The translations under genes were made by a program, and so were the position numbers. A stretch of 64,000 nt of DNA from Macrostomum lignano (Eukaryota). Position 1 is the first letter of the stretch. Each line of letters opens with the position of its first letter. The stretch lies in contig NIVC01002262.1 of the NCBI GenBank assembly GCA_002269645.1, forward strand, positions 92,995 to 156,994, given 5' to 3'. Below the pieces are notes generated by a model. The model was not told the DNA's origin and made no database searches. It saw nothing but the letters and a program-made list of their open reading frames with translations. Shown one piece after another: positions 1-64,000 of the stretch.

Positions 1-1253
1 GTAATATCAATATCAGTGCGCCTGCACTGGATGCGTTGAATAGTGTTGGCCCTATCAGCTCGCGTTTTGGCCATGTTTTTCAGTGCGCCCACCGCCTCGC
101 TGACTGATATAAATTTAGATTTGGCTGATTCTGGACTCAAGTACTCGTACACAAATTATCACGAATTGCACAGAATGAAACTGTACTCAAAGATCAAAGA
201 TGTCTGAGCAAAATCGCAGATCCAGTCTAGACAGACAGTCCAGCATGAGTAATGCGATCCGGGTGCCACCGTCGCCTTATGGAGTATAGTACAGAGTAGA
301 AAAACAATGATTTCAATCCTGGAGATGCAGCCATTGAGCCACAGTATCTGGAAATCGCCTCTCATTTTACAACGCATTATGAATTTCAATGAGTAAAATA
401 AAAATTTATTTTTTTAATTAAAAGAAACTGCTAAACAAATTTGTATTCAAAAGTTCTCAAAGCTCAAAGTTGATAAGAAGTTAAGCCCCAGAAACTGCCT
501 CTATCTGAGTGGACTCAACAGAGTTGGCAGCTCCAAGCTCTGGCTAAAGGCCTCCATGGTCCTGTGGGGAAGAAAAACCTGGAGAGGATAAGAGAGGAAG
601 GGAGAGAGGCTGAAGGACCGGAGGTGATAAATGATGGAGGGGATCAGCCAGAGGGGGAGTATCAGGCAGACAGCGGTCTGAGGAACATTGGCGGCGTGTT
701 GCGCCACCCCCCCCCCCGGCTTCCTCTGGCTGCTGCCCAGTTGTTGAGGCGGGGGTGGGCGGGCAACCAGCGTCGGCGGCGCGTCGGCGCGGCGGCGGCT
801 GCGGCGGTGGCGGCGGCGGCGGCGGCTTCGGAGCCAGCGATTTCGCCTAGAGCTCAAGCGCCAGCTAACCCCCATGAGTCGCCACTGCGTCCGCTTACCA
901 TTGATCTCCCCGCTAAAAACTCCCTCTTTTAAGCAAACTCCCCCCACCCACACCGACACTGGGAGCAGCCATTGCCATCTTCCGCTGGTAGGGGTGCCGG
1001 CAGGAGCCTCCTGCCGCAGTCCGTCCGTCTGTTCAAAGCGCCGCCGGCAGATAAAAAGGAGCGCATTTGGCTCGGCAGAGGAGTGGCAGGAGGGGCCTAA
1101 GAGGCAGACAGATAAGTGAAGCGAAAGATCACATTTCTAGCGCTGTACCTGCCGAGTGGATTCCAATGCTCACCGACAGGTCTGATCTCATCGATAGCGG
1201 ACCCAGCAAAGGCCTCCAATACGTAGAAGGGTGACTTTTTAACGCGTCAGGTT

Positions 1254-5577
<4,324 letters not shown>

Positions 5578-5608
5578 GGCCGCACGATTTATTGATAGTC
5601 AATTCTTA

Positions 5609-5781
5609 ATCACGTGACTAGCAGTCGCGGGTTATTTAGTCACGTGACTGTATGCCCCGGGTTAGAGAGTTATTAAGTCACGTGACTAATAGTGGCAGAA
5701 TATTGAGTCACGTGACTGTATGCCGCGGGGAGAGTTATTAAGTCACGTGACTAATAGTGGCAGAATGTTGAGTCACGTGAT
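5609..5781. promoter_or_regulatory. Cluster of six palindromic E-boxes (four perfect GTCACGTGAC) just 3' of the GATA stop codon
   Basis: CACGTG at 5611, 5641, 5679, 5709, 5744 and 5774. The motif is seen directly; regulatory function is inferred. Confidence 0.5.
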
Positions 5782-6437
5782 CCGACGCCTAGAGTTATTG
5801 TTTGCTAGTTATGTTTTGTTGTCCAAACTGTTTACTAATACAAGTAATTAATGATGATGCATATGAACTAAACTTGCTCTAAGCTATCTTTATCTTAAAT
5901 TATACATCTGCATTCGGCACAAGTTTATTACTTAATTGCTTGAATTAAAAACACCCATGCAATTGCTGGTTCCAATATTTAGTAATACTAAATTGATAAT
6001 CAGTTCCAAAGTTTTGAATCTATGTGTGAGATAAGAAATTGTAATGGTTAAATATTGTTATTTTCTGTTACAGTAAGGAAAACTACATGTTGGTAATAAA
6101 ATAATTTAGTTGCTTATCTTTGCCAATCGAGATTCGATGCACTTTAATAATTAAATTATATGTTAATAGCAAGATATTTATAACACATACTACAGCTTTT
6201 GATTCGCCCTTTATGACATTTAAAATTTGTTGCTTTTGTTTTATTAATATATTCCTTTTTGAATTTGCCATTCATTCTCTGTAGCGAACACCCCACTGTT
6301 GTATACACAGCATGAAAATAAAATGGGTAAATTTCGGTTTGTTAATTAACTGTTTTGCGAGTTCTGTCTTCGCAAAAACAAATGGTTTTGTTCGCTATGA
6401 AACAATTTTGGTGACTTTTAAAGTTATATTAGTCTAC

Positions 6438-7013
6438 GCAGTCTATACAGCCTCTGTCACTCCAAATCTGAAGTCTATACAGCCTCTGTCACTCAAAGTC
6501 TACAGTCTATACAACCTTTGTCACCCCAAATCTGCAGTCTATACAGACTCTGTCACTCCAAATCTGCAGTCTTTACAGATTCTGTCACTCCAAATCTGCA
6601 GTCTATACAGACTCTGTCACTCCAAATCTGAAGTCTATACAGACTCTGTCACTCCAAGTCTGCAGTCTATACCACAGATACTATGATCTGTGGTCTATAC
6701 AACCTTTTTCACTCCAAATCTGTAGTCTATACAGACTGTCACTCCAAATCTGTAGTCTATACAGACTGTCACTCCAAATCTGCACTCTATACAGACTGTC
6801 ACCCCAAATCTGCAGTCTATACAGATTCTGTCACTCCAAGTCTGCAGTCTATACAGACTCTGTCACTCCAAATCTGCAGTCTATACAGACTCTGTTTCTT
6901 CAAATCTGAAGTCTATACAGACTCTGTCACTCCAAATCTGCAGTCTATACAGACTCTGTCACTCCAAATCTGAAGTCTATACAGACTCTGTCACTCCAAA
7001 TCTGCAGTCCATA
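6438..7013. repeat. ~32-bp minisatellite (ACTCTGTCACTCCAAATCTGCAGTCTATACAG), ~18 copies
   Basis: Tandem periodicity read directly. Confidence 0.92.
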
Positions 7014-7559
7014 CGGCCATTTTGGAATTCGAAATTTCTCAAGAGGAATAGCGCACACAAAAATATGAAAAAAATGAACGCACAATTTGTCTAAAATTTT
7101 GCAAGAAAACAGAAAAAGTTTTTATTGGAGCGTAGAGCAACTCTATTAAGTCTCAGGCGCAGTGAAATAAAGTTCAAACAGCAGGTGAAAAACACAAAAA
7201 GCAACAAAAATATCAATATTTCAGATCGAAGTCTCAGCAAAAAATTATACCCAATACACTGGTTGCTATGCAGTAGTATTTTAGCAAAATACCGTAGATT
7301 TAAAATTTAACTGAAAGAAATCTTTTAAAATCAGTTTAAGTCGATAATGAAGTCAACCAGATGGAGTAATTCCATGAAGACTTCGATATTTGACCAAAAC
7401 AGAGATTTTATGTTAGGAGAAAATTTAGTTAAAAATTTCTGCAGATGAAAAAGTAAAGAAAGAGAAATGAAAAAAGGTGCAGAATGGCAGGCAGACAAAA
7501 TAGAGGAAAATGAGCTGTTCAAGTCCTCCCCATCAGCTGAAAAGCAGTCCTCACCGAGC

Positions 7560-8215
7560 TCAGATGCCGGTGACACTGCTCACCAGCGGGTAGCCGGGGT
7601 ACCGCGGCAGCGCCGGCAGCGTCTTCATGCGGCCGCCGTCGTGCAGGTCCAGCGCCTCGTGATAGTAACCATAGTAACCGGAGCCTTGCCAGCGGGGAAA
7701 TCGCTCGTAAGTGGAGAACTGGCTGTGCTCGGGCACCACGGAGTCCTCGCGACGGTAGCCAGTGAGCTTGAGGTCGGCCGGCTTCTCTCCAGGAATATAG
7801 GAGGTCAGCATGGGGGCTGCGGGCGGGGCAGGGCCGGCTGTGTTCTCAATGCATTCTGGTAATTTAGAGAAGGCTACATCAAAAGTTCGCGAAAAGATCT
7901 CGACATTTTCTCGCACACTACTCAATCGCAAGTAGTGCAGACGCATGTACCTCTCGGCCTGTCGCGGGCCTGGCGGAACTGAACAAAATCGTCTTCGCTC
8001 TGAAAGTCGATGGCGTCGCGACGGGAGGAGCTCGGCAGCGCCGTGTACTCGTGGTAGCGCTGCCAGCGCCTCTCGGAGGGCACGTACCAACCAGCGCCCT
8101 GGTACACCTCCGACTTGCCATTGCCGGACAGGTAGTTGTTGGGCGGAGTGACAATCTTGGGCCCAGTGAAGGCTGGGTCCGTGCTGTACTTGCTGTAGCA
8201 GTTTCTGGCTGCCAT
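7560..8215 (-). CDS. Uncharacterised 186-aa Tyr/Pro/Arg-rich protein. Exons 8215-7951 and 7855-7560
   Basis: Two GC-rich ORF segments in AT-rich DNA, joined in frame by a phase-1 GT-AG intron (G|GTACAT ... TTACCAG|AA); 561 nt including the stop. No family recognised. Confidence 0.75.
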
Positions 8216-9971
8216 TTAATTCTTTCGCATGAAACAGTATAGTTTTTTGAGTTTTCAGAAATAGATACATACGAGTGATATGGAAATACTAACAGAAATG
8301 AGACTTTAAATTTACTTTTAAAGATTAAAATTAATATAAAGCTACAAGTAAAACATTAAAACAACGTTTTTCGTTTTCTCTACACGAATTAATTTGTTAG
8401 ATCAATTGTGCCTTGGTAAAAATAAATGGTATATTATTGATATATACCTAAAAATTACAGCTTTTGTATTATTATTTTTATTTTTTAATATAACTTCTTA
8501 TAGCTTTTTTGTTAAAAATTTGAAGGACATAAGAGCTGTAACTGTTTTTTTACATTATAATATAACAATTAGATGCACTCAACTCAATGGTGAGAGTTTT
8601 CTATGTTTTCATTATGAACAAATTTTCAGTAACAAGCAACCAGAGCATCACAGAACATAGAAAAATATTATTGCCCATAAAACCCTAAGTGACAGGGTTT
8701 AGCAAGTAGCAATATACTAATATAGATATTTTTCTCTTACTTAAAAATCTCAATAAAAAGAAAAAAGAAAATTTAACTGTTAGACAGAGTTACCAATGAT
8801 AAAGTAATTTGACAATTCTTTGATATCGTATTTTTGCAGATTTATTACTTGAGTGTCGTGCTAACATATTATCGACTATTTAACGTATTTGAAGGTCAAG
8901 TCACTAATCAGTAAAAACATAAGGAAGAAGTAATTTTTTATAAATGCTATCTAGATATTTTACAACGAAATCATCTCCCAGATAGTGCTGTTCATAATAC
9001 CTGAGAAAACATATTTTAAATGAACGTAGAAGGTTGGTATCGTAGAACACAAATTAAAAAGTTCATGTGTGATTAAGCTCTAACAAATGTTAACAACTAA
9101 TTTAACCATTAAACTTGACTGGCAAACTAAAACTCTAGTTTTGATGATAAAGAGCATGTTTTTTAATTTTTCTCATGTCTAAAGCTGATATAAATATATA
9201 CAGGAAGCAAAATACATGTAGTAGAGAAAAGATGTAGTTTTATTAGCCTACGGTGCATAAAGGCTTTTTTAGGTTTTTTATGATTAGTCCATGTATCTGC
9301 ACGGCAGCGTCATGTATTGAAAAACCATTCCTATGGAAATTGTTTAATTTCCGATTTACGCATTCTATATCGAAACGGGACCTCATTCTTTTTGTTACAC
9401 TTTCGCATTCGCTCATGTCAGTACATATACCAGAAGTCCAGAAAGGAAAACGTTTCGGCTTAGAAAACCAAAATTCGGCTTTTCATTCGGTGCTTTTAGC
9501 CAATTTACATGCTATTCTATTTTAAGCAACACATCCACGCATGCTCTGGTCGCCTTTGATTTCATTTCACTCAGATAATTGGAAGGAACGCAGTTGTGAA
9601 AGCGTGCACGCTTATAACTGCTTGGAAGGCGATGAATGAAGAGAATGTGAATGTCCCACTCGAGTCAAGAAGCGATCGACTAATTGAAAACTCTGTCTAG
9701 AAGAAGCTAGAAACTTAGGCTTCTGCGCGTCGCGAGCAGACCACAAGGCTCTCTGCAAATGCAAAGGCCTCTAATTTGTTTAGAAGCAAGCAATTTAGCG
9801 GCGCTACACAATGCGTTGAAATTCGATCTAGAATTCTAGACTCAGACTGTGCGATTATAAGCTGCTGAGCATCACTTCCCGCACCCGTGAATTTTGCATA
9901 GAACTTGAGACTAAAACATTTGTAACAATTAACAGCTGTGGAATGAGACAGGAGAGCGAGATCAGAGGACT

Positions 9972-10190
9972 AAGGACAGGAGAGGGTAGAGACAGCCCAT
10001 CAAGGACAGGAGAGAGCAGGGACAGCCCATCAAGGACAGGAGAGTGTAGGGACAGCCTACCAATGACAGGAGAGAGCAGGGACAGTCCACCAAGGACAGG
10101 AGAGAGCAGGGACAGTCCATTAAGGACAGGAGAGAGCAGGGACAGTCCATCAAGGACAGGAGAGAGCAGGGAAAGCCCACCAGGAACATG
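9972..10190. repeat. 30-bp minisatellite (AGGACAGGAGAGAGCAGGGACAGTCCATCA), ~7 copies
   Basis: Tandem periodicity read directly. Confidence 0.9.
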
Positions 10191-10641
10191 ACAGCGGGAA
10201 AAAGACTCAATGGAGCAAAAATGTAATATTTTTAATGCAAAAAAATGACAAATGAAACAACAGTCAAAGAAAGTACTTGAAATAGGAGCAGCCGGTTTCT
10301 GCTCAAGCCAATGGCAGTGAATCCAATGGCAGTCCAGTTTTTTATCATTGTCGCAAGGTGGCAGAATCGAGCGTGTCCATTGGTTTAATGACTTTGTTAG
10401 TATTTATTATTTTGGAACAAGTTCATATTAATATTTTGAGCGAATCCTTCAAATTTCAGAGCTCCAGGTGAAACAGAAAAAGCAGAATAATTAGACAGCC
10501 GACTTGGGGTTCTGAAAATTTTGTGGCATTCTGAGACACCGACAGTTTTTATGGCAGAAGTCGGAGGGATCAGATGATCACTGACACCAGGCCTTCAATG
10601 CAGTTTTTCCTCCCGGATGGTGGCAGTCGAGTCTTCGGTAG

Positions 10642-13600
10642 CTACCGGCGAGAAGCTCGCTTGCCGAATCTGAGTGAGTGCGAGGGCGACACTGGTAATA
10701 GCGATAGTGTCAGTAGGTTGTGTCAGTAGGTTGTGTCAGTAGGTTGTGTCAGTAGGTTGTGTCAGTAGGTTGTGTCAGTAGGTTGTGTCAGTAGGTTGTG
10801 ATAGTGATTGGGTCAGTAGATTGTGTCAGTAGGTTGTGTCAGTAGGTTGTGTCAGTAGGTTGTGTCAGTAGGTTGTGTCAGTAGGTTGTGTCAGTAGGTT
10901 GTGTCAGTAGGTTGTGTCAGTAGGTTGTGTCAGTAGGTTGTGTCAGTAGGTTGTGTCAGTAGGTTGTGTCAGTAGGTTGTGTCAGTAGGTTGTGTCAGTA
11001 GATTGTGTCAGTAGATTGTGATAGTGATTGGGTCAGTAGATTGTGTCAGTGATTGTGTCAGTAGATTTTGTCAGTAGATTGTGATAGTGATTGTGGCAGT
11101 AGATTGTTTCAGTAGGTTGTGTCAGTGATTGTGTCAGTAATTGTGTCAGTAGATTGTGTCAGTAGATTGTGTCAGTAGATTGTGTCAGTAGATTATGTAA
11201 GTAGATTGTGTCAGTGATTGTGTCAGTAAGTTGTGTCAGTAGATTGTGTGAGTAGATTGAGTATGTGATTGTGTCAGTGATTGTGTCAGTAGATAGTATC
11301 AGTAGATTGTGTCAGTAGGTTGTGTCAGTAGGTTGTGTCAGTAGGTTGCGTTAGTAGATTTTTTCAGTAGATTTTGTCAGTAGATTTTGTCAGTAGATTG
11401 TGTCAGTAGATTGTGTCAGTAGATTGTGTCAGTAGATTGTGTCAGTAGGTTGTGGCAGTAGATTGTTTCAGTAGATTGTGTCAGTAGATTGTGTCAGTAG
11501 GTTGTGGCAGTAGATTGTTTCAGTAGATTTTTTAAGTAGATTGTGTCAGTATATTGTGTCAGTAGATTGTGTCAGTAGCTTGTGTCAGTAGCTTGTGTCA
11601 GTAGCTTGTGTCAGTAGCTTGTGTCAGCAGCTTGTGTCTGCAGCTTGTGTCAGTAGCTTGTGTCAGTAGCTTGTGTCAGTAGCTTGTGTCAGTAGCTTGT
11701 GTCAGTAGCTTGTGTCAGCAGCTTGTGTCAGTAGCTTGTGTCAGTAGCTTGTGTCAGCAGCTTGTGTCAGCAGCTTGTGTCAGTAGCTTGTGTCAGTAGC
11801 TTGTGTCAGTAGCTTGTGTCAGTAGCTTGTGTCAGTAGATTGTGTCAGTAGATTGTGATAGTGATTGTGGCAGTAGATTGTTTCAGTAGGTTGTGTCAGT
11901 GATTGTGTCAGTAATTGTGTCAGTAGATTGTGTCAGTAGATTGTGTCAGTAGATTGTGTCAGTAGATTGTGATAGTGATTGTGGCAGTAGATTGTTTCAA
12001 TAGGTTGTGTCAGTGATTGTGTCAGTAATTGTGTCAGTAGATTGTGTCAGTAGATTGTGTCAGTAGATTGTGTCAGTAGATTATGTAAGTAGATTGTGTC
12101 AGTGATTGTGTCAGTAAGTTGTGTCAGTAGATTGTGTCAGTAGATTGTGTGAGTAGATTGAGTATGTGATTGTGTCAGTGATTGTGTCAGTAGATAGTAT
12201 CAGTAGATTGTGTCAGTAGATTGTGTCAGTAGGTTGTGTCAGTAGGTTGTGTCAGTAGGTTGTGTCAGTAGGTTGTGTCAGCAGCTTGTGTCAGTAGCTT
12301 GTGTCAGTAGCTTGTGTCAGTAGCTTGTGTCAGCAGCTTGTGTCAGCAGCTTGTGTCAGTAGCTTGTGTCAGCAGCTTGTGTCAGCAGCTTGTGTCAGCA
12401 GCTTGTGTCAGCAGCTTGTGTCAGCAGCTTGTGTCAGTAGCTTGTGTCAGTAGCTTGTGTCAGCAGCTTGTGTCAGTAGCTTGTGTCAGTAGCATGTGTC
12501 AGCAGCTTGTGTCAGCAGCTTGTGTCAGCAGCTTGTGTCAGCAGCTTGTGTCAGCAGCTTGTGTCAGCAGCTTGTGTCAGTAGCTTGTGTCAGCAGCTTG
12601 TGCTAGCAGCTTGTGTCAGCAGCTTGTGTCAGCAGCTTGTGTCAGCAGCTTGTGTCAGCAGCTTGTGTCAGCAGCTTTTGTCATTATTTAGTTAACTGTG
12701 TCAGCAGCTTTTGTCATTATTTAGTTAATTGTGTCAGCAGCTTGTCATTATTTAGTTATCAATAATTGTGTCAGCAGCTTGTGTCAGTAGCTTGTGTCAG
12801 CAGCTTTTGTCATTATTTAGTTAACTGTGTCAGTAGCTTGTGTCAGTATTAGTTAATTGTGTCTGCAGCTTGTCATTATTTAGTTAACTGTGTCAGCAGC
12901 TTGTGTCAGTATTTATTGTGTCAGCAGCTTGTGTCAGTATTTATTGTGTCAGCAGCTTGTTGTGTCATTATTGAGTTAACTGTGTCAGCAGCTTGTGTCA
13001 GTATTTATTGTGTCAGCAGCTTGTGTCAGTATTTATTGTGTCAGCAGCTTGCTGTGTCATTATTTAGTTAACTGTGTCAGTAGCTCGTGTCAGTATTAGT
13101 TAATTGTGTCAGCAGCTTGTGTAATTATTTAGTTAATTGTGTCAGCAGCTTGTCATTTTTTAGTTAACTGTGTCAGCAGCTTGTTTCAGTATTTATTGTG
13201 TCAGCAGCTTGTTGTGTCATTATTCAGTAAATTGTGTCAGCAGCTTGTGTCATTAATAGTTACGAGCTACATGTAACTGTCAATAGCTTATGTCAGTAAT
13301 TTAATACGGGGCATTAGTCCAGTTAGACACTAGTTAGTCTTTAGTGTCAGAAGGTTGTGTCAGTGGGTTGTGTCAGTAGTTTAATTTGTGTCAGTAGGCA
13401 GCCTCATTTAGTTACCCTTCGCCCTCAACGCTGGCATACTAAGTAATCCGCGCGCTCTGCACGAAGTTGGGGGATCTCATTATCAGCAAATTAACCCGCT
13501 ATTTATAGACCGGCTTCCAGCCGAGAAGCGGCACCAGACTAACGGAGCGCTGGAGCATGTCCGGCAAGTGATGGCTATAGAAGGAATCCCCTTCCCAATG

Positions 13601-15112
13601 ACTTTGCGTTCTTGTGGCCCAGCAGGCACTGGAAATTACCTTTTTATCAACCAATAAGTACATCGCCTAGTTATGCGAGCATGAGCTCACAGGTGCTTCC
13701 CCGATCCCCAACTGTTTGCTCGGAACGCAAACGTATTTTAGTCTTGCTGAATGCAAATCAACTCGATTTTCGGGTCGCATCCGGGATGCCACGCCATCGG
13801 CATATTCCTTGGAGCCTCACCCCGAGCCTTCAGCCGGCAATCTGTCACTCTTCCCCTAACCCAGTTTGACTCAACATTGACTTGGTTTTAGGATAAGAAT
13901 ATTTGTGCAGAGAGGATGAGATTTGTGAAAACCGCAGTTCCTGGGATTTGGGATATGAGAGATCTACCTTGCTGGACAGGTACAAATAAATCGAGCTCAG
14001 TACTCACAGGATCCACTTGACTGGGAGGAAATGATCTGGGACAACAGATAGCTTCATCTTCTGCTGGGAAAATCTGGCGAGAATCACAGTTCCCAGCCTA
14101 AATATCGATTTTTGACAGCCTAAAAGCTTGGCGACACAATCTACTGACACAATCACTGACCCAATCACTATCACAATCTACTGACACAATCTACTGACAC
14201 AATCACTGACACAATCTACTGACCCAATCACTATCACAATCTAGTGACACAATCTACTGACACAATATACTGACACAATCTACTGACCCAATCACTATCA
14301 CAATCTACTGACACAATCTACTGACACAATCACTGACACAAGCTACTGACACAAGCTACTGACACAAGCTGCTGACACAAGCTACTGACACAAGCTACTG
14401 ACACAAGCTACTGACACAAGCTACTGACACAAGCTACTGACACAAGCTACTGACACAAGCTGCTGACACAAGCTACTGACACAAGCTACTGACACAAGCT
14501 ACTGACACAAGCTACTGACACAAGCTACTGACACAAGCTGCTGACACAAGCTGCTGACACAAGCTGCTGACACAAGCTGCTGACACAAGCTACTGACACA
14601 AGCTACTGACACAAGCTGCTGACACAAGCTACTGACACAAGCTACTGACACAAGCTACTGACACAAGCTGCTGACACAAGCTACTGACACAAGCTACTGA
14701 CACAAGCTACTGACACAAGCTACTGACACAAGCTACTGACACAAGCTGCAGACACAAGCTGCTGACACAAGCTACTGACACAAGCTACTGACACAAGCTG
14801 CTGACACAAGCGACACAAGCTGCTGACACAAGCTACTGACACAAGCTGCACAGCTGCTCACCTGGGCAGGCTGACCAGCGCATAGTACAGCCGCAGCTTG
14901 TCCAGGTAGTCCTTCAGATCCTCCGGTGTCCGGAAGTGGCTCGGATCCGGCGGCGGTGGGACGCCAAAATCCGCGACTTCGCCGCCGCCTCCCAGCTGAC
15001 TGGCAGCGCTCAGCGCCTCCAGCAGCTCGGGCGGCACTCCGCCGTAGTCCGCCGCGGGTATCGCTGCTGCCAGAGCGACACCCGACAGCAGGAGCAGCAG
15101 CAGCGGTATCAT
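10642..15112 (-). CDS. npf: Neuropeptide Y/F (NPF) precursor, 92 aa. Exons 15112-14862 and 10669-10642
   Basis: Hydrophobic signal peptide and PP-fold-like PPPPDPSHFRTPEDLKDYLDKLRLYYALVSLPR. A phase-2 intron splits the penultimate Arg codon (AG|GTGAGC ... CTCAG|A TTC GGC AAG CGA), the conserved NPY/NPF intron position. Splicing gives ...PRF-GKR (amidation and cleavage site), with Tyr at positions 10 and 17 from the C-terminus. Confidence 0.9.
10708..13400 (+). repeat. 13-bp satellite array (TGTCAGTAGGTTG / TGTCAGTAGATTG / TGTCAGTAGCTTG / TGTCAGCAGCTTG), left arm, inside the NPF intron
   Basis: Period of 13 with blocks of variant units; degenerates after ~12680. Confidence 0.95.
14133..14851 (-). 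repeat. Same 13-bp satellite in inverted orientation (ACACAAGCTACTG / ACACAATCTACTG), right arm, inside the NPF intron
   Basis: Reverse complement of the left-arm units, including shared rare variants. Confidence 0.95.
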
Positions 15113-15544
15113 GACTGGCTAATGTACAGCGCCGAGACCGGTGGAGTTTACAACCTGAGCTGGTTAACAGCTGCGCCTAAAGCCCGGATTTGTACGCAAA
15201 GCATCGCGCAGTTCCCAACCCGTTGCGTTAAATATAAAACTCGGGCGCTCACCCGTCACATGACCTCCCAATCAGGGATCTCCCAATCAGAATTGGGTAG
15301 AGTGAGCTTTGAGCTGAGCAACAAGTTAGATTCACTCTGCATGCAGTTCCTTTTGTTAGACTTTCATCATTTGTAGGCCTGGCACGTCTCGGCTCAGTCC
15401 CGATGTAGAGCCCCAGTTTCCCAAGTAATGTCACGTGTACACCTGATGTATCTAATTCTGCTTTAGGACAAAACAGCCTGATCGTTAATGCAAAAATCTG
15501 GGAAATCTACACACAATTGTCTCTATAAATCATGCATGTGTGCT

Positions 15545-15899
15545 GCTGGGATCTGGGAGGCTGGCTCAGCAACTGGGGATCTTCTAGGCTGGCCCAGCAA
15601 CTGAGGATCTGGGAGGCTGGCCCAGCAACTGAGGATCTAGGAGGTGGCTCAACAACTGAGGATCTGGGAGGCTGGCTCAGCAACTGATGATCTGGGAGGC
15701 TGGCCCAGCGACTGAGGGTCTGGGAGGCTGGCCCAGCGACTGAGGATCTGGGAGGCTGGCCAAGCAACTGAGGATCTGGGAGGCTGGCCCAGCAACTGAG
15801 GATCTAGGAGGTGGCTCAACAACTGAGGATCTGGGAGACTGGCTCAGCAACTGAGGATCTTCTAGGCTGGCCCAGCACCTGAGGATCTGGGAGGCTGGC
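15545..15899. repeat. ~28-bp minisatellite (GGAGGCTGGCCCAGCAACTGAGGATCTG)
   Basis: Tandem units read directly; same family as 20722-21162. Confidence 0.9.
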
Positions 15900-16449
15900 A
15901 AAGAAAGCAGGGCATTAGAATCACACAAGAGTTGCAAGCTGTTCTCAGCTCCAAGTGGCTACAGTATAAAAGCAACCGTACAAAGCAATTGTATTTAAAT
16001 TATATGAACTCGCCGCTCCGAGGTTATGCAGCAATAATTTGAGTAATTTGCACGGACTGCAAATGAACAATAATCTAATTGCACTAACCATACCAGTAGT
16101 GTTACTTTAATTTATTAATAATTGTTAGCGGGAGACAAAAAAGCAAAACAGTAAAGCGACGGGGTGGCAGTAGAAGATAACGAAGAGGGCAGAGCGGAGA
16201 AAGTGGCAGAGAAAAATTCTCTGTAAAAACTTTTCGAATAGCCTAGATTTGCATTGAAGCAATTGCATTCGGTTCTTCGGTAAATTCCTGTTGCTTTAGC
16301 TTAGTTTCTGAATTTAATAAGCAAACAATAAAAGTGCACAAATACTACGAAAACAACATTTCAACTAAAAAAAGAACGCCAGATGAGAAATTTGAAATTT
16401 CTTCTTCTGGATCAACGGATTGGGGAGTCAAATCGATTCTTGGTCGGCG

Positions 16450-17280
16450 GGTCAAGGGGCCAAGGCTTTTCTGGGTCAGAGGGTCAAGGGTATTCTGGGT
16501 CAGAGGGTCAAGGCTATTCTGGGTCAGCGGGTCAAGGCTATTCTGGGTCAGCGGGTCAAAGGGTCAAGGCTATTCTGGGTCAGCGGCTCAAGGGCTTAAG
16601 GCTAGTCTGGGTCAGAGGGTCAAGGCTATTCTGGGTCAGAGGGTCAAGGGCTCAAGGCTAGTCTGGGGGCTAGTCTGGGGGCTAGTCTGGGTCAGAGGGT
16701 CAAGGGCTCAAGGCTAGTCTGGGTCAGAGGGTCAAGGGCTCAAGGCTAGTCTGGGTCAGAGGGTCAAGGCTGGTCTGGGTCAAGGGCTCAAGGCTATTCT
16801 GGGTCAGAGGATCAAGGCTATTCTGAGTCAGCGGGTCAAGGGGTCAAGGCTATTCTGGGTCAGCGGCTCAAGGGCTTAAGGCTAGTCTGGGTCAGAGGGT
16901 CAAGGCTATTCTGGGTCAGAGGGTCAAGGCTATTCTGGGTCAGAGGGTCAAGGGCTCAAGGCTAGTCTGGGTCAGAGGGTCAAGGGCTCAAGGCTAGTCT
17001 GGGTCAGAGGGTCAAGGCTGGTCTGGGTCAAGGGCTCAAGGCTATTCTGGGTCAGAGGATCAAGGCTATTCTGAGTCAGCGGGTCAAGGGGTCAAGGCTC
17101 TTCTGGGTCAGAGGGTCAAGGCTGGTCTGGGTCAAGGGCTCAAGGCTATTCTGGGTCAGAGGATCAAGGCTATTCTGAGTCAGCGGGTCAAGGGGTCAAG
17201 GCTCTTCTGGGTCAAGGGATCAAGGCTCTTCTGGGTCAAGGGATCAAGGCTAGTCTGGGTCAGCGGGTCTCAGGGTCAAA
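16450..17280. repeat. Compound minisatellite built from GGGTCAAGGCTA(T/G)TCTGGGTCAG units, with higher-order duplication
   Basis: Tandem units read directly. Confidence 0.9.
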
Positions 17281-18466
17281 TCGATTCTAGATCAACACGT
17301 CAGTGGGTCAACTCGCACCTGGTCAGGGACAGGTGCGCCGGGTCAGAAATGGCATTGAGCAGACAGGAGATGCAAGGCTCCACGGTTGAATTTGTCAGCA
17401 ATCTGTTCGTGAAACCGGCGCAATAAAAAACAACGGAAGAGTTCATCAAAACAAAATAATTCCAGACCGCCGGCGATCTCTGTGACCCGAAATAAAGGCC
17501 AAAAGTACATTGGAGCAGGGAATCGGACAGCTCAAGACCTGGCTATGTACAGACACCTGTGCCAGGGTAGGATAAGAACAAAAATATTACGCAAACAAAA
17601 ACACGGAGGTAAAATAACTCAACTATCACTGACTCGCCACCTGATTAAATTGGGTAATTGTTACTACTTATATAAGTAGCTGATTAAAATGGCGGGATAT
17701 ATGCATATATTACTAATTTAATACTAGTAACATGAAATAATACTATAGATGAAAGCATCGTTACAGAATTAAGACAAAGAGCACAATTAAAAGCTTAAAT
17801 TGCGCTACAATTAAAATACGAGTATAATGGCACACAACACAACACACTCTTGACAAGCTGAAATGATTTCCTAGAAATCAATATTATTTTAATAAAGTAA
17901 TCTCATCTCGACTTTGTCTAAAAATCGGTCAGTTTCCCGGGAATGCAAATGATTTCATAGAAAAGCAACAGGACAAAAAGAAATAACCAGACGGAAAAGA
18001 AACATATAGCTAGAATTGTGTTTCTTAGAAATGCTGATTTTTGTTATAATTTAATCGGATTTTCCCAGAAATCAATAGGATTTCTTAGAAATTAAACAGG
18101 CTTTTCTAGGAATTAATAGCATTTCCTATAAAGGGTTTCCCAGTTTGTTCTTAAACAGACTCAGCGCACTTTCTAGAATCAATTGATTTCCTAGAAACCA
18201 TATTGATTTATTAGTTACAGCTTGATTTAGAAGAGGAAGCTCAGATTTCTAAGAAATCAGTCCGACTCATCGCTTCTTACAAAATGGAATAAATTTAGTC
18301 AGTTAAAAATGAGCCCCCCAGACAAGCAACTGGTGAACATGTCCAGCTAGACTAAAGAGCTGGGCAGACAAAAGGAAAGTTAAAAATCGCACAGACAGAA
18401 GAGAACGGGAAAGCCAGTCAGACAGAGAAACAGAATCAGGAGCGACAATTGCAGCCCGACAACTCA

Positions 18467-28149
<9,683 letters not shown>

Positions 28150-28486
28150 CTGGCTGGCTCTGGAGAGTTTCACAGTGGCTAATTGATATTTAATATTGAA
28201 ATTTTCGCAAAGTTTTTTTATGATATTATATGATTTTTGTTTTAGAGCCTAAATGGTTAACCTATAGAATCATTCTTTAAAATATTTTTCTACTCTAATT
28301 TACTTCCTTTCCATTTTAAATTCTAAATATATGAAACAAATGAACAAATTAATTTAGTTTAATAGGGGTCTATGCATTAGTAATAGTGCCAACAATGCTA
28401 CAAATACTTGATAGCCAAGTAGTCACATCAAGCCAAGTAGTTAATAAGATTAAATAGCATGTCTGATTATAACTTGTAAACAAATA

Positions 28487-29312
28487 CAAGGGGCGTCCGG
28501 AAAGTAGTGTTACTATTACTCGGTGTGGACATATGGAAAGTTGCACTTGTATGAGTTTGGTGTCATTTGAAAGTGGCAAGTCTCTTCTTTAAAATGACAC
28601 CAATTGCAAGAGATTTGAATATGTGCTTCAAGAGATATGGATAATTAAGTAGAGATAGGTCGGTCATAAACTTACACAAGCTAAAATTTAAGCTAAAAAT
28701 AGCATTCAGCTTGAAATTTTATCGATTTTTCTTGCATGCATAAACTGTCTATGGCCAAATTCGATGCAGCAAATGAGAGGGGCTGCCTCAGAAAACTAAG
28801 ACTGCAGTTGCTGTGCTGAGTCCATAACAGTCGCGATCAATTGGAGAGCAAGGTTAGGAAGGTCCTGCTGCACCAGATTCCGAGAACTCTGTATGCAGAT
28901 GCCATCGACAAGATGCGAGACCGATGGGAGAAGTGCATCATGTCTGGTGGTGACTACGTTGAGAAGACAACTCTGCCAACCAATGAGTTATTTTAACATT
29001 GTTCGCTTGTATAACAATTTTGCTTGTTATCACTTGTTTTCACCTGTTTTTTACTGTACTTTTGTTGTGTTGTTTGGGTTTTTTTGGAGTGATTAATAAA
29101 AGTTTTCTGCAGACACAGCTTGTGTAAGTTTATGACCAACCTATCTCTACTTAATTATCCAGATCTCTTGAAGCACATATTCAAATCTCTTGCAATTGGT
29201 GTCATTTTAAAGAAGAGACTTGCCACTTTCAAATGACACCAAACTTATGCAAGTGCAACTTTCCATATGTCCACACCGAGTAATAGTAACACTACTTTCA
29301 GGACGCCCCTCG
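28487..29312 (+). mobile_element. Internally deleted Tc1/mariner (mariner-type) element, 826 bp, ~197-bp TIRs, TA target-site duplication
   Basis: Left end TA|CAAGGGGCGTCC, right end GGACGCCCCTCG|TA, long near-perfect inverted repeats. The internal remnant AIDKMRDRWEKCIMSGGDYVEK matches the mariner transposase C-terminus. Confidence 0.9.
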
Positions 29313-30954
29313 TATATTACTATATTCTAAGAAAAAAGAATCATAGCTTATAAACACATACACACAACTATATTCTAAGAAAAAAGACGCACTGTTTCAT
29401 AATAAACACAATCCTGAAGTGCCCTCCTGCACTGCAAAAAGTGTCCTCTTTTCCAAGCTCCCTTAGCCCAATACATTTTTGACACAACTGCCAGACCTGG
29501 CTATGCAACCATGTGTTTTCTTCAATTTTCTAAAAAAAATTAGATAGTGAAGAAGATGCTAGTTCCAATATATACAAAAAGCTATTTTTGGGTTTGGCTG
29601 TGTTTTTCAACAATCTCACAATGCACTACCTGGATTCCATATATCAGAGTGACAGTAGAAAGCAATTGGCATTGAGTATATATGAGAATAGAGCTTTGAC
29701 AATTTGCAAGGCATGTTAACTTAATTTATGTGCCCTCTTCTAATTTTATCAAGCTCTGCTTCTTCACCTCATTTTATCTTTCTCCCTAAGCAGATAGAAC
29801 ACATAAGGGAAAAAAGTTTTAAAGTGTAATAAAAATGTGCACTTAGCAAAAAAGTTTTTATATAAATAAATATAAATAAACAGATTTTAAATTTTGGTGT
29901 ATGTATTTTTCATGGAAAGTATAACCTATAAGCAGACTAAGCAATAAGATAAGGGCAAAGAAAAATGGACTAATATTAAACATTTTTGTGGTAATAATTA
30001 CAATTTATTAGTAAAGCAGCATAGTTGATATGAGTATATATTCAAAAAAGTCAAATTGAGCTATTGAATGATTAAGATCCCTATAAAAATATACCAATTA
30101 ATATTTTTTGCTGCTGCACATGTTTGAAATTATAAAACCAATAAAAGATAACAGTGGGAAATAATCTAGGCCTTTTTAAGTCCTTGATTGCTGATATTAG
30201 TTTTTGTATGAGTTTTAGTCACCACTGAATTTAGCTACTAAGCTCATGCATTATTAACTTGACTTAAAATGGAGATTTGATATAAAGTGAAAGAAACTGA
30301 AGCATTTTATGTATATGTAATAAATCAAGATTCAAGAATCAATATCTATTTGTTGTTGCCATTATAATTTTACATAAAACCTGTTTCAAGGAACACTGCA
30401 GTACAAATATTGTTCATTTTAGTGCGCATCATACAGTTTATTCTGTATGTATGGTGGTACATTAATATAAAAACAACAATTTTTGGTGTGAATTAAATTC
30501 AATGCAAGTTGTCATTAACCAATGTGTGAAAAATTGACTAATCTCTAAATTACTATTTAAAAAGTGGCTTAACTTACCATATTTATTTTTTTGCAGATAA
30601 AAATTTGTTTCTATGTGAAAAGTCTACTTATCTTTGTTTAAATAATTAATATTACATTCTTATGGATGTTACATTGCATTGTACAAATAGGCATGAAATA
30701 TGTAATATTTATGCTATACAAGCTGTTGAAACCCGCGGATTTTGAACCCGGGGAACTCCATTCCCCGGAATGATTTTTGCATGTACTCTAAAATCTGAGG
30801 TAAAACTCAAACAAAAACTTGTTCCCTTGTTAATAGTTAGGATAGAGTTAAACATAAAATAGTGTATATTCATATAATTAGGATTTGAGGCAAACATTGA
30901 TATTGTTGGCTGGGGTGCTGCGCAGAATGTCAGGCAAACTCTGGCCTCTACGTA

Positions 30955-32385
30955 CCTCTGCCTCTCCCTATGTCCTTTGCATCCTTTGAAACTTCCATCT
31001 TCTTTTCTGTTTCCTATCTTCTCTCTCGTCTTCTCTCTCTCCCCTCTTATCTCTTCTTTCTTCTCTCCTCTCTCGTCTCCTCTCTCGTCTCTTCCCTCTC
31101 CCCTCTATTCTTTTCTCTCTCTTCTCCTCTCTTCGCTCTGGTCTCTGGTCTCTCATATCTCCTTTCTCCTGTTTTATATTTTCTCATTTCTCTCTGCTCT
31201 CTACTCTCTCTCCCTCTGCTCTCTGCTCTCTCTTCCCTCACCTCTCTTCTCACTCCTTACTTAACTCCCTCTCTTAACACTTTCCTTATCTCTACTCTCT
31301 CCTTTTTCCTCTCTTCTCTCAACTCTTTCCTCTCCTCTCTCGTCCATTTCACCAATTTCCCCTGTCCTCTCGATTCTCTCCCTTCCCCTCCTCTCTCCTC
31401 ACTCACTTCTCATCTCTCCCGTCTCCACCTCTCATCCCTTATTTCTTATCTCTCCTCTTTTCTCTCTACTCTCCCATCTCTCGTCTGTTCACTCTCGTTT
31501 CTGCTCTCTCATCTCCCCTCTCTTATCTGTCATCTTTACTCTCATATGTTCTCTCACCTCTCTCCCCTTGTACTCCTCTCTTTCCCCTTTTTGACTCAGG
31601 AGGACTCGATCCTTTCTTCTTTCTTCTCGTCTCTTCTCTTCTCTCTTCTATACTCTCTCCCTCTCTTGTCTTCTCTCTTCTCTCTCACTCTCCTCTCTCC
31701 TCTCTTATATTGTCTGTTTACTCTCATCTTTGCTCTCTCATTCCCCTCTCTCTTCTGTCATCTCTACTCTCCTCTCTACTGTGTACTATTTTCTTCCCCT
31801 CTTCTGACTCCTCTCTTTCCTTACTCCTCTCTTCTCTTCCCTCTTTTATACTCTCTCCCCTCTATTCTCTTTTCTTGTCTCTCCGCACTCTGCTCTCTCT
31901 TCCTTCATCTCTAATCTCTACTCTACTCTCTCATATTTTCTTTCATCTCACTCATCTCTACAATCTCATCTCTTTCCTCTCTCCTCCTCTTCCCTTTACT
32001 CTATCATCTCTCCTTTGTCCTCTCTTCTTTCTCAACTCTCTCTCTCTCATCTCTATCTTCTCTCTTCTCACTCGTCTCTCCCCCTCTTATCTCCTCTCCT
32101 ATATCCTTTCTAATCCCCCTCTCGATACTCTCATCTCACTCTTCTCTACTCTCCTCTCTCATCGATCCTCTGTCTCATCTCTCCCCTCTTCTCTCTCCAT
32201 CTTCTCACCTTTACTATTTCCTCTCCCTTCTCTCTCCCCTCCTCTCGCTTCTTCATCCCATATTCTCTGCTCTCTCCTCAACCTCCTCGCATGTCTCTCC
32301 TGTTATCTTCTATCTTTTCTTTTATCCCCTCTCGCCCCTCCTCCCTTTCAAATAGTCTATTCCTTTTCCTTTTCACTCTCATCTG
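30955..32385. repeat. 1.4-kb CT-rich low-complexity polypyrimidine tract
   Basis: Extreme pyrimidine strand bias with no fixed period. Confidence 0.9.
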
Positions 32386-33009
32386 GCCCGTAGCCATGAG
32401 CTGGATTCTTTATCTGGCCTTTGAGATAAAAATCTGCCGATCCCTGCTTCGAAAGCCAGGTTGTGGGACATAGTACTATCATGGTTGTTATCATTTCCCA
32501 TGCTTTAATCACGTCATCTTTCTGGTCAATTAGCAGCGCTGAGAGAAATTTGTATATCTCCAGCTCCACCACCACAGTCTGCAGCAGTCTAACAACCATG
32601 GAAATATGCATTTCTTAGGAGGCCATTTAAATTTTAAAGTACCTTATGCGAATCTTAATGTTAAAATTTTTATGGTGCAACTAATTTAGTAGGATTGCAT
32701 TGTAATAAGTTATTCATTAATTTTTCGATATTTTTATAAACCATCCCACATCGCCTTGATTTGCCATCCTTGTTTAACTGCTGCAGACTTATCTATTCAG
32801 AGGAAAGGAAAGTGGTTTAAAATTGAATCTCTCGCTAAACTCTCTCCTCTCCACGCCTCTCCACTCGCGGGTACAGAGAAGGCTATTAAAAAGTTATTCC
32901 AAAACACTGTACATTCGCTATGTACATTGAGCCCTATCGCCTGACCCTTCTTCTGAGCTGGGGGAATGAGTGAGTGAGCGGCACAAACAACAGAAAAAGC
33001 AGACAAACT

Positions 33010-33555
33010 TCCCATGCTTACAGTTTCTGTCCTGATTGAGATACAGAGTTGAGACTTTACATGTAGGCAGAGAATGAGTCAATAAAGAATTTTGTCAAGT
33101 TTGAAGTCAATCGCTTCACGTGGAGCAAAACTATGGCAGCCAAAAGTTAGGCATTTTAAAACCTATTCACACCCTATGCCCAGATCAGGAAAGAGAGGCA
33201 GGCGGGCGGAGGTTGGGGTGGCTGCCTCGCTGAAAAAAACAGCCTAACTTTAAAAGTGCACAGCGGCTTTCAGGATTAACTTTGAAATTTGAAATTTTAC
33301 ACGATTGTGTCAAAATAGTTGAAAATTGCCTGTGTCAAATTTGAAGAGAATCGGTAGAAGTGAAGCGGCGCTATGGAGGATTAAGTGAAAAAATCGCGCA
33401 TTTTGAGCAGTTTTTTGCACTTTTAGGTGGGAAGACTCAAATTTAGGAAATTTAAAAGTAGCCTAAGACATTCTCCGTAGTAAGTTTAGGGTGGGTGTAA
33501 AGTTTGGTGTAATTTGGTTGAGCGGTTTGGGAGTCCATAGCGAAGTAATTTGTCC

Positions 33556-33588
<33 letters not shown>

Positions 33589-33612
33589 GTTTTGATTTTT
33601 ATAGGTAGAGAT
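33010..33612 (+). mobile_element. Possible non-autonomous Helitron/Helentron-like (DINE/HINE-type) interspersed repeat
   Basis: Ends in an (ACAG)n run followed by TTTTATAGGTAGAGAT, and contains phrases such as AAAGTTTGGTGTAATTTGGTTGAGCGGTTT that resemble this class. Similarity is from recall only; boundaries are uncertain. Confidence 0.35.
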
Positions 33613-34583
33613 AATTCTAATAAAAATCTCAAAAAGAGCTAATAGCAGCCAAATAACCTTTTTGTAAGTATAGAAAAGATTTGTATATAACATTTTTCCC
33701 AACATATTTAATATATAACATGCATTTGGAAAACTGTTTTTCTCATTTGCTTATTTAGCGCCCTAAAGGGGGGCATTTAAAGATTTCTAGTGCTGACCTA
33801 TTTATTTGGCTATAACTTATTGCTTAATAAGTGTACTTTGTCTATATGCCTAGCATAGAAATTAAATGCTGTATGCCAACAAGAATATTATGATTGCTTT
33901 CATAGAAAAAGCCAAGCAACCCCCTTGTAGGTTATGTGGCTTAGAGGAACCTATTGGCCAAAGGAAGCAAATTGAATAGGTAAATTAATGCTAATGTAAA
34001 ATACCCATGCATTTTACATATAGTAAGGGATAATTCCAGTCCTGGGACTTAGTAAACATGTAATAGTTGTTTAAAAACTATTTTTCAATGAGTTTTTTTA
34101 ATGTGAATTTATAGAGGTATAGGAAAATATGACCAGTGTATTATCAGTTTTTCAAAATTGGCTATAAGGTGAAGCCTGAATTCTTTTATTACTTTTTATG
34201 GCAATCAAATAAAATATTTTTTGTAAAATTGCAGCTACTACTTTTAAAGGCTACTTAACATTTTTTGTTTTTTTATTTGTTTTTAATAAGAAAAAGAATA
34301 GGAATTATAATAATATAGCTCCTAGGCTTAGCAATAATAAAATTAATAATAATAATTTAGCATTTCATATATTTATAATGTCTTAATATTTTTTGCTAAA
34401 GAATATCTATCTAAGCTTATAAAGCATTTAGTTAATGTTTAAAGTTTTTTAATTAAAGCAGAGACATACCTAAACAAAGCAACTATGCAATTTTTATGCA
34501 GAAAAAGCAAACTTTGACTATGAAAATGTAGAAAGATAAAAGATATATTAAAATATATATTATAAAAAATAGCAATGCCAATA

Positions 34584-35474
34584 GGTAGTGCTTATCCCCA
34601 CGGTACTGTAGGAATAATTTTCTGCTTATCTACACGGCACACTGACGAGATAGCTGGCTCATCTTCTATATATGCTGTGGGAATAATTTTCTGCTTATCT
34701 GCATGGCACACTGACGAGATAGCTGGCCCATCTTCTACATATGCCATGGGAATAATTTTCTGCTTATCCGCATGGCACACTGACGAGATAGCTGGCCCAT
34801 CTTCTACATATGCCGCGGGAATAATTTATTATTTAGTTTAGTACTTATGGTTTAAGTGCAGTATAACAACATAACTTTGCTTGACAATTTGTTTATTAGA
34901 AGTAAAGATTTAATGGCCTTTTTATGCAAAAAAATGCTAGTCGTGGTGTTGATCCAGATCAATAGCTTCTTAGTATCCTCAATTCAAATTCCCTTTCAAA
35001 AAGCTATAAACTATTCATGTACATGTAAGACTTGCACTTTGTCGAGACGTCAATCAAATGCAATTCTGACTTTATATTTCGAGGTGCCAAGTCACTACTC
35101 CACTTAACGCGAACAGAACATGTCCCAGTCTGATGCGATAGTGCTTTTGAAATTGGGGCGCACTTTCGGAAATTACAACAAAATACATTATCGATAATAT
35201 ACAATAACAATCCTAACCCCCAACTAAACAAAAATGCATCCATACGAAATTCAATGATGAGATTTGCTACATTCAGCACATATATGTAGAAGATATGGCA
35301 GCTATTTCGTCAGTGTGCCATGCGGATAATCAGAAAATTATTCCCACAGCATATGTAGAAGATGGGGCAGCTATCTCGTCAATGTGCCGTGTGGATAAGC
35401 AGAAAATTATTCCCACGGTACTGTTGGAATAAGACAGAAATTATTCCTACGGTACCGTGGGGATAAGTACTACC
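34584..35474. mobile_element. Non-autonomous foldback/MULE-like DNA element, 891 bp, modular TIRs, 9-bp TSD ATGCCAATA
   Basis: Termini GGTAGTGCTTATCCCCACGG and CCGTGGGGATAAGTACTACC. TIRs are built of ~70-bp subrepeats. The identical 9-mer flanks both ends (34575-34583, 35475-35483). Confidence 0.88.
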
Positions 35475-37425
35475 ATGCCAATATTGCAATAGGACAAAAT
35501 TGCAAACTATTATCATGTTTAATACTTAGTTAGTATATATAGGCCTAGTCTACCCTAATGATATTATGATATAGTGACTAACAATAAGTAGGAAGGCCTT
35601 TAACAAACAATTTAGATAATAGGGCCCAATATTATATATTAATTTTTTCATTTCTTTTTATTTTTAGACTTTAACTACAAATGTAGTCCTAAAATTTAAG
35701 CTATAGCCAGTATGCATGGACCACCATCGTCCAATCCATGCACCTCTTGAGTCCTTACTGACTAGTAGTATTGATTTATGTTTAGGCCTATGGCTAATTG
35801 TCTATGGGCCTATGGCTATGGGTCTTAATAATACTAATCAGCAATCAATTTGAAAAAAAGGTGTATACTGCAAAAATTGAGATTATCTGCCTTCACTAAT
35901 ACTAAAGCAAATGTGCATTTTGTATTCTTTATGTTATAGACTTAATTAGTCTTAATTAATTATAGACTTACTTAAATAGACTTAACAACTGCCTGTCTTC
36001 TTAACTAATTTTTATCTTCCCTTTGTCTTCAGTGAGAACGAGGAATACAAAAACTTTAAATGAAAACACAGAGTCGAGACTTTGTTCTGATGGTGTAGCT
36101 GTTGTTTTGCTGATTAGTATATTTAGGGAGTTAACAATTTATATTTACCGTCAAACAGTACGTTAAAAATTGTTGTTGATGGTCGCTGAACTGATCGACT
36201 AACTACGACTTCTTAAAATGGACATTATCGCGCGCTGAAAACTTTGGGTTACAAGTCTGAATTTGCCGAAAGTTTATATATTTAAAGTTTCTTTGAATTC
36301 AAGCTTTAAGATCAAAAACGGCTCGGGCAGATAAATAAATCCTCATTAAACTCTAAAAATTAATTACTAACATCGTTTGTTTATATGACATTCAAATATA
36401 CTTAATTTTCCGGTATACATTACAATTATCGTGTTTTGTACCGGCTATTAACTAGTTAATGCTTACAGAACCGGGGGCACGTGCTCATTAAAACAAAATC
36501 CTTTGCGGCACACAATGTGATTTTCCAACTTTTATCCTTCCCCAGAATTTAGCTCCTTTCCTTCAGGGGCATTGGGGTGCTGACATCCACCTGCTACACC
36601 AAAATGAGTGTCAGCCCTTCAAATAAAGCAGATTCAACCGGCGCTGCACTCATCCATAGTTTTTTCTAACCATTCGATGAATGGTTTTGACAGTTTTCCT
36701 GGTCAAATTGGCATGTTCAGCATTGCCAAGTGAAGTATGAGCCAGACTAATAGTCATACGAACCACGGTCTCGATGCTATTTTGCAGGTTAAAGGCTGTT
36801 TGGGGTCTGCACCTATATTTGCCTCTGGCAGCCGCAGGCTCTCCCACAGTCACGCAAAGTCGGCATTAGAACTAGAACCTGAGAGTGTTCAAGTGTTCAC
36901 CTAGTGCTGCTAGACGGACTGGGCTCCGGGTGTGGTCCTGCATTCTCTAATGTCTAAGATGTGTGATTGTGAATGCTTTGGAGTAGTCCCGTCGCTTTCT
37001 TTTACCGGCCAGTCAAGTGCTGGTTGCGGGTGTCGGACAGTCAAGTGCTTACAACAGTATGAGAACTTCTGCTTCCTGCTTCTCGATTTCTGCTGGTTGA
37101 TTCTGGCGCAATAAAAAATGAAAATTTTGCGCTTTTATCTAGCCGAGTCACGTACACTTTCAACTATTTATTGACATTCATACTGCAATTAACAGAAAAA
37201 TGACTGGCTCTACAGATATAACAAAAATGTTGGAATTGTTGGAATAGAATAAAAGTCCGAAAAAGATTTATTTCTGATTTAAGATATACAGTATATTATT
37301 CGTTCACGAAACAGTCACAATATTAAGTGCCGATCCGCTACAGAAAGAACTGGGCATTCTAAAACAGTATAGTTTTAATCCAGGCATCAGGCATCAGACA
37401 GTTCAATGTCACACCTGTTGACTTT

Positions 37426-39255
37426 CTAATTCAAATCACAATTGGACAGGACTGCAACAACGCTATAAGGCTTGTCCTTAGGCAGCAGGCCATGCGACAA
37501 TTTCACCTTGCCGAAGTGCAGTCCAATGTGGGTACTCGACGGGCGCAGTAGGAGAGGCAGAAACCGGCTTTTGTTGGCGATGAGAACTCGATTTTCGGCT
37601 TGGCAACGTTCGCGAAGAGCGTTGACTCGGGGTAGCGGCAGCGGCCCCTTGCCAGGCGCGTTGGTGTGGCTGGAGAGTGCAATTGAGGGGAGTTTTGGCA
37701 ACTGTTAAGTGGGAAGAATGGCACAGCGGGTGAGAGCATACGCTCGTATGCCGTGTTAGCTGAGTATTAAGCAGTTAAATCGGGTAAATTAAAAAGTGAC
37801 AAGTTAAGTTGAGCCCTGCTGTGAAAGAGAAATTACAGGTCGATGACATAGTTCTGTGCTGTAAAGTTTTCCAGCGCTGTATAGAGCCATCGGATGCCCC
37901 GCATAAACTGCAATGGCTGCACACTTGATAGCACACCTGGCCACCTTGCAGCAGGTGGGGGACCAGGGGCCCGTTCTATAAGAAGACACTCTTGACTCCT
38001 AAGCCTTCAAGGGTCTCCTAAATCTTGAATCCTTGATCGAAAATGTGTCCAATAAACCCAAGAGAAAATTTAAAGTGCTAGGAGACACTTTTAGGAGTCT
38101 AGGAGTAAATTTAGGTGCGTGAATCCCCCTAGACCACACTCCTTACTCTTGTTCAAGATCTTAAGAGTGGAAAGACGTACCTAGTTTATCATTAGTCAAT
38201 CGAAATTTTGCATAGCATTAATGTTTTCTGACTCTGATGAAGAGGACGACAACTTCTGGGATTCTCTAACCAGCCGCAGAAAGAGTACTCGTAATTTTCT
38301 TTCTTTCAGAATGCAACCAAGAGTTGCATTTCAAGTTGTCCCAAATCTTGCCCGTGCATATCGCCAGTCCTTGCCGGCAGTTGCAGGGTCAAAGCCACAT
38401 TTAGCTTTGCATTCGGAAACAATTCGTTTCCACGTTTCTTCTTTTCTTTGCCTGGTTACGGAAATAGAAAAGGAACCAAAAAGGACTGCCTTCTTCCTTT
38501 CCGCAAATTTACGAACAAATTGTAACTTTTGCTGGTTCTGCATTGTGCACGCACCTTTCGTAATTGCGCAATAACTTCATACCAAGCCCCAACTCCCTAG
38601 CCCGCACTCCTAGAGTTTAGCCCTTGAGAAGTGAGTGGTTCGTCGGACAAAATTTCAACAATTCAAAAAATAAAGCATTGAATTTAAATTTAAACAGTTT
38701 TACAATAAAGATTCGGTCATCTCTATAAAAGCAGAGGGAAGCCAACGCATTGTCTCACCTTCCCTTATTGGTCCAGTAGTGAAACACAGCCTCGGGCAGC
38801 TCCTCCTTGGACCGCACAGCATTGTCCGTATAGACCAAACAGTCCAGCCTGATCTGTTTGTCCAGCGGCTGGCCATCGACTGGCACTACGGTGTACCGCA
38901 GGTCAAACCGGCTGTCAGGAATGTAGTGCAGGCCGCTGACAACTTCGGCCCTGTCATTCCAGACGGCCTCGGCGCCGCGGCACATGCTCGGCGACAGAAT
39001 TAGCGGCCGAATACCGCGACCGATCCTGCGCTGGTTGATCAGCGACACCAGCGATTGATTGAATGCGGCCCGCTTGTCCTTCGCGATTGAGTAGGAATTA
39101 CTTCGGCCGGGGTCATTTCGGCCGTCCAGAAACACCAACTGGTAGTCCTTAGAGGCCGCCTCTCGCCTGTCGGAGCTGTCGATTTCATCTGTCCTGGGAA
39201 TTTCGATCGAGTCGGTGGAGGCTCTGCGCCTGAAACAGCTGCACATGGAGCTCAT
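37426..39255 (-). CDS. Divergent CAP/GAPR-1-like protein, paralog A, 246 aa. Exons 39255-38759 and 37669-37426
   Basis: Shares FNxxLVSLINxxR...PLxL, DCLxYTDN..RSKxxLPEAVFHYW and IGLHFGK...PYSVV with paralogs B-D. Phase-2 GT-AG intron at the same position. The CAP assignment comes from motif spacing (inference). Confidence 0.72.
38270..38560 (-). pseudogene. Myb/SANT-like DNA-binding domain relic (Harbinger-accessory/MSANTD-like), nested in the paralog A intron
   Basis: VLFGSFSISVTRQRKEETWKRIVSEC...KDWRYAR; a 1-nt frameshift restores (D)KIWDNLK. Confidence 0.55.
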
Positions 39256-39575
39256 TTTGCTAAACAGGAGTCTGAAGACTTGCGCTCAACACTGTCCAAT
39301 GGTTCAAGTTTTATACGCGGTTGGAATTGGCCTGATGACACAATTCAATGTACATTCAAATTAGCTTGTACATGCATTGAAGAGGGGGCCGGTACACTTA
39401 ACGTCTCTCCCTTGATGGTGTTTTCTAAATTTAGAAGCTGCACATTTTTTTGCTAAAAAAATGATTTAGGCCTATGAAAACATAAAGTCCGGTTTACGAG
39501 AATTTACAGTCTAGTGAGACGCGTAAATGCTCACATCTGATGGCAGTATAAATGAGTAATTTTCCTATTTCATAC

Positions 39576-39910
39576 GGGTTTGTAGCCTAGTGGTTAGAGC
39601 GTCTGACTCACGACTTGAATGTCCGGGGTTCGAATCCCGATCCCACTGGAACAATTTGTGTCCTTGAGCAAGACACTATACTCTGCATTGCTTCAGTTCA
39701 CCCCGCTGTAAAAATGGGTGACAGCATTCGCTGGGGTAATTGAGGGTGTGTGTGGCGACCCCCAGTCTTTGGATTGAACAGCCGTACACAGCCGTCAATG
39801 CGCCGCGCAATAGCTGCGGCTGAGCTGTCGGTTGCACATCTGCCCATTAGGGCTGGTGTGATCGATTATAAAATAATTAGTTATTATTGCTATTATTATT
39901 ATTGTTATTA
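39576..39910 (+). mobile_element. tRNA-derived SINE with a CORE/Meta-like central domain and (TTA)n-like tail
   Basis: A-box TAGCCTAGTGG (39583) and B-box GGTTCGAATCC (39627), then TGTGTCCTTGAGCAAGACACT...GCTGTAAAAATGGGT, then an AT-rich tail. A second copy lies at 63458. Confidence 0.85.
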
Positions 39911-40476
39911 AAATTTCAAATGTACTTTCAAATCGGTTTTTAAGAGGCGCATGCTGACTTTGTCTGTCTGTCTCTGCTTGTCTGTCTCTGCTTGTCTGTC
40001 TCTACCTGTCTCTGTCGGTCTGTCTCTACTTGTCTGTCTGTACCTGTCTCTGTCCATCTGTCTCTTTTTGTTGGCCGGTCTTTGTCTGACTAGGCTGTCA
40101 TGAGAATTTCCCTGCGTCTTCATTATCACTTCAAATGAATGTACTGCTCTAATTTTCGGAGAAATTTGTTTTGATAGCCCAAAAGAATGTCAGCATGGAA
40201 TCAGACAACCAAATTTACATGGATTTATTGCGATTAAAATAATTAACGATTCAAATGGTGCTCACAAGTTTATTTGTAGTTTTTAAATTGCAAACTCAGA
40301 GATGTCAAAAAAAGAATTTGACCATGCAAGGTCTGTAAAACGAGTTATGAGAAGTCAGTCCGTCGAATATATTTGTTTTATTGGAGTAGCAGGACATAAA
40401 ATGCAACCATGCAAAAACGAGGGAATAAAAAAGTTGCGCTGTCGTCGAAAAGAGTTCAATAAATCTGGAGATGCAG

Positions 40477-41497
40477 CTACCGCATCAAGTCCTGCTCAGA
40501 CAGCAAGGCCACAACGCTGAACGGCTCGTTGGAGTGCACCGCGTGATGCTTCCGAAACTTGGCAAAGTGTAGGCCGATGTACCGGCACTTCGACATAAGC
40601 AGCAGCTGCCGGTAGCCGCGCACTTTGGAGGCCTTCTCAGACTCGCTCCGGGCGGTGCCGCCTACTGTGGAATTGTTGGTTCCGGGCGGCAGGGGCCGCT
40701 TGCCAGGTTTGTCGGTGTGCCTGTGAAAAATAAAAAAGGTTCCGGTAAAACAGGAACACAACGACAAAATCACACTTTTAAACTCACCTGCCCTCGACCC
40801 AATAGTGAAAAACTGCCTCAGGCAGGTCGCTCTTTGCGCGAACAGCGACGTCTGTAAACAGAAGGCAGTCGACAATCTCCAGTCTGTCGAAAGAAGCGCC
40901 GCTGTGATTCACTGTGAAGCGGAGTTCGTACCGGGTCTCAGCGGTGAATGTCAGACCAGCGGTTGTCTGGGCCCGTTCAGACCACACGGCTTTGGCACCG
41001 CGGCACAGGTCGCGGCTCAGGACCAACGGTCGAAGCCTCTGGCCATAGCGCCGTCTCAAGCTGTTTATCAAGGAAACCAGCGACTCGTTGAACACCCTTC
41101 GTTTCTCTTTAGAGATGGAGCCATAATGTTTCTTCCAGAAGCCGCTGTACCGACCGCCGAAGAACTCCAGTTTGTATTCATTTTGATTCTTCAACCTAGT
41201 GGCATTGCTGAGCTCCGGATCGTACTCGCTCTCTGACTTGTCGCGGGCATTGATCTCTTCAGTGCCAGACTGCGAGATGGACTGCGATCTGCTGCGTCTG
41301 GAACGCGCGTGCGGGTGGTGTTTTTGTGTTGGAGAACCATTGGGAGTCGGACTCCGGCTCGGAGCCCGATTTTCACGAGAACTTCTGCGGTGATTCAGGC
41401 TCCGACTGCGGTTGGGCGTTTGGTCGCGTCTTTGATGGGGACTTTTATTCTCCTTGAATTTCGGCATTTCGGAATTTTGAAGTTGCGGCGGTCTCAT
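40477..41497 (-). CDS. Divergent CAP/GAPR-1-like protein, paralog B, 317 aa, with an Arg/Ser-rich N-terminal extension. Exons 41497-40788 and 40720-40477
   Basis: Same motifs and intron position and phase as A; exon 2 is 244 nt, as in A and D. Confidence 0.75.
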
Positions 41498-42894
41498 TTT
41501 GACCTTTGATAAATCTGGCCGTATAGATGAGGGCCTGTAGTTTGATTGATTGACGCCTGCAGAGCCGGTCTGGGCGCTTTTTTATTGGAGTCTCGGCTGT
41601 TTATTAAAAATGGGACCCGCGGGTGAGCCAATCAGAGAGGGGCTGCGTGGCTACAAGGTTGGCTTGTTGGATTAGCGAGTTTTCTATGATATAAGCAAAA
41701 AAGGCATGACGGGGGGCATTTTCAAATGCCATCAAACCACACGACTGTACAACCGACAATGGTCTTGGGGATTGGTGTACATTTGCAATGGACATGGTCG
41801 TACGTTACTACTGACTTGATCAAACCATATTTTAATAGGTCTCAAAGTAGTGCAGTGTAACGTGCTTATTCCACTCCACAATCGGTAATCGGGCCACCAT
41901 TCACAACACCATTTCGTCAAACTCCAGTTCATATCGACAGTCTGTTGACGCAACTTCTATAAACTCTGATTCACTTTCGTCAAATTACGTCCAAAATCGT
42001 CAGTCTGCACTCAATTTAGTCAGTAGGACATTTGGACATTTGAGGGCTTGCACCTGAGCAAACCGATTTTACATGTACATTGTACCCAAGCACGCTCTTT
42101 CTGTGTGCCCCCCGCCGCATGTGTACTCCCTGTCTCGTTTTGGTTGGGTGGGCGCCCACCCCTCCGCCGGCGGGGAGGTATTTTATTCCAGCTGTGCTTG
42201 GGTCCCAGCTCATGTTGTCTTGCTGAAACTTACATCTGCTGCAATTTGATGCTCAGTTGATGCTTAAATGTTAGTTTTTGGCACAGAAAATGAACATATA
42301 AATTTGCGCTTGCTGTCGATATTGAGAAGGAGTTTGGCTAAAATGAATGTAGATTTACATGTACAGAGCTGGAACTGTCGAAGTTGAACTTCCGTTTGTC
42401 TAAAGTGAATTGGATTTTGAATGAAATTTAAGGCAGCTCGTAAACTGTGCAGTACTCAACCCTTGGAAGGTTTTAATCTGCATCTCTTCAAACAACTCAT
42501 GGTCTCTTCACCAAATGCTTTCAAATCCGCCCATCGTCAGTGTTCCCTTGCACAGCTGCTCCTTGTCTTGCCTTGGCAACCAAATTGTTAAATGAAAACA
42601 TTCCCGTTGATAACGAAGTCGGCAGAGTCACTCGTAAATCAAAGAAAAAAACAGAAAAGTACATAAATTTTATATAATCGAAGCATTTGCGAAAGCGATA
42701 ACAAGAGCTGCAGTCTGCAGTCTGTGTATTTGGTTACGGATTTAAAATGGCCGTGTAAAATGGTTTGAATACAATTGGTCTAAAAAAAATTTTCTAAGAT
42801 TCTAAGATTAGTTCTTAGAAAACATGGCCCAGAATGATGTAAATGAGGTACGAGAGTTGAAGTTGCCGCACGCCTTCCCCTTTCCCCAGAATTA

Positions 42895-43625
42895 TTAGCC
42901 GAACACGACAACAACACTGTAGGGCGTTTTGCTGGATGAGCACAGACTCAGCTTGCCGAAGTGCACGCCGATTCGCCTGTTGGCAGAGAATTTCCACTGG
43001 CCTGCCAATATTAGAAAAAAGGAGCCCCGGCATTTCTCCAGCTCCGCGCGAAATGTCTCATCGATCGGTGGATAGCTCTGCGGTAGAGCACGCTTCCCCG
43101 GTCGGGACGTGTACCTGCAGGAAAAATAGTAGGGTTGCATGTAAGCAAGTAGCGAATTTATTTTTACTATGACTCAAGTTCTTAGCTAAGCTCATTAATC
43201 ATGACGCATTACCTGCCACAGGTAGTCCAGAAGTGAACGGCCGCCTCTGGTAGCTCTCGCTTCGACCGGATGACATTGTCCGTGTAGGACAAGCAGTCGT
43301 AGAACTTCCCTTCCCCGGAGTCTGAATTGGCCTTATCTGTGTAGTCAGGGGCCAAGAACTGGTTGTACGGCATGGCTACCAGGCCGTGCGGCTGCTTGGC
43401 CGAGACGTTCCAGGCTTTTTCGGCGATCTTGCACAGCTGCTCATTGAGCTGCACGAGCGGACCCAGGAACTCTCGTCTCTTGGCGTTGATTAGCGACACC
43501 AGGGCCTCGTTGAAAGCGGCCCGTTTCTTCTGTGAAATGGGACGACAGACATTAACATTCAAGACTTCTTCGTGTTCCTGAGTCGTCGGGACTTCTGGTT
43601 TAGTCCTTTTGTACATAGAGCTCAT
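42895..43625 (-). CDS. Divergent CAP/GAPR-1-like protein, paralog C, ~210 aa. Exons 43625-43213 and 43114-42895
   Basis: Same motifs and phase-2 intron. The start codon is chosen by analogy with A (MSSM); the ORF stays open further upstream to 43910. Confidence 0.72.
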
Positions 43626-44139
43626 TGCTGCAAAGACCTTCACAAGCCGTCGAATTGTCTCTCGTTTGCCAAGAAGCTGACAGAAGCTCGCAGCTTGAGG
43701 TTTTAAAGAATGCACTGCACGTTCTTGGTTTTGGAATTTTAATGACAAACGGCGTACAAGCAGGTGTACAAAACTCATTTTACAAGAGGTAGTGCACGCT
43801 GATTGGCTGGGGTTGGGTGGATGGTCGGTCCGAGGCCGCCACCCCTCTACATGATAACAACTCTCTTTCTCTCTCTCTTTAATCCAATGCCCAAAGTCAC
43901 TGAAGTTCATCTGTATTGAGGTTTGTAAATGTGTAAAAAGGGGTTTGCTAACAACACCTCATTAGTTGAAGTCAATTTTATTTAAAGCCTGACTAAATTT
44001 TAGGACAGCGCGTGCCTTTAGCTCTCGAAACATCAAGAGGAGAGGTTGCTTATGAAAAAATGAATCACAAATTTGTTAAATATATAATTCCTTACTCATA
44101 TATGATTAATTATAGCTCGCATCATTAATTAGCGGGCGC

Positions 44140-44900
44140 CCCTGTGATCCTGCACCGGGAGCCGCTAATCCTCCCCATGATCCTGCACCGGGAGCCGCTA
44201 ATCCTCCCCATGATCCTGCACCGGGAGCCGCTAATCCTCCCCATGATCCTGCACCGGGAGCCGCTACCCTCCCCATGATCCTGCACTGGGAGCCGCTAAT
44301 CTTCCCCATGATCCTGCACCGGGAGCCGCTACCCTCCCCATGATCCTGCACCGGGAGTCGCTACCCTCCCCATGATCCTGCACTGGGAGCCGCTAATCCT
44401 CCCCATGATCCTGCACCGGGAGCCGCTACCCTCCCCATGATCTTGCACTGGGAGCCGCTAATCCTCCCATGATCCTGCACCGGGAGCCGCTAATCCTCCC
44501 CATGATCCTGCACCGGGAGCCGCTACCCTCCCCATGATCCTGCACTGGGAGCCGCTAATCTTCCCCATGATCCTGCACCGGGAGCCGCTACCCTCCCCAT
44601 GATCCTGCACCGGGAGTCGCTACCCTCCCCATGATCCTGCACTGGGAGCCGCTAATCCTCCCCATGATCCTGCACCGGGAGCCGCTACCCTCCCCATGAT
44701 CTTGCACTGGGAGCCGCTAATCCTCCCCATGATCCTGCACCGGGAGCCGCTAATCCTCCCCATGATCCTGCACCGGGAGCCGCTACCCTCCCCATGATCC
44801 TGCACTGGGAGCCGCTAATCTTCCCCATGATCCTGCACCGGGAGCCGCTACCCTCCCAATGATCCTGCACCGGGAGCCGCTACCCTCCCCATGATCCTGC
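44140..44900. repeat. 32-33-bp minisatellite (ATGATCCTGCACCGGGAGCCGCTAATCCTCCCC), ~23 copies
   Basis: Read directly. Confidence 0.95.
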
Positions 44901-45174
44901 AGCTTGAGTATGAATTTTCTACCGATTACAAAAAGAGTTATAATTAAGAGATTTTTGCATACTCAGCATCTGACACAATAGAAGGCATAATTTTTCGAAT
45001 GTTTTATTTATTTTTCCACACAAATTCACACAATTTTTATTTAACATGCCAAGTTAACAAGATGTAATTCAGTAAGACAGATGGAGCTCAAAATTCTAGC
45101 AAACTGTACTTGTGGATTAAAATCTAGGAAGGTGTATAAAAGATGAGTCATTGTGAGCAGGGGTCAGTTGAAAC

Positions 45175-47048
45175 TCAGAAGTCAGCCAGGTCCTTCTGAT
45201 CGAACACGGCCACCACGCTGTAGGGCTCGCGGGCCGACCTCAGCCTCCGGTTGGAGCGGCCAAAATGCAGGCCGATTCGCTGGTTGGCGAAGTCACCCTG
45301 GCCCAGCAGCATCGGCAGGAACTGGCCGCGGCACTTTGCCAGGCTGGCGCGGGCTTCTTTGTCGAGTTCCGGGTAGCTTTCGGACAGCGGCCCCTTGCTG
45401 GGCTGGCTCGTGGTGTACCTGAGCAGGGGGCGGCGAGGATGGAGACTTTGAAGATGTCCGCGTTACTGACCTCTGTCTTAAATAAACTACCAAACTAGAT
45501 TTACCTGAATAAACTACCAAACTAGATTTACCTGAATAAACTATGAAACTAGATTTACCTGAATAAACTATCAAACTAGATTTACCTGAATAAACTACCA
45601 AACTAGATTTACCTGAATAAACTAACAAACTAGATTTACCTGAATAAACTATCAAACTAGATTTACCTGAATAAACTACCAAACTAGATTTACCTGAATA
45701 AACTAACAAACTAGATTTACCTGAATAAACTACCAAACTAGATTTACCTGAATAAACTACCAAACTAGATTTACCTGAATAAACTAACAAACTAGATTTA
45801 CCTGAATAAACTACCAAACTAGATTTACCTGAATAAACTAACAAACTAGATTTACCTGAATAAACTATGAAACTAGATTTACCTGAATAAACTATCAAAC
45901 TAGATTTACCTGAATAAACTAACAAAGTAGATTTACCTGAATAAACTACCAAACTAGATTTACCTGAATAAACTAACAAACTAGATTTACCTGAATAAAC
46001 TAACAAACTAGATTTACCTGAATAAACTACCAAACTAGATTTACCTGAATAAACTACCAAACTAGATTTACCTGAATAAACTAACAAACTAGATTTACCT
46101 GAATAAACTATGAAACTAGATTTACCTGAATAAACTATCAAACTAGATTTACCTGAATAAACTAACAAACTAGATTTACCTGAATAAACTATGAAACTAG
46201 ATTTACCTGAATAAACTAACAAACTAGATTTACCTGAATAAACTAACAAACTAGATTTACCTGAATAAACTACCAAACTAGATTTACCTAAATAAACTAA
46301 CAAAGTAGATTTACCTGAATAAACTACCAAACTAGATTTACCTAAATAAACTAACAAACTAGATTTACCTGAATAAACTATGAAACTAGATTTACCTGAA
46401 TAAACTATGAAACTAGATTTACCTGAATAAACTATGAAACTAGATTTACCTGAATAAACTACCAAACTAGATTTACCTGAATAAACTAACAAACTAGATT
46501 TACCTGAATAAACTATGAAACTAGATTTACCTGAATAAACTACCAAACTAGATTTACCTGAATAAACTAACAAACTATATCTACCTGAATAAACTGCTAA
46601 ACTAGACTTACTTTCCTTCGTTTGTCCAGAAGTGAAACACAGCCCCTGGCAGGTCCCGCTTCGACCGGACAACATTATCAGTATAGGACATGCAGTCAAC
46701 AAAGTAGGCCTGAGTCTTGCTTTCCCGCTGCCCGACCTTGTTCACTTCAACAATCACTTCGAAGCCGTTGTTAGGAATGGCGTACAGGCCGTGCGGCACC
46801 TGGGCCCTGGCATTCCACACGGTCTTGGCCACCTTGCACAGAGTGGGGCACAGGATTAACGGCTGCACGTGACATTCCTTGCGTTTGGCGTTGATCAGCG
46901 ACAGCAGAGCTGAGTTAAAGACCTGCTGCTTCTCGGCAGAGATGTTCATGCAGTGATCAGCCACCTTGCCGCGGGTGGCTTCTGTAGACACCGCCCTGAC
47001 TTTGATCTCTTTGACTTGGCGTCTGTAACAACAGCAGCAGCAGCTCAT
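45175..47048 (-). CDS. Divergent CAP/GAPR-1-like protein, paralog D, 226 aa, starting MSCCCCCYRR. Exons 47048-46612 and 45418-45175
   Basis: Same motifs. Splice AA|GTAAGT ... CTGCTCAG|G TAC; exon 2 reads YTTSQPSKGPL...IGLHFGR...PYSVVAVFDQKDLADF*. Confidence 0.75.
45481..46611 (-). repeat. 27-bp tandem array, ~42 copies; sense-strand unit GTAAATCTAGTTTG(G/T)TAGTTTATTCAG, filling the paralog D intron
   Basis: Period of 27 read directly; the first copy begins at the real splice donor. Confidence 0.96.
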
Positions 47049-47954
47049 GGTTGAAGATTCCAATGTCCCAGGCCTGACTTGACGATGCAAAGAAAACACT
47101 GGCACCTGGCACCGCCTTGCCCCGCAGATCTGCCAACGAATTTTAGGGCAAATCGGACTCATTTAGCTGTGTACTTTCTGTCCCTAATGTACGCATAGAG
47201 AATGCGAATCTTAACCGTGATTGGTTGGAGGGGCTGTGAAGCTCTTCACAGTACAGAGTACATCGATTGAGCGCTTGTTATCATCAAATTTAATGTACGT
47301 AAAAGAATTTGTATTTCATAATAGAATGAATGAACTTTGTGCTAGCTACGAGCGTACATTCCTTATCTGTTCGTCACGCGCCAGTTGAAATCTATATTTT
47401 GTGTTAGTTATTTGATGCTCAACTTAGTCAGTTTTCAAATTCACCGTAATAAATAAAAACAGCTAAAACTACTGAAAAGTCTAAATGTTTTTTCCACAGA
47501 CGATGCCTAAAAATTGACTCGAGCCAAAAAATGCTATTGGTGAGCAGAGGTCTTGATCTGACCTGTCAATCATACGCTATTCGTATTCAGAGAAAAGTTT
47601 TTACGCATTAAAAGAAAATAGCTGAGAGGCAAGACATGCTCTCGAGTGAAAGGAATGGTGCAGAGACAAAAGCCCCACTAGAAGTAATGAATTGCTAAAT
47701 AGCGAGAGTGAAATGAGGATTTGAAGTAAAAGCTGGCAGACAACAGGACATTGACAGAAATATAGTTGAAAAATCTAAACGCATTCTGATGGAATGAACG
47801 AAGCCAACGCAACTCGACGCCCCAAGCATATTTTGTAGGCGATTTTTGCTTGGCTTGCAAAGAAACTCTGCTTAATTAAGCCAAGCTATTAATGAAATTC
47901 TCGGCAACAGTTCCAATGATTTATTAAACTCGATGTTATTAAAAATAATTAACG

Positions 47955-49965
47955 GTCAGACCACCGACTCCTGCTCTGCGACCTGCGGCTCCGCGACCAG
48001 CTCTACCGACCGCCAAAGCAGCGGCCACGACGCTAATATCGCGCTCTGTTGGACACCCACGTGAAGCGTCAATTCGCGGGCGCCTTCGTCGGCGCGCTTG
48101 GAGACCAGAGCGAGGCGGAGTATTCCGACATCAGCACCACCACTATAGTCGCTGCGGAGCAGACAGTCACGCTGATGCGGCCGGCGCAGAAATCGCTGCC
48201 TGTCTGGCAGAGCGACCCGACCATCAGGCAGGCGCAGCTTAATATCGAGCGACTCCGCAGAAACCGGCGGCCCACGGGCAACGCTGAAGACGTGTTTGAG
48301 CGCCTTCTAGACGAGAGGCAGCAGAATGCTGTCGACGACGCGATCCGGACCATCACTGCAGCCGGCCCCGACGTGAAGAGTCGCGTAGTGTGGACGGCCG
48401 TCCGGACTCTGACGGGGTGCTGAAAGCGCGTGGCGCTGAACTTGGCCGGCGACACCCCGGAGGAGCGAAGGAAGGAATTGTGCGACTTCGTCGCCGTCAA
48501 CGTGAACCCACCGGCGTCGCCGCTGCCCGCCAGTTTTGCGCTCCCACTAGACACGCCGCTTCCAGATGAGAAGGACTTCTGCTCCAGCCCAGTCACCACG
48601 GAGCTCGTTGTGCTGTTTGTTTGGAAAACACGAGGCGGCAAGGCGCTCGCGCCAGACGAAGGCAGGGACAACGCGGAAGGAAGACCACCGCGGGATCTCG
48701 CTGATGTCTTGCACGGCGTAGGTCTTCAACCGGTTGCTACTCGATCGCCTGCAGTCGGTGCTGGACCATTATCTGCGGTACGAGCAGAACGGATTCCGGC
48801 CGCAACGCGATACAGTGACAGATCCTCGCACTCCGCCATGTAATCGATGAGACGCGCACCGCCAGTCTACGCTGATCATTGTCTTCGTTGACTTTCGAAA
48901 GGCGTCCGACTCAGTGTTGAGAGCCGAGCTTCCTTTTGTCCTTTGAGCTCACCGGGTCCCGCAGAAGCTAACTAACGCAGTCATGTCGCTGTATTGCGAC
49001 ACTCGAGCTGCTGTGGTGACGGCGGACGGCCTGTCTGACCTGTTTGACACTTCATTGGGAGTTCTGCAGGGCGACGCGCTGGCGCCGTTCCTCTTCGTCC
49101 TGCTGCTGGACTGGGTGCTTCGGACCGCACTCCCCTCGCGGCTGATGATGGTTTCCTGCTTCGCAGACGCATCGGTCGCCGCCACGGCGAAAAGCGCCTG
49201 GGCGTGCTTAGCTACGCCAAAGACCTCGCCCTCCTGTCCTCGTCCGTTGAAGGCACGCAGTGCCAGATCGATAGGCTGGTCAAGGTGGCATCGAGTGTCG
49301 ATCTGGTTGTCAACACGCTGAAGATCAAGGTGCTGACTGCGCTAGCCGACCAGACTTGCCGAGGCGCAGACGGGCAGAACCAGGCTCGCACGCTGCCAGC
49401 GGTTCACCTACCTCGGCGGTCTGGTGCGCCACATGGAGGAAGACCTCCGGCGACTCAGAGGACTTGCCTGGCCGGCTTTCCAAACGATCCAACACGTCCT
49501 TCAGTCAGAAGCGCTGCCCGACCGCCAGAGAAGCTGTGGCTGTGGCAGGCAGTGGTCGAAACGGTCCTGCTATACAACGCCGAGACGTGGACGCTGTCGG
49601 CTACGTTGGAGCGGCACTTGGACTCAGCGCACTCAGGGCTGCTCCATGCGGCCTTTCGAGCTGACGAGTGTCGGGACCGAGGCCCTATACGATTGGGCCA
49701 AACTGCAGCGCTCCTCCATCATCCTGCGCCGTCGGCGACTTCAACTGACGATCCACGTGATCCGGGCCGAGGGCTACTGTCCCCACCTGTTCAGGACGTC
49801 CTGCTGCTCACTTTGCATGGCTCATTCAGTTCTGGTCAGGCCCAAACCCGTCGATACGTGGACTGCCTCCTATCCGACGCTGGGGCACATGACATTGCCA
49901 ATGGGGCGTACTTTGTCCGCTCTCAGGCTCTGCGGCGCGCCATCTGACGCGCCCTTCTCTAACTG
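47955..49965 (+). mobile_element. Degenerate, 5'-truncated non-LTR retrotransposon (RTE/CR1-like reverse transcriptase)
   Basis: RT motif LGVLQGDALAPFLFVLLLDWVLR (~49055), a decayed YADD-like LSYAKDLAL, and VVETVLLYNAETWTL. Multiple frameshifts. Confidence 0.85.
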
Positions 49966-50359
49966 TTAGCTTGCATGCGGGGCTTTTTTATTTTTTTGTT
50001 TGTCGCAAACAAGTTTCTCTCCCACATGGAACTGCAACCATCTGCTTTCATTCCCAGTGGCGAAGGCAACAAAGTAAGCCATTAAATTTTCTTCTTTCAT
50101 TTCGCAACCCGCAATTAAACACAGAAGCTGAAATATAATTTGCCAATTGGAAACAGCTTCCATATTTTTTGTCGGCTCCGGCCCCAACAGCAAAGGTGCG
50201 GATCTTTAATTTAATTTACCGTTGCAAGTACATGTAGGCAGGAAAACTCGCAGTTACAATAATTTGCAGGGGGTTGTGAGCGCTGCCAGAAGTCAAGGCG
50301 AAAGTCGATCCACAGTTAGCGAGGAGACCGGCAGACATGCCGATTCCGGCCTCTTCATC

Positions 50360-51018
50360 AGCTGCTCTCCGACGCTCACTCTGTACTTCGTAGTCGCGCT
50401 TTCGACTTGAAAGAAGGCGTTCAGAGTTCAGAGTTCCGTTCCAGTCGCTGAACTCTCATCGAACAGGGAGAGCGGCGTCTCTCGTGAGCAGGTGCAGATT
50501 GTCCAGTCCGATCCAGAAGTTCGCGTTCTCGCCCTGCCCGAAGCCGCTCACGTATTTGGCCCAGCTTTCGTTGAAATTGACGGAGGCGTCCACTCGGTGC
50601 TGGAATGTCCGCCAGAAAAAATTGACGTTTCAGTTTTCGAACATGGAAGTTTAGTGCAGATTTTGTAAAAATGGAAAATCAAACTCAGAGACTCAAGATT
50701 TCTCTGCGTTCAACTCTGCCAGACATGCGGAAAGCTTGAATTTCGGGCGTTCCTGCATTTTCTGCATCCATTTCAGCCTCCAAGGCACAGGTACAGTCAG
50801 CACAGACTCTGAGCTTCATCGGATTGCACAGCATGCGCTGCGCTCATGCCAGCAATGGCGCAGGCCATCGCTCTTCATGCTTGCATACCCATAAGCTCGT
50901 ATTCCCCTTTCAAGTCTTCTCTTGTCAGGCGCCATTCGGCAATGGATACCCTCTGACATTCGACATCAGGCTTGCCAAGTATTACAGCTAGCGCAAGCAG
51001 CAAACACGGGATGTCCAT
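50360..51018 (-). pseudogene. Pseudogenised PAN/apple + fibrinogen-domain paralog. Exon 1 relic 51018-50719; FReD fragment ~50615-50360
   Basis: Exon 1 reads MDIPCLLLAL...GCRKCRNARNSSFPHVW with three in-frame TGA stops. The FReD fragment is near-identical to 52320-52560 but truncated at both ends. Confidence 0.8.
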
Positions 51019-51262
51019 CGCTACCGCCTTCACGAGCTTAGCTGCACTTTGATGCCTCCAAACGACATGCAGTCTAGAAGCTTACCTTATCACGGCGAGG
51101 CTGGCTTTATAGGCCAGATGAAGAGTAGATGAAGATCTCCTCCGTTCGACTCCGTTAAAGATTACTGTAATCTTTATAAGCACTGCTGATGGTTTCTACA
51201 CGTACACACGCATGCATAATTCATAACTGTAATGAGCATTCAGGCACCGAAGCGTCACAGTA

Positions 51263-51829
51263 TCACGGAAACTGTTTTAAAGACCAATTATGTTGTCTGG
51301 CATCGAACTTCTCTAAAAACCTTTGGCCATTCGAACACTTGACAGGTACTTTGCTCGTACACTTATCTTTAAGGCAGGTAGAAATATTTTTGAGTCCTAT
51401 TGATAGGCGACTGCCATTAATCAGCAGTGAGATTGCATATTCGCTAATTTTGAGCAAGATTTAGGCAAAAAAATCTATCGCATACAGGTGGCTCGTGTGC
51501 TCACGGCTGGCACCATCGACGGATACGTTTGAAGGACTGTTCAAGATTAGGGTGAAGAGCAGCTCTGTGGTGAACGCTACGACCCCTGAGTCGATTCCAG
51601 TCGCGGTGACATTCATTTCAGACTTGTGCACGAAAATCAGCTGGAAGATTCGTGTTTGGTTTGAGAGCCTTAATGTACATGGCGTCAAGTATGGTAAATT
51701 TATGATCTTGTCTACAAGAGTCAATGACTTAAAATAGTTGAGGTGGCTCTTAATTACAACAGCTATCACACTGTAGCAAGTGGTCCCGAACAGCAGAGTT
51801 ATTAACCCCATGTTCCTTGGGTACAGCAT
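51263..51829 (-). pseudogene. ~188-codon frame for a putative secreted glycoprotein, broken by one in-frame TAA (51463-51461)
   Basis: Track ORFs 51461-51829 and 51263-51457 are in the same frame. Signal-like MGLITLLFGTTCYSVIA and six N-x-S/T sequons. Confidence 0.4.
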
Positions 51830-51987
51830 TTCTTTAAAATAAATGATTCTTTATAAAACTTAACCCAAGTTATTTGCCTTCCATGCAAACAAGCACTCGA
51901 CTGCTCTGGCGCAGCAAAAGCTGAGTGATGATTACCCAAGGGTCAAACAATCAGAGTTATTTTAATGTTGGAAAAAAGCTTTGGCAC

Positions 51988-52966
51988 TCAGGCCATATCA
52001 ACCATCAGCAGGCACTCAAACGTCTTCATCGAGTACCGCTTGTTAAACGGGTAGATGCCAGCAGAGTCCTTCACGCAGATTCCACGAGAGTATGTGATAA
52101 GGTGCAGCGCGGCAGGCGGGCTGACGTACGGACCGTTCGGGAACATGCAGCAGCAGGCCTGCATCCACCAGCCTCCACCATAGTTGGTAGCGCAGCTTCC
52201 CAATGAATAGTCATCGTTGTCCTGATCCCAAGTCGAGAACTTCATGCCGTTCATGTCCGAGTAGCTACTGGTGGAGCACTGCTTCACAGTCGACCTGTCC
52301 ATCAGCTGCTCTCCGACGCTCACTCTGTACTTTGTAGTCGCGCTTCGACTTGAAAGAAGGCGTTCTCCATCCAGTTCAGAGTTCCGTTCCAGTCGCTGAA
52401 CTCCCATCGAACAGGGAGAGCGGCGTCTCTCGTGAGCAGGTGCAGATTGTCCAGTCCGATCCAGAAGTTCGCGTTCTCGCCCTGTCCGAAGCCGCTCGCG
52501 TATTTGGCCCAGCTTTCGTTGAAATTGACGGAGGCGTCCACTCGGTGCTGGAATGTCCGCCAGCAAGAGCGACCGTCTCCCAGATTTCGAACCTGAAATT
52601 TGAGCAATTCCCGTCATCCAGTAGAAGCTGAGACGGCTTCAACGAAATCATGGAGACTAGAACTAATCAGCTCACCCAGACATGCGGCAGGCTGGAGTTC
52701 GCAGCATTTCTGCACTTCCTGCATCCGCGCCAGCCTCCGCGACACGCGAACAGTCGGCACAGTCTCTGAGCCTCATCGAACTGCACCGCGTGTGCAGCCG
52801 TCATTCCGCTCGAGCAGCACGCGACGGCATTTGAGGCAGCCACGGCTCCGATTTCGGTGTACTCGCCGAGCAGGTCGTCTCGAACTCGAATCCACTGCGA
52901 AATGTTTCCGCCTTCGACTGCAGCGAAAATGCCCAGCGACAGGCACAGAAAAGCATGGATTTGCAT
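51988..52966 (-). pseudogene. Secreted PAN/apple-like + fibrinogen-related (FReD) protein, copy 1. Exons 52966-52676 and 52592-51988; 1-nt deletion at ~52345
   Basis: Signal peptide MQIHAFLCLSLGIFA, Cys-rich PAN-like module, FReD motifs FQHRVDASVNFNESW..Y..GFG, FWIGLDNLH, MKFSTWDQDND, GGGWW. The frameshift is seen by comparison with copy 2 and could be a sequencing error in an intact gene. Confidence 0.75.
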
Positions 52967-54072
52967 CTCTGGCGCAGATGCAGGATATGCAGATTCACGG
53001 ATTCGGGATATCTGCCCCTGCGGTGGCATGAGAAGGGAGGAGTTTTATGCTTAGTTTCGTCCCCTTTGGGGTGAAATTCTCTTTTTGCAAGTCAAACGGG
53101 AAGGCATTCTTAGTGTTGCTCCACTGTATCCAGTGGCAGCGGTACACCTACTTGCACTCAATTCTTTAGACACAGTCGCGGAGAAATTGTGAATTGTTTA
53201 TCTGATTTGGAATTCCATTTCTATGAAATCTAGAGAATGTTCCGCAGTGAAGAGAGAGCAGCTTCAGATGGATGCCATCTGTTATGGTTCCCACGGATGT
53301 AAGAGGCAAAGTGACTCAAATTCTGCGATTTCGCTAGCCGAATCCGTCACAGTGGCTTCCAGTGGCTCACTAACCCATTGCGTGCATTACACTTATTTTT
53401 CAAAAGCTCTCAAGTTTGCATTACATTGGTGGGAGAACAAATTTCCATTTGTGGGGAAAAGTCTGGAGACTCGAGTCAGCTTCATCCCCGGCTTGCAGAG
53501 ATATTTTTCCGCGAATTGCGAGTTTAATCGAGTCCATCTAATGTGGTGATCAGTGGAGTATGGTCTTGCTTAGAAAGTTTTGCGTTTTTGATGCCTCTTT
53601 AAATGACCAATGGTGGAATGCCATGCAAGACGTCAAATTCCTGGGAACTCAATTAATTAAGCCGATGCCGTTGTCATCAGCTTTGACCGCGAAAAAAATA
53701 CTGACCACCAGCTCTGGAATCATTTAATTTACCTATTCCCTACCCAATTCAATACAACCCACTCAAAAGTTTTTTTGAAGATTTTAAGCTACCATAGTCT
53801 TGAGCCGCATCTTATATTTACTATAATAAAGTGCTTTCAGTTTCTCTTCTGACATTTATATTAACAATTTTTTGAGCATTTAATGTTATAAATAAAAAAT
53901 GACACGGTCCGAACCACGCTTTGACGCACATTGTGTACTAGAAAAGCTCAGAGAAAGCCACGGCGTGCGGTCTGCGGCCTGCACACGACACGTGCCATGC
54001 TGCAGCAGTTTCTGTGAGAACAGAATTCGAAAACTGCTTCCATAGCTCGTATAATAATGATAAATTTCACCT

Positions 54073-54372
54073 TTGGGCGATTTGGGCGACCAGACCGGGA
54101 GCTCGACCAACGAGCTCAAAGTGAGCTTCAGCTTCCAAGAGGAAGACATCGTGATACAGCTGAGCACAGTCCAGGGCCAGCTGTTTAAACTCATCAAGTT
54201 CACCTTTAAGAAACACTTGCCGCTCACTCTGGACACACCTGGACTTAAGACCTACCATGCAGAGCCTCTGCTCTTCATAATGCTGGAAAAGAATGGCATA
54301 CGTCTCAGTTTAATTAAGGCCTGGGAGTCCCACAATCTCACCACTCTGCCTCAAAGGAGTCTCTCGACATGA
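54073..54372 (+). CDS. Unassigned 99-aa ORF or coding fragment
   Basis: C/G-ending codon bias and globular-looking sequence; no recognised family or clear splice partners. Confidence 0.25.
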   Translation: MGDLGDQTGSSTNELKVSFSFQEEDIVIQLSTVQGQLFKLIKFTFKKHLPLTLDTPGLKTYHAEPLLFIMLEKNGIRLSLIKAWESHNLTTLPQRSLST

Positions 54373-54431
54373 TGCTGAGCTTCATACACTCAAGCTGCTC
54401 GCCCGATGAGTTGCATGCCGCACTTCTAAGA

Positions 54432-56545
54432 CAGACACTAAAACAGACACTAAGACACACTAAGACACACTAAGACACACTAAGACACACTAAGACAGAC
54501 ACTAAGACAGACACTAAGACAGACACTAAGACACACTGAGAGAGACACTAGGACAGACACTAGGACAGACACTAAGACACACTGAGAGAGACACTAGGAC
54601 AGACACTAGGACAGACACTAAGACACACTAAGACAGACACTAGGACAGACACTAAGACACACTAAGACAGACACTAGGACAGACACTAAGACACACTAAG
54701 ACAGACACTAGGACAGACACTAAGACACACTAAGACAGACACTAGGACAGACACTAGGACAGACACTAAGACACACTGAGAGAGACACTAGGACAGACAC
54801 TAGGACAGACACTAAGACAGACACTAAGACAGACACTAAGACAGACACTAAGACAGACACTAAGACAGACACTAAGACACACTGAGAGAGACACTAGGAC
54901 AGACACTAGGACAGACACTAGGACAGACACTAAGACACACTGAGAGAGACACTAGGACAGACACTAGGACAGACACTAAGACACACTGAGAGAGACGCTA
55001 GGACAGACACTAGGACAGACACTAAGACACACTAAGACAGACACTAGGACAGACACTAGGACAGACACTAAGACACACTAAGACAGACACTAGGACAGAC
55101 ACTAAGACACACTAAGACAGACACTAGGACAGACACTAGGACAGACACTAAGACACACTAAGACAGACACTAGGACAGACACTAGGACAGACACTAAGAC
55201 AGACACTAGGACAGACACTGAGACACACTAAGACAGACACTAGGACACACTAAGACAGACACTAGGACAGACACTAAGACAGAGATACTGGGACAGACAC
55301 TAGGACAGACACTAAGACAGACACTAGGACAGACACTGAGACACACTAAGACAGACACTAGGACACACTAAGACAGACACTAGGACAGACACTAAGACAG
55401 ACACTAGGACAGACACTAAGACAGAGATACTGGGACAGACACTAAGACACACTAAGACAGACACTAGGACAGACACTAGGACAGACACTAAGACACACTA
55501 AGACAGACACTAGGACAGACACTAGGACAGACACTAAGACAGACACTAGGACAGACACTGAGACACACTAAGACAGACACTAGGACACACTAAGACAGAC
55601 ACTAGGACAGACACTAAGACAGAGATACTGGGACAGACACTAGGACAGACACTAAGACAGACACTAGGACAGACACTGAGACACACTAAGACAGACACTA
55701 GGACACACTAAGACAGACACTAGGACAGACACTAAGACAGACACTAGGACAGACACTAAGACAGAGATACTGGGACAGACACTAAGACACACTAAGACAG
55801 ACACTAGGACAGACACTAAGACAGAGATACTGGGACAGACACTAAGACACACTAAGACAGACACTAGGACAGAGATACTGGGACAGACACTAAGACACAC
55901 TAAGACAGACACTAGGACAGACACTGAGACACACTAAGACAGACACTAGGACACACTAAGACAGACACTAGGACAGACACTAAGACAGACACTAGGACAG
56001 ACACTAAGACAGAGATACTGGGACAGACACTAAGACACACTAAGACAGACACTAGGACAGACACTAGGACAGACACTAAGACACACTAAGACAGACACTA
56101 GGACAGACACTAGGACAGACACTAAGACAGACACTAGGACAGACACTGAGACACACTAAGACAGACACTAGGACACACTAAGACAGACACTAGGACAGAC
56201 ACTAAGACAGAGATACTGGGACAGACACTAGGACAGACACTAAGACAGACACTAGGACAGACACTGAGACACACTAAGACAGACACTAGGACACACTAAG
56301 ACAGACACTAGGACAGACACTAAGACAGACACTAGGACAGACACTAAGACAGAGATACTGGGACAGACACTAAGACACACTAAGACAGACACTAGGACAG
56401 ACACTAAGACAGAGATACTGGGACAGACACTAAGACACACTAAGACAGACACTAGGACAGAGATACTGGGACAGACACTAAGACACACTAAGACAGACAC
56501 TAGGACAGAGATACTGGGACAGACACTAAGACACACTCAGACCGA
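54432..56545. repeat. 2.1-kb compound satellite of 10-14-bp units (GACAGACACTAA/G, GACACACTAA, GAGATACTGG) with higher-order blocks
   Basis: Read directly. Confidence 0.95.
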
Positions 56546-56809
56546 CTCCGATGGAAACAAAGTGCTGACAACCAGAGCATCAGTCAGCAGCGCATGCAAT
56601 CGCGTGCAGCAGTCGGACAGGAAATGGATGCAGCTTCCGTTTTAACCGGAAGAGAAAGTATGAATATGTAATATGTAATGGCATCTCCCATTGACGTTCA
56701 GCAGTTTAAAAAGCATTTGTCGGATATTTTTGGGAATTTAAGAAGCATAAATTTTTCTGTTGTCCCTCATTTTCTCTGAACTATTTCTGAGCCCTCAATC
56801 GACATCCCA

Positions 56810-58348
56810 ATGCCCAGACATTGCCTCAGCTTCGTGTTGCTTCTTCTGCTTCTGTGGCAGCAGAGCTCGATTGGAGAAAAAATGGTCAGCTTCAGCTACA
56901 TCGGGTACTTCATCGACACCGCTGACCGGGACCTGGCGGGACTCGCTGGCCAGAGCTCCGTCCAGGGGCACTTGGTGAAAAATTATTTCCTACTAAACTC
57001 TGGCATGACTCACGAGTTCTGCAGTGACATTTGCTCAGCGCTGGACTTTCTGTACTTTGCACTGCAAATTGGCAACGAGTGCTTCTGCAGCAACTCCTAC
57101 GGCAGATTCGGCCGGAGACAGGAGATTGAGTGCGGCTCGGCTTGTTCAGAAATGCGGTGGAGGCTACCGAAACTCGGTCTTCAGGCTGGTCTATAACGGC
57201 AAGTAATCGGAACCATGGTTGTCAAAAAGCGGGTCTGTGAGCCAAGGTTTTAGGTGGGTGTCAGATAGGGCGCCAATCAAGGCTGTCAGATGTGGCGCCA
57301 ATCAAGGCTGTCAGAGGGGGCGCCAATCAAGGCTGTCAGAGAGGCGCTAATCGAGGCTGTCAGAAAGGGCGCCAATCAAGGCTGTCAGATGTGGCGCCAA
57401 TCAAGGCTGTCAGAGGGGGCGCCAATCGAGGCTGTCAAATGAGGCGCCAATCAAGGCTGTCAGAGAGGCGCCAATCGAGGCTGTCAAATGAGGCGCCAAT
57501 CAAGGCTGTCAGAGAGGCGCTAATCGAGGCTGTCAGATGAGGCGCCAATCAAGGCTGTCAGAGGGGGCGCCAATCGAGGCTGTCAGATGAGGCGCCAATC
57601 AAGACTGTCAAAGGAGGCGCCAATCAAGGCTGTCAGAGGGGGCGCCAATCAAGGCTGTCAGATGAGGCGCCAATCTAGGGTGTCAAATGAGGCGCTATGA
57701 GCTATTCTGGTGTCATGTGGCGCCAATCAAGACTGTCAGAGGGGCGCCAATCGAGGCTGTCAGATGAGGCGCCAATCTAGGGTGTCAGATGAGGCGCTAT
57801 GAGCTAGTCTGGTGTCATGTGGCGCCAATCACGACTGTCAGAGGGGGCGCCAATCTAGGGTGTCAGATAGGCGCTATGAGCTAGTCTGGTGTCATGTGGC
57901 GCCAATCACGACTGTCAGAGGGGGCGCCAATCTAGGGTGTCAGATAGGCGCTATGAGCTAGTCTGGTGTCATGTGGCGCCAATCACGACTGTCAGAGGGG
58001 GCGCCAATCTAGGGTGTCAGATAGGCGCCATGAGCTAGTCTGTGGTGTCATGTGACGCCAATCTTTGTTTTGATGATGCCATCGTTGACACAAAAGCCAA
58101 CTGCTGATGTTCCCAGGTGGCAGCCAGTACTTCGAGATGGCAGCTGACCGCACCGCCGTCTCCATCTCACCTGAGCGATCGTCCATCGCTCGCACCTGGT
58201 CGAGTGCGCCACCGAATGCCAGGCATCCGTCAGCTGTCGGGCTGTGAAATTCTCCCGAAAGCTGCAGCTCTGCCGTCTGTTTGCATCAACGGAGCTCTCG
58301 GTAGCCGCGCCCGGAACCACCAATGAGGAGGTCATTGTCCGCGGCTAA
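56810..58348 (+). pseudogene. Secreted WSC-domain + PAN/apple-domain protein with two frameshifts. Exons ~56810-57198 and 58117-58348
   Basis: Signal peptide and WSC pattern (MTHEFCSDIC...YFALQIGNECFCSN...EC...C, then a shift to CGGGYRNSVF). A putative GC donor at 57199 joins in phase to CCCAG|58117. PAN pattern LVECATECQASVSCRAVKFSRKLQLCRLF follows a 1-nt shift near 58197. Confidence 0.65.
57265..58062. repeat. ~27-bp minisatellite (GGCGCCAATCAAGGCTGTCAGA...) grading into a ~52-bp unit, filling the WSC-PAN intron
   Basis: Read directly. Confidence 0.92.
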
Positions 58349-59328
58349 GTGGACCGGCTTGCAGCTATACTTTAACGAAAGCAAGAAAAAGAGCAAAGAA
58401 AGGGATATTCACTTCAAATCAGCTTCTACTGTTAGTAGCACAGTACGCTGCGGAGATACGAGTAAATTTCGTTTTAAATAGCAAATTTCCTTTTATAGCA
58501 ACAATTTGCAATTTGAATTTTGCACAATTTCTTTCTACAGTTGATAAAGCTGCAAGGGTGTCAGCTGCAGCATGCGAGGCTCCTACTGTTGATATTCATA
58601 TTCAGGCTTATTTAAGTTTGCATAATTTAACATACACGAACTTTTCAAATGTTTTCCAATGCAGAAAATATGAACTGTATCTTCTGGGTATTGCAATCAA
58701 AAAAGCTATGCTCTATGAAGCTGATTTGAGATACCAAGAAAGTTGCTTTTATCTCTAATATAATATCTAAACAGTTTTAAAGATCCAGTCTGAAGATCCT
58801 TGTGCACCCTGGCGCACTCCAAGCGACATTGTCACACAACCTCAGAATTCGAACCTAGGTCTCTGCATTAGCATTTCAGTCTGTTCAATCTAGGCTAGTT
58901 CTCATCGAATCGATGACATGAATTGTAGGTAGCACTAATAACTCAACACTTGCATCAACTCGGTGAGAGTAAAAGTCATACGAAGCCGTACCGACTTCTC
59001 AGTCAGTCAGTAACAGTCTGCATTCAAGTTAAAAATTGGAAATATTAATAGTTAAAGTCAAATTTCAGCCTACGAGTACTTCAAGACCTCAGGACCGATG
59101 TACACCCTGTGTCCCTGTGTGAGCGAGTGTGTGAGTGGTGTCTGAGTACAGAATTGGCGAGCTTGTCTGTGCTCAGGAAAGGGCCGAATTGCGTCAGTGC
59201 TGGTTGTGGGACGATCTCGCTGAAGGCGTTGCGCCAGGGTGCACAGAAGTCTACTCCATTTATCATTATTAATATTATTACTATTATTATTATTGTCATT
59301 ATTAATAATATCATTAATGCACTATAAT

Positions 59329-59512
59329 GCACAGTCTCTGAGCCTCATCGAACTGCACCGCGTGTGCAGCCGTCATTCCGCTCGAGCAGCACGCGATGGA
59401 ATTTGCGGCAGCCACGGCTCCGATTTCGGTGTACTCGCCGTGCAGGTCGTCTCGAACCCGAATCCACTGCGAAGTGTTTCCGCCTTCGACTGCAGCGAAA
59501 ATTCCCAGCGAC
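59329..59512 (-). pseudogene. Isolated fragment of the PAN-like exon 1 of the FReD gene family
   Basis: Near-identical to ~52757-52940; its 3' (sense) end stops at an (ATT)n tract. Confidence 0.8.
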
Positions 59513-60246
59513 GGGCTTAGCTGCATTTTGCCATTGAATTCGCATATGGCAAATTCAATGATATAAAAGCATTGTAGAATAGGCTTTTATGCTGCACTGT
59601 ACGCCCCAGTGCAGAAGTATCCATCTGTATTTCATCCAAAGGGATGCATATCAAGTCCTTAATCAGCTCATTGCAAGAAATAATTTTGCCTGAGGGTGTC
59701 AAGTTGGTTCACTTGAGCACTGATTAAAAATAGATTTATTTATCAGTATCATTTGGTCGGAGTCAGGACTCAACTATTTTCTATTTTTTTGCTCCGTGGC
59801 TCCTCCAACGAACGAGTGCATTGGTTGTTCATCTGTAGAAATGAGAGCTATAAGGGGCCAACTGCGGGGCCGACGGAGCAAAGGGAACTGAGGAGATGAT
59901 TCATATTTCAACCGTGCTTAATGCGAAACCAACTGAAAGCAAGCTAATAGTTCAAAATTTGAGCATTTGCGATCGGCTACTTTTAAAAATACTTTAGAGC
60001 GGTATTTCGCCCCTGGTGTTTGCGATTCTAGTCATTAGATATTTCGCATCTGCATGTGACAGACTATGAAAAAGTTTCGGGGACCGCTGTACACCCTGCG
60101 TGAGCGTGTGTCTGCGTGCGTGCTCAGGTTCGGCGGAATGGCCGTTTGACACCTCGCTGGCTGCGAACCAACTGTCTCATTAAATTGCTGCTGTGCTCGA
60201 AGCCACCATGGCTATTTAGGCTGCAAAGCTCTTTCTGGTGCAGCTC

Positions 60247-60838
60247 TTACCGAAGTGTCTGTTACCGAAGTGTCTGTTACCGAAGTGTTTGTTACCGAAG
60301 TGTTTGTTACCGAAGTGTCTGTTACCGAAGTGTTTGTTACCGAAGTGTCTGTTACCGAAGTGTTTGTTACCGAAGTGTCTGTTACCGAAGTGTCTGTTAC
60401 CGAAGTGTTTGTTACCGAAGTGTTTGTTACCGAAGTGTCTGTTACCGAAGTGTTTGTTACCGAAGTGTTTGTTACCGAAGTGTTTGTTACCGAAGTGTTT
60501 GTTACCGAAGTGTCTGTTACCGAAGTGTCTGTTACCGAAGTGTTTGTTACCGAAGTGTTTGTTACCGAAGTGTCTGTTACCGAAGTGTCTGTTACCGAAG
60601 TGTTTGTTACCGATGTGTCTGTTACCGAAGTGTCTGTTACCGAAGTGTCTGTTACCGAAGTGTCTGTTACCGAAGTGTCTGTTACCGAAGTGTCTGTTAC
60701 CGAAGTGTCTGTTACCGAAGTGTCTGTTACCGAAGTGTCTGTTACCGAAGTGTCTGTTACCGAAGTGTCTGTTACCGAAGTGTCTGTTACCGAAGTGTCT
60801 GTTACTGAAGTGTCTGCTACCGATGTGTCTGTTATCTT
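60247..60838. repeat. 15-bp minisatellite (TTACCGAAGTGT(C/T)TG), ~39 copies
   Basis: Read directly. Confidence 0.97.
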
Positions 60839-61691
60839 TCAGACTTAGTCTACTGATAAGTAGAGTGTAGCGCGAAAAGCTTGCATGGCGGGCAAAGAAA
60901 TGTCGCCATGCAAGAGCAGAGTGCAAGAAATTTCTGTTCGTCCCAGCTGATGGATGAAATCCCGTCTTGGTCAGGCCAACTGAAGAAGTCTACAGGGACG
61001 GAAAAGGGTCCTGGCAGTATCCTCCGGCGTTCGATTCCACTTTTAGCTAGCTGACATAACCTAAGTGAGGTTCAGGTGTTATTGCAATCGTATACTCTAC
61101 CTGCTGCTGTACATGCCTCTATACTCTGGTGTAGGCGGGGGGGTTGCCCATGCACCCGGCTCATCTTGTCTACGCCGCAATTTCTCAATTTGTTTATGTA
61201 TTTTTTACGAATCAACAAATAAACAAATAACGCTTGGCTCCAATTCCGTTGGGCATGGGATTTGCTTTCTCGGTCTCTGCCAGCTTATTTCGCAACTGCT
61301 TTGACTTGCTTGGCTCCTTCCGGCGTGTTTAAAACGTAATTTTAACGCATTCCAAGCTAACTTTACTCACGTAGCCCTGTGAACTTTTCGAATACACGTA
61401 CGACGCTATTACAGAATTTCAATAGATAAATATTGAAGTTTGAGTCGAGTTATTTTGATGCCAGAACTTAACAACTTGTCTCACATCGCACAAGAGGGCT
61501 GCAAGTTTACTTTCATAAGTATATTTCATAATTACGATGTTGTCTTCCTTAGACTCGAGAAAAGCAGCGCAGTGCATCACAATTAGAGCATGCGATCAGT
61601 GACTTCTTCCTGTTCCTGTCTGTCTGTTGATGTCCGACTTTCACTTGTGATTTTATTGCTAACATGCAAACTTTTTATTCCTTTCCAGCTC

Positions 61692-62671
61692 TCAGTCCAT
61701 GCCAACCATCAGCAGGCTTTCAAACGTCTTCATCGAGTACTCCTTGTTCCAAGGGTAATTGGCGTCTCTGTTCTTCACGCAGATTCCACGGGAGTATTTC
61801 GGGAGATTTAGCGCGGCAGGCGGCCTCACGTACGGACCGTTCGGGAACAAGCAGCAGCAGTACTGCATCCACCAGCCTCCACCATAGTAGGTAGCGCAGC
61901 TTCCCGATGAATAGTCATCGTTGTCCTGATCCCAAGTCGAGAACTTCATGCCGTTCATGTCCGATTCGCTACTGGTGGAGCACTGCTTCACAGTCGACCT
62001 GTCCATCAGCTGCTCTCCGACGCTCACTCTGTACTTTGTAGTCGCGCTATCGACTTGAAAGAAGGCGTTCTCCATCCAGTTCAGAGTTCCGTTCCAGTCG
62101 CTGAACTCCCATCGAACAGGGAGAGCGGCGTCTCTCGTGAGCAGGTGCAGATTGTCCAGTCCGATCCAGAAGTTCGCGTTCTCGCCCTGTCCGAAGCCGC
62201 TCGCGTATTTGGCCCAGCTTTCGTTGAAATTGACGGAGGCGTCCACTCGGTGCTGGAATGTCCGCCAGCACGAGCGACCGTCTCCCAGCTTTCGAACCTG
62301 AAATGTGAGCAATCCCGTCATCCAGTAGAAGCTGAGACGGCTTCAACGAAATCATGGAGACTAGAACTAATCAGCTCACCCAGACATACGGCAGGCTGGA
62401 GTTCGCAGCATTTCTGCACTTCCTGCATCCGCGCCAGCCTCCGCGACACGCAAACAGTCGGCACAGTCTCTGAGCCTCATCGAACTGCACCGCGTGTGCA
62501 GCCGTCATTCCGCTCGAGCAGCAACGCGACGGCATTTGAGGCAGCCACGGCTCCGATTTCGGTGTACTCGCCGAGCAGGTCGTCTCGAACTCGAATCCAC
62601 TGCGAAATGTTGGTGCCTTTGACTGCAGGGAAAATGCCCAGCAACAGGCACAGAAAAGCATGGATTTGCAT
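61692..62671 (-). pseudogene. Secreted PAN/apple-like + FReD protein, copy 2. Exons 62671-62380 and 62297-61692; 1-nt insertion at ~62523
   Basis: The FReD exon is intact (606 nt). Exon 1 has one extra base relative to copy 1, which could be a sequencing error. Confidence 0.75.
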
Positions 62672-63457
62672 CTCTGGCGCAGATTCAGGATACTTGCTGC
62701 TGCAGTATCCTACAATCCGGAGTTCCAAACACTTTTTCTACGTGAGCATGGGAGCTGGAGGTGCTTTATGCTTAGCGTCCTCCCCACCATGGTGTGAAAT
62801 TCTTTTTTCCTTTCCAGAAGACAGAACAGAGAACTCGGCCGGTCAAATAGGAAGGCATTTCTTAGTGTTGCTGCACTGTATCCAGGGACAACGTAAGCCT
62901 GCTTGCACTCAATTCTTTAGACACGGTCTTGGAGAAACCGTAAACTGTTTTTCTAGTATGGAATTCTATTTCTATGAAATCCAGAGAATTTTTCTCAGTG
63001 AAGAGAGAGCAGTTTCTTTTTCAGTTGGATGCTATCTGTTATTGTTTCCACAGGTGCAAGTGGCGAAGGGAGCAAAGTGCTGCGATTTCACCAGCTGAAT
63101 CCATCGCAGTGGCTTTTAGTGGCACCGTCAGTTTTAGTTTAAAAAGAAGAGGAACTGTTTGACAAAATTGTCCAGTGTGAAAAGTATAGTCAAAGAAAGC
63201 TTTTCACTTAAAAGAAGAAGCAAAATCAAGAAAGGCTGGCTTTTGTCCTTGTTGCTTGCATAATCCTTGGCCTGCAGTTATTTTCCTATGAATTGAGAGT
63301 TTAATACTCATTAAGTCTTCAAGTGGTGAGCGCAAGTCCGAAGTCCCTAGGTACTTTTCCGGTGAGGTCAAGCTATTTTTGGGGTTAAGAATCGGGGCTG
63401 TTGGCCCCAGGACCCCAGGTCCTGCACAAAATGGCGTGGTGAATTCTGTAAGAGTCT

Positions 63458-63720
63458 GGCCTTTGTGTCCTTGAGCAAGGCACTTAACTCTGCATTGCTT
63501 CAGTTCACTCAGCTGTAAAATGGGTGCCAGCATTAGCTGGGGTAATGGAGAGTGTGTGGCAACCCCCAGTCCTTGGACTGAACAGGCGTACGCAGCTTTC
63601 AGATGCGCCTCGCAATAGCTGAGCTGGCGGTTGCACATCTGGCCATTAGGACAGGTGTAATCAATTATAAAATGGATAATTATTATTACTATTATTATTA
63701 TTGTTGTATTATTATTTTGT
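63458..63720 (+). mobile_element. 5'-truncated copy of the SINE at 39576, followed by an extended (TTA/TTG)n tail to ~63850
   Basis: Matches from TTTGTGTCCTTGAGCAAG onward and lacks the A/B boxes. Another SINE fragment starts at ~63961. Confidence 0.85.
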
Positions 63721-64000
63721 ATTATTATTGTTGTAGTAGTATTGTTTAGTATTGTTTATTGTTTAGTATTGTTGTTGTATTATTATTATTGTTATTATTA
63801 TTATTATTGTATTATTATTACTATTATTGTTATTATTGTTATTATAGTACATTAAAAAAATTTCAAATGTACTTTCGATCGGATGTTAAGAGGCTCATGC
63901 TGACTTTCAAGCATGTCTCCTCCTTGTCTGTCTCCGTCTGCCTGTCTCTGCTTGTCTGTCTGCGGCTGAGCTGGCGGTTGCACATCTGCCCATCAGGGCC

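What the first reader, a model, noticed from the sequence alone, without database searches (positions are those of the whole stretch)
37426..47048. Tandem family of four highly divergent, non-secreted CAP/GAPR-1-like proteins lacking the canonical signature residues
Seen: four same-strand, intact two-exon genes with an identical phase-2 intron position; exon 2 is 244 nt in three of them. They share FNxxLxSLINxxR, PLxLxxxLCxxAxxxW, DCxxYTDxxxRxKxxLPxAxxHxW and IGxHFxK...PxSVV. N-termini are unrelated and lack signal peptides; two start with Cys clusters (MSSMCSC, MSCCCCC) and one is Arg/Ser-rich. Known: GAPR-1/GLIPR2 is a cytosolic, lipid-anchored CAP protein with the same order of helix-1 N..R, PL, helix-3 W and terminal strands, but with GENL and GHFTQ motifs, which are replaced here. 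Inference: a lineage-specific, probably palmitoylated CAP-fold family with a remodelled central cavity. CCAAT boxes lie upstream of the copies.
Basis: partly seen in the sequence, partly recalled or inferred. Interest (0 to 1): 0.7.

Follow-up and report, generated by a model that had tools for sequence, protein, structure and literature searches.

The report
Divergent non-secreted CAP-like flatworm gene cluster
Four neighbouring genes of the flatworm Macrostomum lignano encode a family, found in no other organism searched, of non-secreted basic proteins that are most likely badly eroded relatives of the widespread CAP/PR-1 domain; this is a modest curiosity, not a new kind of system.

Summary
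Window 37426-47048 (minus strand) carries four intact two-exon paralogues. All have a phase-2 intron at the same aligned codon, and exon 2 is 244 nt in three of them. They are 36-46% identical and have no signal peptide or membrane segment. The window is Macrostomum lignano contig NIVC01002262. The RNA-seq-based GenBank models agree with my splice sites, and the cluster is intact in three genomic copies.

An exhaustive HMMER scan of 1.84 billion proteins found only these proteins, so the family is confined to M. lignano in that library.

The CAP reading is probable but not proven. CAP is the only Pfam family hit, below threshold (E 0.045 and 0.22). A bacterial CAP family, YkwD, is the only NCBIfam hit (E 0.16). 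Profile comparison with GAPR-1/Pry1/PR-1 is significant only for helix 1-loop-helix 2 (0 of 300 shuffles reach it). The C-terminal half is colinear with CAP but not significant. All four CAP signature motifs and the His/Glu tetrad are absent.

AlphaFold2 on the family alone failed (pLDDT 36). A CAP-augmented run gave a CAP fold, but that test is circular. Palmitoylation and a remodelled cavity remain untested. Verdict: a new, very divergent intracellular variant of a known superfamily; moderate-to-low interest.

The parts
38759..39255 (-). g1 exon 1 (ATG at 39255; MSSMCSC...; ends in phase 2 at GGAAG|GTGAGA)
   Evidence: same as GenBank PAA59444.1 (P0001)
37426..37669 (-). g1 exon 2, 244 nt including the stop codon
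40788..41497 (-). g2 exon 1 (Arg/Ser-rich N-terminal tail followed by the conserved domain)
   Evidence: identical to PAA59445.1 (P0002)
40477..40720 (-). g2 exon 2, 244 nt
43213..43625 (-). g3 exon 1 (MSSMYKR...)
   Evidence: product identical to UniRef A0A1I8JK78 (P0151)
42895..43114 (-). g3 exon 2, 220 nt
46612..47048 (-). g4 exon 1 (MSCCCCC...). The upstream in-frame ATG at 47162 is not conserved in the second genomic copy.
45175..45418 (-). g4 exon 2, 244 nt
45481..46611 (-). 27-nt x 42 tandem array that fills the g4 intron and starts at the 5' splice site
39296..39300 (.). CCAAT pentamer 45 nt upstream of the g1 ATG (a second one lies at 39326-39330)
41628..41632 (.). CCAATCAG box 135 nt upstream of the g2 ATG
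43802..43806 (.). CCAATCAG box (gene sense) 181 nt upstream of the g3 ATG
47220..47224 (.). CCAATCAC box (gene sense) 176 nt upstream of the g4 ATG

Best explanation
The locus is an old tandem expansion, two adjacent pairs (g4,g3) and (g2,g1), of a gene found only in M. lignano. Its product is an intracellular, strongly basic protein of about 190 residues built on a heavily eroded CAP/SCP (PR-1-like) domain.

Shown: the four genes are intact, transcribed and conserved in three genomic copies. They have no secretion signal. Their first third (helix 1, the PL-x-L turn, helix 2) is significantly CAP-like and closest to the non-secreted GAPR-1 type.

Inferred from a colinear but statistically unsupported alignment: the rest of the domain is also CAP.
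- YTDN sits where GENL is.
- The invariant Trp of helix 3 is kept.
- RGxF sits where GHFT is.
- IGLHFGK and YSVVAV replace the last two strands.
- There are two family-specific insertions: a beta-hairpin after helix 2, and a helix before the GHFT position.

Because the His/Glu/Glu/His tetrad and the aromatic sterol-binding loop are gone, the proteins most likely do not bind metal or sterol as canonical CAPs do. I infer that they act as cytosolic binding scaffolds for proteins or acidic lipids. I also infer that their location is set by the unrelated N-terminal tails: a Cys cluster next to basic residues in g1 and g4 (possible S-acylation and membrane attachment) and an Arg/Ser-rich tail in g2 (possible nuclear or RNA-protein particle targeting).
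For: Gene structure and integrity:
- Gene models come, and transcript-based GenBank models agree (annotation method in PMC5730564).
- Three genomic copies are all stop-free. They differ from the window by 11 synonymous and 9 non-synonymous changes, where 76% non-synonymous is expected under neutrality (binomial P 0.002).
- Between paralogues dN is 0.51-0.71 and dS is 1.1-2.0.

CAP signal:
- Pfam CAP is the only family hit: g2 core 15.0 bits, E 0.045, covering profile positions 2-106 of 117; g1 core 12.8 bits, E 0.22.
- NCBIfam's only hit is the bacterial CAP family YkwD, E 0.16.
- hhalign against GAPR-1 orthologues gives P 2e-4. Against a mixed GAPR-1/Pry1/PR-1 profile it gives P 6e-4.
- None of 300 column-shuffled controls reaches the observed score.
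- With my own CAP HMM, only 1-3 of 3000 shuffled sequences reach the real scores of three members.
- MAFFT of the family with 20 CAPs gives a colinear alignment with N, R, W and G columns invariant across all 24 rows.
- UniRef names the g3 product 'SCP domain-containing protein'.

Location and charge:
- No signal peptide or membrane segment.
- Net charge +10 to +27.
Against: - No member reaches Pfam's gathering score (21.1 bits), and g3 and g4 give no Pfam hit at all.
- Profile and sequence searches of the PDB find nothing.
- The C-terminal half alone shows no CAP signal. In a global comparison, 28 of 220 controls with the C-terminal half shuffled score as well.
- AlphaFold2 on the family alone gave pLDDT 36, and Foldseek on that model was meaningless.
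- The confident CAP-like model (pLDDT 72.7; Foldseek top hits all CAP) was made with CAP sequences in the alignment, so it shows compatibility only.
- Other UniRef names for the same family are mutually inconsistent, so the 'SCP' name carries little weight.
- Function, lipidation and localisation are inference only.
Confidence: 0.6

Rival explanations
1. The family is an orphan with a fold of its own, or a chimera in which only the first ~45 residues descend from a CAP gene. The apparent colinearity of the remainder would then be what any aligner produces.
For: The C-terminal half has no significant similarity to CAP. Neither half alone hits Pfam. All four CAP motifs are absent. The family-only AlphaFold2 run gave no fold. 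The exhaustive HMMER scan linked the family to nothing.
Against: The Pfam alignments of g1 and g2 span nearly the whole CAP profile (positions 2-99 and 2-106 of 117), and neither half reaches a reportable score alone, so both halves appear to contribute. An independent CAP-family model (YkwD) is also the only NCBIfam hit. Helix 1-helix 2 of CAP is not known as a separate module (my own knowledge). The invariant Trp and Gly columns are shared with all 20 CAPs.
Confidence: 0.2
2. They are ordinary secreted CAP/venom-allergen-like proteins whose signal-peptide exon, or true start codon, was missed.
For: Most flatworm CAP proteins (group 1 VALs) are secreted (PMC3435950). Three GenBank models are flagged 'partial' at the 5' end.
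Against: The transcript-based models start only 4-57 codons upstream of the proposed ATGs, and those in-frame extensions are not hydrophobic. The upstream ATG of g4 is not conserved between genomic copies. The six disulphide cysteines of secreted CAPs are absent. No hydrophobic N-terminal segment exists.
Confidence: 0.05
3. They are decaying duplicates with no retained function, and the erosion of the CAP motifs simply reflects relaxed constraint.
For: The divergence is extreme. dN/dS against the third genomic copy is about 0.5 (4 synonymous, 7 non-synonymous). No orthologues are detectable elsewhere.
Against: All 12 gene copies (four genes in three genomic copies) keep open frames and splice sites. 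About 50 residues are invariant among paralogues whose synonymous sites are near saturation. There is an overall excess of synonymous differences between copies (P 0.002). The GenBank gene models come from a transcript-based annotation, so the genes are transcribed.
Confidence: 0.1

Closest known systems
GAPR-1 / GLIPR2 (human Golgi-associated PR-1 protein; PDB 1SMB, 4AIW)
   Same: It has no signal peptide, is a single small domain and is basic. It is the best profile match: FxxxLxxxNxxR in helix 1, then P-L-x-L-(C) and helix 2. The Trp of helix 3 and the two terminal strands are colinear.
   Different: GAPR-1 keeps the CAP1, CAP3 and CAP4 motifs, the His/Glu tetrad and the aromatic YNFxxPGF loop, and it is N-myristoylated on Gly2 (my own knowledge). 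The flatworm proteins have none of these. They carry two insertions (about 24 and 16-26 residues) and variable N-terminal tails, and they have no orthologues outside M. lignano.
Platyhelminth group 2 VAL (SCP/TAPS) proteins, e.g. SmVAL6, 11, 13, 16, 17
   Same: They are flatworm CAP proteins without signal peptides and without the six conserved cysteines, and are presumed intracellular (PMC3435950).
   Different: [quoted passage not shown] This family fails Pfam's threshold, has Ile and Thr/Val at those positions and is restricted to one species in the databases searched.
CAP proteins with an incomplete tetrad (e.g. Sm-VAL-4 4P27, hookworm platelet inhibitor 4TPV, Borrelia BB0689 4D53)
   Same: Their CAP fold is retained although the His/Glu cavity residues are partly or wholly replaced (my own knowledge). 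The latter two are among the Foldseek hits of the CAP-augmented model.
   Different: Those proteins are secreted or surface proteins and are still recognised by sequence profiles. Here all signature motifs are lost and the proteins are cytosolic.
Bacterial YkwD family (TIGR02909), a CAP-domain family
   Same: It is the only NCBIfam model hit by a family member (E 0.16).
   Different: It is a secreted bacterial sporulation-associated family. The hit is far below threshold and indicates only superfamily-level resemblance.

Membership tests
CAP superfamily (Pfam PF00188, SCP/TAPS) | Score at or above Pfam's gathering threshold (21.1 bits) | tested here: not met
   g2 core 15.0 bits, g1 core 12.8 bits, g3 and g4 no hit
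CAP superfamily (Pfam PF00188, SCP/TAPS) | Significant profile similarity to bona fide CAP domains | tested here: inconclusive
   Met for helix 1-loop-helix 2: hhalign P 2e-4 to 6e-4, 0 of 300 shuffles reach it, and HMM scores are reached by only 1-3 of 3000 shuffles. Not met for the C-terminal half. CAP-type models are the only hits in Pfam and NCBIfam.
   0 of 4 motifs in each of the four proteins. The controls GAPR-1, Pry1 and P14a have 3, 4 and 4.
CAP superfamily (Pfam PF00188, SCP/TAPS) | His/Glu/Glu/His cavity tetrad | tested here: not met
   By the A4 alignment only an invariant Asp stands at the GENL Glu. The other three positions are not conserved or fall in an insertion.
CAP superfamily (Pfam PF00188, SCP/TAPS) | Alpha-beta-alpha sandwich fold | tested here: inconclusive
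   The family-only AlphaFold2 model has pLDDT 36. The CAP-augmented alignment gives pLDDT 72.7 and Foldseek hits to PR-1, GAPR-1 and Pry1 with target-normalised TM 0.55-0.66, but that test is circular.
Group 2 (GAPR-1-type, non-secreted) CAP proteins | No signal peptide and none of the six disulphide cysteines | tested here: met
Group 2 (GAPR-1-type, non-secreted) CAP proteins | Conserved His (helix 1) - Tyr (helix 3) pair (PMC3435950) | tested here: not met
   Ile replaces the His of HNxxR, and Thr or Val replaces the Tyr after the helix 3 Trp, in the A4 alignment
Group 2 (GAPR-1-type, non-secreted) CAP proteins | N-terminal Gly2 for myristoylation (GAPR-1 itself) | tested here: not met
   The N-termini are MS... 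or MR...
Group 2 (GAPR-1-type, non-secreted) CAP proteins | Orthologues conserved across flatworms and animals | tested here: not met
   Only M. lignano proteins were found among 5.8 billion and 1.84 billion sequences
S-acylated (palmitoylated) peripheral membrane proteins | Thioester-linked acyl chains on the N-terminal Cys cluster | not testable with these tools
   Only the sequence context is visible: MSSMCSCFRRR (g1) and MSCCCCCYRRQ (g4), conserved in all three genomic copies. g2 and g3 have no such cluster.

The most novel reading that the evidence does not exclude
A family found only in Macrostomum has kept just the CAP scaffold. It has replaced the metal/sterol cavity with a new, strictly conserved surface (DC-x-x-YTD, R-x-K-x-x-LP, PGK-x-PLP, IGLHFGK). 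Its paralogues have diversified through interchangeable N-terminal address tags: an S-acylated Cys cluster for membranes and an Arg/Ser-rich tail for the nucleus. That would make it a cytosolic CAP-derived adaptor family with a ligand class not yet known for CAP proteins.
Probability: 0.2. Interest if true: 0.5.

Novelty: new variant of a known kind. Interest (0 to 1): 0.3.

Why it matters
CAP/SCP proteins are best known as secreted proteins (venom allergens, PR-1, CRISPs), and the function of the few intracellular members is poorly understood. If confirmed, this family would show how far a CAP domain can drift while staying under selection: every signature motif, the metal tetrad and the sterol loop are gone. 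It would also add a fast-evolving intracellular branch in a phylum where intracellular (group 2) CAPs were described as conservative.

M. lignano has transgenesis and RNAi, so localisation and loss-of-function tests are practical. More generally, this is a worked example of an 'orphan' family that sits just below detection thresholds.

Tried and rejected
- Single-sequence and profile searches of PDB sequences found nothing.
- Full-length Pfam scans gave only a weak CAP hit in one member. Scans of the N- and C-terminal halves separately gave nothing.
- The word-indexed search of 5.8 billion proteins and the exhaustive HMMER search of 1.84 billion representatives returned only the window's own genes and their genomic duplicates. 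The family alignment therefore could not be deepened.
- AlphaFold2 on the four-sequence alignment failed (pLDDT 36), and Foldseek on that model gave noise.
- hhalign on the C-terminal half, and a global comparison with only the C-terminal half shuffled, gave no significant signal. I therefore do not claim that the whole domain is proven CAP.
- The CAP-augmented AlphaFold2 model and its Foldseek hits are reported only as a compatibility check, because CAP sequences were in the input.
- Literature searches for the gene identifiers, in full texts and in the supplements of two M. lignano expression papers, found nothing. The tissue of expression remains unknown.
- One call in the literature search failed on syntax.
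- In one search the row labelled 'g1' is really g2, and g1 itself was not scored, because two alignment rows had the same name.
- I considered equating IGxHFxK with the GHFTQ motif. I rejected it because both hhalign and MAFFT place it on the following strand.


Full report
**What is there**

Reading 37000-47500 and splicing the minus-strand ORFs gives four intact two-exon genes.

| Gene | Exon 1 | Exon 2 | Protein |
|---|---|---|---|
| g1 | 38759-39255 | 37426-37669 | 246 aa |
| g2 | 40788-41497 | 40477-40720 | 317 aa |
| g3 | 43213-43625 | 42895-43114 | 210 aa |
| g4 | 46612-47048 | 45175-45418 | 226 aa |

- Every intron is GT..AG, in phase 2, at the same aligned codon.
- Exon 2 is 244 nt in g1, g2 and g4 and 220 nt in g3.
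- Introns are 1089, 67, 98 and 1193 nt.
- tblastn finds no further copy in the 64 kb window.
- The proteins are 36-46% identical. g1/g2 and g3/g4 are the closest pairs, which matches their adjacency.
Two hold in 4 of 4 proteins, two in 3 of 4 and one in 2 of 4.

**Origin and gene evidence**

- The protein search names the organism as Macrostomum lignano.
- The window is 100% identical to contig NIVC01002262.1 of assembly GCA_002269645.1.
- GenBank and UniRef proteins reproduce my splice models. The GenBank annotation was built from RNA-seq transcript assemblies (PMC5730564), so the genes are transcribed.
- The whole four-gene cluster occurs three times in the assembly (NIVC01002262, NIVC01001709, NIVC01000942). 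This fits the known redundancy of this strain's genome.
- All twelve gene copies are open.
- Differences from the window total 11 synonymous and 9 non-synonymous, where about 76% non-synonymous is expected under neutrality (binomial P 0.002).
- Between paralogues dN is 0.51-0.71 and dS is 1.1-2.0, which is near saturation.
- These are old, constrained genes, not decaying copies.

**N-termini**

- The transcript-based models begin only 4-57 codons upstream of the proposed ATGs, and those extensions are not hydrophobic.
- The upstream in-frame ATG of g4 in the window (47162) is absent from the second genomic copy, so MSCCCCC is the conserved start.
- No signal-like or transmembrane segment exists.
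- Net charge is +10 to +27.
- g1 (MSSMCSCFRRR) and g4 (MSCCCCCYRRQ) have Cys clusters next to basic residues. g2 has a ~120-residue Arg/Ser-rich tail. g3 has neither.

**Taxonomic range**

- A profile of the four proteins found only themselves and their genomic duplicates among 5.8 billion clustered proteins.
- The exhaustive HMMER scan of 1.84 billion representatives gave the same result.
- No other flatworm sequence was detected.

**Is it a CAP domain? Evidence for**

- Pfam CAP (PF00188) is the only Pfam family touched. It aligns over nearly the whole profile: g2 core 15.0 bits, E 0.045, positions 2-106 of 117; g1 core 12.8 bits, E 0.22.
- The only NCBIfam hit is YkwD, a bacterial CAP family (E 0.16).
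- I checked my recalled GAPR-1 sequence against PDB 1SMB and it matched exactly.
- I then built CAP profiles from GAPR-1 orthologues, Pry1 and plant PR-1.
- hhalign gave P 2e-4 and 6e-4 over 34-41 columns covering helix 1, the P-L-x-L turn and helix 2.
- No column-shuffled control out of 300 reached the observed score.
- Only 1-3 of 3000 shuffled sequences reached the HMM scores of three members.
- MAFFT of the family with 20 CAPs independently produced the same colinear alignment as the relaxed hhalign:
  - YTDN under GENL.
  - A shared invariant Trp in helix 3.
  - PGK under PGF.
  - RGxF under GHFT.
  - IGLHFGK under MGV--GK.
  - YSVVAV under FVVARY.
  - Two family-specific insertions.

**Is it a CAP domain? 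Evidence against or missing**

- No member reaches Pfam's threshold, and g3 and g4 give no hit.
- PDB sequence and profile searches are empty.
- The C-terminal half has no significant signal on its own or in a global test (28 of 220 controls as good).
- All four CAP signature motifs are absent, while the controls have them.
- AlphaFold2 with the four-sequence alignment failed (pLDDT 36; Foldseek noise).
- With 20 CAPs added, the model reached pLDDT 72.7 and pTM 0.74. Foldseek's top hits were all CAP structures: PR-1, GAPR-1, Pry1 and BB0689, with probability 1.00 and target-normalised TM 0.55-0.66.
- That run shows only that the sequence can be threaded on the fold, because the CAP sequences were in the input.
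- UniRef calls the g3 product an 'SCP domain-containing protein', but its names for other members are mutually inconsistent.
- I put CAP descent at roughly 70-80%, and a full retained CAP fold somewhat lower.

**Mechanism (inferred)**

- By the alignment, only an Asp survives at the GENL Glu.
- The other tetrad positions, and the aromatic loop that Pry1 and GAPR-1 carry (YDFSNPGF, YNFQQPGF), are not conserved.
- Canonical metal or sterol binding is therefore unlikely.
- The invariant residues instead form family-specific motifs: SLIN, DC..YTD, R.K..LP.A..H.W, PGK.PLP, IG.HF.K and P.SVV.
- The common core combined with unrelated N-terminal tails suggests a cytosolic binding scaffold. Its location would differ among paralogues: membrane through S-acylation for g1 and g4, and nucleus or RNA-protein particles for g2.
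- None of this was testable here.

**Comparison with known families**

- The nearest known proteins are GAPR-1/GLIPR2 and the flatworm group 2 VALs. These are non-secreted, lack the disulphide cysteines and are described as conserved across the phylum (PMC3435950).
- This family shares the absence of a signal peptide and of those cysteines.
- It fails the other tests: Pfam threshold, the His-Tyr pair, Gly2 and phylum-wide conservation.
- It is best filed as a new, extremely divergent intracellular variant of the CAP superfamily, not as a member of any described subgroup.
- No paper mentions these genes.

**Verdict**

Interest is moderate to low. The result would become more interesting if a family-only structure confirmed a CAP scaffold with a new conserved surface, or if the tails proved to be targeting signals.

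Noticed in passing
window 45481-46611 (g4 intron): A 27-nt x 42 tandem array fills the intron and begins exactly at the 5' splice site. In gene sense each unit reads CAG|GTAAAT..., a copy of the donor region, so the intron holds about 40 donor-like sites. The intron is 1193, 1490 and 842 nt in the three genomic copies, so copy number varies.
   Followed up: partly
window 44145-44901: A 65-nt (or 97/162-nt) G+C-rich tandem array of about 12 copies, 93-95% matching, lies between g3 and g4.
   Followed up: no
window 38331-38543 (-), inside the g1 intron: A 70-aa ORF matches the Myb/SANT-like DNA-binding domain PF13873 (E 1.7e-5, above threshold). It is probably a transposon or domesticated remnant. 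In the third genomic copy the g1 intron is 7539 nt instead of 1089 nt.
   Followed up: partly
window 39576-39880, with a second copy at 63462-63673: A tRNA-like head (Rfam tRNA 28.9 bits, gathering score 29; ARAGORN calls nothing) is followed by a body that recurs at 85% identity near the window's end. It looks like a tRNA-derived SINE between g1 and g2.
   Followed up: partly
window 39963-40065: A short CTGT/CTCT-rich microsatellite-like array lies just downstream of the SINE-like element.
   Followed up: no
window 1935-2996 (+): An ORF with poly-Gln/His/Ala tracts ends in a GATA zinc finger (PF00320, E 9e-16). It is probably an exon of a GATA transcription factor gene.
   Followed up: partly
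window 27631-28173 (-): An exon encodes a cation-efflux (ZnT-type) transporter domain, PF01545, E 1e-34. The same gene lies beside the cluster in the second genomic copy.
   Followed up: partly
window 51988-52617 (-) and 61692-62321 (-): Two paralogous ORFs carry fibrinogen C-terminal domains (PF00147, E 3e-13 and 4e-35), a second tandem gene pair in the window.
   Followed up: partly
window 1239-2664, 3177-4178, 24470-25314, 25619-26692, 30970-32393, 60116-60926: Many long 'ORFs' are simply open frames through simple or tandem repeats (SVSQ, CLSV, LSIY, PSCYP and CYRSV repeats). This fits the repeat-rich genome.
   Followed up: no
UniRef entries for the family (P0003, P0004, P0143, P0144, P0151): UniRef names for fragments of the same four proteins disagree wildly: alpha-type protein kinase domain, coproporphyrinogen oxidase, CAP10 domain, C2 tensin-type domain and SCP domain. 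Automatic names for this proteome should not be trusted.
   Followed up: no
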